Shown here: positions 1 through 64,000 of the stretch, piece after piece
How the letters are laid out: each line of letters starts with the position of its first letter
How positions within the stretch are numbered: the first letter of the stretch is position 1
Assembly: GCA_964500125.1 (NCBI GenBank)
Contig: CAZCMV010000003.1
Span: forward strand, 11,523-75,522
Length of the DNA: 64,000 bases
Direction of reading: 5' to 3'
Source of the DNA: an uncultured Bdellovibrionales bacterium
GTDB taxonomy: Bacteria > Patescibacteriota > Minisyncoccia > Moranbacterales > GWC2-37-73
The notes under the pieces: model-generated
What the model was told of the DNA's origin: nothing
Database searches by the model: none
What the model saw: the letters and a program-made list of their open reading frames with translations, nothing else
Made by a program: the position numbers and the translations under genes

Positions 1-2211
1 GAAGCGGTGGAGACGGTAAAGGGGCCGCTTTTGATTATTGCCGGAGCGGGATCAGGCAAGACCAAGACGTTGACACACCGCGTCGCATATTTGATTCAAA
101 ATGCCAAAGTGAGGTCGCAAAATATCTTAGCGGTTACTTTCACCAATAAAGCTGCGCAAGAAATGCGCGAACGAATCGGCAAAATCCTTGGTGTTGTTGG
201 TGATGTTAGGGGGATGCGGGGAATGTATAATTCGAAGCTGCCACTGATCGGAACATTCCATTCGATTTGTGTGCGGATTTTGCGCAGTGAAATTGAAATG
301 CTCGGTTATGCCAAGTCATTTCACATTCTGGATGATCAAGATCAGCAAGCTTTGATGAAGCGAGTGATGAAAGAATTGGAAATTGATACAACCCAGTTTC
401 ATCCCAAAGCATTTTTAGGTGCGATCAGTAATGCTAAGAATGATTTGATTGAGGCTGAGCAATTTGCCCAAGAGGCGAACGGTTATTACGAAGAACTGGT
501 TGCGAAAACTTTTGTTAAATATCAACAAGAATTGAAAGCAAGCAATGGTTTGGATTTTGACGACATTATTTTGCTGACCGTGAAGTTGTTCAAAAAATTT
601 CCGTTGGTGCTGGAAAAATATCAGCTTATTTTTCAATTCATCATGGTTGATGAATATCAAGATACGAATAAGGCGCAATATGTGCTGGTGAATTTGTTGG
701 CGAGCAAACATCGCAATTTGTGCGTCGTGGGGGATGACTGGCAGTCGATTTACAAATTTCGCGGGGCAGATATTAAAAATATTTTGGATTTCGAAAAGGA
801 TTATCCGGAAGCAAAAGTAATTCATCTGGAACAGAATTATCGTTCATCGCAGATCATATTGGATGCGGCATATGGTGTGATCTCCAAAAACATCAATCGC
901 AAAGATAAAAAATTGTGGACAGAGAAAAAAGAAGGACACTTGATTACTTCATATGAAGCGGAGGATGAAAAAGAAGAAGCGGAATTTATTGCAAGAGAAA
1001 TAATGAATGCCAAGGGCACAAAACGCTATGCTGACTATGTTGTGCTTTATCGCACTAATGCCCAGTCACGTATGGTGGAAGAAGTTTTTTTGCGCCGCTC
1101 GATTCCGTATCGCATTATCGGGGGCATCAAATTTTATCAACGCAAAGAAATCAAAGATATGGTTGCCTATTTGCGTTTGATATTCAATAATAGCGATGTT
1201 GTTTCTTTGGAACGCATCGTCAATGAACCGAAACGCAACCTTGGAAAAGCGACGCTTGATAAATGGGTGAAGATTGCAAGAGAAATGGAAATGAATCCAA
1301 TTATAATGGGATATCGGGGAGACCTGGGAAATCAGGTTGATTCAGGATTGGGAAAAGTTAAAGTCGATGCGATTAAAAAGTTTTGTGAGTTTATTGTGAG
1401 GATGGATGAAATAAGAAACAGGATATCTTTGTCTGATTTTATTCAAAAAGTTTTTGCGGAGAGTGGCTATGAAGCGATGTTATTAAAAGAGGGAACAGAA
1501 GGAGAGGTTAGATGGGAGAATGTGAGGGAGTTAATTTCAGTTGCACAAAAATATGACAGTGAAGAAGCTAATGATGTGGAGGATAAATTAGCTGCTTTTT
1601 TGGAAGAGGTTGCGTTGGCTTCGGATGTGGATAATGTGGATCAAAATCAGGATGCAGTTCACCTTATGACCATGCACAGCGCCAAGGGCTTGGAGTTCCC
1701 AACAGTTTTTATTATCGGGCTTGAAGAAGGAATTATGCCGCACTCGCGTAGCCAGCTTTCTTATGAAGATATGGAAGAAGAGAGGCGACTCATGTATGTG
1801 GGGCTCACACGTGCCAAAGAAAAAATATATTTGTTGTTTACCAGGCAGCGAACTATTTTTGGTGCAACGCAAGTGAATCCACCGTCGAGATTTTTGGATG
1901 ATATACCGAAGGAGCTAGTGGAACGATGTGAACAAGAGATGAAATACAAGATGGAAGAAACAAGAAATAAGAAACAAGAAACAAATAAATTTCAAATTTC
2001 GAATTATAAATTTTCGAACAAATCTCAGATCTCGACTCCCAAATCTCAAGTCTCAAGCAGGGCTTCTTTCCGAGATGGAGAGAAGGTGGCGCATGGGGAG
2101 TTTGGAGAAGGAATTGTGGTTTCTTCGGATGAAGAGATTGTGACTGTGGTTTTCAAAAAAGCGGGAATAAAAAGATTAAGCAAGGAATATGCAAAATTGA
2201 AGAAAATTTAA
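1..2211 (+). CDS. pcrA: ATP-dependent DNA helicase PcrA/UvrD family. 5'-partial: the reading frame is already open at nt 1.
   Basis: Walker A 'AGAGSGKTKTLTHRVAYL' and UvrD helicase motifs throughout. C-terminal 'GEKVAHGEFGEGIVVS' Tudor-like tail typical of PcrA/UvrD. Confidence 0.85.
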   Translation, partial: EAVETVKGPLLIIAGAGSGKTKTLTHRVAYLIQNAKVRSQNILAVTFTNKAAQEMRERIGKILGVVGDVRGMRGMYNSKLPLIGTFHSICVRILRSEIEMLGYAKSFHILDDQDQQALMKRVMKELEIDTTQFHPKAFLGAISNAKNDLIEAEQFAQEANGYYEELVAKTFVKYQQELKASNGLDFDDIILLTVKLFKKFPLVLEKYQLIFQFIMVDEYQDTNKAQYVLVNLLASKHRNLCVVGDDWQSIYKFRGADIKNILDFEKDYPEAKVIHLEQNYRSSQIILDAAYGVISKNINRKDKKLWTEKKEGHLITSYEAEDEKEEAEFIAREIMNAKGTKRYADYVVLYRTNAQSRMVEEVFLRRSIPYRIIGGIKFYQRKEIKDMVAYLRLIFNNSDVVSLERIVNEPKRNLGKATLDKWVKIAREMEMNPIIMGYRGDLGNQVDSGLGKVKVDAIKKFCEFIVRMDEIRNRISLSDFIQKVFAESGYEAMLLKEGTEGEVRWENVRELISVAQKYDSEEANDVEDKLAAFLEEVALASDVDNVDQNQDAVHLMTMHSAKGLEFPTVFIIGLEEGIMPHSRSQLSYEDMEEERRLMYVGLTRAKEKIYLLFTRQRTIFGATQVNPPSRFLDDIPKELVERCEQEMKYKMEETRNKKQETNKFQISNYKFSNKSQISTPKSQVSSRASFRDGEKVAHGEFGEGIVVSSDEEIVTVVFKKAGIKRLSKEYAKLKKI

Positions 2212-2263
2212 AAAATAAGACAGATAAGACTGATAGGACATATTGTTAATGCTTTTAAATAAG

Positions 2264-2291
2264 AAAAAGTGACACCGGTGTGTCATTTTTT
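2264..2291. terminator. Bidirectional intrinsic terminator between convergent pcrA and xerC.
   Basis: A-tract, stem AGTGACAC / GTGTCATT with loop CGGT, then T-tract. Overlaps the xerC stop codon. Confidence 0.5.
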
Positions 2292-3194
2292 CTTACTGTG
2301 GAATTTTTTGTGGATATCCTTGAGTCCCTGGTTGGTAACATGAGTGTAGATTTGGGTGGTGGTGATGGATGAATGCCCAAGCATTGCTTGCACGGATCTT
2401 ATGTCGGCACCGTTGGCAAGTAGGTCTGTTGCAAAACTGTGGCGCAAAGTGTGCGGATGCACATCTTTGACGATGCCGGCTTTAGTCGCATATTTCTTGA
2501 CGATTCTTTGGATGGAGCGTGGAGTTAAATTTGCACTTCCGTCCGAATATATGACTGCATTTCTGGAAAAACGGACAAAAAGAGCGTCATCTATGTCGAT
2601 TCGTTTTTCTGAATATTTTTCCAATGCTTTTTTGGCGCTATCGGAAATAAAAACGACGCGTATTTTGTTTCCTTTGCCGCGGATACTGAATTCTTGACGG
2701 TCAAGATTGATTTGATTGCGTTTGAGAGAGGATATTTCGGAAACACGCAGACCTGAAGAAAAAAGCAGCTCCAAAATAGCTCGGTCGCGCAACGATTTTA
2801 CATCAGAACTGCTGGCACTTTCCAATAATCTTGTTACTTCTTCTGCTTGCAGAAACCCGACTTCATTGGCGGGATTTTTCCCTACATCTATTTTTTCGGC
2901 TGAAAGTGAAGCTATATCCCTTTTGGCAAGATATTTGAGAAAGTTGCGCAGAGCAATGATATGGTAGTTTTGGGTTGCTTTTTTGAGCGTTTGATTGGTT
3001 TCATCTGTAAGTCGGTTAAGATATAGACGATAACTGCGAACTAAATCAGCACTGATTTGGTCGGGCTTGTTTATTTTTGCCCAATCGAAAAAACGTTTCA
3101 GATAATGACTGTAGTTTTCAATGGTTTTAGGCGAGCGATTGAGCTCTATTTCGAGATATTCAAGATAGTCGCATAGGAGCTTTTGAAGATTCAT
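2283..3194 (-). CDS. xerC: Tyrosine site-specific recombinase XerC/XerD.
   Basis: C-terminal catalytic motif 'HPHTLRHSFATDLLANGADIRSVQAMLGHSSITTTQIYTHV' (R..HxxR..Y). C versus D cannot be distinguished. Confidence 0.8.
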   Translation of the reverse strand: MNLQKLLCDYLEYLEIELNRSPKTIENYSHYLKRFFDWAKINKPDQISADLVRSYRLYLNRLTDETNQTLKKATQNYHIIALRNFLKYLAKRDIASLSAEKIDVGKNPANEVGFLQAEEVTRLLESASSSDVKSLRDRAILELLFSSGLRVSEISSLKRNQINLDRQEFSIRGKGNKIRVVFISDSAKKALEKYSEKRIDIDDALFVRFSRNAVIYSDGSANLTPRSIQRIVKKYATKAGIVKDVHPHTLRHSFATDLLANGADIRSVQAMLGHSSITTTQIYTHVTNQGLKDIHKKFHSKKK

Positions 3195-3331
3195 GGGGTA
3201 TTTGGGAATGTTAGGAAAGTTAGAGTGTTCTGACTGATTTAATTATAACTCAAACAAATTTTAGAGTAAAAGTAACCTAACAATAATTGCTTTAAATAAA
3301 GCAAAAAATATAAAATTTGTGCATAACTCAA

Positions 3332-3359
3332 TTGACAAAAATCTCACTATGAGTATACT
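3332..3359 (+). promoter_or_regulatory. Sigma70-like promoter: TTGACA, 16-nt spacer, TATACT.
   Basis: Near-consensus hexamers in the divergent intergenic region upstream of the LysM/CHAP gene. Confidence 0.4.
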
Positions 3360-3442
3360 GGTAAGCAGTTAAAAATTAGGATTGCAGATGATGGGCCGAG
3401 AGGGGCTGTTTTATTTTCCCTATTAGCTCTAAATCTCCAGTC

Positions 3443-4663
3443 TTGGAAGGATTGCGTACTATTAGTACCAAACAACGTTTTCAAAAAATTAGGCGGCTTT
3501 TTCGTGCTGTTGATGCAAACAAGCTTCATACCAAACTTTATATATATCAACGGGCGATTGCTGATTTTATTAAAAGGCATCGCAGCGTAAAATTATTACA
3601 TCTTTTACGCCATTATAGTGCTTTTGCAGTTGTTATCTCGAGCGCTCTTTTGGTGTCTGCGACGAATGCTGCATCCGGAAGGGGTGAGCAGGGAGTTCTC
3701 AATGGATATTGGGAAAATAGCACCGATTCTTCAGTTGGAGTTAAAACGAAAGGTCAAGAAAACAGAGAAAATGATCTAGCTTTGGTTCCTTTAGCTAAAG
3801 CGCCGATGGCTGTTGATCCTCAGTATAAGGAAGAAACTATTGCTCAGATGCCAAATCAAAACCAAGGATTGTATGCTTCTGCATTAATCCCCAATCAAGC
3901 CAAAGACCCTGAAGAAGACGGTGGAGTTAAAATGTATACAGTTCAGGAAGGTGATACGATAAGCTCAATAGCTCTCAAGAACAAGATTTCTATTAACACA
4001 ATTCTTTGGGCCAATGACATTGATAATGTAGATTCTATAATGCCGGGAGATACAATATTTATCTTGCCGGTTTCAGGACTTTCGCACAAAGTGAAAAGTG
4101 GGGACACTATTGATTCTATTGCGGCAAAATATAAAGCTGATCGTGGCAGGATTATCGCCTTCAATGAACTCCCGGCGAACGGTGATTTGAAAGTTGGTGA
4201 GGACATTGTTATTCCTGACGGTCAAGGTGTAGCGCCTCAACAAACCACCGAATCTTCAAATCAGGGGACTGGTATTGAAAGAAGACAATATGCCACATCG
4301 ACTGGAGGAACGCCGGAAGTCTCCAGTGGCAAGGTACTTGGTGGTAAGGCTGGTGCCGGTCACAAATTTCCATATGGCTATTGCACATGGTATATTGCCC
4401 AAAAACGTTATGTTCCTTGGGGTGGAAATGCCGGAACCTGGCTTTATCATGCTAAATCCATGGGATATGCGACCGGAAGGAAACCGCGTCCGGGAGCGAT
4501 TATGGTTACAACGGAAAGTCGTTATTATGGCCACGTTGCTTTGGTAGAAAAAGTAAGTGGTGATACGATTACTGTTTCGGAAATGAATTATGTCGGTTGG
4601 GGTAAGAAAAGCAGGCGAACTATTTCTGCCTCAAGCAGGGTGATCAAGGGCTTTATATATTAG
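3443..4663 (+). CDS. Secreted peptidoglycan hydrolase: N-terminal signal/TM, two LysM domains, C-terminal CHAP (NlpC/P60-like) domain.
   Basis: LysM repeats ('YTVQEGDTISSIA', 'HKVKSGDTIDSIAAKY'). CHAP-like 'GYCTWYIAQ...YGHVALVEKV' with Cys/His. TTG start in the ORF track; exact start uncertain. Confidence 0.7.
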   Translation: MEGLRTISTKQRFQKIRRLFRAVDANKLHTKLYIYQRAIADFIKRHRSVKLLHLLRHYSAFAVVISSALLVSATNAASGRGEQGVLNGYWENSTDSSVGVKTKGQENRENDLALVPLAKAPMAVDPQYKEETIAQMPNQNQGLYASALIPNQAKDPEEDGGVKMYTVQEGDTISSIALKNKISINTILWANDIDNVDSIMPGDTIFILPVSGLSHKVKSGDTIDSIAAKYKADRGRIIAFNELPANGDLKVGEDIVIPDGQGVAPQQTTESSNQGTGIERRQYATSTGGTPEVSSGKVLGGKAGAGHKFPYGYCTWYIAQKRYVPWGGNAGTWLYHAKSMGYATGRKPRPGAIMVTTESRYYGHVALVEKVSGDTITVSEMNYVGWGKKSRRTISASSRVIKGFIY

Positions 4664-4751
4664 GATAAACTGCAATAAAAATGAAACACACAAGGCAACG
4701 TTTGATCGTTGTCTTGTTTTTGTTTTGGTGGTTATGTGATATAATTATTTT

Positions 4752-6800
4752 GTGCATAGCTACAAAAAAATAGTTGAAAATAAAAATCACCCATTATTTC
4801 CGTTTATGGATTTTTTCCGCAGAAATAGAAAAACAGCCATATCATTACTCGCTATTTTTATCGTGAGTTTTTTGGGTGTATTCACAACTTTCAATCACGC
4901 TGACGCTGTGTTAATCCCTACTTATTATGCCGCTAAAGTTCTCACATCGGGGGCTTCTGGTGCTGGTGAAGCTATGGGGAACATGCTAGTAGTTGGCATA
5001 AAATACATTCTTGGTGCAATTCTTACTTTTGTCGGATGGCTGTTAATAATACCGGGAGTAATGCTGGATGCTCTTTTGAAAGTAGAAAACAATGCTTTAT
5101 ATTTGGACAGCACGGCAGTGCGAGAAGTTTGGGTAATGGTGCGCGATTTTCTCAATCTTTTTTTCATTTTCACCCTTCTTTTTTCAGCTTTTGCAACCAT
5201 TTTTCAGATCGAAAAATATCATATCAAAAAAATTATCGTCAAAATAATCATTATGGCTCTTTTGGTGAATTTCAGCTTTCCCATAGCCAGGTTTTTTATT
5301 GATATTTCTAATGTGATGATGTATTGGTTGCTCAATAATATATTTGGTGGTTCAGAAGGAGCAAGCATTGCTGCAACGCTAGCGTCAAGTTCTGGCTTAA
5401 AGGACTTGCTTATTCCTGAAAGAGCTGCTGAATATCAAGTACCGTATCTTATCGCAGCAATAATATTTACTTTTATCTTCGGCATTACTTTAATGATGAT
5501 CGCGGTATTATTTTTAGTAAGACTTATTGTTCTTTCTGTTTTGGTGATGTTTTCACCGGTTGGTTTTGTGGGTTATGTTTTTCCAGACACAGCAAAATAT
5601 GCCAAACAATGGTGGGATATGCTCTTGAAATATTCTTTTTTTGCTCCAATAATGACTTTCGGATTAGCAGTCACACTTAAAATGATGCAAAGTCTTGGTG
5701 CTAATAGTAGTGCCATGAGTAGTTTCAGAAAAGCGGCGGAAGATAACAGTGCAAATGTTGGAGCTGACGCAAATTGGATAGCGGCGGCAGCTTTTTTCAT
5801 TGTTCCGATAGTGATTCTCTGGATGTTCATGGGAGTTGCGCAGAAATTCAGCATTGAATTTGCAGGTGATGTACAGAAAAGGGGACAGGATTTGGCAAAA
5901 TGGGCCGGAAAACAACCATGGAGAGGAACAAAAGCATTGGTAAATGCCACTGGTGTCCCTGGTGGCGTAAAGGCGGGAATAGCAAAGTTCCAAAAGAGCG
6001 GTACACTTTTTGGTGTTAAAGTTTCGAGATATGGCGGAACAGATGCGCGTGAGGCGCGTGAGGCCCAATGGGCGGGATTGATGACGGGTGGTTCTTCTGG
6101 TATGAGATCTGCTACAGAAAACAGGAGGCGCAAACTTATTGCGGACAAAATGGAAGAATATAAAAAATCAGGACTGGGAGCAAGTCAGATTGAGAGAGAT
6201 CTTACGTCTAATGATGAGGTTACACGAATTGCGGCCGCGATGCACATGAATGAAAAAGGCGATCTCAATAATATTGATAGAATGAAAAAGGCACTTGCTG
6301 CTGTAGGTAATGATGCTGAAGCGCGAACTAAGATTGTTGATAAAATCGAAAATGTAGGCGCTATTTTCGAGAATAAGGATCATTACAATGATGCACTGGT
6401 AAGTGCACTTGATGGGATAGATGTGTCAACTTCTGATGGAAAACAAAAGGCTGATAAGATAAGAAAAAGTTTTGAAGCGAAGATGAAGAAAGAGAATCGC
6501 ATGGATCTTATCTTGGATCATGACGTGAAGTATGGTGTGCTTGATGCAAATTCATTTGCTTATGGAAAAACTGAAAAAGAAATATATGAAGAGCGTCTGG
6601 GCTCCCTTAATGCTGAAGGTCTTGGAAAGCAGCACAAGTTGCATAGCAAAATAGGAACAAATACTAATCTTCAAAACTTTATATTAGACAATATCGCTGG
6701 CGATTATCAGCGACATCAGGAAATGCACAGACACCTGAGTATTTCAAATCAAAGAAAATACGCTGACGAAGGTTTTGATCCAGGACCTACTCCTCCATAA
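4752..6800 (+). CDS. Polytopic membrane protein, VirB6/TrbL-like (putative type IV secretion / DNA-transfer channel component), with a C-terminal hydrophilic tail.
   Basis: Signal-like N-terminus and at least 6 predicted TM helices, then a charged roughly 300-aa tail. Lies immediately upstream of three pilin-like genes. Family assignment is by architecture only. Confidence 0.35.
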   Translation: MHSYKKIVENKNHPLFPFMDFFRRNRKTAISLLAIFIVSFLGVFTTFNHADAVLIPTYYAAKVLTSGASGAGEAMGNMLVVGIKYILGAILTFVGWLLIIPGVMLDALLKVENNALYLDSTAVREVWVMVRDFLNLFFIFTLLFSAFATIFQIEKYHIKKIIVKIIIMALLVNFSFPIARFFIDISNVMMYWLLNNIFGGSEGASIAATLASSSGLKDLLIPERAAEYQVPYLIAAIIFTFIFGITLMMIAVLFLVRLIVLSVLVMFSPVGFVGYVFPDTAKYAKQWWDMLLKYSFFAPIMTFGLAVTLKMMQSLGANSSAMSSFRKAAEDNSANVGADANWIAAAAFFIVPIVILWMFMGVAQKFSIEFAGDVQKRGQDLAKWAGKQPWRGTKALVNATGVPGGVKAGIAKFQKSGTLFGVKVSRYGGTDAREAREAQWAGLMTGGSSGMRSATENRRRKLIADKMEEYKKSGLGASQIERDLTSNDEVTRIAAAMHMNEKGDLNNIDRMKKALAAVGNDAEARTKIVDKIENVGAIFENKDHYNDALVSALDGIDVSTSDGKQKADKIRKSFEAKMKKENRMDLILDHDVKYGVLDANSFAYGKTEKEIYEERLGSLNAEGLGKQHKLHSKIGTNTNLQNFILDNIAGDYQRHQEMHRHLSISNQRKYADEGFDPGPTPP

Positions 6801-6896
6801 AATAATATATCAACACCGATATTTCTCTTTGTGATGTTCAGGTTCGATGTTTTATAATCGATCAAATGAGTTATCTTTTATGTTAGTATATTCAAA

Positions 6897-8348
6897 ATGT
6901 ATAATCAAGAAAATAATCAAAAAATAACAAATCCTATATATTTTCCCATGATCACCCCTTCAGTATTTGGAAGGGCAGATTCTGCTGATGTTAGAAAAAA
7001 AAGATGGGATATTTTTAATGCTTTGCCAGAACAAGAAAAGGATAAAATCCTTGCTCCTAATGTTGCGTTTACATTGAAAAATGTGGCTGAAAAATATGAT
7101 CTTTCCGATGAAGAGGCAATGAAAATATCAAGATTGGTGCGCGAACTTTTTTTTAGAAACATCTCTAAGGAAAATATAGCGGTTGAACTGCAAAGAAGGA
7201 TCTCAAGATTGACCAATTCCGAATTAAAAGACGTGGAAAAGATTATCATATACCAAATATTAACAGCAAATACTTCTCAAATAAAAGAAGCATCTTTTAA
7301 AACAACCAATATAATCAAATTATCTTTGGAAAATGCGCTTTCTCGATATCCAAATCTTGGTGAGCAATCAATAACAGCAAATCAGTTGCGATTACGGATT
7401 ACTCCAAATCCAGTGAAACCCTCAATCAAGAATTGGATCAGTGATTATTGCGAACAAATGGGATCGGGAAAACATGAAGCATTTGATCGTGGAAATTATC
7501 TTTTTCATAGTGAGAACACAAAAATTCTGACTGCAATCGAAAGGAAGAAACTTTCACTTGTGCTTAAATCCTTGGACGAAGGCATGTTGCTTAATGTTGA
7601 TCCGGAAAAACAAGAAGTTGTGTTTGAATTAGAGGGCAGCTCTAATATTCAAATGGAAACTTCTGTTTTGCGTCAATCAATAAATCATCTTGCGAGTCGA
7701 GGTGGGCAAATGAATAGAAATGATGAGAACATAGCAAGGCGAGAAGTTGGCAGCGGACAAAAACAAGATACGAGAAAAACAGGACCCGGAACGGGTGGTA
7801 TTGGACAGGAGGGTGGTTTCATGGATGGAATGAGAACATTGAAAGAAAAAAAAGAAGTTAAAGAAACAAAAGAAATGGAAACCTCTGCGCAAACAATATT
7901 CAGACAAAGCAATTTGCGTAATTTTTCAAATCAAAATACACGTGTTACACAACAATCTGTTGACATGACTGGAGTTAATGCAATGTCGCCAAATCAAGAA
8001 ACAAAAATAAATCAGTTTTTTGGAGAAAACTCCGTGTCTGATTTTGTCGGTAAGGGAAAAACGGAAAAATTTTCGCCGAAACCACAAGTGTCTGTTCATT
8101 CCACGGCTGTTCCGTCGAACTTTGCTGATGTTATACAAAAAAAACCAAGCAATCAAACACAAGAAAAAATAATCGAAAATGCAGCAGGAGCCGCCACGCC
8201 TGCCAGGATTGTTCCAAAATCAATGTTGTCGCAAAATGCTAATGGAGGTAGTGTAAGTTTTTCTTCGCCGCAACAATTGCCCATCGAAAAAAAACAGATG
8301 CCTTCAAAAAAATCACCTTTTAGAATTGTTCCGCATGGCGATTTGTGA
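6897..8348 (+). CDS. Hypothetical protein, 483 aa; low-complexity, Q/N/K-rich C-terminal half.
   Basis: Long ORF with no recognisable motif. Sits between the VirB6-like gene and the pilin genes. Confidence 0.5.
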   Translation: MYNQENNQKITNPIYFPMITPSVFGRADSADVRKKRWDIFNALPEQEKDKILAPNVAFTLKNVAEKYDLSDEEAMKISRLVRELFFRNISKENIAVELQRRISRLTNSELKDVEKIIIYQILTANTSQIKEASFKTTNIIKLSLENALSRYPNLGEQSITANQLRLRITPNPVKPSIKNWISDYCEQMGSGKHEAFDRGNYLFHSENTKILTAIERKKLSLVLKSLDEGMLLNVDPEKQEVVFELEGSSNIQMETSVLRQSINHLASRGGQMNRNDENIARREVGSGQKQDTRKTGPGTGGIGQEGGFMDGMRTLKEKKEVKETKEMETSAQTIFRQSNLRNFSNQNTRVTQQSVDMTGVNAMSPNQETKINQFFGENSVSDFVGKGKTEKFSPKPQVSVHSTAVPSNFADVIQKKPSNQTQEKIIENAAGAATPARIVPKSMLSQNANGGSVSFSSPQQLPIEKKQMPSKKSPFRIVPHGDL

Positions 8349-8389
8349 TGAATTGTGAATTGTAAAATATGAATTATGAATTAATCAAT
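8344..8389 (+). repeat. Heptamer-period tandem repeat (tgaattg/atgaatt units) spanning the stop of the upstream gene and the start of pilin gene 1.
   Basis: tgtgatg aattgtg aattgta aaatatg aattatg aattaat. Confidence 0.6.
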
Positions 8390-8653
8390 ATAGCGTACGC
8401 AGGAGTGATTTCAAGTGCGCCAACAATTTCTCAGATAGGATTACGCATCTTGAATTTTTTGTTGTCTATTTTTTCTTTTATTGTTATAATAACAATGTTG
8501 ATATCTGGGGTTATGTATTTTTTTGCTGCAGGTAATGAAAATATGATTGAAAAAGCAAAGAAATCTTTTCAATGGGGAATTGTTGGAATGATTGTAGGGA
8601 TAACAGGATTGATAATAATAAGATTTATTTCAGGAATTTTGAATGGTAATTAA
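8369..8653 (+). CDS. Small TrbC/VirB2-like pilin, paralogue 1 (CPR-type T4SS pilin-like).
   Basis: 94 aa with two hydrophobic helices. Shares the motif 'L..WLL....GV...VISG..Y..S.GD..MI..AK......VG..VG..GL.II' with the next two genes. Confidence 0.5.
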   Translation: MNYELINIAYAGVISSAPTISQIGLRILNFLLSIFSFIVIITMLISGVMYFFAAGNENMIEKAKKSFQWGIVGMIVGITGLIIIRFISGILNGN

Positions 8654-8683
8654 AATAAAAATAAAAATGAAAGGAGGTGCGCT

Positions 8684-9034
8684 ATGAATTTAATTAAAAA
8701 TATTTCCTATTCAGTTGCTTCCGCAGCACTTATTTTGCCTGTTAGTGTTTTTGCTCAAATAAAAAACCCTGACAATACCGGGCTTCCATCAGGCTCTATT
8801 ACGGAAATTATTACGAATTTAATGAGATGGTTGTTGATGATGGTGGGAATTTTTGGTGTTATTGGTTTTGTTATTTCCGGTATTTTGTATCTTACATCTA
8901 CGGGAGATCAGACTATGATTGATCGTGCCAAGAAAGCTATGTTGTATTCAATCGTGGGCGTATTGGTTGCTTTGCTTGGTTTGGTTATTTTCGCCGCCAT
9001 GCAAAAATTACTTACTGGAGGGGGCGAATTCTGA
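8684..9034 (+). CDS. Small TrbC/VirB2-like pilin, paralogue 2.
   Basis: 116 aa with a signal peptide. Strong RBS AAAGGAGGTG upstream. Same C-terminal two-helix motif as paralogues 1 and 3. Confidence 0.55.
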   Translation: MNLIKNISYSVASAALILPVSVFAQIKNPDNTGLPSGSITEIITNLMRWLLMMVGIFGVIGFVISGILYLTSTGDQTMIDRAKKAMLYSIVGVLVALLGLVIFAAMQKLLTGGGEF

Positions 9035-9136
9035 TCAAATTTCTTGAAAAATATTTTTCACGAAAACAGGCTTCTTGGGGAGCTTGTTTTTGTTATTTTC
9101 ATGTCGTATAATTGAATCAAGAATAAAAAACAAATT

Positions 9137-9706
9137 ATGAAATTGCTTTCAAAAAATTTTTTCCTACTCTTTTTTATAGCCTTGTTTTTGTCAGTCTTAC
9201 AGGCAGAGGCGGATGATCTTCCTTACATATATAAAGATAAGGCAGAATGTACCAACAGTGGTTGCAAAAATTGCCAAGAGGTGCTAACTGCCGGATATAA
9301 GACAATACAATGTGTGAAGACACCGACAAATACAACTTCTTCTTCAAATACAACTAAACAAAGTGTTGTTTCTCCCACCTTAAGTGTAGGAGAAGCTTCT
9401 TGTGAATCTGGATTTACAATGCAAAGCGGCGTTTGCATTCCCTCAAACACCGGACTGCCAGATAAGACAGTGCAAGAGATAGCGGTTAATCTTATGAATT
9501 GGCTTTTAGGTATATTTGCTGTTTTTGGAGTAATTGCTTTTGTTATTTCCGGGATACAATATTTAGTTTCCACTGGTGATACGAAAATCATAGAAACAGC
9601 AAAGAGAAATATGGTCTATTCTGGAGTTGGGATAATTGTGGGACTCTCCGGATTGATAATAATAAAGGCCATACAAGCTATTTTTAGTGCTAATTCAGGT
9701 ATTTGA
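9137..9706 (+). CDS. TrbC/VirB2-like pilin, paralogue 3, with a Cys-rich N-terminal extension.
   Basis: 189 aa with a signal peptide. 8 Cys in the first roughly 100 aa (CTNSGCKNCQ...QCVK...CESGF..GVCIP), then the shared pilin two-helix module. Confidence 0.5.
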   Translation: MKLLSKNFFLLFFIALFLSVLQAEADDLPYIYKDKAECTNSGCKNCQEVLTAGYKTIQCVKTPTNTTSSSNTTKQSVVSPTLSVGEASCESGFTMQSGVCIPSNTGLPDKTVQEIAVNLMNWLLGIFAVFGVIAFVISGIQYLVSTGDTKIIETAKRNMVYSGVGIIVGLSGLIIIKAIQAIFSANSGI

Positions 9707-9754
9707 CATAATGTCTTTTTTTAGCTATAATGGCTTTGTGGTGGGTTTTCAGGA

Positions 9755-9780
9755 AAGTTCGCTAGAGAAGCGGACTTTTT
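9755..9780 (+). terminator. Intrinsic terminator after the pilin gene cluster.
   Basis: Stem AGUUCGC/GCGGACU (one G-U pair), 7-nt loop, T6. Confidence 0.5.
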
Positions 9781-9897
9781 TCATAGCCTTACAAAATGTG
9801 AACCTGTTAGGAATTTACGAATGTGCAAATATAAAAGCATTGAAATTAGCATGCTGGTAAATTCGTATTAAGTGTATAATTAATAGAATATAAATTT

Positions 9898-11154
9898 ATG
9901 CCAAGAAAGAAAAAACAAGAAGAAGAATCGCAAAGTCAGAGCGGAAGACTCGGCGAATTCGGCAGTGCTATTATGCAGATTGCTGAAGAAAAAGGAATTT
10001 CCAAAGACAAAGTTATTGAAACTATCGAGGCTGCTTTGGCCGCCGCCTATAAAAAGGATTATGGCAAGAGGGGCCAGAGAATTCGGGCAGAATTCAGTCC
10101 GGTTTCGGGAGATATGAAATTCTTTTTAGTGAAAGATGTTGTTGATGAAACTGTGCGCGATTTTGCCGAGCCTGAAAGCGAGGAGGAAGAAAAAAATGTA
10201 CGTGAAAGTATTGAAGAAGAAATGGCTGAAGGCGAAGAAAAATTGCCCAGATATAATGTGGAAAGAGATATGCTCCTGGAAGAAGCAAAAAAGATCAAAA
10301 AAGATGCACAAATTGGCGATGTGATTGAACTCGAGCTTGAGTCTCATAGTGATTATGGTCGTGTAGCTGCTCAAACCGCCAAACAAGTCATCATCCAGCG
10401 TATTCGTGAAGCTGAGCGTGATGCTATGTTTTCGGAATATAAAGAAAAAGAAGGAGAAGTGCTTAGCGGAACAGTACAAAGAATTGAAGGACGTAATGTT
10501 TATATTGATCTTGGTAAATCAGTCGGTGTGCTTTTACCGAACGAGCAAGTACGAGAAGAACGTTATCGCATAGGACAGCGTTTGAAAGTATATATGCACA
10601 GAGTCGAATCTGATCCTAAAGGTCCTGGTATAATATTGAGTCGTACGCATCCGGAGATGGTGCGTAAACTCTTTGAATTGGAAGTCCCGGAAATATTTGT
10701 TGGTACCGTTGTTATAAAATCAATCGCACGCGAGGCTGGCTCAAGGTCTAAAATAGCGGTAGTTTCAGAAGAAGAGGGAATTGATCCAATTGGTTCATGT
10801 GTGGGACAAAAAGGAACACGCGTACAGGCTGTCATTGATGAGCTTGGTGGAGAAAAGATTGATATCATCGAATGGAGCGAGAATATTGCCAAATTTATAG
10901 CTGCAGCTTTGAGTCCTGCCAAAGTTCTAAATGTGGAGGCAAATGAGGAGAAAAAAGAGGCTACAGTTACGGTTCCGGAAGACCAGCTTTCTTTGGCTAT
11001 TGGCAAGAAAGGACAAAATGTCCGTTTGGCAGCTAAGCTTACCGGTTGGAAGATCGATGTTCTTGGCGGAGGGTCCGTGCAAGATAATGTAGAAGTAGAA
11101 GATGAAAATGCGGAAGAACAGGGGGATGTGGAAAGCGAGGAAGTTTTAGAATAA
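9898..11154 (+). CDS. nusA: Transcription termination/antitermination factor NusA.
   Basis: S1 and KH regions with 'ILSRTHPEMVRKLFELEVPEI' and 'GSCVGQKGTRVQAV' signatures. Acidic insertion near the N-terminus and an acidic C-terminal tail. Confidence 0.85.
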   Translation: MPRKKKQEEESQSQSGRLGEFGSAIMQIAEEKGISKDKVIETIEAALAAAYKKDYGKRGQRIRAEFSPVSGDMKFFLVKDVVDETVRDFAEPESEEEEKNVRESIEEEMAEGEEKLPRYNVERDMLLEEAKKIKKDAQIGDVIELELESHSDYGRVAAQTAKQVIIQRIREAERDAMFSEYKEKEGEVLSGTVQRIEGRNVYIDLGKSVGVLLPNEQVREERYRIGQRLKVYMHRVESDPKGPGIILSRTHPEMVRKLFELEVPEIFVGTVVIKSIAREAGSRSKIAVVSEEEGIDPIGSCVGQKGTRVQAVIDELGGEKIDIIEWSENIAKFIAAALSPAKVLNVEANEEKKEATVTVPEDQLSLAIGKKGQNVRLAAKLTGWKIDVLGGGSVQDNVEVEDENAEEQGDVESEEVLE

Positions 11155-11224
11155 GAGAAAATGAATCGCGAAACAATCTTAATTTATTCCTAATTGTCAC
11201 TAACAAATACAAGAAGATAAATAT

Positions 11225-12154
11225 ATGAATAGAATAGTAGTTATTGGGCATAAAAATCCTGATACTGATTCCATTGTTTCGGCTATTGCAATGCAAGAAT
11301 ATCTTGTTAAAGCTTTAGGGAAAGAAGCTGTTGCCGTGCGTGCCGGGGAAATTAACAATGAAACTAAATTTATCCTGGAATTTGTGGGTGAAGAGAAGCC
11401 TCAATTGATTGATACTTTGAGTGGTAGAGATGTTGTTGCATTGGTTGATCATAATGAGGCAAGTCAAGTTGCTGAAAATATCGATTATGGCAAAGTGGAA
11501 TATATTTTTGATCATCATAAATTGATGGTTTCTACGGAAAAGCCGATATTTTGCAGATGCGAGCCTTTAGGAAGCACTTCTTCATTAGCAGCAAGACTAT
11601 TTGAAGAAAATGGAAGTATTCTTTCGGAAAAAATGGCCAAGCTTTTGCTTGCAGGAATTGTTTCCGATACATTAAATTTTACTTCTCCTACGACAACTAA
11701 TGAAGATAGGGTCATTGCGGATAAACTTAACGCCATTGCCAAGTTGAATATAGAATCTTTTGCGAGTGATATGTTTAAGGCAAAATCAAGTCTGGAAGGC
11801 ATAAGCGTGGCGGACATGGTGTCATTAGATTATAAGATTTTTGAGATGGGTAGTGAAAAAGTAGGAGTAGGCACCTGGGAAACCACTGATCCTGACACTG
11901 TTAATGAAAAGAGCGCTGAAATTAAGCAGCAATTGGAGGCAAAAAAGGAAGCTGATGGATTATCTATGATTTTTTTCATGGTTGTGGATATAATCAAGCA
12001 AAATTGTTTTTTGTACACCGTTAGCGAAAAGGAGCAGATGGTGGCTGAACAGGTTTTTGGTGTTGTCGCGAAAGATGCTGTTTTGGAACTTGTCGGAGTT
12101 GTATCTCGCAAGAAACAAATTGTGCCACCACTTACGGAATATTTGGTAAAGTAA
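11225..12154 (+). CDS. ppaC: Manganese-dependent inorganic pyrophosphatase (family II, DHH-DHHA2).
   Basis: 'VIGHKNPDTDSIVSAIA', 'VDHNE', 'FDHHK', 'GIVSDTLNF' motifs. Confidence 0.85.
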   Translation: MNRIVVIGHKNPDTDSIVSAIAMQEYLVKALGKEAVAVRAGEINNETKFILEFVGEEKPQLIDTLSGRDVVALVDHNEASQVAENIDYGKVEYIFDHHKLMVSTEKPIFCRCEPLGSTSSLAARLFEENGSILSEKMAKLLLAGIVSDTLNFTSPTTTNEDRVIADKLNAIAKLNIESFASDMFKAKSSLEGISVADMVSLDYKIFEMGSEKVGVGTWETTDPDTVNEKSAEIKQQLEAKKEADGLSMIFFMVVDIIKQNCFLYTVSEKEQMVAEQVFGVVAKDAVLELVGVVSRKKQIVPPLTEYLVK

Positions 12155-12242
12155 AATTGAAAATATAATTGCTTTATGCAATTTGTTTTCAAATTGGAAT
12201 GAGTCTCTATGCGCTTTGACGATTTTTTTCAAGGAAGCGCTC

Positions 12243-12256
12243 CGCCGGTTGGCGGA
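12243..12256. repeat. Variant copy of the recurrent palindrome (CCGCCGGTTGGCGG), embedded in a roughly 70-bp inverted-repeat structure (GGAATGAGT...ACTCATTCC).
   Basis: Flanking motif GAAGCGCTCCGCYGGYTGGCGG is shared with the copy at about 43186-43210. Confidence 0.5.
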
Positions 12257-12335
12257 TACTCATTCCTTTGTTTCAAACAAATTCATAAAGCATTAAGATG
12301 AGAGAAAATATAAGACGGATAATTTTTACAAAGAA

Positions 12336-13628
12336 ATGATTAAATCAGAAGTGAAAAAATTAGACAAATCGCAAGTGGAGATAGTTATCTCTGTTTCTTG
12401 GGATGAATGGCAAAAATATTTGGAAATGGCAATTGCCGATATCTCCAAGGAAATCAAGATCGAAGGTTTTCGCAACGGAAAGGCGCCAAGAAAGATGATT
12501 GAGCAGAAAGTTGGAACAGCAATGATTTTGGATGAAGCTGCCAATAAAACCGTACAAAAAACATATCCTGCGGTTTTAGTGCAGCAAAAAATAGAAGCTA
12601 TCGGACAGCCAAAGGCTCAGATTAATAAGCTTGCCGAGGGTAATGATCTGGAATACGCAGTAGTTACTTCAGTTATGCCTGAAATTAAAATAAATCCTTG
12701 GAGAGAAAAGGCTAAAAAGATAAACAAGGAATTTGCCAAACAAGAAACTGAAGTAAAAGATGAGGAAATCAAAGAAGAGCTCAAGACCTTGGCCAATAGT
12801 CGTGTGCAACTGGCTACTGTTGAACGGGAGGCTAAAGATGGCGACAGTGTAGTTATCGACTTTAAGGTTTTACAGGATGGTGTGCCAATTGAACACGGAA
12901 CTGCGCAAGATCACCCGTTGATTTTGGGAAAGAAAGTTTTCATCCCAGGATTTGAAGAGCAGGTTGTAGGGATGAAAAAAGGAGAAGAAAAAGAATTCGT
13001 ACTAAATTTCCCGGATTCCTATCATGAAAAAAGTCTAGCTGGCAGGCCGGCAACTTTTCAAGTCAAACTTAAGGAGGTCCAAGAAAGGAAAACTCCGGAA
13101 ATCACAGATGAATTTGCCAAATCTTTGGGAAAGTTTGAAAATGTAGATGCCTTAAAAAAGAATATTCGCGAAGGCGTTTTGGAGGAGAAGAAGCAGCACG
13201 CTCAAGAAGAAAGACGCGCGAAACTTTTGGAAATGCTTGCAGAATGCGCAGAGGTGGAGATCCCTGAGATTCTCATTGATGAGGAAGTGAAAAAAATGTT
13301 CGGTGAATTTGAAATGCAGCTATATGGTATGGGCATGGACATGGAAAAATATTTGGAGCATACGAAGAAAAAACGTGAAGAAATAGAGCAAGAATGGCGT
13401 CCGCAAGCGCAGAAAAGGATTGTTATTGCTTTAGCTTTGGAACAACTGGCAAAAGATGAAGAAATAAATGTGCCCAATGAACGTATAGAAGAAGAAATGA
13501 ATAAAACCATGGCTCGCTATAAGGACATCAAAGATGTTAAGAAGAATATCGATATTCAGAAAGTATATACTTATGTCAAAGGAACTTTGATGAATGAGAA
13601 AGTTTTTGAATTGCTGGAATCAGTATAA
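12336..13628 (+). CDS. tig: Trigger factor (ribosome-associated chaperone / PPIase).
   Basis: N-terminal ribosome-binding 'GFRNGKAP' signature, FKBP-like middle domain. Followed by clpP in the conserved order. Confidence 0.85.
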   Translation: MIKSEVKKLDKSQVEIVISVSWDEWQKYLEMAIADISKEIKIEGFRNGKAPRKMIEQKVGTAMILDEAANKTVQKTYPAVLVQQKIEAIGQPKAQINKLAEGNDLEYAVVTSVMPEIKINPWREKAKKINKEFAKQETEVKDEEIKEELKTLANSRVQLATVEREAKDGDSVVIDFKVLQDGVPIEHGTAQDHPLILGKKVFIPGFEEQVVGMKKGEEKEFVLNFPDSYHEKSLAGRPATFQVKLKEVQERKTPEITDEFAKSLGKFENVDALKKNIREGVLEEKKQHAQEERRAKLLEMLAECAEVEIPEILIDEEVKKMFGEFEMQLYGMGMDMEKYLEHTKKKREEIEQEWRPQAQKRIVIALALEQLAKDEEINVPNERIEEEMNKTMARYKDIKDVKKNIDIQKVYTYVKGTLMNEKVFELLESV

Positions 13629-13665
13629 ATCGAAAATCAAAATGCAAAAATCAAAATGAGTAACT
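13627..13665 (+). repeat. Heptamer-period repeat tract (aaaatca / aaatgca units) in the tig-clpP spacer.
   Basis: aaatcg aaaatca aaatgca aaaatca aaatgag. Confidence 0.5.
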
Positions 13666-13769
13666 TCGACAAATTGAAGATGGGCAATGAAAATGTAAAA
13701 TTCGGCGTTATTTTAATTTTGAATTAATATTTTGCACGTTGAGATTTGCATTTTGTATTTATTAAGATT

Positions 13770-14366
13770 ATGACTAAAACAACAAATCAATACCTGATAC
13801 CAACCGTTATTGAAAAAACAAATTATGGCGAGAGGGCATATGATATTTATTCCCGCTTACTTAAGGATCGCATCATATTTTTGGGCACGCAAATTGATGA
13901 TGGGGTAGCCAATGCGATTATTGCACAGTTGCTTTTTCTGGAACAGCAAAATCCTAAGGAAGACGTGAAATTATATATCAATTCTCCTGGTGGTGTAGTC
14001 AGCAGCGCGCTGGCGGTATATGACACCATGCAATATATTCGTCCGGATGTGCAAACAATTTGTGTTGGATTGGCGGCTTCAGGTGCAGCAATGCTTTTGG
14101 CGGCTGGCGCCAAGGGAAAACGCATGGCTTTGCCAAACAGTGAAGTGATGATCCATCAGGTTTTGGGAGGCGCACAAGGACAAGCTTCGGATGTTGATAT
14201 TCATGCCAGGCATATTCTAAAAACCAAGGATCTTCTGAATAAGTTATTAGCCAAACACACAGGGCAAAAGATCGCTAAAGTGGAAAAAGATACAGATCGT
14301 GATTATTTCATGAGCTCCGAGGAAGCATTGAAATATGGCATTGTGGACAGAATTATTGGTAAATAG
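13770..14366 (+). CDS. clpP: ATP-dependent Clp protease proteolytic subunit ClpP.
   Basis: '[16 protein letters not shown]', '[21 protein letters not shown]', '[14 protein letters not shown]' with the Ser/His/Asp triad context. Start moved to MTKTT by homology; the track ORF starts 24 nt upstream. Confidence 0.85.
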
Positions 14367-14403
14367 CTTGAATTTTTAGAAAAATTTCCCTACAAGTTAA
14401 GCA

Positions 14404-14431
14404 AAAACCTGGATTTGTGACCAGGTTTTTT
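14404..14431 (+). terminator. Intrinsic terminator after clpP.
   Basis: Stem AACCTGG/CCAGGTT, 8-nt loop, T6. Confidence 0.55.
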
Positions 14432-14501
14432 GTATTGTCAATAAATTATTCTTTTCAAGATGAACTTTTCAAATGTCTAACTAGAATAATCTAATGGGCA
14501 T

Positions 14502-14510
14502 CCCCCCCCC
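14502..14510. repeat. Homopolymeric C9 tract in AT-rich intergenic DNA.
   Basis: gggcatCCCCCCCCCtaag. Confidence 0.6.
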
Positions 14511-14718
14511 TAAGATATAGAATTAAAACATAAACCAAAACTTTTCGCAAAAAAAATGAAAACAAAACAAAAACATCTCTTGCCCCTCGTCATAGTCATC
14601 TTAGGCATAATAACCATAATCTATCTTGGCTAAGACAAAATAAAAGAAATAGTCCCTAACGATGAACCTTTAGGGAAGTTGGCGCCATAAGGGAAAGTGA
14701 ACGCAATGATTCTGTGGG

Positions 14719-16293
14719 TTATTTTTTGCTTGTTAATATTGGCAGAAGACTTTCGCCGTTCATTTCAGAAGGTTTTTTAATTTCCAATAATTCGAGTATT
14801 GTTGGGGCTATGTCATTAAGCAGGCCACCGATTTCTCCCTGTTGTTGAACTATTTCTTCTGAAGATTTTTTATAGTGATTATCGGGAGTGATAAACCAAA
14901 GAGGGACTGGATTTGTTGAATGTTCAGTATCTATTTCTCCAGTATGAATATTTTTTAATTCCTCGACATTTCCATGGTCGGCCGTTATCAAAAGACACCC
15001 TCCTTGTGATAAAACTTTGGGAATGAGTAAGGATAAATTTTTATCAAGAGTTTTTACGGCTATTTTGCAAGCTTCATAATTTCCCGTATGACCAACCATG
15101 TCAGCATTGACGTAGTTTACTATTATAACGTCATATTTCTTTGAGTCTATTGCGTCGAGCAGTTTTTCAGTGACCAATGACGCGCTCATCTCAGGTTCTT
15201 CGTCAAATTTGGAAACTGCTGGCGAAGGAATAAGAATCCTATCTTCTCCTGGCCAGGGTTCTTCTTTGCCGCCATTAAAAAAATACGTAACATGTGCATA
15301 TTTTTCCGTCTCCGAAATACGCAATTGTCTGAGTTTGTTAGCACTTAATATTTCTCCTAATCCGTTTTTTATTTCTTCTGGACCGAAGGCTACGGATACC
15401 GGCAAATCTTTTTCGTATTCAGTCATGGTCACAAACTCGATATCCAAACTTTCTTTTTTGAATTTGTCAAAAGATGGCAGCACAAATGCTTTTGTAAGTT
15501 CACGAGCCCTGTCTTCACGGAAATTGAAAAATATAACAGAATCCCCGTTTTTTATCGTTGTGATTGGTTTGTCGTTTTCAATAAATACACTTGGCTCTAT
15601 GTATTCATCAGTTATTTCTTTGGCGTAAGAATCCTGAAGGCACCGTATTGGATCCTCAAATGGAATTCCTTTTCCTTCAGTAAGCAGTCTATATGCCTTT
15701 TCTATGCGATCCCAGTTATTATTGCGATCCATAGCCCAATTGCGTCCACAAATGGTTGCTATTCTGCCTATTCCTATTATCTGCATACGTGATTGAAGGT
15801 CTTTTATAGCTTTTGTGCCAGAAGTAGGGGAGCTGTCTCTCCCATCAGTAAAAGCATGCACAAAGAGTTTTTCGATACCGTTTGTCTTAGCCATTTCCAA
15901 GAGAGCATATAAATGTTCCATATATGCATGAACACTTCCTTCACCGATTAGTCCCATGATATGCAAAGCAGAATCCTTTTCTTTTGCGTTGTTTATTGCC
16001 TTAAGCAAAGAGGGATTGCTAAAAAAAGTTTTGTCCTGCACAGAGAGTGTTATGCGTGGCAAATGCTGATATATTATTTTGCCCGAACCAATAGCCATAT
16101 GTCCAACTTCACTGTTTCCACTTTCTCCCCAAAAAAGACCTACTGAAATTCCCGAAGCCTGGAGTGTTGTCATTGGATAAAACTGCTCAAGTTTCTCTAT
16201 TGTGGGGAGTTCTGTTTCTTTCAAAACATTTCCTTGCGAATTATTGCTTAATCCCCAGCCATCAAGAACAACTAAAACAATGGGTTTATACAT
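14719..16293 (-). CDS. gpmI: 2,3-bisphosphoglycerate-independent phosphoglycerate mutase.
   Basis: 'IVLVVLDGWG' N-terminus, 'ITADHGN' metal-binding context; about 520 aa, typical of iPGM. Confidence 0.85.
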   Translation of the reverse strand: MYKPIVLVVLDGWGLSNNSQGNVLKETELPTIEKLEQFYPMTTLQASGISVGLFWGESGNSEVGHMAIGSGKIIYQHLPRITLSVQDKTFFSNPSLLKAINNAKEKDSALHIMGLIGEGSVHAYMEHLYALLEMAKTNGIEKLFVHAFTDGRDSSPTSGTKAIKDLQSRMQIIGIGRIATICGRNWAMDRNNNWDRIEKAYRLLTEGKGIPFEDPIRCLQDSYAKEITDEYIEPSVFIENDKPITTIKNGDSVIFFNFREDRARELTKAFVLPSFDKFKKESLDIEFVTMTEYEKDLPVSVAFGPEEIKNGLGEILSANKLRQLRISETEKYAHVTYFFNGGKEEPWPGEDRILIPSPAVSKFDEEPEMSASLVTEKLLDAIDSKKYDVIIVNYVNADMVGHTGNYEACKIAVKTLDKNLSLLIPKVLSQGGCLLITADHGNVEELKNIHTGEIDTEHSTNPVPLWFITPDNHYKKSSEEIVQQQGEIGGLLNDIAPTILELLEIKKPSEMNGESLLPILTSKK

Positions 16294-16557
16294 AATATTT
16301 TTTGTTTCTTATGCTTATTTCTTGCTAATTATAGCATGTATATTTTTTTGACAAAAGATGCCGCATGATATACCATGTTCGGTAGAGGTAAAATATATTT
16401 TTTGGTGTCCAGCAGATAGAAATGCTGCAAATAAAGCGATTATGAGCCATATTAGAAAAAAAAGCTACTTTCTTGTATTGAAATATATGGAAACATCCCC
16501 TAGAGGATGCTTGCTTGGTGTGGGTATTTTGGATCTGTTGAACAACAACTAAAGAAC

Positions 16558-18090
16558 ATGGAAATTGGCATAATAAATGCTTTTGGTTTGCCAATAGCAT
16601 TGGTTTTTGGGGTTTTTGGAGGATATTTGATTCGTCAGTTTATTGCCAAAAAACAACTTACTACTGCAGAGGGAAAAGTTGAAAAAATGGTCGAAGATGC
16701 TGAAAAAAAGGCTCAAGAAACCGTTATTTCGGCTAAAAACAAAGCTGTTGAAATCTTAGAGGAGGCCAAGAAAAAAGAAAAGGTTCGCGAGGATCAGATT
16801 TTGCGCTTGGAACAAAGATTAGTTAAGCGTGAAGAGACTTTGGATCAGAAAATAGATGATTTGGATCGCGGGAAAAAAATTCTGGAACAAAAAGCAGAGG
16901 AAATTCGTGCAATCCGTCGAGAGACCGAACAAGCTCGCAAAAAGGAAATGGAAAGACTGGAGAAGATTGCGGGACTTTCCAAAGAACAGGCTAAAAATAT
17001 TTTATTACAGCTTACGGAGGAAGAACATCGCGATCTGATAGCTAAGCGTATAGCAAAACTAGAAAAGGAAAGCAAAGAGGAAATTGAGAAAAAAGCTCGC
17101 AATATCATGACTGGTGTAATTCAAAAATATGCTGGTTCTCATGCGGCGGAAATAGTAACTACAACAGTAGCCATTCCTTCTGATGAGGTAAAAGGCAGGA
17201 TCATTGGGCGTGAGGGACGTAATATCAAGGCGCTGGAACGTCTGACTGGTATTGAAATAATTGTGGATGATACTCCGGAAGCAGTGGTGCTTTCTGGGTT
17301 TGATCCTGTGCGTCGTGAGATTGCACGTATATCTTTGGAAAAATTGATCAATGATGGACGCATTCATCCGACTCGCATCGAGGAGGCGGTTGAGTTTGCC
17401 AAGAAAGAAATTGAAAATAAAGTGCGTGAAGCTGGTGAGGCTGCGGCATATGATCTAGGAATTGCTGGTTTGGATCCAAAATTAATAAGTGTGTTGGGAA
17501 GATTACGTTATCGCACAAGTTTTGGTCAAAATGCTTTGCTGCATTCCTTGGAGGTGGCTCACCTTTCAGGGGCTTTGGCTGCTGAGTTAGGGGCGGATGT
17601 TAACATTGCCAAGAAAGCAGGACTTTTGCATGATATTGGTAAAGCTGTAGATCATGAGATTCAAGGGACACATGTGGAAATCGGTATCAAGATATTGGAA
17701 AAGTTTGGTATGTCCAAGGAGGTTATTAATGCTGTGAAGGCTCATCATGAGGATTATCCGTTTGAGTCGGCAGAATCTTTTATTGTCGCTGCTGCAGATG
17801 CAATTTCAGCAAGTCGTCCGGGAGCGCGTAAAGATACTTTGGAAAATTATCTTAAGCGATTGGAAGAATTGGAATCAACGGCTAACTCATTTGAGGGAGT
17901 TGATAAGACTTATGCAATTCAGGCTGGTCGTGAAATACGTGTTTTTGTGAAGCCGGAAGAGGTGGATGATTTGGGCGCATTGCGTATGGCGCGTGAAATT
18001 GCCGATAAAATAGAGCAAGAATTAAAATATCCCGGAGAAATAAAAGTAAATGTAATACGTGAAACGAGAAGTGTTGAATTTGCACGATAA
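16558..18090 (+). CDS. rny: Ribonuclease Y.
   Basis: N-terminal TM helix, coiled-coil, KH domain, HD domain 'LLHDIGKAVDHE'. Start set at MEIGII. Confidence 0.85.
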   Translation: MEIGIINAFGLPIALVFGVFGGYLIRQFIAKKQLTTAEGKVEKMVEDAEKKAQETVISAKNKAVEILEEAKKKEKVREDQILRLEQRLVKREETLDQKIDDLDRGKKILEQKAEEIRAIRRETEQARKKEMERLEKIAGLSKEQAKNILLQLTEEEHRDLIAKRIAKLEKESKEEIEKKARNIMTGVIQKYAGSHAAEIVTTTVAIPSDEVKGRIIGREGRNIKALERLTGIEIIVDDTPEAVVLSGFDPVRREIARISLEKLINDGRIHPTRIEEAVEFAKKEIENKVREAGEAAAYDLGIAGLDPKLISVLGRLRYRTSFGQNALLHSLEVAHLSGALAAELGADVNIAKKAGLLHDIGKAVDHEIQGTHVEIGIKILEKFGMSKEVINAVKAHHEDYPFESAESFIVAAADAISASRPGARKDTLENYLKRLEELESTANSFEGVDKTYAIQAGREIRVFVKPEEVDDLGALRMAREIADKIEQELKYPGEIKVNVIRETRSVEFAR

Positions 18091-18099
18091 AGTGTGCAA

Positions 18100-18255
18100 A
18101 TTCAAGCAACAAACATCAAGTAACAAATTCCAAACAATACTCAATAACCAAATTTTAATAATCAAATGAATATTAGAAAATTGTAATTTTGTAGTTTGTT
18201 TGGAATTAGAAAATTGATTATTGGAAATTCCTTGCGAAGCAAGGTGTTGTGGATA
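18100..18255 (+). repeat. Long heptamer-period low-complexity tract downstream of rny.
   Basis: caaattc aagcaac aaacatc aagtaac aaattcc aaacaat ... ttgtaat tttgtag tttgttt ggaatta. Confidence 0.5.
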
Positions 18256-18337
18256 AGGTGATTTGCTTTATTTTCGGGAAAAAACTAGAATAGATGTAGA
18301 TAAACATATACATAAAAAACTAGAAGGAGGTGGCAAC

Positions 18338-18619
18338 ATGGCAAATGTAAACAAAGATGCATTAATCGATGTAATTTCATCGAAAAACGACATCTCCAAA
18401 AAAGATGTTGAGCGTGTTATTGAGACTCTTCTCGACACGGTTACGGAAGAAATCCGCAAAGGAAACAAAGTTACCTTGACTGGTTTCGGAACATTCCGCG
18501 TTTCAGCTCGCGCAGCTCGCGAAGGAATTAATCCTCAAACCAAGGAAAAGATTCAGATTCCTGCAATGACTGTGCCAAAATTCACCGCTGGAAAAGCTCT
18601 CAAAGAAGCTGTGAAATAG
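18338..18619 (+). CDS. hup: DNA-binding protein HU.
   Basis: 'MANVNKDALIDVI...GFGTFRVSARAAREGINPQT' HU signature. RBS AAGGAGG 7 nt upstream. Confidence 0.9.
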   Translation: MANVNKDALIDVISSKNDISKKDVERVIETLLDTVTEEIRKGNKVTLTGFGTFRVSARAAREGINPQTKEKIQIPAMTVPKFTAGKALKEAVK

Positions 18620-18673
18620 TTGTGTAAATCCGCAAGGATTAAATAACGAAGACACATACAAAAAGATAGCGGC

Positions 18674-18704
18674 AAAATCCCCTGCAACGGGGATTTTGCT
18701 TTTT
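18674..18704 (+). terminator. Intrinsic terminator after hup.
   Basis: Stem AAAATCCCC/GGGGATTTT, loop TGCAAC, then T5. Confidence 0.6.
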
Positions 18705-18819
18705 ATAAACAAAAAACCATCCAAAAGGTGGTTTGTTGTCTGTTGCGGGTTGTAGATAATGTTAGAATTGTATTTTAGCAGAATACTGATTATGTCTATG
18801 TATCTGATTTAGGAACATA

Positions 18820-18862
18820 AAAACAGAAAACCCACCGAAGCGGATTTTCCGTTTGGTGGGTT
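18820..18862 (-). terminator. Intrinsic terminator (usable from both strands) downstream of the small zinc-ribbon gene.
   Basis: Stem AACCCACC/GGTGGGTT with internal loop, flanked by A-tract and T-tract. Confidence 0.45.
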
Positions 18863-19007
18863 ATTTTTTGTCTTTTTCTATATTCTTTTCCTCTACGAGC
18901 TGGCCACATTTTTCACAAGTGTACTTATCCATTGTATAGATAAATCGCACTCTGCCCCCACATTTTTTGTGGGTTCCCCATGTAGTCATAGCCATGGATC
19001 TACTCAT
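18861..19007 (-). CDS. Small zinc-ribbon protein, 48 aa (CxxC...CxxC). Not in the ORF track because it is under 60 aa.
   Basis: Translation MSRSMAMTTWGTHKKCGGRVRFIYTMDKYTCEKCGQLVEEKNIEKDKK. RBS AAGGAGG 6 nt upstream. Terminator directly downstream. Confidence 0.45.
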   Translation of the reverse strand: MSRSMAMTTWGTHKKCGGRVRFIYTMDKYTCEKCGQLVEEKNIEKDKK

Positions 19008-19215
19008 AAAATGCCTCCTTGTCTGTAATGATTTAGTCTTCGCCAGGTTAGGTATCTTAGAGGATATTAAATAATATATGATATAAAAAAATTTATCCAG
19101 CTATTTAAAAATTTAGTTCTGATCCCAGTTCCATATCAAAAAATAATTACTCGGTTAAAGCTTTTATGGAAAATATTTAGCATAAAGTCAGAAACAAGGA
19201 ATTTATTTCAACTAA

Positions 19216-19241
19216 AAGAAAAACCCACCAAAAAAGGTGGA
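19216..19241 (-). terminator. Intrinsic terminator downstream of tRNA-Pro.
   Basis: Stem CCACC/GGTGG with 6-nt loop, followed on the minus strand by a U-rich tract. Confidence 0.4.
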
Positions 19242-19254
19242 TTTTCCTGTATGT

Positions 19255-19327
19255 CGGGGCGCCGGGATTCGAACCCGGTCTAAATGTTCCCAAAACACTC
19301 GTGCTAGCCGTTGACACTACGCCCCGC
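19255..19327 (-). tRNA. tRNA-Pro (anticodon TGG).
   Basis: Cloverleaf folded by hand. Acceptor CGGGGCG/CGCCCCG (C1-G72, typical of bacterial tRNA-Pro). T-arm CCGGG-TTCGAAT-CCCGG. Anticodon loop TTTGGGA. No encoded CCA. Confidence 0.75.
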
Positions 19328-19450
19328 AAAATACCTGTCAATTTTATAATAGATGCGATTGAAAGTCAATATTTGCCTTATATAAACTGCTCAATTGAAA
19401 TTTTACACAGTTATGCTTAAATAGAGAGGTAATAATTTATAAATAAAAGC

Positions 19451-19660
19451 ATGCAAGAGCAAACTATTGGTAGTTATCGAATCACGTTTGAAGATGAGGC
19501 AAGAGCAGGGTTTGATTATTTGAATAGAATCGATAGAACGGAATCGAAAGTGTTTTTTACTTACGCCTACGAACACAGGGAAGCACCATTTCAAGATGAT
19601 AACAGACGTAGATATGTGTTGTCATATGAAAACGGGACATATATTATTGATCGAAAGTAA
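19451..19660 (+). CDS. Hypothetical small protein, 69 aa.
   Basis: ORF only; no motif or convincing RBS. Confidence 0.25.
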   Translation: MQEQTIGSYRITFEDEARAGFDYLNRIDRTESKVFFTYAYEHREAPFQDDNRRRYVLSYENGTYIIDRK

Positions 19661-19721
19661 TAGAATTATGGAACAAAGGGCGTTAGAAGTAGGTTTGGTC
19701 TTAGGAAATTGGAGGTAGGTT

Positions 19722-20378
19722 ATGAAAAGAAATATACTTAGGGTAGACAAAAAAGAAAAAATGCGAAAGGAATGTGCAAAAATTATTGTGCGTGAACTTA
19801 GAAAACTTTTTCCTGATGCAAAAATAGCTCTCAACTTTTCCAATAGCTGGGAGCTTTTGGTTGCAGTTATTTTGAGCGCGCAGTGCACGGACAAAAAAGT
19901 AAATGAAGTGACGGAGAAACTTTTCAAAAAATACAAAACATTAAATGATTACGTGCGTGCAAATATAAAGGAATTTGAAAAAGATATTTATCAAACCGGA
20001 TTTTATCGGGCCAAAGCAAAGAATATTTTAGCCTCAGCGAAGATTATAAAAAATCGCCATAAGGGCAAAATTCCGTGTTCTATGGAGGAAATGATCGAAT
20101 TGCCAGGAGTTGCCCGCAAGACGGCGAATATAGTGCTCCAGGCGGTTTGTGGGGTAGTCGTAGGCATTCCAGTGGACACGCATGTGAAAAGGTTATCAAA
20201 ACTTCTTGGTCTTACGGATAACACTGATCCAGTGAAAATCGAAAAAGATTTAATGGAACTTTTGCCCGAAAAAGAATGGGGAACAATATCGTACCGCCTT
20301 ATTGAATACGGCCGGCAATATTGCCCAGCAAAGAAACATGACCATGATAAATGTCCCTTAACTATAGCTTTGAAATAA
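19722..20378 (+). CDS. nth: Endonuclease III (DNA glycosylase/AP lyase).
   Basis: HhH-GPD 'LVAVILSAQCTD', 'ELPGVARKTANIVL'; C-terminal 4Fe-4S Cys cluster. RBS GGAGGT. Confidence 0.85.
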   Translation: MKRNILRVDKKEKMRKECAKIIVRELRKLFPDAKIALNFSNSWELLVAVILSAQCTDKKVNEVTEKLFKKYKTLNDYVRANIKEFEKDIYQTGFYRAKAKNILASAKIIKNRHKGKIPCSMEEMIELPGVARKTANIVLQAVCGVVVGIPVDTHVKRLSKLLGLTDNTDPVKIEKDLMELLPEKEWGTISYRLIEYGRQYCPAKKHDHDKCPLTIALK

Positions 20379-20432
20379 AAAAAGAGGCAGAAGGATTTTT
20401 CCTTCTGCCTTTAAATTTAACCAAAACCTTTT

Positions 20433-21728
20433 TCACTCCTCAATTTTTTTGAGAAGCTGCATAACATGGGCATTGAACCGATCCGTAAAGATTCGATCTT
20501 TGGCTTTACAGCCAATATTCACGCATGTCGGTTCGGCATAATTTCTAGTCCTTTTCCACGCCCACACTATGCCACGCGAAACCAAATCTTCAGGAGAAAC
20601 GTTGTCTCTCCATTCGCTGTGGTCGGCGCCGGGGCAACGGAAAGGCACGCCAGTTTCTCTCATCAGAATACCATTGCATAACTGGAAGCAATGAAATGTG
20701 CCGGCGTACGGCGAAGGGCCGTATTTTTCCACATATTCGCGTGCAATTATGCCACGCTTCACTGAGTGATTGATAACGGTGGCGTAATATTCCGCAAACT
20801 TCCTAAGGAACATTTTGCCAAGACTTCTGTAAATCTTTCCGCCACAACCGCTCTGCATTGAGGTCGTGGATGTTACCAGCAACCCGAAGTCTGTGAAATA
20901 TTTGAAGATTTCAGGGGACTCCTCAATTGTTTCCTCGACGATCGGGGTGTTGATGATTACGAGCCGTGCTTCTCTTCCTTTTCCAAACTCATCAACTGCG
21001 AAGTAGCGGTACAGTAACTGCAAAGCCCTAGTCTGTACGGTTTTGTAATTGCCAACGTAGTCTTCTTTCCCCGCGTATCCACCGCGCACCATTTTATTGG
21101 TGAGCTCTTCGTCAAAGGTGCGGAAGTTGAACAGAATGCGAAGTTTTTTGTAAGAGGCGAGCTTCTTAATAAATTCTTCGGATGTGTGAATTCCGATGTT
21201 CCCGAACAGCGTTTCAACTTCTTTGTCAGATCCAAACATCGGATCTTTTGCAAAGATGTTAATGATAACATCCAGTGTTGCAAGGCGATCGAGGTGTTTA
21301 AATACGTTTACATCGCGGAAGAATTCCGTGGGGCCGAGATATGTTACTGATTCGGTCCCGAGATCCCGTACTGCTTCTTCAATGAGATCAATCATTGCTT
21401 CTGGATGAATCAGGTCGCGACCCTGAAACAGGTCGTCCTTCTTTGCGTAACAACCAGGGCAATTCAACTTGCAATTGCCGTAGACTTTCTTTACGAGAAC
21501 TTCTTTTTTCTCTTCAGGCGTTGAAGCATTGTTGTATGCTTCAACAACTTCGCTCGGCAACCAACAGAACTGGAAGCTAAGCAGCTTTTTTAGTCCAGAT
21601 ACGCTTTTTGCTGTCATCATTTCGAGTGTTGGGGAGATGCCCTCAAGACTAGGGTTTATTTTTACTGTCAGTTTTCCATCAACTCCAACTACTTTTTCGA
21701 AGTCATTCAGTGGGTATACTTTAGCCAT
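20433..21728 (-). CDS. Radical SAM domain protein of unknown function, about 431 aa.
   Basis: CxxxCxxC ('CKLNCPGCY') about 95 aa from the N-terminus. Extra C-terminal Cys residues. Start set at MAKVYP with RBS AGGAGA. Confidence 0.6.
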   Translation of the reverse strand: MAKVYPLNDFEKVVGVDGKLTVKINPSLEGISPTLEMMTAKSVSGLKKLLSFQFCWLPSEVVEAYNNASTPEEKKEVLVKKVYGNCKLNCPGCYAKKDDLFQGRDLIHPEAMIDLIEEAVRDLGTESVTYLGPTEFFRDVNVFKHLDRLATLDVIINIFAKDPMFGSDKEVETLFGNIGIHTSEEFIKKLASYKKLRILFNFRTFDEELTNKMVRGGYAGKEDYVGNYKTVQTRALQLLYRYFAVDEFGKGREARLVIINTPIVEETIEESPEIFKYFTDFGLLVTSTTSMQSGCGGKIYRSLGKMFLRKFAEYYATVINHSVKRGIIAREYVEKYGPSPYAGTFHCFQLCNGILMRETGVPFRCPGADHSEWRDNVSPEDLVSRGIVWAWKRTRNYAEPTCVNIGCKAKDRIFTDRFNAHVMQLLKKIEE

Positions 21729-21956
21729 GGTATTTCTCCTTTTTGTTTGATTATGCTTCCGGCCGGAGAGCACAACCATTAAGGAGAACTATTGGTTTGT
21801 AAATGAACAATCCTTTTTCCATCTCAACACCACAGTATACAACAAATTGTCAAATAATGTGGAATAGTTGGTGTTAAATTGTTGTTAAATTGACAATTTA
21901 TAGCTTATTTGATATACTTAATATGTCGATATATTTTCCACAACTGATATAAAAAA

Positions 21957-22721
21957 ATGATCAAAAATCTTCTCTCTGAACTAAACTTTTCCGAAAAAGA
22001 ATCGCAGGTATATCTGGCGCTGCTTGAGGTTGGCAGTGCAAAAGCTCAGGAAATAGCCAAAAAAACAGACTTGAATCGCACGACCATATATGACATTTTC
22101 GAAGTCTTAATGCATAAGGGCTTGGTTAGTAAATATAAAAAAGGCGCGACAAACTATTTCAACGCCTTGGAGCCAAGACACCTTTTGACCTATCTAGAGC
22201 GAGAAAAGGAAGAACAGGCTAAAAAAGTCGAAAAACAAAAACAAAAAGTCAGCGAACTTCTGCCGCAGTTGATTTCTATGCAGAATATCTTCGGAGCAAG
22301 CAAACCGAAAGTACAGTTTTTCGAAGGTGAAAAAGGGATGCGCGAGGCGTATGAAGACACACTTTCCAGTAAAGAGATTATTTTGGCCTACGCCAATGCC
22401 GAAACGATGCACAAGGCATTGCCGAATTTTTTTCCGGAATATTATAAGCGCCGGGCTGAAAAAAGAATTTTTATCCGGGCCATCATACCAAGAAACAAGG
22501 TGTCGATCGAGCGTGTTTCTCATAATCAAGAAGAAATGCGCGATACGCGCTTTCTACCGAATGAGGAAATAACTTTTTCTCCGGAAGTGAACATATACAA
22601 CAATAAAATTTTGGTTGCCTCGTGGAAAGAAAAGATGGCAATTTTGATCGAGTCGAAAGAATTGGCTGATTTGCAAAAACTGACGTTTAATTTGCTTTGG
22701 GACACCTTGCCAAGGAATTAA
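21957..22721 (+). CDS. TrmB-family (archaeal-type sugar-regulator-like) HTH transcriptional regulator.
   Basis: N-terminal 'FSEKESQVYLALLEVGSAKAQEIAKKTDLNRTTIYDIFEVLMHKGLV' winged-helix typical of TrmB. Confidence 0.6.
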   Translation: MIKNLLSELNFSEKESQVYLALLEVGSAKAQEIAKKTDLNRTTIYDIFEVLMHKGLVSKYKKGATNYFNALEPRHLLTYLEREKEEQAKKVEKQKQKVSELLPQLISMQNIFGASKPKVQFFEGEKGMREAYEDTLSSKEIILAYANAETMHKALPNFFPEYYKRRAEKRIFIRAIIPRNKVSIERVSHNQEEMRDTRFLPNEEITFSPEVNIYNNKILVASWKEKMAILIESKELADLQKLTFNLLWDTLPRN

Positions 22722-22728
22722 GCCCCAC

Positions 22729-22751
22729 CCCTCTCCCAATGGGAGAGGGGG
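22729..22751 (+). terminator. GC-rich hairpin (CCCCTCTCCC-AAT-GGGAGAGGGG) after the trmB-like gene; weak T-tract.
   Basis: Perfect 10-bp stem. Downstream sequence is only moderately U-rich. Confidence 0.35.
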
Positions 22752-22771
22752 TAACAATAAAGTATATTTAT

Positions 22772-23257
22772 ATGAAAAAAATACTGACACTGTGTTGCGT
22801 ATACAATGACACGCACATCCTGCTGGGGGAAAAGAAATACGGCAAATTGGCAGGCTTGTGGAACGGGTTTGGTGGGAAAGTTGAGGACGGCGAGACGATC
22901 GTCGAGGCGACCGCGCGCGAACTCACTGAAGAATGCGGCATCACGCCGCTGGATATGAAAAAGCGCGGCGTCATTCTTTTCGAGTTTGATCCGGACGGTA
23001 ATCCATTTGACGGTAAGCCGCTAGTGGAAGTACACATCTATTCCGTGACGAAATTCGAAGGCGAGCCGGTCGAGACAAATGAAATGCTTCCGCAGTGGTT
23101 TACCCACGGCAAAATCCCCTACTATTCCATGTGGCCGGATGACAAATTTTGGCTACCCTTGCTCTTGGACGGTAAGAATTTTGAAGGAACCTTTCATTTT
23201 GCCGACAAAGATAATATTTCTTCATATGAACTGAAAGAAGTTGCTTTTATTAAATAA
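22772..23257 (+). CDS. NUDIX hydrolase (MutT/MTH1-like).
   Basis: Nudix box 'GGKVEDGETIVEATARELTEECGI'. Start set at MKKIL. Confidence 0.75.
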   Translation: MKKILTLCCVYNDTHILLGEKKYGKLAGLWNGFGGKVEDGETIVEATARELTEECGITPLDMKKRGVILFEFDPDGNPFDGKPLVEVHIYSVTKFEGEPVETNEMLPQWFTHGKIPYYSMWPDDKFWLPLLLDGKNFEGTFHFADKDNISSYELKEVAFIK

Positions 23258-23282
23258 AAGGGGCTATAATAAAGCGTAATTT

Positions 23283-23354
23283 GCTCTCATAGGCCAACGG
23301 ATAGACCGTGGGTTTCCGGTACCCAAAATCCAAGTTCGATTCTTGGTGAGAGCA
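23283..23354 (+). tRNA. tRNA-Arg (anticodon CCG).
   Basis: Acceptor GCTCTCA/TGAGAGC. Anticodon stem TGGGT/ACCCA with loop TTCCGGT. T-arm CCAAG-TTCGATT-CTTGG. Confidence 0.75.
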
Positions 23355-23355
23355 C

Positions 23356-24276
23356 ATGATTAAATATTATCACCAATCAAAAGAAAAAAGAGAGCTCAAG
23401 CAGCAAGATGAATTCATTGCTGATTCTTGGATTTGCGTTGAATCTCCCAAAGACGAAGAAATAGCTTCATTGGTTGAAAAATTTTCCTTGGAGGAAGGAC
23501 ATCTGCGGGATGCCTTGGACCCATATGAGGTTCCCCGTTTGGAAGTTGAGGATGGGACAGTATATATGTTTACGCGTGTTCCGGTTCAAAAAGACAGGCA
23601 GACCATAACTGTTCCCTTGTTGATAGTGCTGGGAAAGGATTTCATACTTTCGGTTTCCTGTGAAAAATTGGATTTATATGAAAGTATCATCCGTCGTAAA
23701 AGAGATATATCGTCACATTATCGCGTCAATTTCTTTTTGCATCTAATTCTTGCTGCCACGGATTCATATGGAAAACATCTGAAGAATATAGCTCGCACTG
23801 TAAGGATGGCTCTTCCTAGAATTGACCGTATCAAAAACAAGGATATTGTAAAATTTGTTGAATACGAACAAGTGCTGAATGATTTTCTTTCCGCGCTTGT
23901 GCCAACGGCCGCGTCTTTGCGCACTTTGCTCAAAGGCAGAACCATTATGCTTGAAGAACATGATGAAGATCTTACGGAAGACTTGTTTTTGGAAACGGAG
24001 CAGTTGATCGAAACCAGCAGATCGACGCAGAAGAACATCGTCAATATTCGCAATGCCTATTCAACCATCATGACCCAAGAATTGAATCGCGTGATGAAAG
24101 TGCTCACTGCTCTGACAATTATTTTCACGGTTCCAACAATGATTTCCAGTTTTTATGGCATGAATGTTCAGTTGCCCTTGGGAAATCAGCCGTGGGCATA
24201 TGCGGTTATTCTCGCGATTACTTTTGTTTTTGTTTTAGCACTTATCGGGCTTTTTATTCGTAATAAATGGTTGTAG
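23356..24276 (+). CDS. corA: Magnesium/cobalt transporter CorA.
   Basis: C-terminal 'YGMNVQLPL' GMN motif followed by two TM helices. ATG lies 1 nt after the tRNA-Arg 3' end. Confidence 0.8.
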   Translation: MIKYYHQSKEKRELKQQDEFIADSWICVESPKDEEIASLVEKFSLEEGHLRDALDPYEVPRLEVEDGTVYMFTRVPVQKDRQTITVPLLIVLGKDFILSVSCEKLDLYESIIRRKRDISSHYRVNFFLHLILAATDSYGKHLKNIARTVRMALPRIDRIKNKDIVKFVEYEQVLNDFLSALVPTAASLRTLLKGRTIMLEEHDEDLTEDLFLETEQLIETSRSTQKNIVNIRNAYSTIMTQELNRVMKVLTALTIIFTVPTMISSFYGMNVQLPLGNQPWAYAVILAITFVFVLALIGLFIRNKWL

Positions 24277-24285
24277 AAAAAAAGT

Positions 24286-25410
24286 ATGCTTTCATATATT
24301 GAAATATCAAAAGATAATTTGTTGCATAATTTCAAAGTTATCAAAAACTTTGTGCATCCCGAAACGAAGATTGCGGCTGTGATTAAGGCCAATGCCTATG
24401 GGCATGGGCAAAATGAAATCGCCAAGCTATTGGAAAATGTTGTCGACTATTTTCAAGTTGATGATTTGGAAGAATTGCGATTGCTTCGTCAAGTTACGCA
24501 AAAACCTGCCTTGGTATTGGGCTATGTTGCCAAAGATGAACTGGAAGAAGTAATTGATCTTGAGGGTACGCTTTCTATATACGATGAAGAAAGACTAAAT
24601 ATGGTTGATGATATTGCTAAGAAAAAAAATAAGCGAGTGGGTGTGCATGTGAAAATAGATGCTTATCTTGGACGCCAAGGCGTGTTGGTTGATCAAGTGG
24701 ATGCTTTTATAAATCTAATTAAGCAATGCAAAAATATTGAGGTTAAGGGACTTTATTGTCATTTCGCTAACATAGAAGATACTTCCGATTTTTCACATGC
24801 GCAAAAACAAATCGACGGTTTTTCCGAAGCTATTGGCAAGTTTCGTGCTGCTGGGTTTTCAGATTTTGAAACCCATGCGAGCGCGACATCAGGAGTGTTG
24901 GTATATGAACAGAAAAATTTGTCCAACACTTTGATACGTCCTGGAATCGGGGCATATGGCATGTGGCCGTCGGAAGAGTTGAGAGGGAGATTTGAGAAAG
25001 AAAATTTCACGTTGAAACCGGTAATGCGCTGGATTAGTCATGTGGCGCAAGTTAAAACAGTTCCGGCGGGATATTCGATTGGTTATGGTTTAACATATAT
25101 AACTTCAAAGCCTACAAAAATAGCAGTTATTCCACAGGGATATAGCGATGGATTTGATCGCGGACTTTCCAATGTCGGGGAAGTCTTAATAAGAAAGACT
25201 CGCTGCAGGGTGCTCGGTAGGGTTGCAATGAACATGTTTGTAGTGGATGTTTCTCATTTGGAAGATGTAAAACAAGAGGATGAAATTGTGCTTTTAGGTA
25301 GACAGGGAGAGGAGGAAATAACTGCAGAGGAAATTGCCGCTCACTTAGGGACAATAAATTATGAAATCACAACCCGTTTCAACCCGTTGCTCAGAAGGAT
25401 TATAGTATAA
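24286..25410 (+). CDS. alr: Alanine racemase.
   Basis: PLP-site 'AVIKANAYGHG', about 370 aa. Confidence 0.85.
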   Translation: MLSYIEISKDNLLHNFKVIKNFVHPETKIAAVIKANAYGHGQNEIAKLLENVVDYFQVDDLEELRLLRQVTQKPALVLGYVAKDELEEVIDLEGTLSIYDEERLNMVDDIAKKKNKRVGVHVKIDAYLGRQGVLVDQVDAFINLIKQCKNIEVKGLYCHFANIEDTSDFSHAQKQIDGFSEAIGKFRAAGFSDFETHASATSGVLVYEQKNLSNTLIRPGIGAYGMWPSEELRGRFEKENFTLKPVMRWISHVAQVKTVPAGYSIGYGLTYITSKPTKIAVIPQGYSDGFDRGLSNVGEVLIRKTRCRVLGRVAMNMFVVDVSHLEDVKQEDEIVLLGRQGEEEITAEEIAAHLGTINYEITTRFNPLLRRIIV

Positions 25411-25425
25411 GAATGCTTTACGTTT

Positions 25426-26139
25426 TTGCTGAATTGCTGTATAGTTTATGGATGCAGAAAGTCCCCCAAGAGGGGCACTGCATTTAAAAAAATTAGTGAT
25501 GGCGTGCGTATTGAAATGTGCGTCATTCCACAAATGATGAAAGAAAAAAAGATGCTGCATCCAAGTGATGCACTTTCACATATGAAGGATGAGGAGCTGG
25601 TTGCCGAATCATTGAAAAACCCTCAGATCTATGGATTGTTGATGGAAAGGTATGAAGATAAATTGATGCGCTATATCATGCGCATTTCGGCAAGCTCAAG
25701 AGAAGACGCGGAGGATATTCTTCAAGACGTTTTTTTGAGTGCATATCGCAACCTCAATGAATTTGATCAGGATTTGAAATTTTCATCTTGGATATATCGC
25801 ATTACCCATAACAAAGTGATCAGTCATTATCGAAAGGTTAGCGTGCGTCCCAAAACAACGACATATGAAGGTGATAATGAACTGCTAAACATTTTGGCAA
25901 GCGACCATGATGTGGAAGCTGATCTGCAGAAAAAATATGATGCCAAAGCTATTCATGATATTTTGGAAAAAATGGATGAGCGTTATCGCGAAGTGTTAGT
26001 ACTCAAATTTATCGAAGACAAAGATTACAAAGAAATTTCCGATATTTTGCAAAAGCCGATGGGAACTGTTGCTACGCTAATTAATAGGGCCAAGAAACAG
26101 TTTCGTGAACGATTATCATCTGGCAGTGTCATTAAATAA
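25426..26139 (+). CDS. ECF-type RNA polymerase sigma factor (sigma-70 regions 2 and 4). True start probably 30-50 codons downstream of the ORF start.
   Basis: Region 2 'DILQDVFLSAYRNLNEFD...SWIYRITHNKVISHYRK'. Region 4 'YREVLVLKFIEDKDYKEISDILQKPMGTVATLINRAKKQFRE'. Confidence 0.75.
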   Translation: MLNCCIVYGCRKSPKRGTAFKKISDGVRIEMCVIPQMMKEKKMLHPSDALSHMKDEELVAESLKNPQIYGLLMERYEDKLMRYIMRISASSREDAEDILQDVFLSAYRNLNEFDQDLKFSSWIYRITHNKVISHYRKVSVRPKTTTYEGDNELLNILASDHDVEADLQKKYDAKAIHDILEKMDERYREVLVLKFIEDKDYKEISDILQKPMGTVATLINRAKKQFRERLSSGSVIK

Positions 26140-26152
26140 TCCAAAAATCAGT

Positions 26153-26866
26153 ATGACCAAATTGAGCGAAAAAGTGCTCAGCACGATAGAACAAGATCAT
26201 CTTACTCCGCAACCACGTTGGAAATTCCAGGCAAAAAATTACGGCATATGGATGGCCTTTGGTCTTTCTGTGTTTTTGGGAAGTGTGGCTTTTGCGGTCA
26301 TGATGGAAAGGATAGTTAAGGGTGATTGGGATGTGTATGCGTATTTGGACAGGGGTTTCATCGGTTTTGTGTTGTTGCTTTTGCCATATGCTTGGATTGT
26401 TTCATTGGTAGCCTTTGGTATGCTTGCATACTACAATTGTCGTCACACCAAATGCGGCTATCGATATGCGCCATGTGTGGTTGTTCTGCTAAGTATCGGA
26501 ACCAGTCTCGTTGTGGGAGAAATTTTATTTATTTCAGGGACTGGAAGAAAAGTTGACCGCATCCTCGTGCGTTCAATCCCGTTTTACCAGCAGATGAAAA
26601 TGCAAGAAAGAAGGGATATTTGGATGCATCCCGAAAGAGGTTTATTAATGGGTGAAGTGATGGAAATAGGCGAAGGTGGAACTATACTTATTAGAGATGT
26701 GAAGGGAAACGTGTGGCGTATCAATAAGAGAATAGACCATGTTTCCGTACCACATCCTTCGGAGCAGCGTTCCATTCTTAAGATAATCGGTGAAAATGTT
26801 CAAGGGAGAGAATTCAATGCTTACGATATCAGGCTTTGTGATTGTGAGGAAGAATTTGATAGATAA
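26153..26866 (+). CDS. Membrane protein co-transcribed with the ECF sigma factor; possible anti-sigma factor.
   Basis: Starts 14 nt after the sigma stop. 3-4 predicted TM helices, then a roughly 110-aa soluble C-terminal domain. No recognisable anti-sigma domain motif. Confidence 0.4.
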   Translation: MTKLSEKVLSTIEQDHLTPQPRWKFQAKNYGIWMAFGLSVFLGSVAFAVMMERIVKGDWDVYAYLDRGFIGFVLLLLPYAWIVSLVAFGMLAYYNCRHTKCGYRYAPCVVVLLSIGTSLVVGEILFISGTGRKVDRILVRSIPFYQQMKMQERRDIWMHPERGLLMGEVMEIGEGGTILIRDVKGNVWRINKRIDHVSVPHPSEQRSILKIIGENVQGREFNAYDIRLCDCEEEFDR

Positions 26867-26890
26867 TGTTTTTGAACTGAAGTTGATATA

Positions 26891-26922
26891 AAAATCCTAG
26901 ACATTCAATGTCTAGGATTTTT
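26891..26922. terminator. Palindromic hairpin terminator module AATCCTAGACATT-c-AATGTCTAGGATT with A/T flanks. A second copy lies at about 52639-52670.
   Basis: 13-bp perfect arms, A4 upstream and T4 downstream. Confidence 0.55.
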
Positions 26923-26964
26923 AGTAGTAGATATCTTCCTCGGTTGTTTTATGTGCGATGCGCC

Positions 26965-27045
26965 TTTTTTATTGCTTTTTATTGATTTTTATTGTATTGT
27001 ACTTTATGAGCTTTGGACTTTATAACTTTATGAACATTTAATTTT
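26965..27045 (+). repeat. Heptamer-period tract (ttattgc/tttttat/tgatttt/tattgta units) upstream of ychF.
   Basis: ttttttattgctttttattgatttttattgtattgtactttatgagctttggactttataactttatg. Confidence 0.5.
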
Positions 27046-28107
27046 ATGTCATTGCAAATAGGAATCGTGGGGCTGCCCAATGTGGGAAAATCTACTTTGT
27101 TTAAGGCGTTGACGCGCAACCCGGTGGATATTAATAATTATCCGTTCTGTACGATTGAGCCGAATGTGGGAATCGTGAAGGTTCCGGACGAACGTCTGGC
27201 AAAATTATCGGAAATGTCACAGACGGAAAAAATCGTGCCGGCTGTGGTGGAGTTTGTCGACATTGCAGGGATTGTGAAAGGCGCATCGGTTGGTGAAGGA
27301 TTGGGCAATAAATTTTTGGCCAACATCCGCGAAGTGGATGCGATTGCGCAGGTGGTGCGTGTTTTTGACAATGACAACATTACGCATGTGCACAACAAGA
27401 TTGATCCGCTGGGTGACATTGAGGTGATCAATACGGAACTTATTTTGGCTGACATGGAAACGGTTGCTAAGACAGAAGCTCGAGTTGAGAAAGAGAAAAA
27501 AGGAAACAAGAAGGGCGCGGACAAACAATTGGAAGCGGTGCAAAAAATCAAAAAAACTTTGGAAGACGGCAAGCTTGCTAATCAAACCGAAGGACTGGAA
27601 GAATTATTGAAAGAAGAAAATAGCAAAATTATCATTCGTGAGATGTCACTGCTGACAATGAAACCGTTCCTCTTTGTTTTCAATGTGGCGGATCCGGCGC
27701 AAAAATTAAGCGACGATTTGGAAAAACTGCCGCACATCAAATTGGACATCAAGATTGAAGAAGAGCTGATCGATATGACCGAAGAGGAGGCGGCGGAAAT
27801 GGGACTCAGATCTGAAATCGGCAAACTGGTAGTGGCAGCATATGATCTTTTGGGCCTGCAAACATTTCTCACAACTGGCAAACAAGAAACGCGCGCCTGG
27901 ACAATCAAAAAAGGTGCAACTGCTCCCGAAGCCGGTGCGGCGATCCACACGGACTTTCAAGAAAAATTCATCCGCGCGGATGTAATTGCTTGGGATAAAC
28001 TTTTGGAAATCGGTTCCTGGGGCAAAGCCAAAGAACTCGGCGCAGTCAAAACCGTTGGTAAGGATTATATGATGAATGATGGAGAAGTGGTGGAGTTTAA
28101 AGTGTAA
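27046..28107 (+). CDS. ychF: Ribosome-binding ATPase YchF/Ola1 (Obg-family GTPase).
   Basis: '[19 protein letters not shown]' G1, '[10 protein letters not shown]' G3, C-terminal TGS domain. Confidence 0.85.
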
Positions 28108-28366
28108 GAAATAGGCCTTAGGCTGTTAGTCATTAGCTAGTTAGGGAATATATACACAGATAATTTGCTTTTGAACATCAATCGCCTGGTTTTTAAGAAA
28201 TAATAAATCACAAAGATGAAAGATTGGTCTGTTTGGATTATTTAAGCTATTAGCCAAAATTTCTGCTAATTTTAGGGTAATTTGTAAATATTTTCAATAT
28301 GAGTTATAATGAACTAAAGATTGATGCATTATGTAATAACAAGTAAATAATCATTTTTTAAAAACT

Positions 28367-28726
28367 ATGGAAGAGACAAACCAGGAGCAGAAAGCTGCCC
28401 CAACCGTGGATAAAGCAGATGCGGAAAAGAACAAAGCAATGGCAATCGTGGGTTACATTATCCCGATCTTGTTCTTCGTTCCATTGGTAACTGATGCAAA
28501 AAACAGTGTGTTTGCAAGATTTCATGCCAACCAGCAACTAAATCTTTTGTTGGCTTGTATTGCGGTTAATGTTGTTGGAACATTAATTCCTTTCCTGGGC
28601 TGGTTTATCATCCTTCCTATTGGTACGATTATCCTGATTGTTTTGGCAATTATGGGAATCATTAACGGTGCTAAGGGAGAAATGAAAAAACTTCCGATTA
28701 TTGGTGGTTTTGAGTTGATCAAATAG
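28367..28726 (+). CDS. Small membrane protein, DUF4870-like.
   Basis: 119 aa, two TM helices; 'AIVGYIIPILFFVPLV...FHANQ' resembles DUF4870 family proteins. Confidence 0.45.
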   Translation: MEETNQEQKAAPTVDKADAEKNKAMAIVGYIIPILFFVPLVTDAKNSVFARFHANQQLNLLLACIAVNVVGTLIPFLGWFIILPIGTIILIVLAIMGIINGAKGEMKKLPIIGGFELIK

Positions 28727-28743
28727 ATTACAGGCTTTTGTAG

Positions 28744-28772
28744 CGGGTGACCTTTGCGGTCACCCGTTTTTT
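28744..28772 (+). terminator. Intrinsic terminator after the DUF4870-like gene.
   Basis: Stem CGGGTGACC/GGTCACCCG, loop TTTGC, T6. Confidence 0.6.
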
Positions 28773-28789
28773 ATTTTATTATGTATACA

Positions 28790-28925
28790 TAAGAAAAAAT
28801 TTCGAATTTCTAATTTTGAATTTCGAATCAGTTTTGAATTGTCAATGTTTGAATGTTTCAAAATTCAACCAGTAGGATTTTATTCAAAATTTGAAATTCA
28901 TAATTTAAAATTCTATAAACTATTT
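28790..28925 (+). repeat. Heptamer-period tract (ttcgaat/tttgaat/ttcaaaa units) filling the pyk upstream region.
   Basis: ttcgaat ttctaat tttgaat ttcgaat ... tgaatgt ttcaaaa ttcaacc ... caaaatt tgaaatt cataatt taaaatt. Confidence 0.55.
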
Positions 28926-30356
28926 ATGGATAAGCGAACAAAAATTGTTGCCACATTGGGGCTTGTGTCTGATACCAAAGAAGTGCTCAAAAAAATGATT
29001 GATGCTGGGATGAATGTGGGCAGACTCAATTTTTCCCACGGTTCATATGAATGGCATGGCAACATCATCAAAGTTTTGCGTGAACTTTCTGAAGAGAGTG
29101 GTCAATCAATCGGAATCTTGGCTGATCTTCAAGGACCACGCATTAGAACAGTAGTTGAGAAAGAGATAGAGATAGAGAAAGGGGAAATGGTGCAGGTTGG
29201 CGATATATCTGTTTTGGAAAATCACAAATCACAAATCTCAAATCTCAAATCTTTCCTGCTTGATGTTCCGAATATTGTAGATGATATTGAAGTGGGGCAT
29301 GAAATCTTAATTGAGGATGGGATTATTAAAGTTGTTGTGAAGGAAAAGAGTGAAGGAATGCTTCTTTGCGAGGTTGTTGATGGGGGAACGGTGAAAAATC
29401 ACAAAGGCGTAAATATTCCTGATGCCACTTTGCACATTGATCCGGTTACGGAAAAAGATGAAAAAGATTTGGAGTTTGTACTAAAAGCAGAGGTTGATTT
29501 TGTGGCACTTTCTTTTGTTAGTGATGGTAAGGACATTGAAAATCTTCGTGACCGCATGAAGAAAATTTTGGGCAGAGAGGATAATCTACCCCAAATAATT
29601 GCCAAAATAGAACGCAAAGAAGCGATCAAGAATTTGGATGATATTATTGAACATACTGATGCGGTTATGGTAGCACGTGGTGACCTGGGAATCGAAATGG
29701 ATGGCACGAAAGTGGCAGTACTCCAAAAAGAGATAATTAAAAAATGTTTGAGCAATATGAAGCCAGTGATTGTGGCTACTCAGATGCTAAATTCTATGAT
29801 TGAAAATCCTCGCCCAACTCGCGCCGAGGTAAGTGACGTGACCAATGCCGTCATTGATCATGCTGATGCCGTGATGCTTTCAGGAGAATCTGCAAATGGT
29901 AAATACCCAGTGGAAAGTGTTGAAGCTATGGCTAATATCATTCGTAACACTGAAGAGTCTCCTTTTGATGATCTGATAAAACCACTTTCCTTGGAATGCA
30001 AATCAGACTTTGCTTGTTTGGTCAAAGGCGCCTACGAGCTTGCAAAAAACAGTACTGCTTCGGCGATTATGCTTGCCAGTGTGAGTGGCTATACTGCTCG
30101 CCTTGTGTCTCATTTTCGTCCGGAACAGCAAATGTTGGTAGTAACCAACAATATTCTTACATACAGACAGTTATCTTTAGTATGGGGAATAAAGCCTTTT
30201 ATGACCGAGGAGAAAAATTTGCTTTCTGCGATTGATTTTCTTGTCCAGGCAAGTAAAAGAGATGGACTCTTGAAAGATGGACAAAATACTGTTATTATAC
30301 TCGGCAGTGTTCCGGGAGGCGAAAGAATGCAGCTGGTGGGGGTAAAAAGCGTTTAG
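28926..30356 (+). CDS. pyk: Pyruvate kinase.
   Basis: 'MDKRTKIVATLG', 'RLNFSHGS', 'MVARGDLGIE' signatures. Start set at MDKRTK. Confidence 0.85.
   Translation: MDKRTKIVATLGLVSDTKEVLKKMIDAGMNVGRLNFSHGSYEWHGNIIKVLRELSEESGQSIGILADLQGPRIRTVVEKEIEIEKGEMVQVGDISVLENHKSQISNLKSFLLDVPNIVDDIEVGHEILIEDGIIKVVVKEKSEGMLLCEVVDGGTVKNHKGVNIPDATLHIDPVTEKDEKDLEFVLKAEVDFVALSFVSDGKDIENLRDRMKKILGREDNLPQIIAKIERKEAIKNLDDIIEHTDAVMVARGDLGIEMDGTKVAVLQKEIIKKCLSNMKPVIVATQMLNSMIENPRPTRAEVSDVTNAVIDHADAVMLSGESANGKYPVESVEAMANIIRNTEESPFDDLIKPLSLECKSDFACLVKGAYELAKNSTASAIMLASVSGYTARLVSHFRPEQQMLVVTNNILTYRQLSLVWGIKPFMTEEKNLLSAIDFLVQASKRDGLLKDGQNTVIILGSVPGGERMQLVGVKSV
29219..29253 (+). repeat. Five tandem 7-bp units (aaatcac x2, aaatctc x2, aaatctt) in frame inside pyk, encoding ...NHKSQISNLKS...
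   Basis: ggaaaatcacaaatcacaaatctcaaatctcaaatcttt. Confidence 0.7.
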
Positions 30357-30357
30357 T

Positions 30358-30438
30358 ATTTTGTATTCAGTATTCAGTATCCAGTATTATTATAGTATGG
30401 AATCCATATACATCATACTATATACTAGATACTGTTTT
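30358..30438 (+). repeat. Heptamer-period tract (ttcagta / atactat units) between pyk and tRNA-Ser.
   Basis: ttttgta ttcagta ttcagta tccagta ttattat agtatgg aatccat atacatc atactat atactag atactgt. Confidence 0.5.
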
Positions 30439-30525
30439 GGAGGAGTCGCATAGCGGTTTAGTGCACCACCTTGGAAAGGTGGCATATCCGAAAGGGTATC
30501 GGAGGTTCGAATCCTCTCTCCTCCG
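30439..30525 (+). tRNA. tRNA-Ser (anticodon GGA), class II with long variable arm.
   Basis: Acceptor GGAGGAG/CTCCTCC. Anticodon stem CCACC/GGTGG, loop TTGGAAA. Variable arm ATATCC-GAAA-GGGTAT. T-arm GGAGG-TTCGAAT-CCTCT. Confidence 0.75.
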
Positions 30526-30821
30526 CTTTAAGTTTGGTGCATAAAGTGTGCAAAAAATGCGGACATTTTTTCAAAGAAGACGAGGATGTCTGTAATTCTT
30601 GGGAAAAGAAAGGAAACCAATAACTAAAATTCTCAATAAAAAACAATAGAAATAATAAAAAAGATGAGTTTGTTAAATTTACTTATCAGAAGCGGAACAA
30701 TGAGGTTTCGCTTAAATTTTACCTTAAATATTGCTATATTGCGGAAAATGCTTCATGATGGGGATGGTTGAAATTTTCTTGTTTCAAATGAGTATTAAAG
30801 GGCAATAGCAACACGGAAATA

Positions 30822-32660
30822 ATGCGTTCAGATGTCGAAGAAATAAAATCAAGGCTTAATATTGTCGATGTTGTCGGCGAATATGTCAGATTAACTAAGG
30901 CAGGGGCAAATTGGAAAGGCCTCTGTCCTTTTCATCATGAAAAAAACCCTTCTTTTATGGTACACGAGGAAAAGCAAATTTATCATTGTTTTGGTTGTCA
31001 AAAAGGCGGTGATATCCTTTCCTTTATCATGGAAATAGAGGGTTTGGAGTTCCGTGAAGCGCTTAAAATATTGGCAGAACGGGCTGGTGTGCAGCTTAGT
31101 AATCAAGCGCCTCAGCAAAAAACAGATGACAAGAAAAAGATTCTAGAAATAATTGAATTGGCAACCAAATTCTATGAAGTTCAACTCTGGAAAGGTGTTG
31201 GCAAAGAAAATGTGATGGGTTATTTGCGTGAGCGTGGCTTAATCGAAGATACCATTCGCAATTTTCGTTTGGGTTTTGCGCCACAGGGCTGGCGTAATGT
31301 GCTTAATTTTCTGACTGAAAGAGGATATAAGGTGGAAGATATTGAAAGAGCAGGACTGATAATCAGGAAAAATCCTAAATCCGAAATCCTAAATCCTAAA
31401 CAAATTCAAAATTCAAAATTCAAAATTCAAAATTCTTTTTATGATCGTTTTCGTAATCGCATTATGTTTCCCATTTGTGATGGTATGGGCAAGGTGATTG
31501 GATATAGCGCACGTGTGGCGCCGGGAGATGATGAATCACAAGCCAAATATATCAATACTCCGGAAACGAGTGTTTATCACAAAAGCGAGGTGCTGTATGG
31601 CTTACATCTTGCCAAGCAAGCAATTAAACAAAAGAATGCTGTATTGTTGGTGGAAGGTAATATGGATGTGATCGCTTCACATCAAGCAGGTCTTAGCAAT
31701 ACGGTTGCTGTTTCGGGTACCGCGCTTACATCAAAACAGATAGATATTCTCAAAAGATATGCTAAAAACATCCAGATGCTTTTCGATATGGACAGTGCAG
31801 GAAATCAAGCGCTCAATCGTAGTGCTGATTTGGCCTTTAATAAGGATGTAGAAGTGTCTGTGGTGCGACTGGGGGAAGGAAAAGATGCAGCTGATGTGGT
31901 ACAAAAAGATGCTTCCAAACTTGTTTCGGCTGTTGAGGCAGCAATGCCGGCGATGGAATATTTTTTTCAAGCGGCTGTCTCAGAATATGATTTGCGTGAT
32001 CCACAACAAAAAAAGCAGTTTGTCCAGGATTTGGGGCAGCATGTGGCAAATATGGAAAACCAAATCGAAAAAATGCATTGGATTAAAAAAATAGCTCATG
32101 AAATAGATTCAGCGGAAGAAACAGTGTTGGAAGCGGTGTCTTCTCTTAAAGAACACAATCCCTATCGGCATGAAGAAACAAATGATGTCGTAGTTGAAGA
32201 TAATTCATTTGCTGAGCGTAGCGATTTAGTTAAAGAAAAATTAATAGGACTCATGCTTAGTGATAAGGACGCGTGGCAATGGTGCGCTGAAGAATATATT
32301 ACGGATCCGTATGTTAAAGAAGACAAATTTTTGCAAACACTTTTCAAAGAAGGTGCAAAACATGGATATGCGCTCGAACAGATGTTATTTTCGCTTGAAG
32401 ACGAGAAACTGCGGGGCAGGTTTGCTAAGCTGGCTTTCGATAGCAAATACCGTTTTGAAAGTGCAGATGCAATGGAAAATAGCAGCGAAGAAATAAAAGA
32501 ACAAATAAAGCAATATATGGCACAATTTGTCAAAGAATTGCAAAAACAGAAATTGCGTAGTATCATAAGAGATATCAAAAAAGCCGAACAGTCGGGTGAT
32601 AGAAACCTGCTCGGTGAGCTAATGAGTGAGTTTACAAAACTTTCTCAAGAATTAACTTAG
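30822..32660 (+). CDS. dnaG: DNA primase DnaG.
   Basis: Zinc ribbon 'CPFHHEKNPSFMV...YHCFGCQKGGD'. TOPRIM 'LLVEGNMDVIASHQAG', 'DMDSAGNQA'. Confidence 0.85.
   Translation: MRSDVEEIKSRLNIVDVVGEYVRLTKAGANWKGLCPFHHEKNPSFMVHEEKQIYHCFGCQKGGDILSFIMEIEGLEFREALKILAERAGVQLSNQAPQQKTDDKKKILEIIELATKFYEVQLWKGVGKENVMGYLRERGLIEDTIRNFRLGFAPQGWRNVLNFLTERGYKVEDIERAGLIIRKNPKSEILNPKQIQNSKFKIQNSFYDRFRNRIMFPICDGMGKVIGYSARVAPGDDESQAKYINTPETSVYHKSEVLYGLHLAKQAIKQKNAVLLVEGNMDVIASHQAGLSNTVAVSGTALTSKQIDILKRYAKNIQMLFDMDSAGNQALNRSADLAFNKDVEVSVVRLGEGKDAADVVQKDASKLVSAVEAAMPAMEYFFQAAVSEYDLRDPQQKKQFVQDLGQHVANMENQIEKMHWIKKIAHEIDSAEETVLEAVSSLKEHNPYRHEETNDVVVEDNSFAERSDLVKEKLIGLMLSDKDAWQWCAEEYITDPYVKEDKFLQTLFKEGAKHGYALEQMLFSLEDEKLRGRFAKLAFDSKYRFESADAMENSSEEIKEQIKQYMAQFVKELQKQKLRSIIRDIKKAEQSGDRNLLGELMSEFTKLSQELT
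31369..31428 (+). repeat. Tandem 7-bp units (aaatcct x4 then aaattca x4) in frame inside dnaG, encoding NPKSEILNPKQIQNSKFKIQNS.
   Basis: aaaaatcctaaatccgaaatcctaaatcctaaacaaattcaaaattcaaaattcaaaattc. Confidence 0.7.
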
Positions 32661-32708
32661 GCTAAAAACTGGGAATGTCCCGGTTTTTGGCTGTTATATG
32701 CTTCAATT

Positions 32709-34160
32709 ATGAAAAAAGTGACAAAAAAGAAGGTCGCTAACAAACCGGCTACTAAGAAAGTCGCGCCGAAAAATAAGATGCAACCGAAAAAAATTGCTAA
32801 AGGTTTACGTGTTGCAAAGGCTGCTCCAAAGAAACAGATCAAAAAAAACACTAAGCTTTTAAAAAGCAAATCTAATTCTACTGCAAAATCTAAAAATCAA
32901 AACAAGAAGGTTTTTGCCAAAAAAACCAATGTTTCAAAAGTTTCAAAAATAAAAGCAAAAAAAACAGTTGTTCCAGTTAAAAATGTTCCCAAAAAAGAAA
33001 AAATGACAATCAAGAATATCAAAAAACATAAAGAAGAACATAAAGAAGAAGTTGAAGTTATTGGTACAGCCGAACTCGTTGCAGGTATTATTGAACGTGG
33101 CAAGCAGCGTGGTTTTGTTACTGAAGATGAAATAATTCATCTGATACCTGACATTGAAGAGGAAGTTACTGAGCTGGAAAATCTTTATGAAAAGTTGGAA
33201 ACTGCGGGTATTAAGATTGTGCAGTCCGACGAGATGCTTAAGATTGATACGGATAAGGAAGTGGAGGCATATGAAAAAAGCAAAAAAGATAAAAATGTAG
33301 ATGCATTTCTGGCAGATGGTATTGAAGATGGAAGCGCAGATTTGGTGCAGATGTATTTGCGTGAAATCGGACGTGTGTCTTTGCTAAGTGCTGATGAAGA
33401 AGTGCGTCTGGCTAAATCTAGTGAAAAGGGAGATTTGATTGCCAAACAGAAACTTACGGAGGCAAATTTGCGTTTAGTAGTTAGTATCGCCAAGAAATAT
33501 GTCGGTCGTTCACATAATCTGTCATTACTTGATCTGATTCAAGAGGGAAATATAGGTCTTTTTCGAGCAGTGGAAAAATTCGATTATCGTAAAGGATTTA
33601 AATTTTCAACTTATGCTACTTGGTGGATTCGTCAAGCAATCACGCGCGCCCTGGCTGATCAATCCAGAACGATTCGTATTCCGGTGCACATGGTTGAAAC
33701 GATAAATAAATATACGCAAGTGATGCGTCGTTTGGTGCAGGAACTCGGACGTGAACCTTTGCCGGAAGAAGTCGCCGCTGAGATGAATATGGAAGTGGAA
33801 AAAATTCGTCACATCCAAAAAATTTCTCAAGAGACCGTTTCTTTGGAAACCTCAGTGGGTGACAGTGATGATGACAGTGTTTTGGGCGATTTCATTGAAG
33901 ACACAGAGACGGTCATGCCTCATCAGGTGGCTTCTCGCAAGCTTCTTAAAAGCCATGTGGGACAAGTGCTTAGTGAACTCTCTCCGCGCGAACAGAAGAT
34001 TCTTAAGATTCGTTTTGGACTTGAGGACGGAGTGACTCACACATTGGAAGAAGTCGGCAAAGAATTCGGTGTTACGCGCGAGCGTATCCGTCAGATCGAA
34101 GCTAAAGCTTTAGACAAGATACGACAGCATCAGATGGTTAACAAATTGAAACATTACTAG
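32709..34160 (+). CDS. rpoD: Primary RNA polymerase sigma factor (sigma-70, RpoD), with a Lys-rich N-terminal extension.
   Basis: '[40 protein letters not shown]' (regions 2.x) and region 4 HTH. dnaG-rpoD is the conserved operon order. Confidence 0.9.
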
Positions 34161-34198
34161 CTTTTTCATAATGCTTATAACGCTCAATATAAATAAAT

Positions 34199-34220
34199 GC
34201 GCCTGAAAGGGCGCTTTTTG
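34199..34220 (+). terminator. Intrinsic terminator after rpoD.
   Basis: GCGCC-TGAAAG-GGCGC followed by TTTTTG. Confidence 0.55.
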
Positions 34221-34273
34221 TTTATGAAAATTGAAAATAAAAAACAAGATATGTGTTCGATTTTTCAACAAAC

Positions 34274-34303
34274 AAAAATTACGTAATTAATTACGTAATT
34301 TTT
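34274..34303. promoter_or_regulatory. Perfect 30-bp palindrome AAAAATTACGTAATTAATTACGTAATTTTT containing two TTACGTAA half-sites.
   Basis: Exact reverse-complement symmetry, located between convergent rpoD and the HEAT-like membrane-protein gene. Confidence 0.5.
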
Positions 34304-34326
34304 GTTAAGCTCAATTGGCCGTAAAT

Positions 34327-34734
34327 TCAGTCTCGCCAGGTAAAAGCTGAAATATTTCTTTCACTCTCAAGCAGCTTGATAGCTTTTCGAAGTTCGTACT
34401 GGCTGATCCCTTCATTCCAAGGTTCGTGCTCAGGAAGGGGTTTTCCGTTGTCATACTTTTGGAGAAAAGGCAAAGCTTTTTTATCTCCAATTTGTCCCAG
34501 TGCCCAAATAGCGCCATTCTTGCCGGCTGTTTTCGATTCGTCAGCAATTTGACTCATGAGAGCATCAACACATTCGCCACCATAGAAAATTTGAGCTATC
34601 TCGCAGCGAGTTTTCACATCCCTTCCGATTTGGATCGAAACGATAATGAACATAAAAATAATGATTAAAAACGCAACCCCTAGGGAATAGATGATGAAGT
34701 TTTTGTCTATTTTTTTGAAAATTTCCATATGCAT
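34327..34734 (-). CDS. Small membrane-anchored protein with a HEAT/PBS-lyase-like repeat.
   Basis: N-terminal TM helix; 'GAIWALGQIGDKKALPFLQKY' HEAT-like repeat. Last gene of a 3-gene operon. Confidence 0.4.
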   Translation of the reverse strand: MHMEIFKKIDKNFIIYSLGVAFLIIIFMFIIVSIQIGRDVKTRCEIAQIFYGGECVDALMSQIADESKTAGKNGAIWALGQIGDKKALPFLQKYDNGKPLPEHEPWNEGISQYELRKAIKLLESERNISAFTWRD

Positions 34735-34738
34735 TAGT

Positions 34739-34939
34739 TTAATAAATAAAAATATCTTCAATTTTTTTCTCAAAAACATTGGCAATTCGAAAGGCTAGCT
34801 CCAAGGAGGGAAAATATTTGTTCTTTTCAATAGCAATAATGGTCTGGCGAGTGACGCCGATCTTGGTTGCCAATTCTTCCTGGGTAATATTATGCATGGC
34901 CCGGAAAACTTTTATATTATTCGTCATCTGTTTCTCCAT
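34739..34939 (-). CDS. XRE-family (Cro/CI-type) HTH transcriptional regulator.
   Basis: '[39 protein letters not shown]' canonical HTH_XRE. Confidence 0.8.
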
Positions 34940-35324
34940 ATTTTTTACTCAGATATTTATATGAAATCGAATATAGGGCCAGATTAAAAAGAACGATATA
35001 GCTGAAAGTAACTCCCAAAAGTTCAATATTTGGTTGGGTAGGAATTGCCTTGCGTCCGATCATTATGAAAAACAAAGATAGAAAAGCCAGAACAGCAGTA
35101 GTGATCGTATATGTAAGCCGGGATGCTTTTCCACTGATGCTTTGGATTCTTTCGTCAACCAATATTATTTTGGTGGTTTTTTTCATTAGGATGATAAAAA
35201 CTGTGCCGATTAAAATTGCGGCCAAAGCCAAAATAAGGTCATTATTGACAATTGCGATTGCTACTGTGGCTGAGATGAAAGCAGCAATAAGTGCATTTAT
35301 TTTTTTAAACCGGCTGTAGTTCAT
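34917..35324 (-). CDS. Small multi-TM membrane protein (DUF2178-like), partner of the XRE regulator.
   Basis: 135 aa, 4 predicted TM helices. Overlaps the XRE start by 23 nt. HTH plus DUF2178 pairing is a recurrent arrangement in Firmicutes. Confidence 0.45.
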
Positions 35325-35464
35325 ATTTTTATAAATGTTAAGTTTATATTACTAATTGTAATGTATACTTTACATATTGTCAATACTTCTGCCCACCGAG
35401 ACAATGAAAAACAAGGTCATTGCGACCTTGTTTTTTGCATATTTCGAAATATATTAACCCTACT

Positions 35465-36196
35465 TTACTGAATTGTCCAACCTCCATCGACCACGATAAC
35501 TTGTCCGGTAATGTAGCTGGATTTTTCAGATGCTAAGAAAACGACCGCATTGGCAATGTCTTCAGGTTCTCCCATCCGCTTAAGTGGAACTCCGGCCACC
35601 GTTTGCTTTTCAGCCTCTTCGTTTGATTGGGCGCCGGGTGTTCTGATCGCTCCGGGAGCAACGGAGTTGACAGTGATCTTTTTCGGGGCAAGTTCCAATG
35701 CTAAAGCTCTTATCATTCCATTGACTCCGCCCTTGGAGGCACAGTAATGAACTAATCCGGAAAATCCCTGGATCGAGGCGATTGATGAAACGTTGATGAT
35801 TCTTCCTCCCTCCGGCATTGTTTTGATCGCTTCTTTGGTGCAAAAGAAGACTCCTTTCATATTGACATCCATGACCTTATCCCAATCTGATTCCTGCATT
35901 TGTTCGAAAGGAGTGAATGGATATATCCCAGCATTGTTGACCAGGACATTGACTCGTCCGAATTCTTTCGCAGTCTGCGCAAAAAGATCGGCAACTTCTT
36001 CGGATTTTGAAATATCGCATTTGATTGCGATTGATTTTGCTCCAAGCTGGGCTATTTCTTCAGTAACCTGCTTGGCGTTTTCAACATTAAGGTCGGCCAC
36101 TACAACGTTATAGCCGATTTTGGCCATTTCTAGAGCTATGCCCCTTCCAATACCTACTCCGGCTCCTGTGACGATAGCCGTTTTTCTGTTTTGCAT
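35465..36196 (-). CDS. Short-chain dehydrogenase/reductase (FabG-like 3-oxoacyl-ACP reductase family).
   Basis: 'TGAGVGIGRGIALEMA' Rossmann motif, 'NAG', catalytic 'YCASKGGVNGMIRALALE'. Confidence 0.75.
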   Translation of the reverse strand: MQNRKTAIVTGAGVGIGRGIALEMAKIGYNVVVADLNVENAKQVTEEIAQLGAKSIAIKCDISKSEEVADLFAQTAKEFGRVNVLVNNAGIYPFTPFEQMQESDWDKVMDVNMKGVFFCTKEAIKTMPEGGRIINVSSIASIQGFSGLVHYCASKGGVNGMIRALALELAPKKITVNSVAPGAIRTPGAQSNEEAEKQTVAGVPLKRMGEPEDIANAVVFLASEKSSYITGQVIVVDGGWTIQ

Positions 36197-36343
36197 TTTT
36201 TTGTTTTTTACTTGTTATGAAATAAAAAGACGGGAAGTACCCATCTTTTCTCATCTTCTTCAATTATAGCACAAATTTTCACCAAAGTCTAGACTGTGTA
36301 CTTAAAGGTAGCAGAAGGGAACATGGATAACACTTCAAAGTCT

Positions 36344-37984
36344 CTACTTTTTCAATTCCAGGACTATTTTGAATCTTGGAATCTGCAAGACATCAAAACC
36401 TATGAGTGTTATTTGCTTATTCTCGTTTAAATTTTTGTTCAAAATATCAAGAGGGATGCCATTATAGACCGAAACTTCTTCAATCCGGAAGTTTTCCAGT
36501 CGTTTTGTTAGTTCTTCTTTTGAAACCCAATTTCCCATTGTCTGATTCGTTGCGCTAGTCCACTTTTTTACTTTAGGAATTAAATCGATCGCATCAAGAA
36601 CTTTTGTTTCTTTAGGATAAATAATTTCATAAATGTTTGAGTTCAAATTTTTATAATCAGGAGTTGATAAATATGCGCGCAGTGAATTAATCCCGCTATC
36701 TTTAACCAATTCAAAGTCTTTTTCCGCAATCTCTGAGGTTTTGATAATTCCTCTATCATGGATATTTTTTTCTGGACTTCCCCAAAGTTTTGTTTGTTTT
36801 TCATTGGAAAGAGCCCCGAATTCTTCCAGGGAAGCAAGTCCGCTAGATGTTCCATCCAAGGTGGCATCTTTTTCAAAAGGATAATAACTGAAAGCCCCTT
36901 CTTGGGGGATATAGAACTTTTCAAATTTAACATTAATATATTTTTCAACCAGCTTTTTTGCATTTTGTTTATTCTCATCGGAAGCATTTTTCCATAAGTA
37001 TCTGGTGAGTGTTCGCAGTCCTTTGGGAGTCTCAAGCCCCCATTCATGCCATTCATCCAGGTCATCTTTGCCTTCTGGAGTTGCTTTTTCTAATTCTGTA
37101 AGCACTGACTGAAATAATTCATCCCTGTATCTTAGCGGAAATTCTTCATAAATATCATTTCCTTCGCTATCAACAAATGTTTTTAATATTGGCGCGGTAT
37201 TGCTGACATCCATCTTTACTAATTTTCCATCTTTTGATTTTGGCCCCCAAAGCCCTGTTTCCGGGTCTTGATAATTATAAGCCCACTCTAGCAGTGCGTG
37301 CTTCCATTCAGGGGAAAAATTATAAAGATTATGTTTCTGGACCATGCTCACTTCATCTTCATTATGATGTTCATAATCTCTGGCCAGACTTATCAAATCC
37401 CGAACATTATGAAAAGAAGTTTGAGGAAATTTCAAGGCTAACCATCCGACAGTGGACCAATCTTCCAGAATAGGAATAAGTTTTTCCGTAGTATTAAAAT
37501 TATCCAAGAAATATAAAGGATATTTTAGTTTCAAAGGTTGTCCAGTCTCCTTTGCCAAAGCATCAAGATGCAGCAAAACATTTTCAGTTGTTTTATAGTA
37601 AGTGTTTAAGGGATAAGAATCATCTATGAACGCTCCGGTCTTTGGATTCTGCAGGCTAAGATAAAAATCAAACTCTTCCTCTTTTGTTTTGAATTCAGGC
37701 ATTTTAACGAGACCTTCTCGGGTTTTCATCTGATAATGCAACTCATTAAGCTTTTTTATTGCGGTATAATAATGCCCTTTATCCAACCAGTAAGATATAC
37801 CCAGCATTTTGAATTCAAATTCTGCCATGTAATAATTTTCCTCCTGAAGTTCTTTGTTTAAGCGGAACATTTCTTTTACTTGTGATTTTGTATGCAACAC
37901 TACGAGGGTTAATAAGAGGGAAGTAATGACAAACAGCATCAAGGCAATCAGAGTTTTTTTATGTTTGATATTTTCTATTTTCAT
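36344..37984 (-). CDS. Hypothetical membrane-anchored protein, 546 aa (N-terminal TM, large extracytoplasmic domain).
   Basis: Long ORF with Trp/Tyr-rich extracytoplasmic region; no recognised motif. Confidence 0.5.
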   Translation of the reverse strand: MKIENIKHKKTLIALMLFVITSLLLTLVVLHTKSQVKEMFRLNKELQEENYYMAEFEFKMLGISYWLDKGHYYTAIKKLNELHYQMKTREGLVKMPEFKTKEEEFDFYLSLQNPKTGAFIDDSYPLNTYYKTTENVLLHLDALAKETGQPLKLKYPLYFLDNFNTTEKLIPILEDWSTVGWLALKFPQTSFHNVRDLISLARDYEHHNEDEVSMVQKHNLYNFSPEWKHALLEWAYNYQDPETGLWGPKSKDGKLVKMDVSNTAPILKTFVDSEGNDIYEEFPLRYRDELFQSVLTELEKATPEGKDDLDEWHEWGLETPKGLRTLTRYLWKNASDENKQNAKKLVEKYINVKFEKFYIPQEGAFSYYPFEKDATLDGTSSGLASLEEFGALSNEKQTKLWGSPEKNIHDRGIIKTSEIAEKDFELVKDSGINSLRAYLSTPDYKNLNSNIYEIIYPKETKVLDAIDLIPKVKKWTSATNQTMGNWVSKEELTKRLENFRIEEVSVYNGIPLDILNKNLNENKQITLIGFDVLQIPRFKIVLELKK

Positions 37985-38183
37985 AGATATATTTTTATAG
38001 ATTTAAATCATCTATTTGTTCTGCAATTATATCATTACACCTTTAAAATAGAAAAACTCAAATTTCGCTTGAGCGTCCGAAATAAAGACTAATTAAAAAC
38101 ATTTCATATAGCCCCATTTTTGGAATTGCTATCTTTGATTTTTAAAAAAGCAAAAACCACTCAAAAAGAGTGATTTCATATAT

Positions 38184-38258
38184 TGGCTCCGCGACCAGGA
38201 CTCGAACCTGGAACCAATTGGTTAACAGCCAACTGCTCTACCATTGAGCTATCGCGGA
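38184..38258 (-). tRNA. tRNA-Asn (anticodon GTT), CCA encoded.
   Basis: Acceptor TCCGCGA/TCGCGGA. D-arm GCTC-AATGGTA-GAGC. Anticodon loop CTGTTAA. T-arm CCAGG-TTCGAGT-CCTGG. 3' GCCA. Confidence 0.8.
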
Positions 38259-38500
38259 ATATGTTTTTTAATAAATTCTCTCCCTCTATAGCTTTTAAGC
38301 TGTTTTTCTCTTGCTAATGCCTCTGATCTTGAATTTACTTTTTCACTATAAATCAGCTCCCACTTTCCATCAAATCTTGAAGTATAACTGTGAGGAAAAC
38401 CTTTGCTATTATGTAGAGCTAGTCTTATTGTCAAATCTTCACATTGACCAATGTAAATCTTATTATGTTTATCATTATAAATGGCATATATATGATACAT
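38249..38500 (-). CDS. GIY-YIG nuclease-domain protein, about 83 aa. Its last 3 codons overlap the tRNA-Asn 5' end.
   Basis: 'MYHIYAIYNDKHNKIYIGQCEDLTIRLALHN' GIY...YIG motif with conserved Arg/Glu downstream. Start set at MYHIY; the track ORF extends 35 codons upstream through the palindrome. Confidence 0.55.
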   Translation of the reverse strand: MYHIYAIYNDKHNKIYIGQCEDLTIRLALHNSKGFPHSYTSRFDGKWELIYSEKVNSRSEALAREKQLKSYRGREFIKKHIPR

Positions 38501-38527
38501 GCCACCATAATAGCAGAACTGCTCTAC

Positions 38528-38543
38528 CTCCGCCAGCTGGCGG
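38528..38543. repeat. 16-bp perfect palindrome TCCGCCAGCTGGCGGA (copy 1; identical copy at about 43547-43562).
   Basis: Exact self-complementarity. Confidence 0.7.
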
Positions 38544-38558
38544 AGAGCTATCGCGGAA
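38544..38558 (-). repeat. 15-bp direct repeat of the tRNA-Asn 5' end (GAGCTATCGCGGAAT). Partner copy at 38246-38260 within the tRNA.
   Basis: Exact 15/15 match, same orientation, about 298 bp apart, bracketing the GIY-YIG gene. Confidence 0.7.
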
Positions 38559-38764
38559 TGTATTTTGTTGTAAAAAATTGCCCTTTCAAGCAACAAAAAC
38601 AGCATATCAAATATTTACATCTTTGGCAAGGGTGGACGAAGAAAAAAATCCTTTTAACATCAACTCCTTACCTCTTTCATGCTATACAGGCACTATGAAA
38701 ACAGAAGTAGAGATTTTGTCCCTATTTTACATTCATTAAGTTGAGGGTCGTTCTAAACCTGATT

Positions 38765-38791
38765 TAGGTTCGAGTCCTACTCGCGGAGCCA
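38765..38791 (+). pseudogene. Pseudo-tRNA: 3' fragment (T-arm, acceptor, CCA) homologous to tRNA-Asn, inverted relative to the intact gene; no 5' half.
   Basis: TAGGTTCGAGTCCTACTCGCGGAGCCA versus tRNA-Asn CAGGTTCGAGTCCTGGTCGCGGAGCCA (24/27). Confidence 0.55.
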
Positions 38792-38797
38792 AATTGC

Positions 38798-38822
38798 AAA
38801 AGAGCCAAATTAAGGCTCTTTT
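38798..38822 (+). terminator. Hairpin terminator (AGAGCC-AAATTAA-GGCTCT, T4) immediately 3' of the pseudo-tRNA fragment.
   Basis: Looks like the original terminator of the lost tRNA copy. Confidence 0.4.
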
Positions 38823-38886
38823 GTGATATTTCGTGGGTTCTAACATACTATGTTCAAACCTGCCAAATAATATTACCCAAAACATA

Positions 38887-39031
38887 AATGTTAAATAAGG
38901 AATAGCTGGCATGATAAATAACGGTTTTTATTATGATAAATAATTGAAAATACTATATCCCATAAAAACGCTTGACTTAGCTATTAATAGGCATATAATG
39001 TTAAATAATGAATATTGTAAATGTTAAATAA
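38887..39031 (+). promoter_or_regulatory. Three direct repeats of (A)TAAATGTTAAATAA at about 38887, 38997 and 39020, the last two overlapping the -10 and leader of the Fic gene promoter.
   Basis: 12/12-nt identical cores. Repeats 2 and 3 are spaced 23 bp apart. Confidence 0.5.
38972..38999 (+). promoter_or_regulatory. Near-consensus sigma70 promoter: TTGACT, 16-nt spacer, TATAAT, 38 nt upstream of the Fic ATG.
   Basis: Both hexamers at most 1 mismatch from consensus. Confidence 0.55.
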
Positions 39032-39036
39032 GTTAT

Positions 39037-40200
39037 ATGTCTATAAAAATTTATGACCCCAAATACGGAAGCAAACTTACTGGTGTAATTTTTGAATTAG
39101 AAAAACTTCGAGTTAAAAAGCTGGGTGGGCCTGTTTCTCCTCATGTTTTTTTTCAAATAAAAGATATTTTTCAGATGCTGGAAAGCTTGGGCTCTGCAAG
39201 AATAGAGGGTAATAATACTACATTAGCGGAATATGTTGAGAAGGTTATTGAAAACAGATCAAAGAAAATTGTTGCCGATGAAAAATTTAAGGAGATTGAA
39301 AATATAGACAAAGCAATTGGTTTCATTGAGAAAAATGTAAATAAGCTAACCAAGTTTGACAGAGCTCTTATTTCTGAGATACATAAAATTCTTGTAGAAG
39401 GACTGACACCTCCTCCTACAGGGGAGGGTTCTTGTTATCCTGGAATGTTGCGATCGATAAATGTAACTATACAAAAATCAAGTCATATTCCTCCGGAAGC
39501 AATAAAAGTTCCAGAGTTATTTGATGAGCTTATGGATTTTGTTAATCAGCCGCTTGATACGCAGTACCATTTGTTGGCTATAGCATTATCTCATCATAAA
39601 ATGGCATGGATACATCCTTTTGATAATGGAAATGGTAGGCTTGTAAGAATGTTTACTTATGCATTTCTTATAAAACAAGGATTTCAGGTAAAAAGTGGAA
39701 GAATATTAAATCCAACCGCAATTTTTTGCATGGATCGAAATAGATACTACGAAATGCTTTCGTTGGCTGATTCCGAAGAAGAAGATAATGTCTTGGAATG
39801 GTGCTCGTATGTTCTCGAGGGGTTGCGTTCCGAAATAGAAAAAATAGATAATCTTCTCGATTTGCAATATATAATTGATGTTATTTTATTGCCTATGCTT
39901 TCATATTCTTTAGAGCGTGAGCACATAACGAAGCGTGAGTATCAGATACTTACTGCTATCGTTAAAAATAGTGAAATGACTATTAAATCTGCAGATCTTG
40001 AAAAAATCCTTGGTGAAGAATCACCCGTGCAGCGTTCTCGGATATTAAAAAAATTAAAGGATAGAGCAATGCTTATATCGCTTAAAGAGAACGGCAGAAT
40101 TTATACCATAGGTTTTGCAAATAACTACTTACTTCGTGGCATAATCCATGTTTTGCGGGAAAATGGATTTATTCCAGGATCATTGGATAGTAAAAATTAG
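39037..40200 (+). CDS. Fic/Doc-family protein (putative AMPylase/toxin-like) with a C-terminal winged-helix-like region.
   Basis: Canonical Fic motif 'HPFDNGNGRLVRM'. 387 aa. Confidence 0.8.
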   Translation: MSIKIYDPKYGSKLTGVIFELEKLRVKKLGGPVSPHVFFQIKDIFQMLESLGSARIEGNNTTLAEYVEKVIENRSKKIVADEKFKEIENIDKAIGFIEKNVNKLTKFDRALISEIHKILVEGLTPPPTGEGSCYPGMLRSINVTIQKSSHIPPEAIKVPELFDELMDFVNQPLDTQYHLLAIALSHHKMAWIHPFDNGNGRLVRMFTYAFLIKQGFQVKSGRILNPTAIFCMDRNRYYEMLSLADSEEEDNVLEWCSYVLEGLRSEIEKIDNLLDLQYIIDVILLPMLSYSLEREHITKREYQILTAIVKNSEMTIKSADLEKILGEESPVQRSRILKKLKDRAMLISLKENGRIYTIGFANNYLLRGIIHVLRENGFIPGSLDSKN

Positions 40201-40255
40201 TTTTGTTGTATTAATGTTCTGAGTTCTTTTATTTATAATTCTTAAGGAGGTAAAT

Positions 40256-40546
40256 ATGGGAACAAAAGGGCATAGGAATGGAGGTAAAATAGGCGGTAGG
40301 CATACTACAGTTTCGGAACATGCCACAAAAGTCGTCGATTTTGCTGAAAAACTTCCGGAGGTGACCCGAATAAGTATCGGGCGTCTGACGGCGGGAATCA
40401 AAAACGCACCGCATTGCATCAAACTGGTAGAAAGATCAGGAGGATTATTGGTTAAAGTTCGTGGTAGCAATACTATTCAAGAGTTCACAATATATTCGAA
40501 TGATGTGAGGAGAACCATTAATGCAATCAAAGAAAATTTTAGTTAA
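40256..40546 (+). CDS. Hypothetical small protein, 96 aa, Gly/Lys/Arg-rich N-terminus.
   Basis: Strong RBS AAGGAGG with 5-nt spacing. A -10 TATAAT about 20 nt upstream. No recognised domain. Confidence 0.55.
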   Translation: MGTKGHRNGGKIGGRHTTVSEHATKVVDFAEKLPEVTRISIGRLTAGIKNAPHCIKLVERSGGLLVKVRGSNTIQEFTIYSNDVRRTINAIKENFS

Positions 40547-40654
40547 AAGTAGAGCACCATTTATTTAAAGTCGTGTGATAAAAGATCATGCGACTTTTTT
40601 GTAATTAAAATAAACACCGCATTTCTTGTTTGAAATGCGGTGTGCGTTTTAGAA

Positions 40655-41212
40655 TTAAAGCTTGCGCCCATTCTTTTCAGCGGTTATTGTCTTCAAATCA
40701 AGATCATCCAACAGAATGAGGCGATGTGCCTTTTCCCGGAGTTCTTTTGACAAAGTTCCTCTTGTGGAAACCACTGTAGTCTTGATGTCGTAGTTATTCG
40801 CCTCGTCAATTAAGTAGGCGAAATCGGAATCGCCGGAAATAAGGATTATTTCCTTGCAATCTCTTCTCCAAATACAACGGCAGATATCCACGGCAATTTC
40901 AACATCGAAATTAGCCTTGTTTTTGTCGCCGTTTTTGGTGCAAATAGTTTTACAATCTTTTGTGATTACTTTAAAACCAATAATTTGCAGGAAATCGTGA
41001 AACTTTTTCAATTTTTGCACTGCTTCAGCATCGCCATTTCTTTTTTCCGTGTAAATGTTTTTTGTGGCTATTTCCGATCCTAGGGTTATGGTGCCGATCA
41101 GTTTTTCAAAGTCAATACGCGTTCCAGAGTTCATGTTGCGGGATTTTTTGATTTGTTCGAGGCCACTATTGATATTTGCCAACTCGATAAAAACTGCTAC
41201 GTTGCTGTTCAT
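40655..41212 (-). CDS. NYN-domain (LabA/DUF88-like) putative ribonuclease.
   Basis: 'VAVFIELANI', 'FDVEIAVD', 'LISGDSDF' acidic NYN/PIN-like motifs. Start set at MNSNVAVF with RBS AGGAGA; the track ORF has 55 extra upstream codons. Confidence 0.6.
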   Translation of the reverse strand: MNSNVAVFIELANINSGLEQIKKSRNMNSGTRIDFEKLIGTITLGSEIATKNIYTEKRNGDAEAVQKLKKFHDFLQIIGFKVITKDCKTICTKNGDKNKANFDVEIAVDICRCIWRRDCKEIILISGDSDFAYLIDEANNYDIKTTVVSTRGTLSKELREKAHRLILLDDLDLKTITAEKNGRKL

Positions 41213-41632
41213 GCAATTTCTCCTTCTGGTGCTGAGACTTTTGGGATAAATACAAAAGGTGCAACAATATCGTGCTACTGAATAATTGCTACAACACCAC
41301 CTCCTTTCAAAGAACATCATTTTAATGTAAATGTTTAATTCAAATATGTCAATATTTCGTGGGCGTAAATATTTCAAACAAATATGTTATAATCAAATAA
41401 CATGTTTGTTAATTTTAAAAATAGAAAATGAATCCTAAGGCAGGCGCTAGTAATGGGAATTTTGCTGTTTAGTGTGGTCGTTGATAAATTTTTGAAATAT
41501 CAAAATGGCCGATAAGAATACGAAAAATGAATGTATGCAAGTAAGAAAGAAAACTTCAATCGGATGGTTCAGGTGTGGCTTGTTCTGGTTTGTGCTGTAA
41601 ATTGGCGCTTTGTAGAATACCAAGTAAATTAA

Positions 41633-43084
41633 ATGGACAAGAAAAAAAATGAAAAAAATAAAATAAAATTCTCAAAATTGTTCCATGTCCATCTTACGCT
41701 TACGGGAACAATTTTTGCTATGTACATAATTTTTTCCTTGGTTTGGTCGCCGGAATTCTTGCTTGCCGATATAAGGAACAAATTCCAAGCGTTGGCTGAC
41801 GAAATAGTTAATATTTCTGCACATGTAGTCGGTCCACCTCAAAAACCTATAGTTTCAGCTAATGCAGTTTGTAACAACGGCAATCTATATGTCAATTTGG
41901 ATTGGGCGGATGATGACGGTTCGGAAAGTTTTGATGTTGAAAGGGATGGAAGCATTTTGGTGGCGGGCATAAATTCTTCCGAGTATAAGGATAGTAATTT
42001 AACAGTGGGAAACATTCATTCCTATGTGGTAACAGCAAGGGGATCAATGGGGCCTGGTTTTGCCGTTTCTGATCCTGTGACAGTGACGACTCCGGCGGAA
42101 TGTAAAGTGGTGTTGCCTCCACCAAGCGTGACAATTACTGGTATAAATAAAGGCAGTGTTAATGGAGTTATGCAAATGATTGCAACTACTTCTCAAACCC
42201 CCGTCATTTACGGCACTACTAATGTAGCGAATGCTTTGGTGGATATAGTTATCAGCGGAAATGTTAATTTTGTTTCGCAAGAGATCGCCAGCAGTAACGG
42301 TTATTGGCAATGGCAGCCGCCAACGAATTTGCCATACGGTGATTATAATATTTTTGTCACTGTGAATGATCCTAATGATTCTGATAGGACAGTAACCGCG
42401 CAATATGCCTTGCGTGTGTCCAAAGAAAAAGAAGAAGAAAAAAACAGCGGCAATAAAAAAGGGGAAAAACCAAAAAGTGTCAGTTCGGAATTAATAAATG
42501 ATCCGCAACAAGAAAGTGAAAATAAGCAAAATGTTAACCAGGAGGAACCAGAAATTCCGCTGACATATAGCCTGTTTTTGGGCAGTGTGGAAGTTTTGCA
42601 AGGAAGGAATCTGAGCGCTTCAATTGTTATTGAAAATGTGGCTGAAAAATTTTTGGGACGTGAAGCAATTGTTAGATATTCAATCTTTGATAGCAAGGGT
42701 AAATTAATCAGTGAAGATTTTACCAGTACTGTTTTGGAAAAAGGCAAAAGAGTTGATAAATATTTGCCTATTTCCAAATCAATGCTTGCAGGTGGATATA
42801 ATTTGAACAGCGAAATAATTTTCAGTGACTATGATGTTAGTCGAAATGCCAGCTTCATGGTGCTTGCTTTACCGGCGGTAAAACTCGGTGGGGGATTTGT
42901 GATTAATTATCAGGATCTGCTGAGTGAAATTGGCACAGTTTCCTTGTGGTTTTTGGTTGTATTGTTTATTTGGCTGGGCATTCTTTCGCGTGAATATTGG
43001 CTTTCCATGAATGCGCTAGATCATATTACAGAAAAAAGTTTGACCAATTTGGGTATGGTGCCGATGCGAAAGAAAAAGCGATAG
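41633..43084 (+). CDS. Cell-surface protein, 483 aa (N-terminal signal/anchor, beta-rich ectodomain, C-terminal TM anchor).
   Basis: Hydrophobic N- and C-terminal segments. Lys/Glu-rich linker 'KEKEEEKNSGNKKGEKPK'. Confidence 0.5.
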   Translation: MDKKKNEKNKIKFSKLFHVHLTLTGTIFAMYIIFSLVWSPEFLLADIRNKFQALADEIVNISAHVVGPPQKPIVSANAVCNNGNLYVNLDWADDDGSESFDVERDGSILVAGINSSEYKDSNLTVGNIHSYVVTARGSMGPGFAVSDPVTVTTPAECKVVLPPPSVTITGINKGSVNGVMQMIATTSQTPVIYGTTNVANALVDIVISGNVNFVSQEIASSNGYWQWQPPTNLPYGDYNIFVTVNDPNDSDRTVTAQYALRVSKEKEEEKNSGNKKGEKPKSVSSELINDPQQESENKQNVNQEEPEIPLTYSLFLGSVEVLQGRNLSASIVIENVAEKFLGREAIVRYSIFDSKGKLISEDFTSTVLEKGKRVDKYLPISKSMLAGGYNLNSEIIFSDYDVSRNASFMVLALPAVKLGGGFVINYQDLLSEIGTVSLWFLVVLFIWLGILSREYWLSMNALDHITEKSLTNLGMVPMRKKKR

Positions 43085-43185
43085 CGTGATATAATTAAAA
43101 TAGTTTTTACAAAGATTATTTTTCAAACTCATGCGATTTACAATCAAGTCGCAATGAGCCGCTATACGCCATGACAAATTTATGC

Positions 43186-43210
43186 AATGAAGCGCTCCGC
43201 TGGCTGGCGG
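43186..43210. repeat. Second copy of the GAAGCGCTCCGCYGGYTGGCGG element (variant palindrome CCGCTGGCTGGCGG). Compare the copy at about 12233-12256.
   Basis: 21/23-nt match between the two copies. Confidence 0.5.
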
Positions 43211-43229
43211 GTAATTATTTTGTAATTTA

Positions 43230-43538
43230 GTGTGTTGTATGGAAAAATATTTTTATCTCGTCAATGCCATCACTATCGCCGCATTATTATTGGCGATTGC
43301 TTATACTGCTGGTATTGTATGGCGCACAGAAAACGAGCTGGACGTGTCGTATAAATTTTTTCTGGCAGGAGTTGTATTTTTATTGATAGCGGAAGTAGCG
43401 GATCTCTACTATGCAATTGATAGGCAAATGATTATTGCGTTGCTTATAAAAATCCTGAAAGCCTTGTTTGCTGTTTGCTTTTTAGTTGGCACGCTTTTCA
43501 TGCGTGACATTATGCGCAAACTTGATGGAGAGAAATGA
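43230..43538 (+). CDS. Small 3-TM membrane protein, about 100 aa.
   Basis: ORF with three hydrophobic helices. Confidence 0.35.
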   Translation: MCCMEKYFYLVNAITIAALLLAIAYTAGIVWRTENELDVSYKFFLAGVVFLLIAEVADLYYAIDRQMIIALLIKILKALFAVCFLVGTLFMRDIMRKLDGEK

Positions 43539-43546
43539 GGTGTAAA

Positions 43547-43562
43547 TCCGCCAGCTGGCGGA
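43547..43562. repeat. 16-bp palindrome TCCGCCAGCTGGCGGA (copy 2), 9 nt after the preceding stop codon.
   Basis: Identical to the copy at about 38528-38543. Confidence 0.7.
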
Positions 43563-43601
43563 CAAAATATAAAATACAACAAAGGAAATACAAAAGGCTT
43601 T

Positions 43602-44318
43602 ATGGCTAAGTATCATTTGAAAAATATATTTGCAGCAATTTCAATCGTCGCATGTGTGTTTGCGGCCTCTTTTGCTCAAGCTGATATGAGCAGCTCCAGT
43701 TATTCCATCAGCGCTGACGCAATCAACATCGGGGGAGGCAGACAAGTTTCTGAAGAATATGTGGAGCAAAATATGTTGGGCGAAGTCGGTACTGGCGGTT
43801 TGCGCAGTTCGACGTATATCATGGATGCCGGTTTCTTGGCGATGGTTGGCAATGAGGAGATACTTACTTTTGAGATGACCAAAAACACAGCAGATCTGGG
43901 CACATTGGTCAGTAACTTGGTCAAAGCGGATACGGCAACTTTTCGTGCTGCTACCACAGCCAAAAGCGGTTATGCAATTTCCGTATATGGCAATTCGCTT
44001 TCTTCAGTTTCACACACTATTGAGCCGCTTTCCAGCGCCTCCAGTTCTTCCACAGGCAATGAACAATTCGGTTTTAATTTGAGGCAAAACAACAATCCCA
44101 CAATAGGAAGTGATCCCAGTGGGGGAAATGGGCAGGCAGCAATGGGATATTCAACTACGGATGCATATAAATTCACTTCTGGCGATATCATTGCCGAGTC
44201 CTCTAATCAGTCAACATATACTAATTACACTGCATCCTTCATTGGCAATATCAGTAATATCAGTGATGCAGGAGAATATGCTACAAGTCTTACGATCGCG
44301 GTAACTGGCAGGTTCTAA
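43602..44318 (+). CDS. Secreted beta-rich surface protein, paralogue A (WxL-domain-like C-terminus ending ...GEYATSLTIAVTGRF).
   Basis: Signal peptide. Ser/Thr/Gly/Asn-rich. C-terminal motif shared with the next gene. Confidence 0.5.
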   Translation: MAKYHLKNIFAAISIVACVFAASFAQADMSSSSYSISADAINIGGGRQVSEEYVEQNMLGEVGTGGLRSSTYIMDAGFLAMVGNEEILTFEMTKNTADLGTLVSNLVKADTATFRAATTAKSGYAISVYGNSLSSVSHTIEPLSSASSSSTGNEQFGFNLRQNNNPTIGSDPSGGNGQAAMGYSTTDAYKFTSGDIIAESSNQSTYTNYTASFIGNISNISDAGEYATSLTIAVTGRF

Positions 44319-44414
44319 AAATGGATAAGTAGCCATAGGGGATTTGACAAAAGTATGTTATTATACACATGGAAGGAAAGATGCTTTTGAAAAGTAAAAT
44401 AAAAATATAAACAT

Positions 44415-45497
44415 ATGCAAAAAAATGAATTTAAAGTGAAATATGTTTTGCTAGTTTGTAGAGATTTGTTAACACTTTTGTTGTTAGTTTGTATTATTGT
44501 GCCAGCTTTTAATGTCAAGGCAGCATCAATGCCTGCTCGTGATTACATGAATCGAAACACTGCTAATCTCACAACTGGCGTAACGCATGAAATAATTTTT
44601 ACTCCAGCAACAATGACCTCAGGAAGCTTGATATTGATATTTCCTGATGCTGATGATGGATTATGGTGTCGCACCGCAGGTTCTTTAGCTACCGCAACAA
44701 CTTCGCTTCATGATTCTGCAACAGCTCTTCCTGGGACACTTTCGGCAAGCTGTACGCAAGGTTCTGGAGCCTCAAATTATGACACTATAACCATAACGGG
44801 CATGGGAAGTATAACCGGTGGTTCAACATATGGAGTTAGAATTTCCGGAAATACTGGAGCACTGGGAACAACAAGTTCAGCAACAACTTCAATTGTTACA
44901 GTTAAGACAAACAATGGTAGCGATGTTGACTCCAGAAATATCGCTCTTGTTACTGTGGCTAATGATCAGATAAGCATCACTGGAAAAGTTGATCCGACTT
45001 TTACTTTTGGTATAACTGACACTCAAATCGGTTTTGGTACTATCACTTCTGCCGCTTTGCGTCACGCCACAGCTGATGAAGTCGGCGCCGCTTCCGCTCC
45101 GGAAAATGGTGCGCCAACCACAATTTCAGCTTCAACAAATGCGCAGTCGGGCCTTGTTATTGAGGTGAGAGATCAGAATGCAGCAGCCGGAAGCGGTATG
45201 TATAATTCCAGCCCGGAAACTACTTTGACTTCTCGCGCCAGTACAGCGGTTTCCGCAGGTACAATTGGTTTTGGTGTATATGGAAAAAATGCTTCCAATA
45301 TAACTTTAGATGAAGGTTTTGATCATGATTCCGATTCTGATTTGGCAATCAGCACTTCTTTTCAGACGATAGCTTCCGCTGCTGCGCCAGTATCTTCAGC
45401 ATCTTTTGACTTGGCTGCGGTATCGGCTGTGGCTGCTTCCACGGCGCCTGGTGATTATGCCGATACTTTGACGCTGGTGGCAACTGGAAGATTCTGA
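44415..45497 (+). CDS. Secreted beta-rich surface protein, paralogue B (ends ...GDYADTLTLVATGRF).
   Basis: Signal peptide. Thr/Ser/Ala/Gly-rich. Same C-terminal G-[DE]-Y-A-x-[ST]-L-T-[IL]-x-[AV]-T-G-R-F motif as paralogue A. Confidence 0.5.
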   Translation: MQKNEFKVKYVLLVCRDLLTLLLLVCIIVPAFNVKAASMPARDYMNRNTANLTTGVTHEIIFTPATMTSGSLILIFPDADDGLWCRTAGSLATATTSLHDSATALPGTLSASCTQGSGASNYDTITITGMGSITGGSTYGVRISGNTGALGTTSSATTSIVTVKTNNGSDVDSRNIALVTVANDQISITGKVDPTFTFGITDTQIGFGTITSAALRHATADEVGAASAPENGAPTTISASTNAQSGLVIEVRDQNAAAGSGMYNSSPETTLTSRASTAVSAGTIGFGVYGKNASNITLDEGFDHDSDSDLAISTSFQTIASAAAPVSSASFDLAAVSAVAASTAPGDYADTLTLVATGRF

Positions 45498-45528
45498 ATA
45501 ATTGAAATGGGGGTATAAAATAGTTTAT

Positions 45529-46518
45529 ATGAAAAATTATTTCGCATTTACCGCTAGTATCATTATTTTTGCCAGCATTCTTCTTGGCGTGCGCGATGCG
45601 CACGCTCTTACTGTTTCTCCGCCGGTCAAAGAATTAGCCGGCGATCCTGGTTCGGTCGTGCAGTATGTTGTTAAGCTTTATAACGAAACCAGGGATGCAG
45701 TGACTGTGAAAGCAACAGCAACTAATTTCACTGCCAAGGAAAATGGCGCGGGCGAGCCTCAGTTTGCAGATTTAGGAACCGAAAGAGAAGCGACGCATGA
45801 CCTTGCCTCTTGGATGTCTGTGCCCGAGGGTTTGATTACAATTAATCCGCTTGATTGGCAAACTGTCATCATTAATATTAATATCCCTAAGGACGCTGAA
45901 CCGGGCGGGCACTATGCAGCCGCATTTTTTACGCCGAATAAAATCGAAAACACCGGTAAAGATGGCGTAAGTGTGGATTATAAAACAGGATCCCTGGCAT
46001 TGCTTACTGTTACGGGTGAAGCCAGGCAAGGTGGCAATGTCAAAAGTTTTACTCTTAGAGGCGACAAATCTTTTTATGAATATGTCCCAGTAAACATGGA
46101 ACTGCGCGTGGAAAACACAGGCAACGTGCATTTTAAACCGGGTGGCATGGTGGAAATTAAAAATATTTTCAACAAAAAAGCTGGCGAAATTGCCGTAACG
46201 GATTCTGATTCCGGTGGCAATGTCTTGCCGAATAGTACTCGCAGATATGATTTGACCTGGGAAAAACAAGAAGACAAAAATGGTCCGCAAGATTTTTGGT
46301 CTAAAGTGCAATATGAATTCAAACATTTTCGCTGTGGACGCTATGTCGCTACTGCTTCTGTGGACTTGCCACAGGGTCAAGCTGCTCCACATACTCTTTC
46401 TTTTTGGATTATTCCGTGGCAACTGTTGTTGGTAGTTATTATAGGTCTTACTTTATTGATTCTCTTATTTAGAACGTATAATCGCTGGATAATCAAGAAG
46501 GCAAAAAATGGTTGCTAA
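45529..46518 (+). CDS. Surface protein with signal peptide and C-terminal TM anchor plus short basic tail (DUF916/DUF3324-like, CscA-like architecture).
   Basis: 'ALTVSPPVKELAGDPGS' after the signal. C-terminal 'FWIIPWQLLLVVIIGLTLLILLFRTYNRW'. Start set at MKNYF; the track ORF starts at TTG 27 nt upstream. Confidence 0.45.
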   Translation: MKNYFAFTASIIIFASILLGVRDAHALTVSPPVKELAGDPGSVVQYVVKLYNETRDAVTVKATATNFTAKENGAGEPQFADLGTEREATHDLASWMSVPEGLITINPLDWQTVIININIPKDAEPGGHYAAAFFTPNKIENTGKDGVSVDYKTGSLALLTVTGEARQGGNVKSFTLRGDKSFYEYVPVNMELRVENTGNVHFKPGGMVEIKNIFNKKAGEIAVTDSDSGGNVLPNSTRRYDLTWEKQEDKNGPQDFWSKVQYEFKHFRCGRYVATASVDLPQGQAAPHTLSFWIIPWQLLLVVIIGLTLLILLFRTYNRWIIKKAKNGC

Positions 46519-46582
46519 AGTTTTTAAGTTGCAAAATCCAAAAAACATATAAATTTCTTGTCAATATTATTTCGTTCCCTAA

Positions 46583-46606
46583 AGCTCCCATCCAGGGGAG
46601 CTTTTC
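46583..46606 (+). terminator. Intrinsic terminator after the anchored surface-protein gene.
   Basis: AGCTCCC-ATCCAG-GGGAGCT then TTTT. Confidence 0.5.
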
Positions 46607-46612
46607 AATTAA

Positions 46613-46641
46613 TTGACTTTAGGCAAAAAAACTGCTATAAT
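46613..46641 (+). promoter_or_regulatory. Consensus sigma70 promoter: TTGACT, 17-nt spacer, TATAAT.
   Basis: Perfect -10, 5/6 -35, optimal spacing. Confidence 0.6.
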
Positions 46642-46664
46642 AGATGTATATAGAAGTGGAGGAA

Positions 46665-46686
46665 AACGGGTGAAAGCCCGTTTTTT
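46665..46686 (+). promoter_or_regulatory. Leader hairpin plus U-tract (AACGGG-TGAAAG-CCCGTT-TTTTTT) in the 5' UTR of the 957-aa gene. Paralogous copy upstream of the gene at 60159.
   Basis: Terminator-like structure roughly 20 nt downstream of the promoter and roughly 25 nt before the ATG. Confidence 0.5.
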
Positions 46687-46712
46687 ATCTATTTCAGGTC
46701 AAAAATTTAGGC

Positions 46713-49586
46713 ATGCGCATCAAAATTCATACAAAAACAAAATCCGTAACTAGGGGGCTACGAGTAGGAGAGCTACTCTTTTTTGTGGCCATTTTTTCAT
46801 CTTTATTCCTGGGAACTTCTTCGGCAAAAGCTGCTTTCAATGAAAGCATCAACTATCAAGGCAAGTTGACTGATGGAAATGCAATTCCTGTATCTGACGG
46901 GGCATACGACATTGTTTTTAAGCTTTATGATGCGGCTGCGGGTGGCTCAACAGTCTGGAATGAATCTTTGACTAGTTCCAATCTTTGGACTGAGACGGTG
47001 AGTACGACAATAACGCGCAACGCTGCAGGTTGTGGAGGCAGTGGCTTCACTAGTATCGTTTATGCTACGGGAACTAACGAGGCATCTATTGCTATTGGAC
47101 AGACGATTTGGAACACTACTTTGAAAGAATCAGCAGTGGTTACAGACATAACAACTGGCACTAATACGCTTTGTGTTTCTAATCCCTATTCTTCTTGGGC
47201 TAATTCGGATGATCTTACTAATCGGGTGTATATTAAAAGCGGACTTTTTTCGGTGATGTTGGGAAAGTATGAAAGTCTTTCTTCTGTGGACTTCAATCAA
47301 ACTCTTTATCTTGGTGTGTTAGTCGGAAACGATTCGGAAATGGTGCCTCGCAAGATGATTGGAGCCGTTCCGGCTGCTTTTACGGCCAAAACACTTAATA
47401 ATAACGGAAGCGCTGCGATTGCTACAAATGATGGCGCCACTTTGAATATCGGTAATACCACGGGAGCTGTTACAATGAATTCAGGCGGCGTTTCTGCATG
47501 GACAAATACGGCTGGAAATTTGACCATTTCTACAGCAACTTCCGGAATATTAACCTTAAATTCGGCAGGATCGCTTGATTTGACTGGCGCTTCAGCTTCC
47601 AGTTTTGCCACTACGGCAGGCAATATTACTTTGCAATCAGCCGGCTCAAGTACTGTTGGTACCGTGCAAATTGGTGCTGGGGGAGTTGGTTCTATTACGC
47701 CTGATTTTTTTGGTTTAGACGTGAAATCAGACACCGGTGATCCCGCTGGTGGTTTCGAAGGTGCTATGTATTATAATACTTTCGATAATAAGTTTAGATG
47801 TTATCAAAACGCTGGTTGGACCGATTGCATCAGCGCTGGCGGAAGCACTACATTGCAAAATTCCTATGATCAGACAAATGGGAACACAATTGTTTCTACT
47901 TCAGGAAAAAACATAGCGCTTACGCTTGAAGAAGTTGACACGCCAACCTCATTTGCGATTGAAAATCAAGACACTTCTGGAATCAATGCAGAATATATAA
48001 ATAATTCAATCACTTCGGGAACATTGGCAAATGCGCTTACAATTGACAATACAGGTGCTGGTACTATTACTAATGCGATTAATATTTTAGAAACAGCTGG
48101 AACAATAACGACGGGGATTAATATTGGTAATAATGTAGGAACGGGAATTTCCATCGGGACTGGCGCGACCACAGGTATTTTTGTTGGTTCAGGTGGTGTT
48201 ACGATTGCTGCCGGTGCATTGAATGTCAATTCTGATGAAATTATTTCAGATGGTTCTACGCTTACTATAAATGCCGGAGGAATAGTCGATATTCAAGATA
48301 TTCTAAATGCAGATTCAATCACTTCTGATGCGGGTGTCTCCATTGCTTCTGGTGGAAGTTATACAGGCGCTGGTGCAGTAACACTTTCTTCAGCTTCTGC
48401 TTCGGCACTTACGATTGATTCGGGAACAACAGGAAATCTCGATATAGGCACCGGGGCAAATGCTAAAATAATTACGCTTGGAAATTCCACTGGTGCTACC
48501 GTGGTCAATATAAATTCCGGCACTGGCGGCATTAGCTTTCAGGCAGCAGGAACCGGAACAACAGATACTATCCAAATTGGTGAAGGGGGAAGTGGTTCTT
48601 CAACGCCTGATATTTTAGCACTTGATGTGAAATCTGATTCTGGAGATCCGGTAGGTTTTGAAGGAGCGATGTACTATAACAACAATATTAATAAGTTTCG
48701 ATGTTACCAAGATACAGCATGGACGGACTGTATCGGTGCAGGGGGCGGTAGTGGTGGTGATAATATAAGTATTAATGGAACTTCCATAACTGATGCTGAT
48801 TTTGACAATGTTACCCCGGCTTCTCCCATGGGAGGAGTAAATATGAAATGGCAAAGAGATTCTTCTACGCCTAATAATGTAAGCGCTTATTTTGATTTTG
48901 CAGATTATGATGGAGCTTTTAAGAAAAAGCCGACCTATGCATCTGATTTTATTTCCGGAACAGCAGTAGCTTATAATCTGCCATTTGTTGGGGCGGGTAT
49001 TTCTTCCGGAACAGTAACTGCTCCTTTGGCAGCGGCTATTGATAGTGATCACCCTGGTATTATGCGCTTACGTTCAAATACAACTGCCAATGGAGGGTAT
49101 CGCTATCAAGCTTATGCGGACTCAATTCGTTTTAAGGGCGGAGAAATATTTAATGCAGTTTTATATCATGAAAATATTGATACGACGATCGTAAGAATGG
49201 GATTTAATGACAATACAACTTACGCTGATGCGGTTGATGGTTGTTATTTTGAAGTTCCAACAACCGGAGTTGTAATTGGAAAATGTTCCAATGATTCAAC
49301 GAGAACGTCAACAACAGGAAGTTATACGATTTCAACTGGTACGTGGTATTCATATAGGGTCACTTTGAACTCTGATGCCACATTGGCGACGTTTGAAATT
49401 TTTGATAGTAACGGAAATTCTCTTTGGACAAGCAATAATACCGTTTCGTCCAATATACCGACTGCAGCTGGCAGAGAAACAACTGCGGGCATAATCGCTA
49501 CCGAGTCCTCAACTACGGCAACGTATATGGTTGATTTGGATTATATGAGTTTCAGTTTAGGAACCGCAAGCCCATTGGCGCGTTAG
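46713..49586 (+). CDS. Large secreted Gly/Thr/Ser-rich surface protein, 957 aa, with internal repeats.
   Basis: Signal peptide. Repeated about 40-aa module 'LDVKSD(T/S)GDP..GFEGAMYYN...NKFRCYQ...WTDCI' twice (about aa 330-375 and 640-680). C-terminal roughly 250-aa beta-rich domain. Confidence 0.6.
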   Translation: MRIKIHTKTKSVTRGLRVGELLFFVAIFSSLFLGTSSAKAAFNESINYQGKLTDGNAIPVSDGAYDIVFKLYDAAAGGSTVWNESLTSSNLWTETVSTTITRNAAGCGGSGFTSIVYATGTNEASIAIGQTIWNTTLKESAVVTDITTGTNTLCVSNPYSSWANSDDLTNRVYIKSGLFSVMLGKYESLSSVDFNQTLYLGVLVGNDSEMVPRKMIGAVPAAFTAKTLNNNGSAAIATNDGATLNIGNTTGAVTMNSGGVSAWTNTAGNLTISTATSGILTLNSAGSLDLTGASASSFATTAGNITLQSAGSSTVGTVQIGAGGVGSITPDFFGLDVKSDTGDPAGGFEGAMYYNTFDNKFRCYQNAGWTDCISAGGSTTLQNSYDQTNGNTIVSTSGKNIALTLEEVDTPTSFAIENQDTSGINAEYINNSITSGTLANALTIDNTGAGTITNAINILETAGTITTGINIGNNVGTGISIGTGATTGIFVGSGGVTIAAGALNVNSDEIISDGSTLTINAGGIVDIQDILNADSITSDAGVSIASGGSYTGAGAVTLSSASASALTIDSGTTGNLDIGTGANAKIITLGNSTGATVVNINSGTGGISFQAAGTGTTDTIQIGEGGSGSSTPDILALDVKSDSGDPVGFEGAMYYNNNINKFRCYQDTAWTDCIGAGGGSGGDNISINGTSITDADFDNVTPASPMGGVNMKWQRDSSTPNNVSAYFDFADYDGAFKKKPTYASDFISGTAVAYNLPFVGAGISSGTVTAPLAAAIDSDHPGIMRLRSNTTANGGYRYQAYADSIRFKGGEIFNAVLYHENIDTTIVRMGFNDNTTYADAVDGCYFEVPTTGVVIGKCSNDSTRTSTTGSYTISTGTWYSYRVTLNSDATLATFEIFDSNGNSLWTSNNTVSSNIPTAAGRETTAGIIATESSTTATYMVDLDYMSFSLGTASPLAR

Positions 49587-49631
49587 ATTTATGAAAAATA
49601 TTATCGAAAAGTGCAAAATAACTAGAAAAAT

Positions 49632-50405
49632 ATGAAAAAAAAAGATTTTTTTAAAAAATTTTTTGTCAAATTGATTTTTATTGCAAGCATTCCTTTTTCG
49701 GCAAATGCTTTTGATGGCATATCTTTTGAAAAAAATATTCTAAAAGCTTCCGGTTCTTGCGACTCAAATATTGTGTTGCAACTTTTTGCCGATGAATCTT
49801 TGGAAAAGTCAATCTATTCCGCCGGAGTGGTCTGCAAGGACGAAAAATATTATTTTTCTGACGATCTTTCCAAGTGGAATGTTCCGGAAGGAGAATATGC
49901 CATAGTTATTGATGGGGAAAAAACAAATGTACAAAGCATTGAAATAAAATATGAAAAACAGTTATTATCCAATGCAACGGTCAATCAAACGAATAAGCAG
50001 GAGGAGAAGAAAAATAAGCAGTCGGAAGTGAAGCAGAAAGAAAAATCGGCTGACGTGAAATTTCTTGAAGCGTTTGCTTCTTTTCAACAGTCGATTTTGG
50101 ATATGCACTCATGGCTTTCGAAGACAGAATATCCATCTTGGATAAAGGAGGGAATTGACTTTACCCTGAATGGCATTGATGAATTAGTTGTTAAAATAAG
50201 TGAGACGTTGTTTTCGGCGGATAGCTCGCAAAATGAGACAAGCGACATTGAACAGGAGACGAACGATACAGAACAGGAAACAGGGGACGTGGGACAAGAG
50301 ATGGAAAATGTGCAACAGGAAAAAGGCGATACAGGACAAAATGTGGGCAACATGGGACAAAATGCGGACGAAACGCAGCAAGCAGATAATGAACAGATTC
50401 AATAA
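49632..50405 (+). CDS. Secreted protein with acidic Gln/Glu-rich C-terminal repeats.
   Basis: Signal peptide. 'ETSDIEQETNDTEQETGDVGQEMENVQQEKGDTGQNVGNMGQNADETQQ'. Confidence 0.5.
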   Translation: MKKKDFFKKFFVKLIFIASIPFSANAFDGISFEKNILKASGSCDSNIVLQLFADESLEKSIYSAGVVCKDEKYYFSDDLSKWNVPEGEYAIVIDGEKTNVQSIEIKYEKQLLSNATVNQTNKQEEKKNKQSEVKQKEKSADVKFLEAFASFQQSILDMHSWLSKTEYPSWIKEGIDFTLNGIDELVVKISETLFSADSSQNETSDIEQETNDTEQETGDVGQEMENVQQEKGDTGQNVGNMGQNADETQQADNEQIQ

Positions 50406-50433
50406 ATAATTAACTAAAGCAAACAAGCAAAAA

Positions 50434-50458
50434 CTGCCAGATGCGCGGCAGTTTTTTT
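50434..50458 (+). terminator. Intrinsic terminator.
   Basis: CTGCC-AGATGCGC-GGCAG then T7. Confidence 0.55.
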
Positions 50459-50509
50459 GTTTTGCTTTTTGTTGTATAATTGATTTGTAAAATAAAATTA
50501 CAAAAACAT

Positions 50510-51361
50510 ATGAGTTTCTGGGAAAAATTAAAAGAACAAAATGAAAAAAAGAAGGAGATCTTAATTGATTTGCCAGAGCATGGCACGAAAGACGAAATAA
50601 CAAAGAAGAATAAATCGGCAAAAAAAACAGTTTTGAATGTGGCAATGATTGTCGTTATGCTTGGTTCACTTGCAGCTGCGGGTTATTTTTATTACCAATA
50701 TCGCAACATGAAGTTGGCGAAAAATACGCCAGCGCAAGAACAGAGTGAGGTTAGTCAGTTGGTAGCAAAAATTTCTCAATTTATGGAATTGCCGCAAGAA
50801 GAAACACCCGTTTTGGCAACAGTTTCAGACAAAAGCAAGCTGAATAGTCAACCTTTTTTCACTAAAGCGGAAAATGGTGATAAAATTTTGGTCTACAATA
50901 ATGCGGGACAGGCTATTCTTTATCGTCCTTCAACAGGCAAGATTATTAATGTGTCACAAGCAACTTTGGAAAGTCAAAATGAGCAAGCACAGCAGCAAGC
51001 CGTTGCGTCTCAGGAGGAGCCAGTCAATGGGCAATCTGCGGAAGCCAAAGTCGCAGGTGAGGAAACCGATGCACGTTCTGGGAATGTCGTCGCTCTATAT
51101 AATGGTACCAATAAAAAAGGCGTTACTTATGCTTTTGAGAAATACTTGACCAAAGAAATAGCTGACATTACGGTGGGTATTAAAGAATCAGCAGTAAAAC
51201 AGGATTATGCTAAAACGGTAGTGATTGATCTAAAAGGCGATAATGGGTATGTGGCAAAGTCTATTGCGGATAAAATTTCTGCCGAAGTTGGTTCTCTTCC
51301 GCAAGGCGAGACCTCTCCTGATGCTGATATTTTGATTATTTTGGGCAGTGATAGATTGTAG
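50510..51361 (+). CDS. Membrane-anchored LytR_C (LytR/CpsA/Psr C-terminal) domain protein.
   Basis: N-terminal TM; C-terminal 'NVVALYNGTNKKGVTYAFEKYL...VVIDLKGDNGYVAKSIADKI' resembles the LytR_C domain. Start set at MSFWEK; a -10 TATAAT lies about 30 nt upstream. Confidence 0.5.
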   Translation: MSFWEKLKEQNEKKKEILIDLPEHGTKDEITKKNKSAKKTVLNVAMIVVMLGSLAAAGYFYYQYRNMKLAKNTPAQEQSEVSQLVAKISQFMELPQEETPVLATVSDKSKLNSQPFFTKAENGDKILVYNNAGQAILYRPSTGKIINVSQATLESQNEQAQQQAVASQEEPVNGQSAEAKVAGEETDARSGNVVALYNGTNKKGVTYAFEKYLTKEIADITVGIKESAVKQDYAKTVVIDLKGDNGYVAKSIADKISAEVGSLPQGETSPDADILIILGSDRL

Positions 51362-51462
51362 CTGATTGTGGCAAGGTTTGTATCTAGCGGACCGTTCGTG
51401 TCAAGCGGACAGTCCGCTTTGCAATATAGCTTTCTTTTAGGCGTACTAAGTTAGTAGAGCTT

Positions 51463-52617
51463 ATGCAAAAAACTATAAACACCTTTCTTGCGTTTTTCAT
51501 AATTGCAGCCGCCTCTTTGGAGGTGGGTCTTTTTACTGTGCGGCAGGTACGTGACTTGAAATTTCCTGGTCCTGTTATGCCAACAATGTTAAAAAAAAGT
51601 CATAAAATTCCGGAAAAATTTGGCAAAGTAGAGCGTCCAAAGCCGGCTGCAGTTTCTATGGCTCGTTTTAAAAAACAGGGATGTGTGGCGGACGGGCTGC
51701 TTTCGGAATATAATCCGGACACTGAGAAATATATAGAAATGGTAAATCGTTCAAATTGCTATTATTTGCATCGGGCGGTTGAAACATGGCTCACTCCACC
51801 GGATTTTCAGACCATTGACTATGTGATGAATAATATTACCAAAAAGGATGTGGTTTACGGCATGTTTATTGCGGAAGCGCTCAAGACCAATGCTGACTAT
51901 TTTAATGAATACACAAAGGAATATTTTAACTTCAGAACAATGTGTCGCGAGGGCAGCAAGAATGTTTGGGGTGAACATTCCTGCAAGCCGACTTTCGGCA
52001 GTGCGGCTTATCGCGAATATCTTGAATATATTACGCACAAGGCAATTGATTTGGGCGTGCAGAGCTTTATGTTCGGGCAGATATATATGCAAGAGGGTGG
52101 AGACAATGATTATGCCAAAAAAATCATCAAGGACATGCGCGACTATGCCAAAAAGAAAGGGGTTGATATTGTGATTGGCGCGCAAACCGGAGCAATAACC
52201 GATCAAGAATACCTTTCACTTTTTGATTATATCGAAGGGGGAGTGGGACTTTATCCGGATGGCACGGTGGAAGAAGGAGCATGCCTTTCTTGGCGCGGTG
52301 GCTGTTGGGCATTGCTCTGGCACGATAATTACGCTTCCAAGGCAGATCATGTATTGTTGCATTTGGATTGGACTGGTATCAAAAGCGATGACCTGGATGT
52401 TTTTGCGCGTATGGATCAGCAAAAACGCGCCGAGACTTTGCGAAACTTATATAACAAATTTACTTCTCAAAATATGGGCTTTTTGATGCCACTGTTTGGC
52501 GTGCTCGACAAAGAAAACGGCGGTTGTTATGGTCCCAAGAAGCGTTTCTATTCTGCTGATAAGGCGTACGGTTGCAAGGATGAAGATGTGATCAACAAAA
52601 TACTCATTGGAAAATAA
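51463..52617 (+). CDS. Hypothetical secreted/anchored protein, 384 aa, Cys-containing; slightly GC-richer than its neighbours.
   Basis: N-terminal hydrophobic segment; no recognised motif. Confidence 0.45.
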   Translation: MQKTINTFLAFFIIAAASLEVGLFTVRQVRDLKFPGPVMPTMLKKSHKIPEKFGKVERPKPAAVSMARFKKQGCVADGLLSEYNPDTEKYIEMVNRSNCYYLHRAVETWLTPPDFQTIDYVMNNITKKDVVYGMFIAEALKTNADYFNEYTKEYFNFRTMCREGSKNVWGEHSCKPTFGSAAYREYLEYITHKAIDLGVQSFMFGQIYMQEGGDNDYAKKIIKDMRDYAKKKGVDIVIGAQTGAITDQEYLSLFDYIEGGVGLYPDGTVEEGACLSWRGGCWALLWHDNYASKADHVLLHLDWTGIKSDDLDVFARMDQQKRAETLRNLYNKFTSQNMGFLMPLFGVLDKENGGCYGPKKRFYSADKAYGCKDEDVINKILIGK

Positions 52618-52638
52618 TTTGAGCTTCTATTCAATTCA

Positions 52639-52670
52639 AAAAATTCTAGACATTGAATGTCTAGGATTTT
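52639..52670. terminator. Second copy (opposite orientation) of the AATCCTAGACATT...AATGTCTAGGATT hairpin terminator module.
   Basis: About 28/30 identical to the reverse complement of the copy at about 26891-26922. Confidence 0.55.
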
Positions 52671-52714
52671 AAAACTATTGCTATTTGTTATTTTACGTGT
52701 TATGCTTATCCATT

Positions 52715-53974
52715 ATGCATGATAATGACATTCAATTTGACGTGGTGGTGATTGGCGGCGGTCCAGCGGGGATGATGGCTGCTGTTTGCGCTGCCAAAAA
52801 AGGTGCGCGAGTCGCCTTGATTGAGAAAAATGATCGTCTGGGTATTAAGCTTCTGATGACGGGTAATGGGCGATGCAACTTCACACAAAATGAAAAGGAT
52901 ATCAATGAATTGGTTAAAAAATATGGCAAAAATGGCAGATTCTTGTATTCAGCATTGTCTACGTTTGGTCCCAAGAACACGATTGATTTTATGGAAAGAG
53001 CCGGCGTCAAAACGAAAGTTGAAAAAGATGGCCGCGTTTTTCCAGTCAGTGACCAAGGCAAAGATGTGCTTGGCGCGTTGGAAAAAATACTTAAGGAAAA
53101 TAACGTTACTTTTTTTCTCAAGTCCACTATTGAGGAAATCGAAGCTGAAAATGGCAAGATCCGTAAAATTATTTTGAATAAAAAAAGAGAAGTGACGGCG
53201 CATAGCTATATTTTTGCCATGGGTGGCAAATCATATCCGAGCACTGGCAGTGCAGGGCAGGGCTATGAATGGGCCAAAAAGCTGGGGCACACCATTGTCG
53301 AGCCGCAGCCTCTTTTGGTTCCAATTGAAACAAAAGAAAAATGGGTGGCTGAACTAGCTGGAATAACCGCACATAGTTGCGCCATCAGTATTTGGCAAGG
53401 TGGCAAGAAGCAAACAACTTCAGAAGGGGACATGCTTTTCACGCACCTGGGTGTGAGTGGTCCACTGGTACTTAATTTAAGTCGCAGCATAAGACCTATT
53501 TTAGCAAGCGGCGAAGTAAAGCTGAAAATAGATCTCAAGCCCTATTTATCATTTGAGCAGTTGGATGAAATCGTGCGCAAAGATTTTGAAAAAAATGCAT
53601 CCAAAAAATTAGCCAATTGTCTTGCTGATTTATTTTCTCCAAAATTACTTGAATTTTTGCTGAATTATAGTGGTGTTGATTTGGAAAAGCATGCCGCCAA
53701 AATAAGCAAGCAGGAAAGACATAAGCTCATAGAATTGTTTAAAGGCTTGGAACTTACGGTTGAAAAAATGTTCGGTTTTGAGCGCGCCATGGTTACAGGT
53801 GGAGGCATAAGCACGAAAGAAATTGATTCTAAAACCATGAATTCTAAAGTTATCCAAAATCTTTTTTTTGCCGGGGAAATCATCGATGTTGATGGTCCGA
53901 CCGGTGGCTATAATTTGCAATTGTGTTGGACAACAGGGCATTTAGCAGGTTCAAGCACAGCCAAACAACAATAA
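52715..53974 (+). CDS. FAD-dependent oxidoreductase of the HI0933/BaiN (aminoacetone-oxidase-like) family.
   Basis: 'DVVVIGGGPAGMMAAVCAAKKGARVALIEKN...GNGRCNFTQ'. Start set at MHDNDI. Confidence 0.75.
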   Translation: MHDNDIQFDVVVIGGGPAGMMAAVCAAKKGARVALIEKNDRLGIKLLMTGNGRCNFTQNEKDINELVKKYGKNGRFLYSALSTFGPKNTIDFMERAGVKTKVEKDGRVFPVSDQGKDVLGALEKILKENNVTFFLKSTIEEIEAENGKIRKIILNKKREVTAHSYIFAMGGKSYPSTGSAGQGYEWAKKLGHTIVEPQPLLVPIETKEKWVAELAGITAHSCAISIWQGGKKQTTSEGDMLFTHLGVSGPLVLNLSRSIRPILASGEVKLKIDLKPYLSFEQLDEIVRKDFEKNASKKLANCLADLFSPKLLEFLLNYSGVDLEKHAAKISKQERHKLIELFKGLELTVEKMFGFERAMVTGGGISTKEIDSKTMNSKVIQNLFFAGEIIDVDGPTGGYNLQLCWTTGHLAGSSTAKQQ

Positions 53975-53990
53975 CCAAAATGCTAAATTG

Positions 53991-54140
53991 AAGATACAAG
54001 AAACAAGATACGAAATACAAACAAAACTCAATATTCAAATTTAAAATATTCAAATCGCCCTGGTTTGGTTTTTTGTTTTTTGGAATTTGTAATTTGTTTG
54101 TATCTTGGTTCTCGTATCTTGTCCCTTGTGCCCCGTATCT
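53991..54140. repeat. Two blocks of heptamer-period repeats in inverted orientation (gatacaa/gaaacaa/gatacga... versus ...gtatctt/ggttctc/gtatctt) flanking an AT-rich core. Potential long imperfect hairpin.
   Basis: The left block is approximately the reverse complement of the right block; both are 7-bp periodic. Confidence 0.5.
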
Positions 54141-54441
54141 TTTAAGAGTTCCCGCGATTTGCTATAAAAAACAGTGCAAATTGTAATAAATTTACACAAA
54201 ATATTTCTGCAAAAAGCCTTATACTTATTCAGATAAAAACAATACTGATTGTGCTTTTGCTGTTTACGATTGTGGGAGGCTATTTATATCGTTCTTATCA
54301 CGACTTGTCTAAGATGATAAATTCAAGTAGCAATTTGCAACAAACAACAGTCAACTTACAACCGATAATCCGCAACAAGCAGTAAATAATTTACAACAAT
54401 CAACGGGTGATTCACGAATACAAAGTCCGATTGAAAATGCA

Positions 54442-54915
54442 GTGGGAAGAGTAACTAAAAAACCGTTTGGAATATATATTACATCCAAAACTTCACCAGT
54501 GCAGCCGGAAAGATTCCAAGGTTATCACACCGGCACTGATTTTGAAACTACGATTGATGAACAAAACATTGATGTGCCCATAAAAGCTATGTACAATGGC
54601 AAGCTTTTGGAGGCGCGACATGCCAGCGGTTATGGCGGCGTGGCAATTCAGGTATGTACATTGAATAATGAGCCAGTTACGGTGACGTATGGGCACCTTG
54701 AGCTTTCTAGTATGGTTGCAAAAGTTGGTGATGAATTAAAAGCGGGTGAATTTCTGGCAAATCTCGGTACGGGATATTCAACTGAAACTGATGGTGAGCG
54801 AAAGCATTTGCATCTAGGAATTCATAAAGGCCCCGCCATCAACATTCGTGGCTATGTTTCATCCAAAGGTCAACTTTCTGCTTGGCTGGATGCTTGCACA
54901 TTAGTTTGCAAATAA
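54442..54915 (+). CDS. M23 (LytM-type) metallopeptidase domain protein. GTG start, no signal peptide as called; probably the C-terminal part of a frameshifted longer gene.
   Basis: 'GYHTGTDF' (HxxxD) and 'HLHLGIH' (HxH) M23 motifs. Confidence 0.65.
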   Translation: MGRVTKKPFGIYITSKTSPVQPERFQGYHTGTDFETTIDEQNIDVPIKAMYNGKLLEARHASGYGGVAIQVCTLNNEPVTVTYGHLELSSMVAKVGDELKAGEFLANLGTGYSTETDGERKHLHLGIHKGPAINIRGYVSSKGQLSAWLDACTLVCK

Positions 54916-54968
54916 AAGAGGGAGTAAGACTCCCTCTCTATCTTTATCTCAATTCTCTATCTAATCCT

Positions 54969-57900
54969 CTATCTCTCGTCATTTTTGACGAACGTTTTAA
55001 ACAAGATCGGAATAATAAAGAGGGTAAAGAATGAAGAAATGGTGAGGCCGAAGATTATGGCACTGCCCAAGGCAGTCCACATCTCATTGGAAAGTGTGAT
55101 CGGGATGATGCCGGCGATAGTGCAGATAGAAGTGATGAAAATCGCTTCCAGTCGAGATTTTCCTGCGTCGACAATGGAATCATCAAATCCAATGCCACTC
55201 TCGATATTTAAATTTATTTTATCAATAAGGATAATAGCGTTTTTCACCACGATACCAAACAAAGCCAATATGCCGATGAGTCCGGGAAAACTCAAGGATA
55301 CGCCAAACGTCGCCATACCGATAAACACGCCAATTAGAGCGAGCGGCAAAGTTACCAATACAATTATTGATTTTTTGAAAGAGTTAAATTGAATGATCAA
55401 AGTTGAAATGATCAAAACTGCGGCGACGGCCATGGCGCGGACAATGGATAGAACAGATTCTTGATTCTGCTCGTTTTCGCCGCCATAAGTTATTTCATAT
55501 CCCTGGGGAAGCTGGTATTCTTCGGCAACTTTTTTCTGAAATTGAGTAAGGACATCATTTGGTCTGGTTTTGCCTTCAACTCCAGCGCTGAGAATGGCTA
55601 CGCGCTTTTGATCAATGTGGCTGATTGTTTCTATGGATGGTTCTAGTTTTATCGTTGCGACATCTTTGATAAATACGGGGTTTCCTTGCAAGTTGGTGAG
55701 TTGGATGTTTTGAACAGCTTCAAGATTAGGCAGTTTGTTCTTGTCGAAACGAGCTGTCACGTCATATTCCTTGTTGTTTTTGATAATTGTGGAAACATCA
55801 ACGCCGGAAATTGCCATACGGATAGAAGAACCAACATATGTTGCGTTAAGACCGTATAATTCCATTTTCACGGGATCAAGTGTAAAAGTATATTGGGCCG
55901 GAGCTTCTTTAAGGGAGGAATCTATATTTACAACACCGTCGATTGTGGTCAGCTTCTTTTCCAAGTCTTTTGTTATGTTGTCTAAAACTTGCAAATCATC
56001 ACCGCTAATTTGCGCCTCAAAAGCACTGCCTGATGGCGGACCGCCCTGTTGTGATTCTACGGTAATATTTGCTCCCTCAATGCCGGATAGCGTTTCTCGG
56101 ATGTCTTTTTCCAACTCATAGGAAGTTTTATCACGACTTTCCTTATCAACTAGGGTTATTGTTATTGCGGCCAAGTGAGTTGAGCCGGAAGAACCACTTT
56201 TACCAACGATCGTGGAAAAGTTCTTAATTTGAGGGAATGTCAGCAGTTTTTCTTCAACTTGTTTTGCAATATTGTCTGTCTTGGCAAGATTTAGACCGAT
56301 AGGGGCTTCTAAATCTACGTAGATAGTTCCTTGGTCGGATACTGGAAAAAATTCGGAAGGAACTACGCCGGTTATGGGCAGGATTATTGCTCCGATGAAT
56401 AAAACAAGAGTGGTTAATAAAGTAGTCCAACGCCTTTTTTTGGTGGATAGAACTGCCTTTAAATATTTTTCATATATGGGAACAATTTTGTCAAAATGAA
56501 TAATTCCGTGTATTAGTTTGCTGGAAAAAGATGAATCTTCAGCGCTACCCTGCAAGGCTAATTTTTTCTTGATAAGTTCATCATCTTTCCATTCTTTTTT
56601 GGCTAAAGCTTCATTGGCGAGTAATTTTCTTTTACCTTTGGTGCGATACCACCAAAAAAGCCAAGCTGCCATAGTCAAAGAAATTGCGGTTAACGCGCTG
56701 CCAAGAGTAGATTTGCTGGCAAAACCTGCTATCGCTAGGCCTAAAAGAATAACTATATTGGTGCGAAAGATATTACGTGTGAAGCGGATGCGTTCCAGTA
56801 CGGCGGCAAGTGGATGATTGACTACCAGAGCAATAAGTAGGGAGGTTATAAGTGTTACCGAAACAGTTATCGGAATTGAGCGTATATATGAACCAATAAT
56901 TCCGCTTGAAAAAAGAAGTGGTAAAAACGCCCAAGTGGTCGCCAAGGTAGTCGAGGTGAGAACGACTTTGAAATCGTTAAGCACGAGCAAAACCGCTTCT
57001 TCTGGCGTAAATTTTCCCGTACGCATGTATTGTTTGGTTGCGCTTACTACCACAATTGCATCATCAACAAGCAAACCCAAAGAAAGCAGCAAAGAAAACA
57101 AAGAGAGAAAATTCAAGGTTATGCCCGTAAGAAGCATTATTCCGAATGTTGCGAAAAATACCAAAGGTATGGCTAGACCAGCTACAATCGCCTCCTTGAA
57201 ACCTACAATAAGAAACAAGATAGTCATCACTAACGCCAAGGTCAGAATAAAATCATGAGATAGTTGGTCGAAATCATCGCGGATGAATTCGGACATGTCA
57301 GTGGTTGTATCATGGGAAATTCCTTCGGGAAATGTTTTAACCATTGTCTCAATGGTCTTTTTGCATTCATCGGTGGTTTCTATTATAGATCCACCGGTTT
57401 TTTTAATGATGCTTATGGTGACTGCTTCTTGCGGTTTGTTGCCATTAATTGAAAGACGCGAATACACATTTCTTTCGATCGCTGTTTCTTTAACTGAGGC
57501 AACATCCTTCAATTGAACTATTGCCATGCCATTGTGTTTGATGGGGATTTCGCCTAATGATTGTTCGTCAAAAAAGCGCGCGTCTGTGCGTACGGGATAA
57601 TTAAAAGAGGTTCCTTCGAAATTTCCGCCAGCTATTGCAACGTTGGTTGCACTTATAGCTGAGTTTGCTTGACTTGCAGTAATGCCATAGAGGGAAAGTT
57701 TTTGTGGGTCATAGGCAACCTCAAATTCTTTTTCGTCTCCTCCCGATATGTTTACCTCGCGGACTCCGGAAATTTTTTCCAACTCATCTTGTAATTTCTC
57801 TGCATAAGTTCGCAGAGTAAGACCGTCATATGGTCCAGAAAGAGAAAAAGTAAAAATCGGACTGTCATCAAATGAAATTTCGTTTACAAAAGGGTCGTTT

Positions 57901-58331
57901 GCATCAGCAGGCAAGTCCTTTATTGTTGAAACCTTGTCGCGTAGGTTGCGCAAAGCTTCATCTTGATCTTCGCTGCTATCAAATTCCACCGCAATTGAAG
58001 AGATTGAGTTGAAAGAGTCGGAAGTGATTTTTTTTACTCCCTTGATGCTGGAAATTTCAGTTTCAATTTTTTTGGTTACCAACTCTTCAATATCGGAAGG
58101 TGATGTTCCAGGGAAAGATGTTACTACCATTGCATAAGGTATTTTCACCTCCGGATTGGATTCACGGGGAAGGCTTATGAAGGAATATGTTCCCCAAGCA
58201 CTAAGCAGAATAATCAAAAGAATAACTACGCGAAAATTGGTTACGAAAAAATTAAGCCATGTTTTGCGAAGTTCCGGTTTGAATTCAAGTTTTTCCAGAT
58301 ATCTGGAATCTGAAGATTGTTGTTTTTTCAT
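54969..58331 (-). CDS. RND-family efflux transporter permease (AcrB/HAE-like, 12-TM), 1120 aa.
   Basis: Two large extracytoplasmic loops and two 6-TM bundles. Length and hydropathy typical of the RND superfamily. Confidence 0.75.
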   Translation of the reverse strand: MKKQQSSDSRYLEKLEFKPELRKTWLNFFVTNFRVVILLIILLSAWGTYSFISLPRESNPEVKIPYAMVVTSFPGTSPSDIEELVTKKIETEISSIKGVKKITSDSFNSISSIAVEFDSSEDQDEALRNLRDKVSTIKDLPADANDPFVNEISFDDSPIFTFSLSGPYDGLTLRTYAEKLQDELEKISGVREVNISGGDEKEFEVAYDPQKLSLYGITASQANSAISATNVAIAGGNFEGTSFNYPVRTDARFFDEQSLGEIPIKHNGMAIVQLKDVASVKETAIERNVYSRLSINGNKPQEAVTISIIKKTGGSIIETTDECKKTIETMVKTFPEGISHDTTTDMSEFIRDDFDQLSHDFILTLALVMTILFLIVGFKEAIVAGLAIPLVFFATFGIMLLTGITLNFLSLFSLLLSLGLLVDDAIVVVSATKQYMRTGKFTPEEAVLLVLNDFKVVLTSTTLATTWAFLPLLFSSGIIGSYIRSIPITVSVTLITSLLIALVVNHPLAAVLERIRFTRNIFRTNIVILLGLAIAGFASKSTLGSALTAISLTMAAWLFWWYRTKGKRKLLANEALAKKEWKDDELIKKKLALQGSAEDSSFSSKLIHGIIHFDKIVPIYEKYLKAVLSTKKRRWTTLLTTLVLFIGAIILPITGVVPSEFFPVSDQGTIYVDLEAPIGLNLAKTDNIAKQVEEKLLTFPQIKNFSTIVGKSGSSGSTHLAAITITLVDKESRDKTSYELEKDIRETLSGIEGANITVESQQGGPPSGSAFEAQISGDDLQVLDNITKDLEKKLTTIDGVVNIDSSLKEAPAQYTFTLDPVKMELYGLNATYVGSSIRMAISGVDVSTIIKNNKEYDVTARFDKNKLPNLEAVQNIQLTNLQGNPVFIKDVATIKLEPSIETISHIDQKRVAILSAGVEGKTRPNDVLTQFQKKVAEEYQLPQGYEITYGGENEQNQESVLSIVRAMAVAAVLIISTLIIQFNSFKKSIIVLVTLPLALIGVFIGMATFGVSLSFPGLIGILALFGIVVKNAIILIDKINLNIESGIGFDDSIVDAGKSRLEAIFITSICTIAGIIPITLSNEMWTALGSAIIFGLTISSFFTLFIIPILFKTFVKNDER

Positions 58332-58338
58332 ATGATAG

Positions 58339-59427
58339 TTAGTCCTGAATTTTTACTTTGCTGCCATCTTTGAGAAGCTTGCTTCCTTCGATTGCTATTT
58401 GTGCATCTTCTTTTAAATCAGCTTTTATTTCGGCGTTTTCTCCAAAAATTCGGACAATTTCGAAACCTACTTTTTTAGCCGTGTTGTTTTCAATTACAAA
58501 AATATAATTTTCATTTTGAGCTATATTCATTGCTGAAAGAGGCAATAAGATATTTTGCTCATCGATAACACTGTCGGTTTGCCGTATCTTCACGGAAAGA
58601 ATTGCCCCTGGTTTTAGGGAGAGGGTCTGATCTGGTTGTGCGTCTATTTGAAATCTTTTTGTTATGTTGTCCGCTTGCGGCGATATGTTTGTTATGGTGG
58701 CTTCGCTTGTTGAGCCGTCGGATGAAACGACAGAAATCTTGCCCCCTATTTTTAGAAAGGGTACTCTTTCTTGCTCCACAAAAAAGCTGAGTTTAACTTT
58801 ATTAGTTTTGCTGATAACGGCAATTGTTTGTCCAGCAGTAACAGAATCTCCCACGGATACATTTTTAGAAACAACTGAGCCACTAATTGGCGAAGTTATG
58901 TTATGAGAATCCAGGGCGCTTTTTAAGGATATGTTTGCATTTTCCAATTGAAGCTTGGCAAGATCTTTTGCTGTTCTAGTGGTGGGTGTGCTATCCTCAT
59001 TTTTGTTTTTTTTAGCCAATCTTAAATTTTCTTCTGCTTGCTGGATCGCTATTTCCAACTGTTGAATTTGAATGCTTTTGAGATTGTTTTCACCCGTTCC
59101 CAGATTGAAGCCAGTATCGTCAATTTTTGCCAAAAAACTGCCAGCGGCAACGTTTTTGCCGAGATCGAAATTGAGCGCCGTGATTGTACCTGAAGTTTTT
59201 GCGGTGATCGTGGCCTCTTGATCCGCGTTTACTGTGGCTGGATATTCGTTGATGTTGATAATACTTTTACTTTCAGAAACATTTTGCGTGCTTACGGATA
59301 TGGATTTTTCGGGAGCAGGAGTGGTTTCGCCGGTTGATTTTTCGACGGAACTTCTGAAAATTATTAATCCTGTGAATAAAACGATAGGTAATATTATAAA
59401 AAATATGTTTTTCTTCATGATTTGCAT
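58339..59427 (-). CDS. Efflux periplasmic adaptor / membrane fusion protein (HlyD/AcrA-like).
   Basis: N-terminal TM, coiled-coil 'LEIAIQQAEENLRLAKKNK', beta-barrel/lipoyl-like regions. 8 nt upstream of the RND gene. Confidence 0.7.
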   Translation of the reverse strand: MQIMKKNIFFIILPIVLFTGLIIFRSSVEKSTGETTPAPEKSISVSTQNVSESKSIININEYPATVNADQEATITAKTSGTITALNFDLGKNVAAGSFLAKIDDTGFNLGTGENNLKSIQIQQLEIAIQQAEENLRLAKKNKNEDSTPTTRTAKDLAKLQLENANISLKSALDSHNITSPISGSVVSKNVSVGDSVTAGQTIAVISKTNKVKLSFFVEQERVPFLKIGGKISVVSSDGSTSEATITNISPQADNITKRFQIDAQPDQTLSLKPGAILSVKIRQTDSVIDEQNILLPLSAMNIAQNENYIFVIENNTAKKVGFEIVRIFGENAEIKADLKEDAQIAIEGSKLLKDGSKVKIQD

Positions 59428-59438
59428 GGCTTTGCTTG

Positions 59439-59897
59439 TTATTTATTATGACTTAACTCCAATCTTTTCTCTTCTTTGGCGATTACTTGCTGTAATCTAT
59501 CCATAAAGGCAAAATGGGCGGCAAGTTCCTTTTTAGAAAAATATTTTTCCAGGTACATATTTGCTTTTTCGATATATTTTTCGGCTTCCGAAAGTTTTTT
59601 CTTGCCTTTTGATGTTAGCGATAAAATTACTTTTCGTTTGTCGGATTTAATATCGGCGTGTTTCCTGGTGACGAGACCTTGTTTTTCCAAGAAGTCCAAT
59701 CGCTGGCTTATATTCGACCTGGTACCACCTATGATTTCCAATATTTTGGTAGGCGTTTTGCATTCGGGGCATTTTTTGAGGACAAACATTATTTTAATGC
59801 TTGCCGCAGTCATGCCAAATAAGCTAAAAATGTGCTTGTTGCCGATGTTCTCCAGACGCATGGCAGTATGGATAATTGTTTCCGAAATAGTTTTCAT
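59439..59897 (-). CDS. MarR-family transcriptional regulator.
   Basis: wHTH 'RSNISQRLDFLEKQGLVTRKHADIKSDKRKVILSLTSKG'. First gene of the marR-MFP-RND operon. Confidence 0.75.
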   Translation of the reverse strand: MKTISETIIHTAMRLENIGNKHIFSLFGMTAASIKIMFVLKKCPECKTPTKILEIIGGTRSNISQRLDFLEKQGLVTRKHADIKSDKRKVILSLTSKGKKKLSEAEKYIEKANMYLEKYFSKKELAAHFAFMDRLQQVIAKEEKRLELSHNK

Positions 59898-60050
59898 AAA
59901 TTAAAAAGATATTCTCGTTACTAATTAATCCATGAATAGTTTACCCATTAACAAAATAATTGTCAAGAGTTTTTAATATTAATTATGAATAAATCCAGAA
60001 CCTTGATTTTCATGTGTCACATTTATAACGTGGTTTTGTTAATGGAGGAC

Positions 60051-60079
60051 TTGCTTTTTGTCTTTAAATGGTGTATAAT
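60051..60079 (+). promoter_or_regulatory. Promoter-like element TTGCTT, 17-nt spacer, TATAAT. Paralogous to the promoter at about 46613.
   Basis: Downstream leader agatatagaaatgtgag... matches the leader of the 957-aa gene. Confidence 0.4.
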
Positions 60080-60109
60080 AGATATAGAAATGTGAGAAAC
60101 AAGCGAAAA

Positions 60110-60132
60110 AACGGGTGAAATGCCCGTTTTTT
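60110..60132 (+). promoter_or_regulatory. Leader hairpin plus U-tract AACGGG-TGAAATG-CCCGTT-TTTT. Second copy of the element at about 46665.
   Basis: Near-identical stem to the other copy; loop differs by 1 nt. Confidence 0.5.
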
Positions 60133-60158
60133 CTTTATTTTTTACAAAAAACAAAAAA

Positions 60159-60770
60159 ATGACTAAAAAAAGCAAAAAAAACATATATTTGGGACTTGAT
60201 TTGGGTAATGTTAGTCCGTCTCGTGCCCGTATACTGGGACTTATTATCGCTATTATATTTTTAGAGACTTATTTGGTCGTCTATCAAAATATTCAACGCG
60301 AAGAAGTTGTTATGGTGCCTACGATTCAGAAAGTATCCCCTAAAAAAAGTACGGTTTTGGAAAAAGAGATCAAAGAGATGGTTAAGGGATATCCGATTGA
60401 AGAAATGACACCCTATATTGCATCATATGATCGTGAGGTGGCTGCATTTTTGGTGGGTATTGCTAAAAAGGAAAGCAATTGGGGAAAAAGAAAACCTGTG
60501 CTTGCCGGCGAGGATTGTTACAACTATTGGGGATTTCGCATGAAGTCCGAGCGCATGGGCAGTGGAGGTCATACTTGTTTCGATAACCCCAAGGAAGCGG
60601 TTGATGCTGTGGCCAGTCGTATTGATCAAATGGTTAAAGAAGAAAATCTTGATACTCCTAAAAAAATGGCGGTGTGGAAATGCGGATATAATTGTACTCA
60701 TCCCACAGCCAGTGTGAAAAAATGGGAACAAGATGTTGAATATTATTATGATCAGCTTGCTGATAAATAA
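60159..60770 (+). CDS. Secreted/anchored protein with a lytic-transglycosylase-like 'ES' motif (putative cell-wall hydrolase).
   Basis: N-terminal TM; 'AAFLVGIAKKESNWGKRK' resembles the SLT catalytic Glu-Ser region; 4 Cys. Start set at MTKKSKK; the track ORF begins inside the leader hairpin. Confidence 0.4.
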   Translation: MTKKSKKNIYLGLDLGNVSPSRARILGLIIAIIFLETYLVVYQNIQREEVVMVPTIQKVSPKKSTVLEKEIKEMVKGYPIEEMTPYIASYDREVAAFLVGIAKKESNWGKRKPVLAGEDCYNYWGFRMKSERMGSGGHTCFDNPKEAVDAVASRIDQMVKEENLDTPKKMAVWKCGYNCTHPTASVKKWEQDVEYYYDQLADK

Positions 60771-60976
60771 TTTATGAATTTTTTTAGGAAGGCTATTGGT
60801 ATCACGATAGCCTTTTTTCGTTTTTCAAATCATGCTAAAATAACTTAGTAACAAATTAAGTAAGTTTCTGTTTATAATCTATTTGAGTATCTCGAAGCAT
60901 GTTATTTGTATATTTGTACAGATTCGTATTTCGTAGGGCAGGCGTTTATATTTTTACAGAAACCTAGATAACTTTC

Positions 60977-61348
60977 ATGAAAGACATCCAAGGAGTGTTC
61001 GATCGGATCCGAGAGATCAGAAAGGAACAAAAAGAACTCAAAGAAATGTATAAAGACGCTTTGGTGCAGGCGGACAAATATGAGGAAATAACCGAGCAAA
61101 TCAAAGAATTGCGCGAACAGAAAAAGCAAATTGAGGCGCGCATCCAGGCGGAGATGGGTAAGGCCTATGAAAAACTCGAAGATTTGAAACATGAGATGGA
61201 ATCAGAAAAGGAAATGATGAATGACATTGCTATTTCTACACTTATGAAAGGCGAAACGGTGGTGGTAACCGATGAATATCAAAATTCATACGATCCGCAA
61301 TATTCGGTTAAGTTCAAGAAAGCGGATTATGGAAAGACAGCAGAGTAA
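60977..61348 (+). CDS. Hypothetical coiled-coil protein, 123 aa.
   Basis: Highly charged E/K-rich heptad-like sequence. Confidence 0.45.
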   Translation: MKDIQGVFDRIREIRKEQKELKEMYKDALVQADKYEEITEQIKELREQKKQIEARIQAEMGKAYEKLEDLKHEMESEKEMMNDIAISTLMKGETVVVTDEYQNSYDPQYSVKFKKADYGKTAE

Positions 61349-61366
61349 CTTTTAGGCGTTAGCTTC

Positions 61367-61383
61367 TTCGCCAGCTGGCGGAA
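61367..61383. repeat. Palindrome-family copy CTTCGCCAGCTGGCGGAAG (core CGCCAGCTGGCG), 19 nt after the preceding stop.
   Basis: 12-bp perfect core shared with the copies at about 38528 and 43547. Confidence 0.6.
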
Positions 61384-61505
61384 GATTGTAGCTTTTAGGA
61401 AATACAAAAAGGCTCGCGGGAAATCGCGAGTTTTTGATACATATTTTACTGGTTATGTGTCTTGTCTAAAAGTGAAAAATAGATGATAATTAGGCGAACT
61501 TTCAT

Positions 61506-62465
61506 ATGGAAACTAATTTTTGGAAAAAATTGAAGAGGCCTTTTATTGCTTCGGCGCCGATGGCTGAGATTACAGACGTGGCTTTTCGCCAGATGCTTGT
61601 TAAATATGGCAAACCGGATGTTATTTATGCGGAATTTGTTTCGGCGGACGGGCTCAATAGTGAAGGGAGAGACGCTTTGATCGGCAGGCTGAAATTTGAA
61701 GAAAATGAACACCCCATTGTAGCGCAGTTTTTTGGCGCGAATCCCGAGAATATGCGAGAGTGTGCTAAATTAGCTGTGGAGCTTGGTTTTGACGGCGTGG
61801 AAGTGAATATGGGTTGTCCAGATAGGGCTGTAATTAAGCAAGGTGCAGGCAGCGCGCTCATAAAAAACCCTACGCTAGCGCGCGAGCTGATCAGGGCTGC
61901 CAAAGAAGGTGTGGCCGGCAAAATCCCGGTTTCGGTCAAAACGCGTATCGGTTATTCAACAAATGAAATTGAAACATGGATCCCGCAAATTCTGGCGGAA
62001 AAACCAGATGCACTCATCATTCATGGGCGCACGCGCAAGCAAGCATTTGCCGGCAGCGCTGATTGGGAAGTGATTGGTAAAGTTGCCAAGCTTGCTAAAG
62101 AAGCGGGCGTCACAGTGATTGGCAATGGTGACGTGAAGACAAAACAAGAAGCTTTGCAAAAAGCCAATAAATATGGGGTGGATGGTGTGATGATAGGACG
62201 CGCGTTTTTTGGTAATCCATGGCTGTGCGGCGAAAAAAACATGGAAGAAATATCTATCAAAGAGAGATTGGCAGCACTTGTTGAATATCTTAAATTAAAT
62301 TTAAAATATTTTCCTGGTGCTAAATTTCACGACACTAAAAAACATATTGCCATGTATGTACGCGGTTTTGACGGGGCGAGGGAATTGCGGATGAAGTTGA
62401 TGGATGCAGATAGTCTCGAAGATGTTGAAAAGAGGATTTGCGAATATTTATTAGTGAAGATATAA
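61506..62465 (+). CDS. dusB: tRNA-dihydrouridine synthase (Dus family).
   Basis: 'FIASAPMAEITDVAFRQM', 'GVEVNMGCP', 'HGRTRKQ' FMN/TIM-barrel Dus motifs. Confidence 0.8.
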   Translation: METNFWKKLKRPFIASAPMAEITDVAFRQMLVKYGKPDVIYAEFVSADGLNSEGRDALIGRLKFEENEHPIVAQFFGANPENMRECAKLAVELGFDGVEVNMGCPDRAVIKQGAGSALIKNPTLARELIRAAKEGVAGKIPVSVKTRIGYSTNEIETWIPQILAEKPDALIIHGRTRKQAFAGSADWEVIGKVAKLAKEAGVTVIGNGDVKTKQEALQKANKYGVDGVMIGRAFFGNPWLCGEKNMEEISIKERLAALVEYLKLNLKYFPGAKFHDTKKHIAMYVRGFDGARELRMKLMDADSLEDVEKRICEYLLVKI

Positions 62466-62472
62466 TTTTTTT

Positions 62473-63459
62473 ATGGATAAGAAAAATACTTTGAGAATTT
62501 CTTTTTGGTTGTTTTTTTTGCCGGTATTTGTAGCCGGTACTTTTTTGTTGAAGCAAAAATACGTTGAAAATTATGTTTGGATACCAACAGGAGATATTTT
62601 GGTTGTTGATTCTAAATCGAACGCAAAAAAGGAAAACGGATCTGAAATTTATCCTTTTCGAACTATAAATGCAGCTTTGGAAGCTGTGGCTAATAAAAGG
62701 GATTTTCACAAAATTGTCATAAAGGAAGGATTGTATGCGGAAACTTTGCAATTGAACGGAGATATTTCTCTGATAGGTTTAGGTGAGGTAAAAATAGTAA
62801 ATGATGATATTTTGAAAAATACTATAGAGATAATATCCGGAAGACCTTTTTTGTATAATTTAGAAATTTCAGGAGGGAAGGATGCGATTTTCTTGCGTAA
62901 AGATGCTGGGGCAAATATCAATCATTGTGAAATGATGCGGGCTAATCATTATGGAATTTCGAATGAATCACAAGATGCAACATCGGATGAAAAGGGTATT
63001 AACGTCTATCATTCGAAGATTGCTTTTAATGGTTCACAGGGAATGTATTTGCGCAAGGCAAAAATTTTTGTGGCCAATTGTCTTGTTGAGAAAAATGATG
63101 AAGAAGGAATTGATTTACACACAGGTGTTCTTGGTGTGATTAGAGATAATGAAATAATCGATAATGGTGAAGGTGGAATTGAAACTGAAATTGGAGATAA
63201 CGATTTGATTATTGAAAACAATAAGATTATGCGCAATAAAGCAAGTGGTATAAATTTGCAATCTTCAATTGAAAACGCTCGTGTTTTAATAACAGGCAAT
63301 GAAATAAAAGAAAACGCGAATTTCGGTATTCGTTGCTCCTATCACAGTGATGTTATTCGACCCTACTTTGCCAAATATATGACAATTGTGCCGGATAATG
63401 ATATTTCAAATAATGGCGAGGGATCAATGCCTGGAACTTGTACAAACAAGGATAAGTAA
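62473..63459 (+). CDS. Membrane-anchored parallel beta-helix repeat protein (pectin-lyase-fold-like).
   Basis: N-terminal TM; repeated 'NNGEGGIETEIGDNDLIIENNKIMRNKASGINL' PbH1-type units. Confidence 0.5.
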   Translation: MDKKNTLRISFWLFFLPVFVAGTFLLKQKYVENYVWIPTGDILVVDSKSNAKKENGSEIYPFRTINAALEAVANKRDFHKIVIKEGLYAETLQLNGDISLIGLGEVKIVNDDILKNTIEIISGRPFLYNLEISGGKDAIFLRKDAGANINHCEMMRANHYGISNESQDATSDEKGINVYHSKIAFNGSQGMYLRKAKIFVANCLVEKNDEEGIDLHTGVLGVIRDNEIIDNGEGGIETEIGDNDLIIENNKIMRNKASGINLQSSIENARVLITGNEIKENANFGIRCSYHSDVIRPYFAKYMTIVPDNDISNNGEGSMPGTCTNKDK

Positions 63460-63465
63460 AAAAGG

Positions 63466-63493
63466 TTGATTGTTTTCATATATGGGATATAAT
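63466..63493 (+). promoter_or_regulatory. Sigma70-like promoter: TTGATT, 16-nt spacer, TATAAT.
   Basis: Followed by RBS AGAGGAGG and the ATG at 63534. Confidence 0.45.
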
Positions 63494-63533
63494 CACTTTT
63501 GAGTAGTAAAATACCAATAAGAGGAGGATAGGG

Positions 63534-63716
63534 ATGGATATCTTTAAAGTTGTTACCGTGTTGGCGATGGTTGGTTCTTCTGTTATTGTGATTGCAAATT
63601 ATTTGGCGAGTTTTGATGTCAAACACACGTTCTTTGGCGAATTTGCAGGAAAAATGATGATGACCGGAGTCGGTATTGTTTCTTTTTGTTCGTTTTTTAT
63701 GGCGCTAGATATATAG
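63534..63716 (+). CDS. Small two-TM membrane protein, 60 aa.
   Basis: Strong RBS GAGGAGG with 7-nt spacing; hydrophobic. Confidence 0.45.
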   Translation: MDIFKVVTVLAMVGSSVIVIANYLASFDVKHTFFGEFAGKMMMTGVGIVSFCSFFMALDI

Positions 63717-63782
63717 CAGCCGGTTATTTAAAAGGGTTACACAAATTGTTTGCGTAACCCTTTTTTCATTTCCACGTATTTT

Positions 63783-63977
63783 TCACGCGGCTTTTTCTTG
63801 TTTATTTTGCACGAGAGACTCCAAGCGATCCAACCAAGATTTATTACCGTTACTTTTTTCCAACATGTCAATTAATTCTTTGATTGAATCGAGATATGAT
63901 TCAATATTTTGTTTGCTGGAAAAAAATAGATAATTGCGAAAAACTTTTTCAGGTAGGTTGCAAATATAATCAAGCAA
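63783..63977 (-). CDS. Hypothetical protein; may extend beyond the window end.
   Basis: ORF only. Confidence 0.2.
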   Translation of the reverse strand: MLDYICNLPEKVFRNYLFFSSKQNIESYLDSIKELIDMLEKSNGNKSWLDRLESLVQNKQEKAA

Positions 63978-64000
63978 TGATCGTTCGCTTCCTAATGGGA

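Follow-up and report, generated by a model that had tools for sequence, protein, structure and literature searches.

Heptanucleotide simple sequence repeats (SSRs) form the most abundant class of long SSRs in the 2007 survey of Mrazek, Guo and Shah as later authors quote it, and polymerase slippage has been proposed as their origin (Mrazek, Guo & Shah 2007, via PMC4679880). The parts of that survey quoted since then highlight Burkholderia, Actinobacteria, Cyanobacteria and Xanthomonas (Mrazek 2007, via PMC4679880) and report that units that are not a multiple of three are disfavoured in coding DNA (Mrazek 2007, via PMC4679880 and PMC4692102). The TAACTGA direct repeats of marine Beggiatoaceae, Cyanobacteria and Bacteroidetes are present in 2-6 copies at many sites, mostly just upstream of start codons, where a role in translational regulation was suggested; some overlap stop codons, and a minority lie inside ORFs in the stop-free orientation, at the protein periphery or in a variable surface loop of a beta-prime-like protein (MacGregor 2015, PMC4679880). 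The GGGNATC repeats of Xanthomonas and Nostoc prefer about four units, often lie at or over a stop codon, within 50 nt of it and on the sense strand, and G-quadruplexes were invoked for the four-unit preference (Rehm 2015, PMC4692102), while the STRR heptamers of the cyanobacterium Calothrix PCC 7601 enter that account by citation (cited in PMC4692102).

The window analysed here, i.e., the whole 64-kb stretch of DNA, comes from a small-genome, low-GC CPR bacterium and holds two heptamer arrays back to back and in frame in the primase gene dnaG. Its arrays resemble the long SSRs in their head-to-tail 7-nt units, the dominance of period 7, a size of about 4-5 units, a proposed origin by slippage and a location mostly outside genes or at gene ends, and the two dnaG arrays, at 4.4 and 4.9 copies, are longer than expected by chance (0 in 30 shuffles). 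They depart from the surveyed long SSRs in the kind of host, in using many A-rich units rather than one dominant unit, and in that several lie in frame in housekeeping genes (dnaG, pyk and a uvrD-like helicase). With TAACTGA they share the multi-site distribution of heptamer arrays, a minority of them within ORFs in the stop-free orientation and some over stop codons; however, TAACTGA is essentially one heptamer, whereas many units are seen here, without clustering at start codons and with intergenic arrays that take the form of inverted pairs downstream of genes. The heptamer unit, the number of about four units and the position near or over a stop codon also recall GGGNATC and STRR, but in contrast to these G-rich repeats the arrays of the window are A/T-rich and almost devoid of G. 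Given that they nevertheless comprise 4-5 units, a preference for about four units cannot in general be explained by G-quadruplex formation.

Heptamers of group I introns, in which a degenerate repeat and a complementary array form a hairpin of a length that depends on the number of copies and on additional inserted elements, are comparable to the intergenic hairpins of the window and to the dnaG inserts of two relatives (loci L082 and L094), although the window's own dnaG arrays lie in a protein-coding loop, are not mutually complementary and do not fold. Rickettsia palindromic elements reportedly sit in frame in protein genes as dispersed palindromes of 100-150 bp with a conserved sequence. 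The likeness to them lies in non-coding repeat DNA being tolerated in surface loops of housekeeping proteins, with filled and empty orthologues coexisting; the insert described here, however, consists of tandem heptamers, is no palindrome and has no second copy in the window. Finally, the phase-variable contingency SSRs of Haemophilus influenzae comprise hepta- and tetranucleotide repeats (PMC2651432), and, as with those, the unit within the ORF is not a multiple of three and a change of one unit shifts the frame. We nevertheless consider a contingency locus improbable, as these reside in dispensable surface or restriction-modification genes with ON and OFF states, whereas the arrays here lie in the gene of a normally essential primase, the only dnaG in the window, that is full length in 120 of 120 homologues and in frame in each. 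The dnaG arrays are a clear example of a repeat kind already described in bacteria (long SSRs, STRR, TAACTGA) and are new in CPR bacteria; our literature search found no paper that joins heptamer SSRs with CPR bacteria.

The primase gene and its two arrays

The array-bearing ORF (Table 1) is predicted to encode a bacterial DnaG primase. It has the domain order CHC2 zinc ribbon, DNAG_N, TOPRIM domain and DnaB-binding domain (Pfam E-values of 8.5e-38, 1.2e-36, 6.4e-20 and 4.7e-08, all above the curated cut-offs), matches the PDB primases 2au3, 5guj, 4e2k and 1dd9 (E = 6e-57 to 9e-41) and lies in the usual dnaG-rpoD arrangement. Its nearest named homologues are DNA primases of Candidatus Moranbacteria, and the 120 homologues, none of them a frameshifted allele, cover 96-100% of the query. 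The exact protein was found on one contig only, and its protein cluster has one member.

Table 1 Features of the window discussed in the text
Feature	Coordinates	Strand	Evidence
Arrays in UvrD/PcrA-like helicase gene: AAGAAAC x4, AAATTTC x4, AAATCTC-like x3-5, in frame	1955..2057	+	TRF, sequence
Intergenic inverted pair, AAATTC-type, upstream of pyk	28797..28913	+	25-nt arms 88% complementary, RNAfold z = -3.75
pyk array, AAATCAC x2 then AAATCTC x3, in frame, length-variable segment	29219..29252	+	TRF, sequence
Intergenic inverted pair, AGTATTC x4.9, then complement-like array	30352..30437	+	Arms 78-92% complementary, RNAfold z = -2.36
dnaG ORF, 612 aa	30822..32660	+	ORF list, Pfam, PDB matches, homologues
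Array A, (AAATCCT) x4.4, one variant unit AAATCCG	31370..31400	+	TRF (period 7, 91% matches, score 55)
Sole mismatch of array A, G in place of the T of the unit	31383..31383	+	In-silico translation
Junction AAAC between arrays A and B	31398..31401	+	Direct reading
Array B, (AAATTCA) x4.9, perfect	31402..31435	+	TRF (period 7, 100% matches, score 68)
Predicted conserved FYDRFRNRIMFPI strand, N-terminal subdomain of primase catalytic core; 3' edge of variable loop	31437..31475	+	Alignment, AF2 model
Long AT-rich hairpin, AAGATAC-type heptamers and complement	53957..54141	+	49-nt arms, RNAfold z = -5.17

Both TRF and direct reading of the sequence recovered the same two arrays, which bears out the original prediction of two heptamer runs in frame inside dnaG. 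The span given there (60 nt, 31369-31428) had to be corrected: the arrays encode the peptide NPKSEILNPKQIQNSKFKIQNS, residues 184-205 of the ORF, from 66 nt at 31371-31436, and an end at 31428 drops the last unit of the second array. The conserved strand follows directly after the array-encoded residues, just as had been proposed. The junction between the arrays is a 4-nt partial unit that shifts the repeat register of array B relative to array A. One of the three frames of a perfect AAATCCT array contains TAA, and the sole mismatch decides how codon 188 is read: with the G it is GAA (Glu), with a T it would be TAA, a stop at residue 188. The AAATTCA unit is free of stops in all three frames and encodes KFKIQNS. 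When translated in silico, gain or loss of one unit in array B leads to stops at residue 210 or 223 and truncates DnaG before the TOPRIM domain, i.e., the on/off behaviour of contingency loci, while gain or loss of three units keeps the ORF. The perfect 7-nt period of array B extends over 34 nt that are read in all three frames in turn, so that the corresponding peptide repeat would be 7 aa long and is seen only 1.6 times; the periodicity is a property of the DNA and not of the protein.

No structure was found by RNAfold on the dnaG arrays (z = +0.71) or on the pyk array (z = +0.15), and we thus rejected a structural role, as RNA or DNA, for both. A search for inverted pairs between 31300 and 31500 gave none, which sets this dnaG apart from elements of the Rickettsia palindromic type. 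Arrays A and B are also not the decayed arms of one hairpin, given that the reverse complements of their units (AGGATTT and TGAATTT) match the other array in no register; each of these would, in addition, bring in-frame stops.

In the AF2 model the array-encoded segment is flanked by strands at residues 180-182 and 206-208, and the pLDDT averages 61 over residues 181-190 and 48 over 191-200, versus about 91-92 in the flanks 171-180 and 211-220. The segment is thus modelled with low confidence and no defined fold, and would constitute the turn of a surface beta-hairpin lengthened by about 17 disordered residues. Downstream of it, Y207, D208, R209, F210, R211, R213, F216 and P217 are invariant in 32 homologues.

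Heptamer arrays elsewhere in the window

Under a strict criterion (at least 18 matches in a 21-nt window) the window holds six arrays of period 7 versus 0-3 at the other periods from 3 to 15, and 30 second-order Markov shuffles yielded no arrays at any period; with a looser threshold, eight arrays of period 7 are seen versus 0-4 at other periods. Period-7 arrays are therefore specifically enriched in the window, both within genes and between them. In Moranbacteria loci, leaving out the arrays at the dnaG site, we counted about 22 arrays per Mb, and in loci of other taxa the density was 7.5 per Mb (9 arrays in 1.196 Mb).

The original prediction had pointed to the same phenomenon in pyk, and this was confirmed: the array there is in frame in a length-variable segment, and relatives carry other heptamers at the same place, i.e., AATTACA x4 (L082 and L114), AACAAAC/AACAGAC (L113) and AAAATCC/AAATTTC/AAATCCA (L087). 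The arrays of the uvrD-like gene encode approximately residues 650-684, between the end of Pfam UvrD_C (613) and the start of a Tudor domain (691), in the linker from the helicase core to the C-terminal Tudor domain. Both other intragenic array sites of the window are likewise length-variable or linker segments.

Between genes, the inverted pair that follows pyk starts on the stop codon of that gene and stops 1 nt short of a tRNA-Ser gene, and the long AT-rich hairpin overlaps the stop codon of the gene upstream of it. A further intergenic heptamer hairpin lies at 18100-18231. Rfam, searched at gathering thresholds over the whole window, returned four tRNAs only and no RNA family over the arrays or hairpins. 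As to the dnaG units themselves, for which a search of the intergenic DNA had been proposed, one only recurs there. AAATTCA-like dimers (up to 2 mismatches) are found at other short heptamer arrays, including the inverted pair upstream of pyk, whose unit is related to that of array B by such matches, and nowhere else in the 64 kb; an AAATCCT dimer, with the same tolerance, was found in dnaG only. A search of the 64 kb for a template-repeat copy of the dnaG segment, as in DGRs, also found none.

The same loop in related primases

Alignment with DnaG orthologues places a 17-residue gap exactly at the array segment in Bacillus subtilis (5guj) and a 9-residue gap there in Aquifex (2au3), and the Pfam DNAG_N profile, with 128 positions, spreads over 149 residues of the window's protein. 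The loop is 6-11 aa long in 39 of 48 DnaGs from other phyla, with 7-8 aa in most bacteria. Conservation of the segment at the protein level in distant homologues, which had been named as the observation that would overturn the claim, was thus not found, and the claim stands. Of the 120 nearest homologues, 37 have a loop of exactly 8 aa (KKENGxGY type) and 51 one of 8-10 aa, and it reaches 13-37 aa in 68 other Moranbacteria DnaGs, for an overall range of 8 to 37 aa (119 of 120, as one anchor failed). On these alignments the array segment reads as an in-frame addition to DnaG and not as conserved primase sequence.

Heptamer arrays with differing units were seen in about eleven insert-bearing relatives whose loop DNA was read, for example AATTACA x4 (L081), AAATTCC x5 (L085), AAATCCC/AAATTCC plus AACTACA (L084), AACAGAC x4 plus GTCAGTT x3 (L082), AAATTCA x4 (L105), AAGATAC x4 (L106) and AAATACA x2 plus AAGATAC x2 (L104). 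L082 and L114 are 88-89% identical on both flanks of the loop, while the loop itself cannot be aligned and has been replaced entirely, and within a group of 68-72% identity loops of 25, 28, 15, 33 and 9 aa occur with almost wholly different peptides and compositions. Turnover of the loop thus appears fast relative to its flanks. No indels separate the members of five locus pairs at 99.5-100% identity, whose arrays are identical, and metagenome contigs searched for length variants of the locus (flanks with a 45-75 nt gap) gave no matches.

Judging from protein lengths, some homologues have loops exactly 7 aa longer than others, e.g., P0019 (20 aa) compared with P0058 (13 aa). Loop lengths peak at 8, 15 and 22 aa, and also at 17-18 aa, in sequences that are not phylogenetically independent. 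Given the 17-18 aa peaks and this kinship, we did not adopt a quantisation of loop lengths in steps of 7 aa, which is suggestive only. L093 and L102 have GC-rich hairpins inserted at this position of dnaG; the motif CCTCTCC...GGAGAGG gave only two matches across all loci collected to that point, and these data thus contain no evidence of a dispersed family.

Origin and meaning of the arrays

We consider, with a probability of roughly 0.7, that the 66-nt segment consists of two heptanucleotide SSR arrays, DNA-level repeats made by slippage and kept in a permissive protein loop. A process acting on DNA and blind to the reading frame would create the arrays and keep remodelling them. Most probably the polymerase slips during replication where the site offers an A-rich seed, mutations in one unit then pass to its neighbours in the array, and in some relatives template switching contributes. 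Selection would filter the raw repeat, the T-to-G change taking out the sole in-frame TAA, and in the essential gene a change in length would survive only if it were compensated or came in steps of three units (21 nt, 7 aa). The arrays would persist because the hairpin turn in the N-terminal subdomain of the catalytic core tolerates extra disordered hydrophilic residues, because the added nucleotides sum to a multiple of three and because the frame actually read holds no stop codon. The additional residues, about 17 in number, are most likely a neutral passenger without a role in priming.

Two distinct unit types had been described as inserted back to back. Their adjacency is real, but it is more likely that arrays A and B are parts of one locally evolving array region than that two families were inserted separately; adjoining arrays whose units differ in one base also occur in pyk (AAATCAC/AAATCTC) and in the dnaG of L104 (AAATACA/AAGATAC). 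The word inserted could also stand for expansion in place, as the short-loop DNA of L087 (AAAAAAGAAAATTCAGGA) already holds an AAAATTC seed.

Several observations count against slippage as the generator. Pairs of loci at least 99.5% identical show no copy-number polymorphism, the exact 7-nt period is left unaccounted for, and a near-identical stretch of about 34 nt (AATCCY, then AATTACA x4) is shared by L081 and L093 (DnaG identity to the window's protein 72% and 48%, respectively). Simple local slippage also does not predict that units recur across sites and genomes. AATTACA is common to dnaG of L081 and L093 and pyk of L082 and L114, AACAGAC to dnaG of L082 and pyk of L113, and AAGATAC is intergenic in the window, L104 and L013 and also present in dnaG of L104 and L106. 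A hand tally, in which about 24 arrays formed at least 9 coincident pairs, gives an effective number of about 30 unit classes, versus null expectations of 88 (A-rich classes only) and 827 (all stop-free classes), and units thus recur more than a composition-aware null predicts. A trimer of AAGATAC was also searched in viral contigs, where six matches among 2.9 million, including giant-virus bins, were uninformative as a pointer to a vector.

Such a limited repertoire is what would be expected if the dnaG arrays had been copied from scattered selfish elements made of heptamer arrays, in the manner of Rickettsia palindromic elements, STRR or TAACTGA. These would spread by ectopic gene conversion, template switching or other transposition and survive in dnaG only as their stop-free A-rich arm. 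The hairpin family of the long AT-rich hairpin agrees with this, as it is also present in L104 and L013 (alignment A2; nhmmer E = 8e-45) and the heptamer-built hairpins of the three genomes, each in other surroundings, align with one another (nhmmer E = 1e-41 to 1e-45), and so do the dnaG inserts of L082 and L094, which are inverted array pairs that fold as a single long hairpin (z = -3.07 and -3.35), the interspersion of insert-bearing and short-loop lineages on a neighbour-joining tree, and the over-representation of AAATTCA-like dimers in the window (16 versus 5.8 expected). However, the window's own dnaG segment has no inverted repeat and no fold, each site mostly has its own unit, with the AAATCCT dimer confined to dnaG, an AAAATTC seed is present even in short-loop DNA, and no shared ends, target-site duplications or adjacent transposase or integrase genes were evident in the stretches that were read. 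Common descent at orthologous sites, or the need for a unit to be stop-free and to encode hydrophilic residues, can also account for some of the shared units. We therefore regard this origin as unlikely. Its fullest form, which we hold just as tentatively, would be a clade-wide heptamer-array system of Moranbacteria and other Parcubacteria with a small common set of units (AAGATAC, AATTACA, AAATTCA/AAATTCC, AACAGAC, AAATCTC and others) that would be copied between sites by template switching, ectopic conversion or a putative sequence-specific enzyme, form long hairpins 3' of genes and settle time and again in the same tolerant loops of DnaG, pyruvate kinase and UvrD, so that the dnaG arrays would be its coding-compatible arm and not a product of local slippage.

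It is considerably less probable that the loop extension was selected at the level of protein or expression, as an interaction surface, a translational pause or a frameshift contingency switch. Some loop peptides are conserved across several lineages (e.g., xNSYK[LP]EA[SN] in at least 10 homologues), an extension is kept at this position in 68 of 120 relatives, and a one-unit change that turns the gene off follows the formal logic of phase variation. Nevertheless, the loops of close relatives have almost nothing in common in peptide, length or composition, the repeat is perfect even at synonymous positions, a 7-nt period is meaningless for a protein, the modelled segment has low confidence and no defined fold, and none of the 120 homologues is frameshifted. 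Primase is normally encoded by a single, essential dnaG, and a cell in the OFF state would be expected to die.

An artefact of assembly or sequencing, which might be suspected of short tandem repeats prone to mis-assembly in a protein known from one metagenome-assembled contig, has a negligible probability, given that the ORF is intact and in frame, that heptamer arrays occupy the same codon position in many relatives assembled independently (NCBI, JGI, ENA, Logan) and that L082/L083 and L085/L086, from separate samples, have the same arrays; arrays of 31 and 34 nt are also shorter than typical short reads.

The dnaG arrays indicate that 7-nt repeats blind to the reading frame can persist stably in an essential replication gene, provided that they lie in a tolerant hairpin turn, and the editing of the repeat by selection becomes visible, with a stop codon removed by one base and steps of three units alone being viable. 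The main importance of the finding lies in the same DnaG loop having been remodelled repeatedly across the clade. Given that this turn spans 8 to 37 residues and carries varied heptamer units, Moranbacteria offer a natural record of how arrays originate, homogenise and decay. Heptamer SSRs are hereby extended to CPR bacteria, in whose phylogenomics such segments inflate apparent divergence and break marker-gene alignments, and where they could also act as strain markers.

Heptamer arrays in the primase turn

Positions 31370-31435 read AAATCCT, AAATCCG, AAATCCT, AAATCCT, AAAC, followed by four AAATTCA units and a terminal AAATTC, i.e., two arrays (A and B) whose registers are offset by the 4-nt partial unit AAAC. 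Both lie inside an ORF (30822..32660, + strand) whose 612-aa product carries the complete DnaG domain set (CHC2 zinc ribbon, DNAG_N, TOPRIM, and DnaB-binding), matches solved primases (up to E = 6e-57) and has its closest named homologues among Candidatus Moranbacteria primases, in a CPR/Patescibacteria genome of 39% G+C. The original prediction of heptamer repeats inserted in frame in dnaG is confirmed by sequence reading and by Tandem Repeats Finder; its description was accurate except for the end coordinate (7-8 nt short), and the peptide it quoted corresponds to residues 184-205, encoded by 31371-31436.

The arrays are situated between GLIIRK and FYDRFRNRIMFPI. Alignment with B. subtilis DnaG (5guj) leaves a 17-residue gap precisely at this site and that with Aquifex 2au3 a 9-residue gap, the 128 profile positions of Pfam DNAG_N span 149 residues here, and in an AlphaFold2 model based on 32 homologues the segment is flanked by two short strands (180-182 and 206-208). 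On this evidence the insert lengthens a beta-hairpin turn of the catalytic core's N-terminal subdomain. Mean pLDDT falls to 61 over residues 181-190 and to 48 over 191-200, compared with ca. 91-92 in the well-ordered stretches 171-180 and 211-220. The arrays encode N, P, K, S, E, I, L, Q, and F, which make up an extension that is hydrophilic and probably disordered and that we consider a neutral passenger.

Loop variation among relatives

The loop measures exactly 8 aa in 37 of the 120 best homologues (KKENGxGY type, matching the REDGSGY turn of B. subtilis), 8-10 aa in 51 of them and 13-37 aa in 68; among 48 DnaGs of other phyla with locatable anchoring motifs, 39 have loops of 6-11 aa. The segment is without protein-level conservation across distant DnaGs, and thus the interpretation as an insertion stands overall. 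Even the query's own subgroup (68-72% identity) has loops of 25, 28, 15, 15, 33, and 9 aa, and short- and long-loop lineages are interspersed in a neighbour-joining tree with the loop masked. DNA loci retrieved from relatives (L numbers) reveal that their long loops are also built of heptamer arrays, with other units. Two of these loci, L082 and L114, are 88-89% identical on either side of the loop and unalignable within it; turnover of the loop is far quicker than that of the gene.

The inserts of L082 and L094 are inverted array pairs folding into a single hairpin within the ORF (z = -3.07 and -3.35), whereas in the window neither the dnaG nor the pyk arrays have an inverted partner or a predicted fold (z = +0.71 and +0.15). 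This difference may plausibly arise because AAATCCT and AAATTCA both have stop codons in their complements, while the two arms of L082 are stop-free. L093 and L102 carry GC-rich in-frame stem-loops encoding PSPSPYQGEGG-type peptides; therefore, the loop admits unrelated kinds of insert as well. L094/L095 have a 45-aa loop of period-8 arrays with terminal inverted repeats.

Heptamer arrays and associated features in the window and in loci of relatives
Location	Context	Units or feature	Values
31370-31400 (+)	dnaG, array A	AAATCCT type	period 7, 4.4 copies, 91% matches
31402-31435 (+)	dnaG, array B	AAATTCA	period 7, 4.9 copies, 100% matches
29219-29252	pyk, length-variable segment	AAATCAC x2 + AAATCTC x3	
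1955-2057	UvrD/PcrA-like helicase	three successive heptamer arrays	
8348-8383	overlapping stop codon, directly after 483-aa ORF	ATGAATT/GTGAATT	
13633-13760	intergenic	inverted pair of heptamer arrays	
28797-28913		inverted pair hairpin	z = -3.75
30352-30437	ends 1 nt ahead of tRNA-Ser(GGA)	inverted pair hairpin	z = -2.36
53957-54141		hairpin family member	z = -5.17 over 53985-54125
18100-18231		weaker hairpin family copy	
L104 2411-2618		hairpin family member	
L013 5442-5608		hairpin family member	
L081, L093	DnaG loop	AATTACA	x4
L085	DnaG loop	AAATTCC	x5
L084	DnaG loop	AAATCCC / AAATTCC / AAAATCC, then AACTACA	AACTACA x5
L082	DnaG loop	AACAGAC, then GTCAGTT	x4, x3
L100	DnaG loop	CAAAGAA / CAATGAA, then ATTGGTC	x4, x2-3
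L105	DnaG loop	AAATTCA	x4
L106	DnaG loop	AAGATAC	x4
L104	DnaG loop	AAATACA, then AAGATAC	x2, x2
L093 8712-8830	DnaG turn	stem-loops CCTCTCTC-AAA-GGGAGAGG and TGTCGCG-AGTA-CGCGACA	
L102 9491-9590	DnaG turn	stem-loop CCCCTCTCCTT-ATC-AAGGAGAGGGG	
L094/L095 2858-3010	DnaG loop	CGAATTCA-type arrays; terminal inverted repeats CGATTCGAATCT and AGATTCGAATCG	
L082, L114	pyk position	AATTACA	x4
L113	pyk position	AACAAAC/AACAGAC	
L087	pyk position	several AAAATCC/AAATTTC/AAATCCA arrays	

Period-7 arrays across the window

A 21-nt sliding window with a threshold of ≥18 matches at lag p (periods 3-15) returned six arrays at period 7 and 0-3 at each other period, and none at any period in 30 second-order Markov shuffles; at a looser threshold the counts were eight and 0-4. 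As period 7 outnumbers all other periods and the shuffles yield none, heptamer arrays are specifically in excess in this genome, the dnaG pair being the strongest example. The same phenomenon had been claimed for pyk, and indeed heptamer arrays occupy a length-variable segment there, with other units in relatives. The helicase arrays fall between the core (ending at residue 613) and a Tudor domain (starting at 691), and thus the three intragenic sites are a loop, a length-variable segment and an inter-domain linker. The remaining arrays are intergenic and begin on or beside the preceding gene's stop codon (8348, 13627, 30355, and 53970), several of them being inverted pairs (array, spacer, complementary array) that fold into long hairpins.

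Some neighboring features were also recorded. The 483-aa ORF (6897-8348) has no Pfam match. The listed TTG start of pyk (28839) is probably spurious, as pyruvate kinase homology starts at ATG 28929 (MDKRTKIVATLG) and the 90 nt upstream (28839-28928) are part of a heptamer-array hairpin region. The tRNA-Ser(GGA) gene (30439-30526) is present only as split fragments in the pyk-dnaG spacer of L114 (8910-10000) and L082 (8990-10000), flanking a different tRNA-Ser(GGA) and ca. 600 nt of additional sequence that includes small Cys-rich ORFs, as if an insertion had occurred at the tRNA gene. An RpoD homologue has a very lysine-rich N-terminal extension of ca. 120 aa (32709-33080) ahead of region 1.1, with period-9 and period-12 repeats (32931-32948, 33025-33050).

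Origin of the arrays and sharing of units

A heptamer array of at least three units passes through all three frames. AAATCCT has TAA in one of them, and the G at 31383, the sole imperfect base of array A, turns that codon into GAA; restoring T in silico creates a stop at residue 188. AAATTCA is stop-free in every frame and array B is perfect; in silico, a single unit gained or lost ends DnaG early, at residue 210 or 223, ahead of TOPRIM, while three units keep the frame. All 120 homologues are full length. This pattern fits a coding-blind process at the DNA level with subsequent purifying selection and does not fit selection for one particular peptide.

Replication slippage on an A-rich seed is the most economical account. 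The short-loop DNA of L087 (AAAAAAGAAAATTCAGGA) already includes AAAATTC, and the L105 loop, which closes on the same Asn-Ser-Gly codons, resembles this very stretch expanded directly. Unit mutations would next spread over part of an array, giving back-to-back sub-arrays one base apart, e.g., AAATCAC/AAATCTC (pyk) and AAATACA/AAGATAC (L104). Changes of three units, or compensated ones, would be the only ones to persist in an essential gene, a possible cause for the lack of length change between strain pairs of ≥99.5% identity. The inverted pairs suggest that template switching is also at work: L114 appears to hold only the counterpart of L082's second array, and so the first may be a later inverted copy.

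What slippage leaves unexplained is the recurrence of units at non-orthologous sites and in different genomes: AATTACA (dnaG of L081 and L093, pyk of L082 and L114), AACAGAC (dnaG of L082, pyk of L113), AAATCTC and AAATTTC (uvrD and pyk), and AAGATAC (intergenic in the window, L104 with 11 copies and L013; DnaG loops of L104 and L106). A null drawing stop-free heptamer classes by coding-DNA frequency gives an effective repertoire of 827 classes, or 88 if limited to A-rich ones; the at least nine coincident pairs among ca. 24 arrays (hand tally) imply ca. 30. Moreover, three long degenerate-heptamer hairpins from different gene contexts are mutually alignable (alignment A2; nhmmer E = 1e-41 to 1e-45). 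Their family has AT-rich arms of AATAACC, AAGATAC, AAACAAT, and other degenerate heptamers plus complements, RNAfold z-scores of -2.2 to -8.2, 2 to 11 AAGATAC units and no Rfam match, and could represent terminator-like or REP-like elements, or a mobile hairpin. Given the recurring units and alignable hairpins, we keep dispersed elements as a live, if unlikely, source of the heptamer arrays; the dnaG copy of the window differs from Rickettsia palindromic element-like sequences in lacking the palindrome. A phase-variation locus is rejected, since dnaG is normally essential and OFF alleles are absent among the 120 homologues.

Heptamer arrays of this sort have precedents. Heptanucleotide repeats are described as the most abundant class of long simple sequence repeats in many prokaryotes, with polymerase-mediated slippage proposed as cause (Mrazek 2007, as summarised in PMC4679880). 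In Xanthomonas and Nostoc, GGGNATC repeats show a preference for four units and are located ≤50 nt from stop codons or overlap them (PMC4692102), some TAACTGA repeats of Beggiatoaceae are in frame within ORFs, at the protein periphery and in a variable surface loop (PMC4679880), and the P6b hairpin of the Nostoc tRNA-Leu intron is made of heptamer repeats (PMC3488679). The dnaG case is thus of a kind already known: clear and instructive, yet no new category. Our literature searches found no paper that links heptamer tandem repeats to Patescibacteria, nor one that links simple sequence repeats to the candidate phyla radiation. New in detail are the CPR host, the many different A/T-rich units, the arrays within core housekeeping genes and the repeated remodelling of one DnaG turn throughout a clade, and the aspect most deserving of follow-up is the sharing of units between sites.

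Follow-up and report, generated by a model that had tools for sequence, protein, structure and literature searches.

The segment 38887-41212 of the window (the whole stretch of 64 kb that was analysed) carries three genes next to a tRNA-Asn gene, encoding a Fic-family protein, a 96-aa protein and a NYN nuclease, and raises the question of whether they belong together. The initial annotation had taken them for a small accessory island, possibly a toxin-antitoxin or defence module. Comparison with relatives' loci (numbered here with the prefix L) divides the region into three homology blocks, with breakpoints at 40228-40232 and 40598; these separate blocks, together with the unshared contexts of the genes, contradict that description. 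Judging from this comparison, the island dissolves into three unrelated single-gene units rather than one module. Our best explanation as a whole, which we consider probable, is that the first of them, approximately 38765-40228, is a self-contained single-gene mobile unit, a Fic cassette.

The fic gene (39037-40200, + strand) encodes a protein of 387 aa, which Pfam, PDB, BLASTP, PADLOC and motif evidence assigns to the CccR family as a class II Fic with an HTH domain. The Pfam Fic/Fido domain (PF02661) was matched with 58.9 bits (cut-off 24, E 9.5e-16), and the HPFDNGNGR motif reported earlier is indeed present, within HPFDNGNGRLVR (H193PFDNGNGRLVR204, residues 193-204, encoded at 39613-39648). 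The acidic position of HxFx(D/E)GNGRxxR is occupied by N, as in the active enzyme CccR. A check for the inhibitory motif (S/T)xxxE(G/N), proposed in the initial annotation, located it in the Fic chain itself: S53ARIEG58 (39193-39210) lies N-terminal to the Fic motif and aligns with S59ARIEG of CccR. Neither N at motif position 5 nor the helix SARIEGN varied in nine of nine aligned family members. The C-terminal part is a winged HTH (approximately residues 280-380, about 39874-40176), with a PADLOC AbiEi wHTH match at residues 297-366 (E 1.3e-4). CccR aligns along residues 4-380 (PDB 7xux, residues 10-378, E 6e-97), the BLASTP identity being 45% (E 4e-109). The PADLOC SoFic model also matched (residues 44-356, E 2.6e-41), as did SoFic in the PDB (residues 159-262, E about 4e-5); however, the protein is not a SoFic orthologue, since it scored 37.5 bits with the NCBIfam equivalog ProtAdlyltaseSoFic, the cut-off of which is 550. 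The protein is thus predicted to be a class II Fic AMP-transferase of the CccR/SoFic type, with an auto-inhibiting helix and an HTH of its own, and, as it contains both, it would require no additional antitoxin or regulator. Its family comprises more than 3178 clusters at approximately 70% identity or above, from many candidate phyla. The closest relatives of the gene are found in Patescibacteria-type MAGs, and named relatives of both Fic and the 96-aa protein are mostly Patescibacteria. A phage origin was considered and rejected, no close relative being present in IMG/VR or among GenBank phages.

The gene is preceded by a sigma-70-type promoter (TTGACT, 16-nt spacer, TATAAT; 38972-38999, + strand), which is the top-scoring one in the region, matches 11 of 12 consensus positions and hence deserves its earlier description as near-perfect; its hexamers are kept in the orthologue loci. 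No Shine-Dalgarno sequence is visible ahead of fic. Three copies of a 14-nt repeat had been listed in this region. They exist (38885, 38995 with two mismatches, and 39018), although at up to two mismatches the 14-mer is not above chance (four found, 3.09 expected); but its 11-nt core, ATGWTAAATAA, has five exact copies, so that two had been missed. These copies, at 38888, 38911, 38933, 38998 and 39021, are all on the + strand and compare with 0.33 expected; none of 100 shuffles reached five, and the 64-kb window holds zero further exact copies. Three boxes are distal (38888-38943: ATGTTAAATAA at 38888, ATGATAAATAA at 38911 and ATGATAAATAA at 38933), spaced by 23 and 22 bp, and the nearest of them lies 65 bp upstream of the box at the -10 hexamer. 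Two boxes are proximal (38998-39031, each ATGTTAAATAA): that at 38998 overlaps the -10 hexamer, and that at 39021 sits in the leader, at the place expected for the Shine-Dalgarno sequence. Two boxes 23 bp apart on the -10 and the leader make up the operator layout already recognised in the initial annotation. An inverted repeat (38984-38998/39033-39047) was set aside: relatives preserve it incompletely, and the likely transcription start is downstream of its left arm.

The geometry of the five boxes relative to the ATG (-149, -126, -104, -39 and -16) is kept in L003 and L008, the latter preserving the distal offsets -149, -126 and -104 although its upstream DNA is unalignable. Core boxes are also kept in L004, L005-L007, L009 and L017-L020; the box-bearing loci include type I restriction-modification (R-M) operons and one MAG labelled Nanoarchaeia. 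All Fic orthologues examined, from more than ten unrelated contexts, have such boxes upstream in near-constant geometry. Across 20 loci, exact copies occur solely 5' of Fic genes and invariably share their strand; Fic is the only gene common to the box-bearing loci. The putative recognition helix, QRSRI, does not vary within the box-bearing clade; a Pasteurella plasmid homologue has the helix QRTYQ and AGATAAT repeats. The boxes are most likely operators for the C-terminal HTH of Fic itself, and the conservation of the one overlapping the -10 hexamer could be due in part to its promoter role. The former reading of the repeats as iteron-like, and with it a plasmid replicon, was abandoned: there is no rep gene, and at all examined loci the promoter and the boxes are in register. 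Alternatively, the repeats could serve another factor, either as arm-type sites for a recombinase that mobilises the cassette or as targets of a global regulator of the host. Direct repeats beside an att-like tRNA fragment at a cassette end are typical of recombinase arm sites; moreover, CccR binds inverted, not direct, repeats, and a two-fold symmetric dimer would not be expected to engage direct repeats in the same manner. However, the boxes stay in fixed register with both -10 hexamer and start codon even at loci without a neighbouring tRNA or att (in L008, and in L018 and L019 inside hsd operons), and no recombinase travels with the boxes. A host global regulator is disfavoured, as its sites would be expected elsewhere, whereas neither the other promoters of the window nor Fic-less loci have an exact copy. 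We consider such a factor improbable and retain the boxes as candidate Fic operators.

The limits of the cassette were observed directly: homology to L004 spans exactly 38765-40228, and the segment contains, in order, a tRNA-Asn 3' fragment, a hairpin, the boxes with the promoter, and fic. The fragment at the left end (38767-38791, + strand, found by fuzzy search) includes the T-arm, acceptor and CCA and is identical to the real tRNA-Asn in 23 of 25 nt. Its place in L004 is occupied by an intact tRNA-Asn; the L004 cassette lies 3' of this gene and is closed by a tRNA 3'-end repeat (20 of 25 nt identical; repeats at 160-184 and 1657-1681). The cassette of L006 has a 90-bp repeat on both sides, its target being a mazG-like gene of which the 5' end is duplicated. 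In the window, tRNA 3'-end direct repeats at both cassette ends were not found: the single copy is on the + strand, inverted relative to the intact tRNA-Asn. A hybrid att origin of this copy, suggested by a T-stem like that of L004 and an acceptor like that of the window, was not retained, the fragment being too short for a decision. Six ORFs lying between 36344 and 43084 were scanned with Pfam, and none has an integrase or recombinase domain. The hairpin (AAAAGAGCC-N7-GGCTCTTTT; 38798-38822, + strand), read from the sequence and kept in L003 and L004, was not among the hits of the terminator scan; it looks like a terminator and may keep transcription that enters from upstream away from the fic promoter. 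At 0.333, cassette GC is below the 0.39 of the window, and Fic is 97% identical to the L003 protein, compared with 87-88% for the flanking proteins. Orthologues in L018 and L019 (70-75% identity) are located between hsdS and hsdR. The earlier claim of horizontal acquisition by the tRNA is thus upheld for Fic, given the tRNA fragment, more than ten different contexts and low GC, and does not extend to a three-gene island.

The tRNA-Asn had been called disrupted. The annotated tRNA-Asn(GTT) (38184-38258, - strand; ARAGORN, Rfam tRNA 73.4 bits) is intact, but broken pieces do exist: the cassette-end fragment (38767-38791, + strand) and a decayed copy of approximately nt 1-28, recognised from the sequence (38517-38557, - strand). 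A 16-nt palindrome, TCCGCCAGCTGGCGGA (38529-38544), lies in the D-loop of the decayed copy, which is directly 3' of a tRNA promoter region common to L001 and L003; homology covers 38561-38632 with L001 and 38545-38787 with L003. A tmRNA, an intron or another RNA at 38600-38800 was also considered, and Rfam (E up to 1) and ARAGORN returned only the intact tRNA. An 83-aa ORF with a GIY-YIG domain (38249-38500, - strand; Pfam E 7.1e-13; GC 0.306) has its TAG stop codon within the tRNA 5' end and is a separate small cassette. The Fic-HTH and GIY-YIG units might both represent a type of single-gene cassette that lacks an integrase, inserts into conserved genes and brings along a replacement copy for the end of its target. 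Fitting layouts are the tRNA-Asn 3' end in L004, the mazG-like 5' end in L006 and, for GIY-YIG in the window, the tRNA-Asn 5' end; this proposal, taken jointly with a capture of the gene downstream of fic, is speculative and in our view rather unlikely. If true, it would explain the spread of Fic, at about 70% identity, over Patescibacteria-type MAGs, a Nanoarchaeia-labelled MAG and one proteobacterium, and the insertion in the window would have put an effector-like DUF2103 gene under the control of the Fic HTH, creating a new two-gene module.

The second gene (40256-40546, + strand) does have the strong Shine-Dalgarno sequence ascribed to it, AAGGAGG. Its 96-aa product was thought to contain no known domain; it appears, however, to be a divergent member of the DUF2103 family (PF09876). 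The protein itself scored 16.2 bits, below the cut-off of 22.4, but its relatives match: in a family of 373 representatives, 63 of the 73 aligned members hit PF09876 (best E 1.2e-12). The AF2 model (pLDDT 90.4) has an alpha-beta4-alpha fold, because of which profile-search fold matches to HmvA (E 0.029) and eL38 (about 0.5-1) were judged spurious; a PDB sequence search with the protein found nothing. The Fic-less locus L001 is homologous to the window over 40232-40598, and homology to L001 and L003 stops at 40598. DUF2103 stands alone beside tRNA-Asn in L001, L002 and four other genomes, and in L001 and L002 it possesses a promoter-like site of its own that is missing from the window copy. Taken together with its GC of 0.412 (0.333 in the cassette), the gene appears to be a resident neighbour of the landing site, outside the Fic cassette. 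The scan found neither a promoter nor a terminator in the gap between fic and DUF2103, and an intrinsic terminator (40567-40597, + strand; terminator scan) would end a joint transcript, so that DUF2103 is probably co-transcribed with fic in the window.

Such an arrangement invites the view that the two genes work together as a toxin-modulator or defence pair, in which the 96-aa protein would neutralise or assist Fic. The genes are on one strand, 55 nt apart, with a strong Shine-Dalgarno sequence on the second and nothing scanned between, and L003 and L014 show the pair at identical spacing. The small gene downstream of EcSofic, of 47 aa, is an antitoxin and can modulate toxicity (PMC12249575), and in the Menshen system an effector role has been proposed for a DUF2103-like domain (PMC12065111). 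However, the order Fic-DUF2103 is confined to one lineage, comprising the window, L003 and L014, and since these share one junction, they represent a single evolutionary event. Elsewhere the two genes part: DUF2103 occurs without Fic not only in L001 and L002 but also in L010-L013, while Fic has no small same-strand gene downstream in L004, L008, L009, L017 and L020, and is followed by an unrelated Zn-ribbon gene in L005-L007, L018 and L019. The 96-aa protein does not contain the (S/T)xxxE(G/N) motif (the closest is T17TVSEH, with H for G/N), whereas Fic has its own helix; the difference in GC also speaks against a pair. We find a functional pair doubtful and regard DUF2103 as a probable resident that the cassette happened to adjoin.

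The third gene (40655-41212, - strand) is, as had been proposed, a convergent gene for a NYN/LabA-like nuclease (185 aa): Pfam NYN (PF01936) was matched at model positions 1-144 of 145 with 84.5 bits (cut-off 24.2, E 1.3e-23), PADLOC NYN with E 4.4e-13, and the SGDSDF motif is present. It has an intrinsic terminator of its own (40614-40643, - strand; terminator scan, with a weak hairpin-only Rfam match). The gene lies beyond the breakpoint at 40598, is missing from that position in L003 and L001, and was found only in the window lineage; it appears to be an independent, monocistronic unit unrelated to Fic. A joint arrival of Fic, DUF2103 and NYN as a single defence island integrated at tRNA-Asn is very improbable. 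The tRNA-Asn and its fragments are close to all three genes, both Fic and NYN match PADLOC models, and the DNA to the right of 40598 varies among close relatives. Against this stand the three homology blocks, the restriction of NYN to the window lineage, the ORF scan negative for integrases and recombinases, an att repeat with no second copy in the window, and the GC of NYN (0.394) and DUF2103, which is at host level. The genes would instead be adjacent because the Fic cassette landed in a recombination-prone tRNA-Asn locus, between the tRNA-Asn and a pre-existing DUF2103 gene, which now probably rides on the fic transcript. Small genes and nucleases that neighbour such a cassette should accordingly not be taken for its partners.

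The following mode of action may be proposed. The S53ARIEG helix would hold the active site H193PFDNGNGRLVR auto-inhibited, while the winged HTH, most likely by binding the ATG(T/A)TAAATAA boxes, would repress the promoter of the gene and keep the level of a potentially toxic enzyme low, as CccR does experimentally. A trigger, plausibly phage infection, would relieve the inhibition, and the released Fic would AMPylate a cellular target and stop growth. The defence role is inferred from the PADLOC match and from the location of two relatives within R-M operons. In uncultured bacteria with small genomes, an unnamed and very abundant "Fic family protein" (more than 3000 clusters) is hereby assigned to the CccR type, with a concrete operator candidate, the ATGWTAAATAA boxes at fixed offsets. 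The core design of the family appears to be a toxin and an autorepressor in one chain, travelling with its own operators, and it extends to lineages beyond the described role of CccR as a secreted effector.

Several known systems are comparable. Class I Fic toxin-antitoxin pairs (VbhT-VbhA, FicT-FicA) consist of a Fic-domain toxin and a small adjacent gene, with autoregulated promoters. Their inhibitory (S/T)xxxE(G/N) helix is on the small antitoxin, whereas in the window it is in Fic, at residues 53-58. Effector genes are also known inside type I R-M operons, e.g., PrrC in EcoprrI. The Fic orthologues L018 and L019 resemble these in being located in hsd operons, where they retain a promoter and boxes of their own and come with the Zn-ribbon partner; the window copy is outside such an operon and has no such partner. 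tRNA-integrated genomic islets and cis-mobilisable elements share with the cassette its start with a tRNA-Asn 3' fragment and the tRNA repeats of L004, but the window unit is about 1.5 kb long, has one gene, no integrase and one att-like copy. SoFic/EcSofic-AS1 (Shewanella SO_4266, PDB 3EQX; E. coli H397) is a single-gene anti-phage system. SoFic and the window protein are both class II Fics that have a C-terminal domain and are encoded on mobile or defence DNA, but they are distant relatives in sequence, not orthologues, and AS1 of EcSofic has 47 aa, whereas the window small gene encodes a 96-aa DUF2103 protein not conserved beside Fic. The closest counterpart is CccR (Yersinia pseudotuberculosis YPK_0951; PDB 7XUX), a full-length homologue, HTH included. 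Both proteins have the SARIEG helix, the non-canonical HPFxNGNGRxxR, a C-terminal HTH, and repeats around their own -35/-10 region. CccR has the class II S59ARIEG helix, the motif HPFGNGNGRTVR and AMPylation activity, and it represses its own gene through the C-terminal HTH, which acts on repeats close to the -35 and -10 hexamers (PMC9755527). Its operator is inverted, AGATAATCAT-N26-ATGATAATCT, whereas the window has five direct ATGWTAAATAA boxes, 22-23 and 65 bp apart; correspondingly, the recognition helix is QITYQ in CccR (operator AGATAATCAT) and QRSRI in the window Fic. CccR is an effector that is secreted by a T6SS, enters through FhuA and AMPylates FtsZ at Thr8. The window gene is a further member of the already known CccR/SoFic-like type.

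The gene fic (39037-40200, + strand) encodes a 387-aa protein with a Fic domain (Pfam Fic, E 9.5e-16) and, as the initial annotation had stated, the HPFDNGNGR motif (H193PFDNGNGRLVR204). Residues 4-380 align with PDB entry 7XUX, which is CccR of Yersinia pseudotuberculosis (E 6e-97, 45% identity), and the PADLOC AbiEi wHTH model matches residues 297-366. The inhibitory motif (S/T)xxxE(G/N), singled out earlier as worth checking, has a sole match in the N-terminal part, S53ARIEG58; as it lies inside the Fic chain itself, the protein falls into class II. SARIEGN and HPFxNGNGR are both constant across nine aligned family members. The PADLOC SoFic model also matches (E 2.6e-41), but the score against the NCBIfam SoFic equivalog (37.5 bits) is far under the cut-off of 550, which makes the protein related, but not orthologous, to SoFic. 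Judged by its sequence, it belongs to the known CccR/SoFic-type class II Fic-HTH proteins.

The promoter of fic (Pfic, 38972-38999, + strand), composed of TTGACT, a 16-nt spacer and TATAAT, agrees with the consensus at 11 of 12 positions and is the top match in the region, so that its description as near-perfect stands. The direct repeats reported near it are real but had been delimited differently. The 14-mer of the initial annotation, placed at 38885, 38995 (with two mismatches) and 39018, is not above chance at two-mismatch stringency (4 found, 3.09 expected). Its 11-nt core ATGWTAAATAA, by contrast, is significant: there are five exact copies rather than three (38888, 38911, 38933, 38998 and 39021, + strand) and none elsewhere in the 64-kb window, compared with 0.33 expected, and none of 100 shuffles reached five. 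Allowing one mismatch only added background (15 found, 9.3 expected). A 15-nt inverted repeat (38984-38998 / 39033-39047; 87% complementary, arms 34 nt apart) encloses both proximal boxes and overlaps the start codon of fic; its conservation in relatives is only partial.

Orthologues of the protein were drawn from metagenomes, genomes and assemblies, as part of 20 loci (L001-L020). Protein identity to the window Fic is 97% for L003, 90% for L004 and L008, 87% for L020, 73% for L005, 71% for L006/7, 70-75% for L017-L019 and 64% for L009. Every orthologue collected (L003-L009, L017-L020) has the boxes before fic on the coding strand, and no exact box was found elsewhere across the 20 loci. Their positions relative to the ATG (-149, -126, -104, -39 and -16) are shared by the window, L003 and L008; the L008 DNA upstream of the -35 hexamer is not alignable with the window. 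A core trio (about 65 bp upstream, over the -10 hexamer, and 23 bp downstream) is retained in L004 and L005-7, and similar layouts are seen in L009 (labelled Gracilibacteria), L017 (labelled Nanoarchaeia) and L018/L019, where fic keeps its own promoter and boxes within a type I restriction-modification (R-M) operon. The sole gene shared across the box-bearing loci is fic. We infer from these sequence comparisons that the boxes are putative operators for the HTH domain of Fic itself.

The family has a recurrent small partner, a Zn-ribbon protein of 61-64 aa weakly similar to Lar (Pfam Lar_restr_allev, E 9e-5) and encoded in L005-7, L018 and L019. It is a candidate partner or antitoxin, and its gene is absent from the window. 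Orthologues with 70-75% identity lie directly before this gene in L005 (1365-2776), L006 (2267-3679), L018 (3001-4384) and L019 (3001-4386), the pair in the latter two being located between hsdS and hsdR of the R-M operon. In L017 (112-5501), the orthologue (73% identity, with boxes) neighbours PRiA4_ORF3, Bro-N, Pyr_excise and PIF1-helicase genes, and the segment resembles a mobile or viral-like element.

The context of fic varies widely. In L008 it is placed between homologues of window genes 7-2211 and 3443-4663, and in L009 and L020 the contexts differ again. Between the window and L003, Fic is 97% identical, against 87-88% for flanking proteins, and the GC content of the cassette is 0.333 versus 0.39 for the window. 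The family is large (more than 3178 clusters at E <1e-80); named members with about 70% identity come from Liptonbacteria, Moraniibacteriota, Falkowbacteria, Magasanikbacteria, Paceibacterota, a Nanoarchaeia MAG and Nitrotoga, and others reside on plasmids in Pasteurella and Photobacterium. No close relatives were found in phage collections. Given the varied contexts, low GC, identity difference and wide spread, there is good support for the Fic unit being horizontally mobile. The earlier suggestion of horizontal acquisition holds for this unit; joint acquisition of the whole group of genes is unlikely, as the DUF2103 and NYN genes fall in separate homology blocks.

BLASTN resolved three such blocks around fic. 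The Fic cassette (38765-40228) is homologous to L004, the DUF2103 gene with its Shine-Dalgarno sequence and terminator (40232-40598) to L001/L002, and beyond 40598 there was no match among the compared loci. No integrase was detected by ORF and Pfam scan in the window region around fic. At its left edge the cassette holds a 25-nt tRNA-Asn 3' fragment (38767-38791, + strand; 23/25 nt identical to the window tRNA-Asn); L004 has an intact tRNA-Asn (+) at this place, and the cassette there ends in a repeat of the tRNA 3' end (20/25). The cassette of L006/7 additionally contains the 64-aa Zn-ribbon gene, and a 90-bp repeat corresponding to the 5' end of a mazG-like gene lies on either side of the cassette. 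In L006 the copies (2075-2164 and 3776-3865) are 94% identical, a truncated mazG-like copy lies upstream and the intact gene downstream, the latter itself broken by a short palindromic insert.

The tRNA-Asn(GTT) gene next to fic, described earlier as disrupted, is intact (38184-38258, - strand); there are, however, two separate disrupted fragments nearby. One is the 3' fragment in the cassette. The other precedes the intact gene, the order on its own strand being promoter region (common to the window, L001 and L003), decayed tRNA copy and an 83-aa GIY-YIG ORF (copy and ORF at 38249-38557, - strand). The decayed copy covers approximately tRNA nt 1-28, with a 16-nt palindrome (TCCGCCAGCTGGCGGA) inserted in the D-loop, and the TAG stop codon of the ORF forms nt 8-10 of the intact tRNA. 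This segment looks like a small cassette inserted in the tRNA gene, bringing a replacement 5' end. A second small GIY-YIG ORF directly follows a tRNA-Gln gene in L006 (1086-1188 / 1263-1523), preceded by ~58-nt tandem repeats; a placement of small GIY-YIG genes beside tRNAs may recur across these genomes. In L001 (8478-9106) and L002 (3167-3795), a group I intron (Rfam RF00028, 80 bits) that contains a 126-aa ORF without a Pfam match interrupts the anticodon loop of the same tRNA, whose 3' end directly adjoins a gene for a large serine recombinase of 545 aa. In L003, a 1.6-kb insertion (269-1885) encoding a NUDIX protein and a 251-aa protein lies exactly within the + strand 3' fragment, between TCGCGGA and GAGCCA, which suggests that this fragment is a repeatedly used insertion site. 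The tRNA-Asn locus is a recombination hot spot with single-gene units.

Downstream of fic, the 96-aa ORF (40256-40546, + strand) has the strong Shine-Dalgarno sequence (AAGGAGG) noted before, but is not devoid of known domains: it belongs to the DUF2103 family. A word-indexed search gave only three close homologues, a full HMMER scan 373 representatives, with lengths of 90-115 aa. Among 73 aligned relatives, 63 match Pfam DUF2103; named family members are mostly Patescibacteria. His16 is invariant and Lys11, Lys56 and Gln75 are nearly so, and the AlphaFold model is a confident alpha-beta4-alpha fold (pLDDT 90.4). A DUF2103-like domain has been proposed as an effector domain of Menshen NsnC, and DUF2103 has been linked to type III CRISPR loci (PMC12065111); no other literature mention of the family was found. 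A functional partnership with Fic, for which EcSofic-AS1 is a precedent (PMC12249575), is possible but quite unlikely: in four genomes DUF2103 has varying neighbours that do not include Fic (in two of them it lies between dnaJ and dnaK), and in L001/L002 it adjoins tRNA-Asn, again without Fic, with its own promoter-like site upstream of the homology breakpoint. The simplest reading of these alignments is insertion of the Fic cassette between tRNA-Asn and a pre-existing DUF2103 gene, which would have displaced the promoter region of the latter. The window gene is therefore probably transcribed by readthrough from Pfic; a scan of the interval between fic and DUF2103 gave no promoter or terminator match.

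The convergent NYN/LabA-like gene (40655-41212, - strand) was correctly recognized (NYN domain E 1.3e-23; Pfam and PADLOC matches; SGDSDF motif). It has its own terminator (40614-40643) and host-like GC (0.394), lies past the breakpoint at 40598, and was found only in contigs with the window arrangement (L014, L015). In L003, unrelated genes fill the entire span from DUF2103 to the homologue of window gene 51463-52617. Fic, the 96-aa protein and NYN hence do not form the single accessory island described initially, since they fall into three homology blocks and NYN is replaced in L003; the region is plastic, and NYN is a neighbour independent of Fic. Window segment 40599-51603 encodes NYN, a 483-aa Big_13 membrane protein, several 238-360-aa proteins and a 957-aa protein; the corresponding 8.6 kb of the close relative L003 carry FeeM-like, AdoMet decarboxylase, two-component system, ABC, YdjM and TerC genes.

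We consider it likely, from motifs and comparative data, that fic has the following autoregulated architecture. The strong Pfic would be repressed by the HTH domain of its own product at the boxes over the -10 hexamer and leader, the upstream boxes possibly serving cooperative binding or looping, and the enzyme would be further auto-inhibited through the SARIEG helix. Some trigger would then lead to AMPylation of a cellular target and growth arrest. A role in defence or abortive infection is a tentative proposal, based on two lines, the SoFic model match and the two orthologues inside type I R-M operons. Modestly new are the putative direct-repeat operator array travelling together with its gene and the cassettes without integrase flanked by duplicated target-gene ends.

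The closest characterized system, CccR, is a class II Fic protein with the inhibitory helix S59ARIEG, a non-canonical motif (HPFGNGNGRTVR) and His192-dependent AMPylation activity, whose C-terminal HTH domain represses its own promoter by binding AGATAATCAT-N26-ATGATAATCT near the -35/-10 boxes (PMC9755527). The window Fic likewise has Asn where the canonical motif has Asp/Glu, and the alignment runs through the HTH region. The 22-23-bp box spacing corresponds to ~75-78 Å of B-DNA, near the 70 Å that separate the two HTH domains of the CccR dimer. The putative recognition helix QRSRI, invariant in the box-bearing clade, differs both from QITYQ of CccR, with operator AGATAATCAT, and from QRTYQ of a Pasteurella plasmid homologue, which has AGATAAT repeats upstream. 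As a caveat, the window boxes are direct repeats, whereas CccR has an inverted repeat as its operator.

Follow-up and report, generated by a model that had tools for sequence, protein, structure and literature searches.

A PamR-less gene trio in a patescibacterial contig as a probable minimal operon for a Pam-type pilus, with a putative chaperone related to WxLIP (CscA) proteins

What kind of surface structure is encoded by two adjacent genes for secreted proteins with a common ending, followed by a third for a membrane-anchored protein, is the question raised by this locus, which lies in a window (the whole stretch of DNA that was analysed) of 64,000 nucleotides. The original prediction took the set for a divergent WxL/Csc-type surface complex that could serve host attachment; in our reading a CPR (Patescibacteria) bacterium here encodes, with good probability, a Pam-type pilus in a minimal operon, P1-P3. 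Pam pili were described in 2026 in the CPR parasite Ca. Mycosynbacter amalyticus, where the members PamT, PamA/B/E, PamC/D and PamR belong to donor-strand-exchange pili; the inter-domain linker of PamA and PamB is the donated strand, both proteins carry paired cysteines, PamR is an RbmA-like, TM-anchored terminator/anchor (NF058578), and the assembly model of the preprint is based on AlphaFold predictions (bioRxiv 10.64898/2026.03.03.709456). What is new here is a PamR-less variant of this very recently described kind of pilus, seen as genes only, the filament being putative. The features of the trio are as follows.

43602..44318, forward strand: P1, PamT-like subunit, 238 aa; one Pam pilin C-domain (85-238) behind a signal peptide; ends GEYATSLTIAVTGRF and the stop.
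44271..44315, forward strand: terminal strand of P1, GEYATSLTIAVTGRF, with the shared motif noticed in the original prediction.
44415..45497, forward strand: P2, putative shaft pilin, 360 aa; signal peptide, N-sandwich, linker and C-domain; ends GDYADTLTLVATGRF and the stop.
Domains of P2: N-terminal beta-sandwich at residues ~37-180, linker at 183-195, Pam pilin domain at 196-360.
44961..44999, forward strand: P2 linker 183-195, NDQISITGKVDPT, putative donor strand for the C-domain groove of a neighbouring subunit.
45450..45494, forward strand: terminal strand of P2, GDYADTLTLVATGRF.
45529..46518, forward strand: P3, predicted PamC/PamD-type chaperone, 329 aa from an ATG, with an alternative TTG at 45502 (338 aa); ends FWIIPWQLLLVVIIGLTLLILLFRTYNRWIIKKAKNGC.
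Parts of P3: behind the signal peptide, a pair of Ig-like/PapD-like domains; at the C-terminus, a TM helix and then the basic tail with its conserved Y-N-R-W.
46390..46458, forward strand: TM helix of P3, FWIIPWQLLLVVIIGLTLLILLF, then the basic tail RTYNRWIIKKAKNGC; the helix occupies residues 297-328 in the model.

The three open reading frames lie on the forward strand where the original prediction had placed them, each beginning with a hydrophobic, signal-like segment (read by eye from the sequence). P1 and P2 are indeed adjacent, secreted, Trp-poor beta proteins of 238 and 360 aa, with no Trp anywhere in P1 and the sole Trp of P2 situated in its N-terminal domain, and they do share the ending G-[DE]-Y-A-x-[ST]-L-T-[IL]-x-[AV]-T-G-R-F-stop. 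In a six-frame translation of the window, the TGRF-stop is confined to these two proteins (0.055 occurrences expected per shuffled window), and proteins bearing the motif are found well beyond this contig, with 169 relatives among GTDB species representatives. When P1 is compared with P2 by BLASTP the last 15 residues alone are detected (E = 0.002), whereas hhalign of the family profiles aligns P1 85-238 with P2 193-360 at a probability of 98.9% (E = 1.3e-17), that is, over a domain of about 150 residues; thus, the term “paralogues” used originally holds for the C-terminal domain and fails for the remainder of the two proteins. Across 238 such C-domains the end is strictly constrained, with G at position -14 in 100%, Y at -12 in 99% and F or Y as the final residue in 100%, as would be expected if the C-terminus were the edge of a groove recognised by a chaperone; Trp is missing from 190 of the 238.

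The NCBIfam model of PamT (NF058579) matches P1 with E = 7.2e-49 and 166 bits against an equivalog cut-off of 240, in an alignment that spans residues 11-238 of 238 in the protein and positions 8-241 of 241 in the model, and PamT orthologues of Saccharibacteria exceed that cut-off with 304 and 272 bits. The C-domain model Pam_pilin_C (NF058581) gives P1 132.7 bits, above its cut-off of 55, and P2 itself 19 bits, below it, so that the assignment of P2 rests on family transitivity, 32 of the 41 members of the P2 family being matched (best E = 6.5e-42). As judged from these profiles, both P1 and P2 belong to the Pam pilin C-domain family. A scan with a linker PSSM revealed no donor-strand-like segment in P1, which would therefore be a putative acceptor-only tip subunit.

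In the AF2 monomer model of P2 (pLDDT 91.5), residues 41-179 form some 10 strands, residues 181-195 are without secondary structure, and the C-terminal beta domain spans 196-358; a conserved pair, Cys85/Cys113, lies within the N-terminal sandwich. This predicted architecture is the plan of PamA and PamB known from cryo-EM, the comparison being made with those proteins as described. With 3.08 bits, where the C-domain averages 2.25, the linker ranks with the best-conserved 11-mers of the family, and by analogy it may be the strand donated to the next subunit. A Foldseek search of the PDB with P2 returned generic tandem Ig matches only, with TM-scores of at most 0.26 and no PamA/PamB entry among them; in sequence searches of the PDB, the P1-family profile had no match, and P1, P2 and P3 submitted one by one gave nothing meaningful.

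The third protein was originally said to carry a signal peptide, a C-terminal TM helix and a basic tail and to be akin to the DUF916/DUF3324 CscA proteins, and on both counts the prediction was right. The ATG at 45529 is more likely the start of P3 than the TTG at 45502, because 329 aa is the length of an identical database protein (P0051). From the signal peptide and the positive-inside rule, the ectodomain would be outside and the tail in the cytoplasm; across 64 homologues, little or no variation is seen at P296, W297, Y317 and N318. Pfam PF06030 (DUF916) matches P3 with 23.5 bits and E = 5.9e-5 (gathering score 27.3), 29 of the 64 homologues at E < 0.01, and the protein at the PamD position in Saccharibacteria with 28.1 bits, above the gathering score, while the top sequence-profile match of P3 in the PDB is a DUF916/DUF3324 CscA protein (WxLIP, E = 0.009). 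Between the P3 family and seven real WxLIPs, hhalign gives 98.2% (E = 5e-14) over 254 columns that include both domains, against 2.6% for the reversed control. P3 thus consists of two tandem Ig-like domains, homologous to WxLIP across both, and a C-terminal TM helix, and at the level of profiles it is demonstrably a genuine relative of WxLIP (CscA), a link that the Pam preprint does not mention (bioRxiv 10.64898/2026.03.03.709456). By predicted architecture and gene position it is likened to the PamC/PamD-type chaperones, taken as described; no match to Pfam PapD_N or PapD_C (PF00345/PF02753) was found in any of the 64 homologues, and its resemblance to PapD is one of fold only.

The gene order is conserved as well. 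A PamT-like gene, one to three pilins and a P3-like gene follow each other on one strand in 60 of 85 CPR loci, most of the others being truncated contigs; in two loci (L022 and L070) the P3-like gene occupies the position of PamD, between pilin and PamR, and in the first of these, a complete genome, PamT is the first gene of the operon and, like PamR, exceeds its NCBI equivalog cut-off. Family membership, domain architecture, this gene order and the homology to WxLIP are all observed properties of the trio. Of 43 Saccharibacteria-type loci, 39 have PamR, as against 0 of 7 loci of other CPR lineages. In the 64-kb window a PamR HMM built from 47 sequences had no match at E <= 10 among six-frame ORFs of at least 50 aa, nor had NF058578 among nine neighbouring proteins, and the termination/anchoring step of the published model is consequently missing here. 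An upstream protein of 483 aa with Ig-like domains and a C-terminal TM helix was considered as a substitute for PamR, an idea that found no support: it showed neither a donor-strand-like segment by the linker PSSM nor a match to the PamR HMM, and it is conserved in L001-L006 only. Pam pili have so far come from one cultured Saccharibacteria-type parasite, and the present locus shows a three-gene core in other CPR lineages, which are without the proposed PamR anchor. This narrows the list of essential parts and prompts the question how the fibre stays attached to the cell.

The trio probably encodes, then, a stripped-down Pam pilus, built by donor-strand exchange with a chaperone and without an usher, in which P1 would be the tip, P2 the shaft and P3 a helper anchored in the membrane. 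For a locus known here from its genes alone, we infer filament formation, subunit order, anchoring and role as follows: (i) P1, P2 and P3 would be exported via Sec, P3 being retained in the cell's own membrane by its C-terminal helix; (ii) the two PapD-like domains of P3 would cap the incomplete Ig-like C-domain of freshly exported subunits; (iii) P1 would begin the fibre as its distal tip, since it has the acceptor domain and is without the donor linker; (iv) P2 subunits would join successively, the incoming linker (~183-195) displacing the chaperone strand from the C-domain groove of the previous subunit, and their N-terminal sandwich would decorate and stiffen the shaft; (v) and finally, in a lineage without PamR, the base of the fibre would most likely be held at the membrane by P3 itself, chaperone and anchor in one. 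Contact with a host cell would probably be mediated by the fibre, and the original idea of host attachment fits, by analogy, with Pam pili.

The likeness to the published pili extends to the tip-like and pilin C-domain families, a two-domain pilin with a linker, a TM-anchored two-domain chaperone, the gene order, the superphylum, and the paired Cys of P2, as in PamA/PamB. They differ in that the window encodes a single pilin and a single chaperone rather than the three and two of M. amalyticus, has no PamR, and gives PamT (P1) and Pam_pilin_C (P2) matches below the curated cut-offs; moreover, its lineage is not Saccharimonadia, the nearest named relatives being Moraniibacteriota, Buchananbacteria and unclassified Patescibacteria. 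Unlike the chaperone-usher pili (Pap, Fim, CFA/I, Csu), the trio has no usher or outer membrane, its chaperone is membrane-anchored, and its putative donor strand is an internal linker instead of an N-terminal extension; no usher or PapD Pfam match was found among the nine neighbouring proteins. The TLP-1a/b fibrils from pond water (CryoSeek; PDB 9IKJ/9IKK; PMC11494351) have a single-domain subunit with an N-terminal donor from subunit n+4 and only 13% identity to P2, and because their closest sequences come from Flavobacteriales, the idea that they are CPR Pam pili was rejected.

How far the WxL comparison carries is another matter. The WxL fold is a buried hydrophobic platform under a mobile N-terminal strand, and in Firmicutes WxLIP is thought to be a chaperone-cum-anchor for WxL proteins. 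On the reading of the locus as a Firmicute-style WxL/Csc complex, P3 would hold P1 and P2, as divergent WxL proteins without Trp, by non-covalent contacts at the cell surface in a short polysaccharide- or host-binding platform, with no polymer. A WxL cluster is defined by a WxLIP encoded beside at least two WxL proteins, and the layout found here, a small protein consisting of the C-terminal domain only, a larger one that ends in it and one TM-anchored two-Ig WxLIP homologue, is that of the commonest cluster type (PMC10599100). P3 is moreover homologous to WxLIP over its full length, both having a C-terminal TM helix; the terminal strand Y-x-x-T-L-T-aromatic is spaced like the second WxL motif, and the sole local hhalign matches of the two domains are their first and last strands, which are collinear. 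The beta-hairpin strand of WxLIP is predicted to insert into WxL (PMC10599100, PMC9772566), a parallel to the predicted insertion of the Pam chaperone strand into the pilin C-domain. However, the WxL C-terminal domain, of 160-190 aa, has two Trp-x-Leu motifs on adjacent strands (PMC10599100, PMC9772566), neither of which is found in P1 or P2, and the Pam C-domain stops at its conserved terminal aromatic where WxL continues x-L-x-D-x-P. PF13731 (WxL) has no match in P1 or P2 at E <= 1, while a real WxL protein scores 227 bits with the same tool; hhalign of the Pam C-domain profiles with 15 real WxL domains gives 0.1-3.8%, or 0.9% with the 238-sequence profile, no better than cross-family controls, against 99.0% for small versus large WxL. 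Further against this reading, filaments resolved by cryo-EM are built from sequence relatives of P1 and P2, WxL proteins being taken as peptidoglycan-bound and not filamentous (PMC10599100, PMC9772566); the linker of P2 is conserved, as one would expect of a donor strand, and the scanned neighbours included neither an LPXTG protein nor a sortase. A sequence-profile search found no WxL chain in the PDB. By their profiles, P1 and P2 are thus not detectably WxL domains, the two neighbours of P3 carrying the Pam C-domain instead; this part of the original prediction was not borne out, and a WxL/Csc complex is an unlikely account of the locus.

Very unlikely, too, is that P1 and P2 are separate, monomeric binding proteins that P3 would merely tether to the membrane by beta-strand complementation, without polymerisation. 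Such adhesins would account for the missing PamR, in the window as in 7 of 7 non-Saccharibacteria loci, there is a single pilin gene, and the presence of the Pam C-domain on proteins of ~870 aa elsewhere (L038) suggests a general docking module. The linker, however, is as conserved as the groove strand, a finding not easily accounted for unless subunits donate strands to one another, and the pair formed by an acceptor-only P1 and a donor-plus-acceptor P2 has its counterpart in the tip and shaft subunits of Pam pili and of chaperone-usher pili.

The relation of Pam pili to the WxL clusters may be deeper. We put forward tentatively, and with some doubt, that Pam pili and WxL/Csc clusters could both descend, as separate branches, from a single ancient monoderm system, in which the Pam C-domain and WxL would be remote homologues and an anchored PapD-like chaperone (PamC/D or WxLIP) would hand over subunits with an incomplete beta-domain. 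If so, the shared terminal strand would be a relic of the ancestor, WxL proteins, instead of merely sticking to peptidoglycan, would be put together through strand complementation and might form short fibres, and the PamR-less trio would be the form nearest the common ground plan. Enterococci, listeriae and lactobacilli commonly carry WxL clusters, which are tied to virulence and adhesion and whose assembly has been a puzzle for about 20 years; one paper is said to have proposed that the TM helix of WxLIP inserts into host membranes. The analogy with Pam provides a testable alternative, namely that WxLIP would stay in the membrane of the bacterium itself and serve there, by beta-strand complementation, both as chaperone and as anchor. 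In the literature searched, no paper was found for the PDB entries 9i1y/9i25 and none linking WxL to chaperones or pili.

Downstream of the trio lies the 957-aa repeat protein that the original prediction had placed under a strong promoter; its gene and repeat were recovered, the promoter being a consensus match only and the function putative.

46613-46641, forward strand: promoter-like site between P3 and P4 (consensus match), followed at 46661-46686 by a hairpin with a T-run.
46713..49586, forward strand: P4, secreted repeat protein of 957 aa; SO2946-like C-terminal domain (Pfam PF22237, E = 6.7e-24).

Among the sigma-70-like matches of the region the site ranks first (TTGACT-17-TATAAT with an extended -10, matching at 11 of 12 positions), and the total of promoter-like matches there is not above that of shuffles; the predicted promoter and hairpin suggest that P4 may be transcribed separately from P1-P3. 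A motif of ~55 aa containing Cys is present in two copies in P4. A tail fibre-like protein is reported as a central neighbour of pam genes (bioRxiv 10.64898/2026.03.03.709456), and P4 is probably this protein, taken here as an associated neighbour rather than as an established part of the pilus; a search of PHROGs with P4 had no match, and the label “tail fibre” is to that extent unconfirmed. P4-like genes are likewise found downstream of the trio in L005/L008, L006 and L007.

The three genes are a real feature, a new minimal variant of the Pam pilus system, which had itself been described only months before, and their family membership, domain plans and conserved synteny are established. The positions given in the original prediction were borne out, with all three ORFs on the plus strand, and the features concerned are the following (window coordinates):

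41633-43538, a 483-aa protein and a small membrane protein of ~99 aa, the pair directly upstream of P1
43602-44318, +, P1, ORF of 238 aa, PamT-like putative tip subunit
44415-45497, +, P2, ORF of 360 aa, two-domain shaft pilin
45502-46518, +, P3, TM-anchored PamC/PamD-type chaperone, with the ATG at 45529 as the likelier start, since it gives 329 aa, the length of an identical database protein
46713-49586, P4, 957-aa product of the downstream neighbour
54969-59427, -, AcrB-family RND transporter (1120 aa, E = 5e-188) adjoining an HlyD-type membrane-fusion protein

The NCBIfam Pam models trace to a 2026 preprint in which cryo-EM of the filaments of the CPR parasite Ca. Mycosynbacter amalyticus led to two-domain pilins, PamA and PamB, each of which donates the single strand between its domains to the next subunit, whose Ig-like C-domain is truncated. 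Further products of the pam operon are PamT, a single-domain candidate for the tip; PamC and PamD, which resemble PapD/FimC chaperones and have a C-terminal TM helix; PamE, an additional pilin; and PamR, an RbmA-like terminator with a TM anchor (bioRxiv 10.64898/2026.03.03.709456). P1 matches the model "CPR-type pilus protein PamT" over its full length (E = 7e-49, under the equivalog cut-off), and exceeds the cut-off of the "Pam pilus system pilin subunit" domain. P2 alone is marginal against the C-domain model (19 bits), and 32 of its 41 homologues match it, the best with E = 6.5e-42. In the AF2 model of P2 (pLDDT 91.5), residues 181-195 are unstructured and connect an N-terminal sandwich to a C-terminal beta domain. 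This linker (DQISITGKVDP) and the terminal strand rank among the best-conserved stretches of the family, as the preprint also reports for the donated strand and the site that binds it. The Cys85/Cys113 pair is invariant.

P1 ends in GEYATSLTIAVTGRF and P2 in GDYADTLTLVATGRF, and the motif TGRF-stop that they share is unique to these two ORFs when the window is translated in all six frames, with 0.055 expected per shuffled window. P1 contains no Trp, and P2 a single one that lies in its N-terminal half. By BLASTP their similarity is limited to the final 15 residues; with family profiles, a shared domain of ~150 residues joins P1 85-238 and P2 193-360 (hhalign 98.9%, E = 1.3e-17).

The comparison with the WxL/CscA clusters of Firmicutes proved half right, as it holds for P3 and finds no support in sequence profiles for the C-domains of P1 and P2. 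The reference clusters were found on plasmids, using a fragment of EfmWxLIP1 as query, and gave 7 WxLIP, 9 small WxL and 6 large WxL proteins. The P3 family aligns with WxLIP over 254 columns across both domains (hhalign 98.2%, E = 5e-14; reversed control 2.6%), EfmWxLIP1 is the top PDB sequence match of its profile (E = 0.009), and Pfam WxLIP_PGBD matches 29 of the 64 P3 homologues. The chaperone thus belongs to the WxLIP/CscA family, and it also has fold similarity to PapD-type chaperones. This membership is what is new beyond the Pam description, as the preprint makes no mention of WxL or DUF916 and our literature search found no paper connecting them with Pam. EfmWxLIP1 is chain C of a multi-chain entry, PDB 9i25, for which the literature search found no describing paper; a WxL profile search of the PDB returned no WxL chain or structure, and therefore the partner chains are either something else or too divergent.

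The Pam C-domain profiles, on the other hand, reach only 0.1-3.8% against WxL (0.9% with a 238-sequence profile), cross-family controls being no worse, whereas small against large WxL gives 99%, and the local matches comprise the first and last strands only. The second WxL motif and the Pam terminal core Y-x-x-T-L-T-aromatic do have the same spacing. Pam domains end at a strictly conserved aromatic residue (F or Y), preceded by Gly at -14 in 100% of cases and by Tyr at -12 in 99%. This arrangement has a parallel in classical chaperone-usher subunits, in which a Gly 14 positions before the C-terminus is likewise conserved and the last residue is aromatic. In a Saccharibacteria MAG (CAYRGD010000001.1, locus L038:632-8500), three tandem ORFs of ~860-890 aa each carry a C-terminal Pam pilin C-domain (E = 1e-36, 5e-32 and 8e-44), and long N-terminal extensions are also found in loci L013 (546 aa), L053 (488 aa) and L069 (563 aa). 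Judged from sequence, the C-domain behaves as a module bearing variable cargo, comparable to the "large WxL" proteins.

The family is not unique to this contig: one P1-family alignment scan gave 169 relatives among GTDB species representatives, the majority in Saccharibacteria and some in Moraniibacteriota, Buchananbacteria and unclassified Patescibacteria. In a sample of 85 loci (80 fetched, five via exact-match look-ups), profiled with HMMs of the three families, 60 show, in this order and on a single strand, a PamT-like gene, one to three two-domain pilins and a P3-like gene; the other 25 are mostly truncated contigs. One complete Saccharibacteria genome (L022) has PamT and PamR proteins that exceed the NCBI equivalog cut-offs, and there the P3-like gene occupies the PamD position, with a Pam pilin on one side and PamR on the other. 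Of 43 Saccharibacteria-type loci, 39 have PamR after the chaperone, against none of seven from other CPR lineages, the clade of the window among them. In the window each of the three kinds is represented by a single gene, and the search for PamR gave no homologue at E <= 10; the window therefore carries a minimal, PamR-less variant. Several MAGs with the CPR-type operon are labelled "uncultured Bdellovibrionales", "Nanoarchaeia archaeon" or "Bathyarchaeia archaeon" (record titles of L006, L011 and L065; L045; protein P0108), which probably reflects mis-binning or automatic mislabelling and not genuine occurrence outside CPR.

In such a system the three proteins would all be exported by Sec, and P3 would be anchored in the membrane of the cell itself, because it has a signal peptide and, as predicted, a C-terminal hydrophobic helix followed by a basic tail. 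A strand of P3 would cap the C-domains of the subunits, P1 would be an acceptor-only tip, P2 could polymerise via its own linker, and, without PamR, the base of the fibre might be retained by P3.

The cytoplasmic juxtamembrane tail of P3 (46390-46518) is conserved as K-x-Y-N-R-W-I-I-K-K-A, its Y-N-R-W motif being invariant and Y317 and N318 present in all 64 homologues. This conservation is much stronger than in Firmicute WxLIPs, whose tails are generically basic, and may point to a partner in the cytoplasm or at the interface.

P4 has an SO2946-like C-terminal domain and a Cys-containing motif that occurs twice, and it has no match in PHROGs. P4-like genes lie downstream of the three in related loci, in agreement with the "tail fibre-like" neighbour of the Pam preprint, and nothing ties P4 physically to the pilus. 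Its gene has a strong promoter-like site of its own, the best of the region, followed within ~20 nt by an 11-bp hairpin with a T-run, only ~27 nt upstream of the ATG (all within 46613-46713); this could be the P1-P3 terminator, lying across the promoter of the next gene, or else a leader or an attenuator.

In the upstream 483-aa protein, a TM segment at the N-terminus is followed by Ig-like (Big_13) domains, and a low-complexity linker leads to the C-terminal TM helix. A role for it as a substitute for PamR is unsupported, the protein being clade-specific: conservation of the pair is limited to the closest relatives (L001-L006). Two large ORFs of 682 and 483 aa (4752-8348) have no Pfam match at E <= 1e-5, and the remaining window is ordinary chromosome (UvrD, RNase Y, pyruvate kinase, DnaG, RpoD). 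The AcrB-family and HlyD-type efflux pair is typical of diderms, yet the genome is apparently that of a monoderm CPR bacterium.
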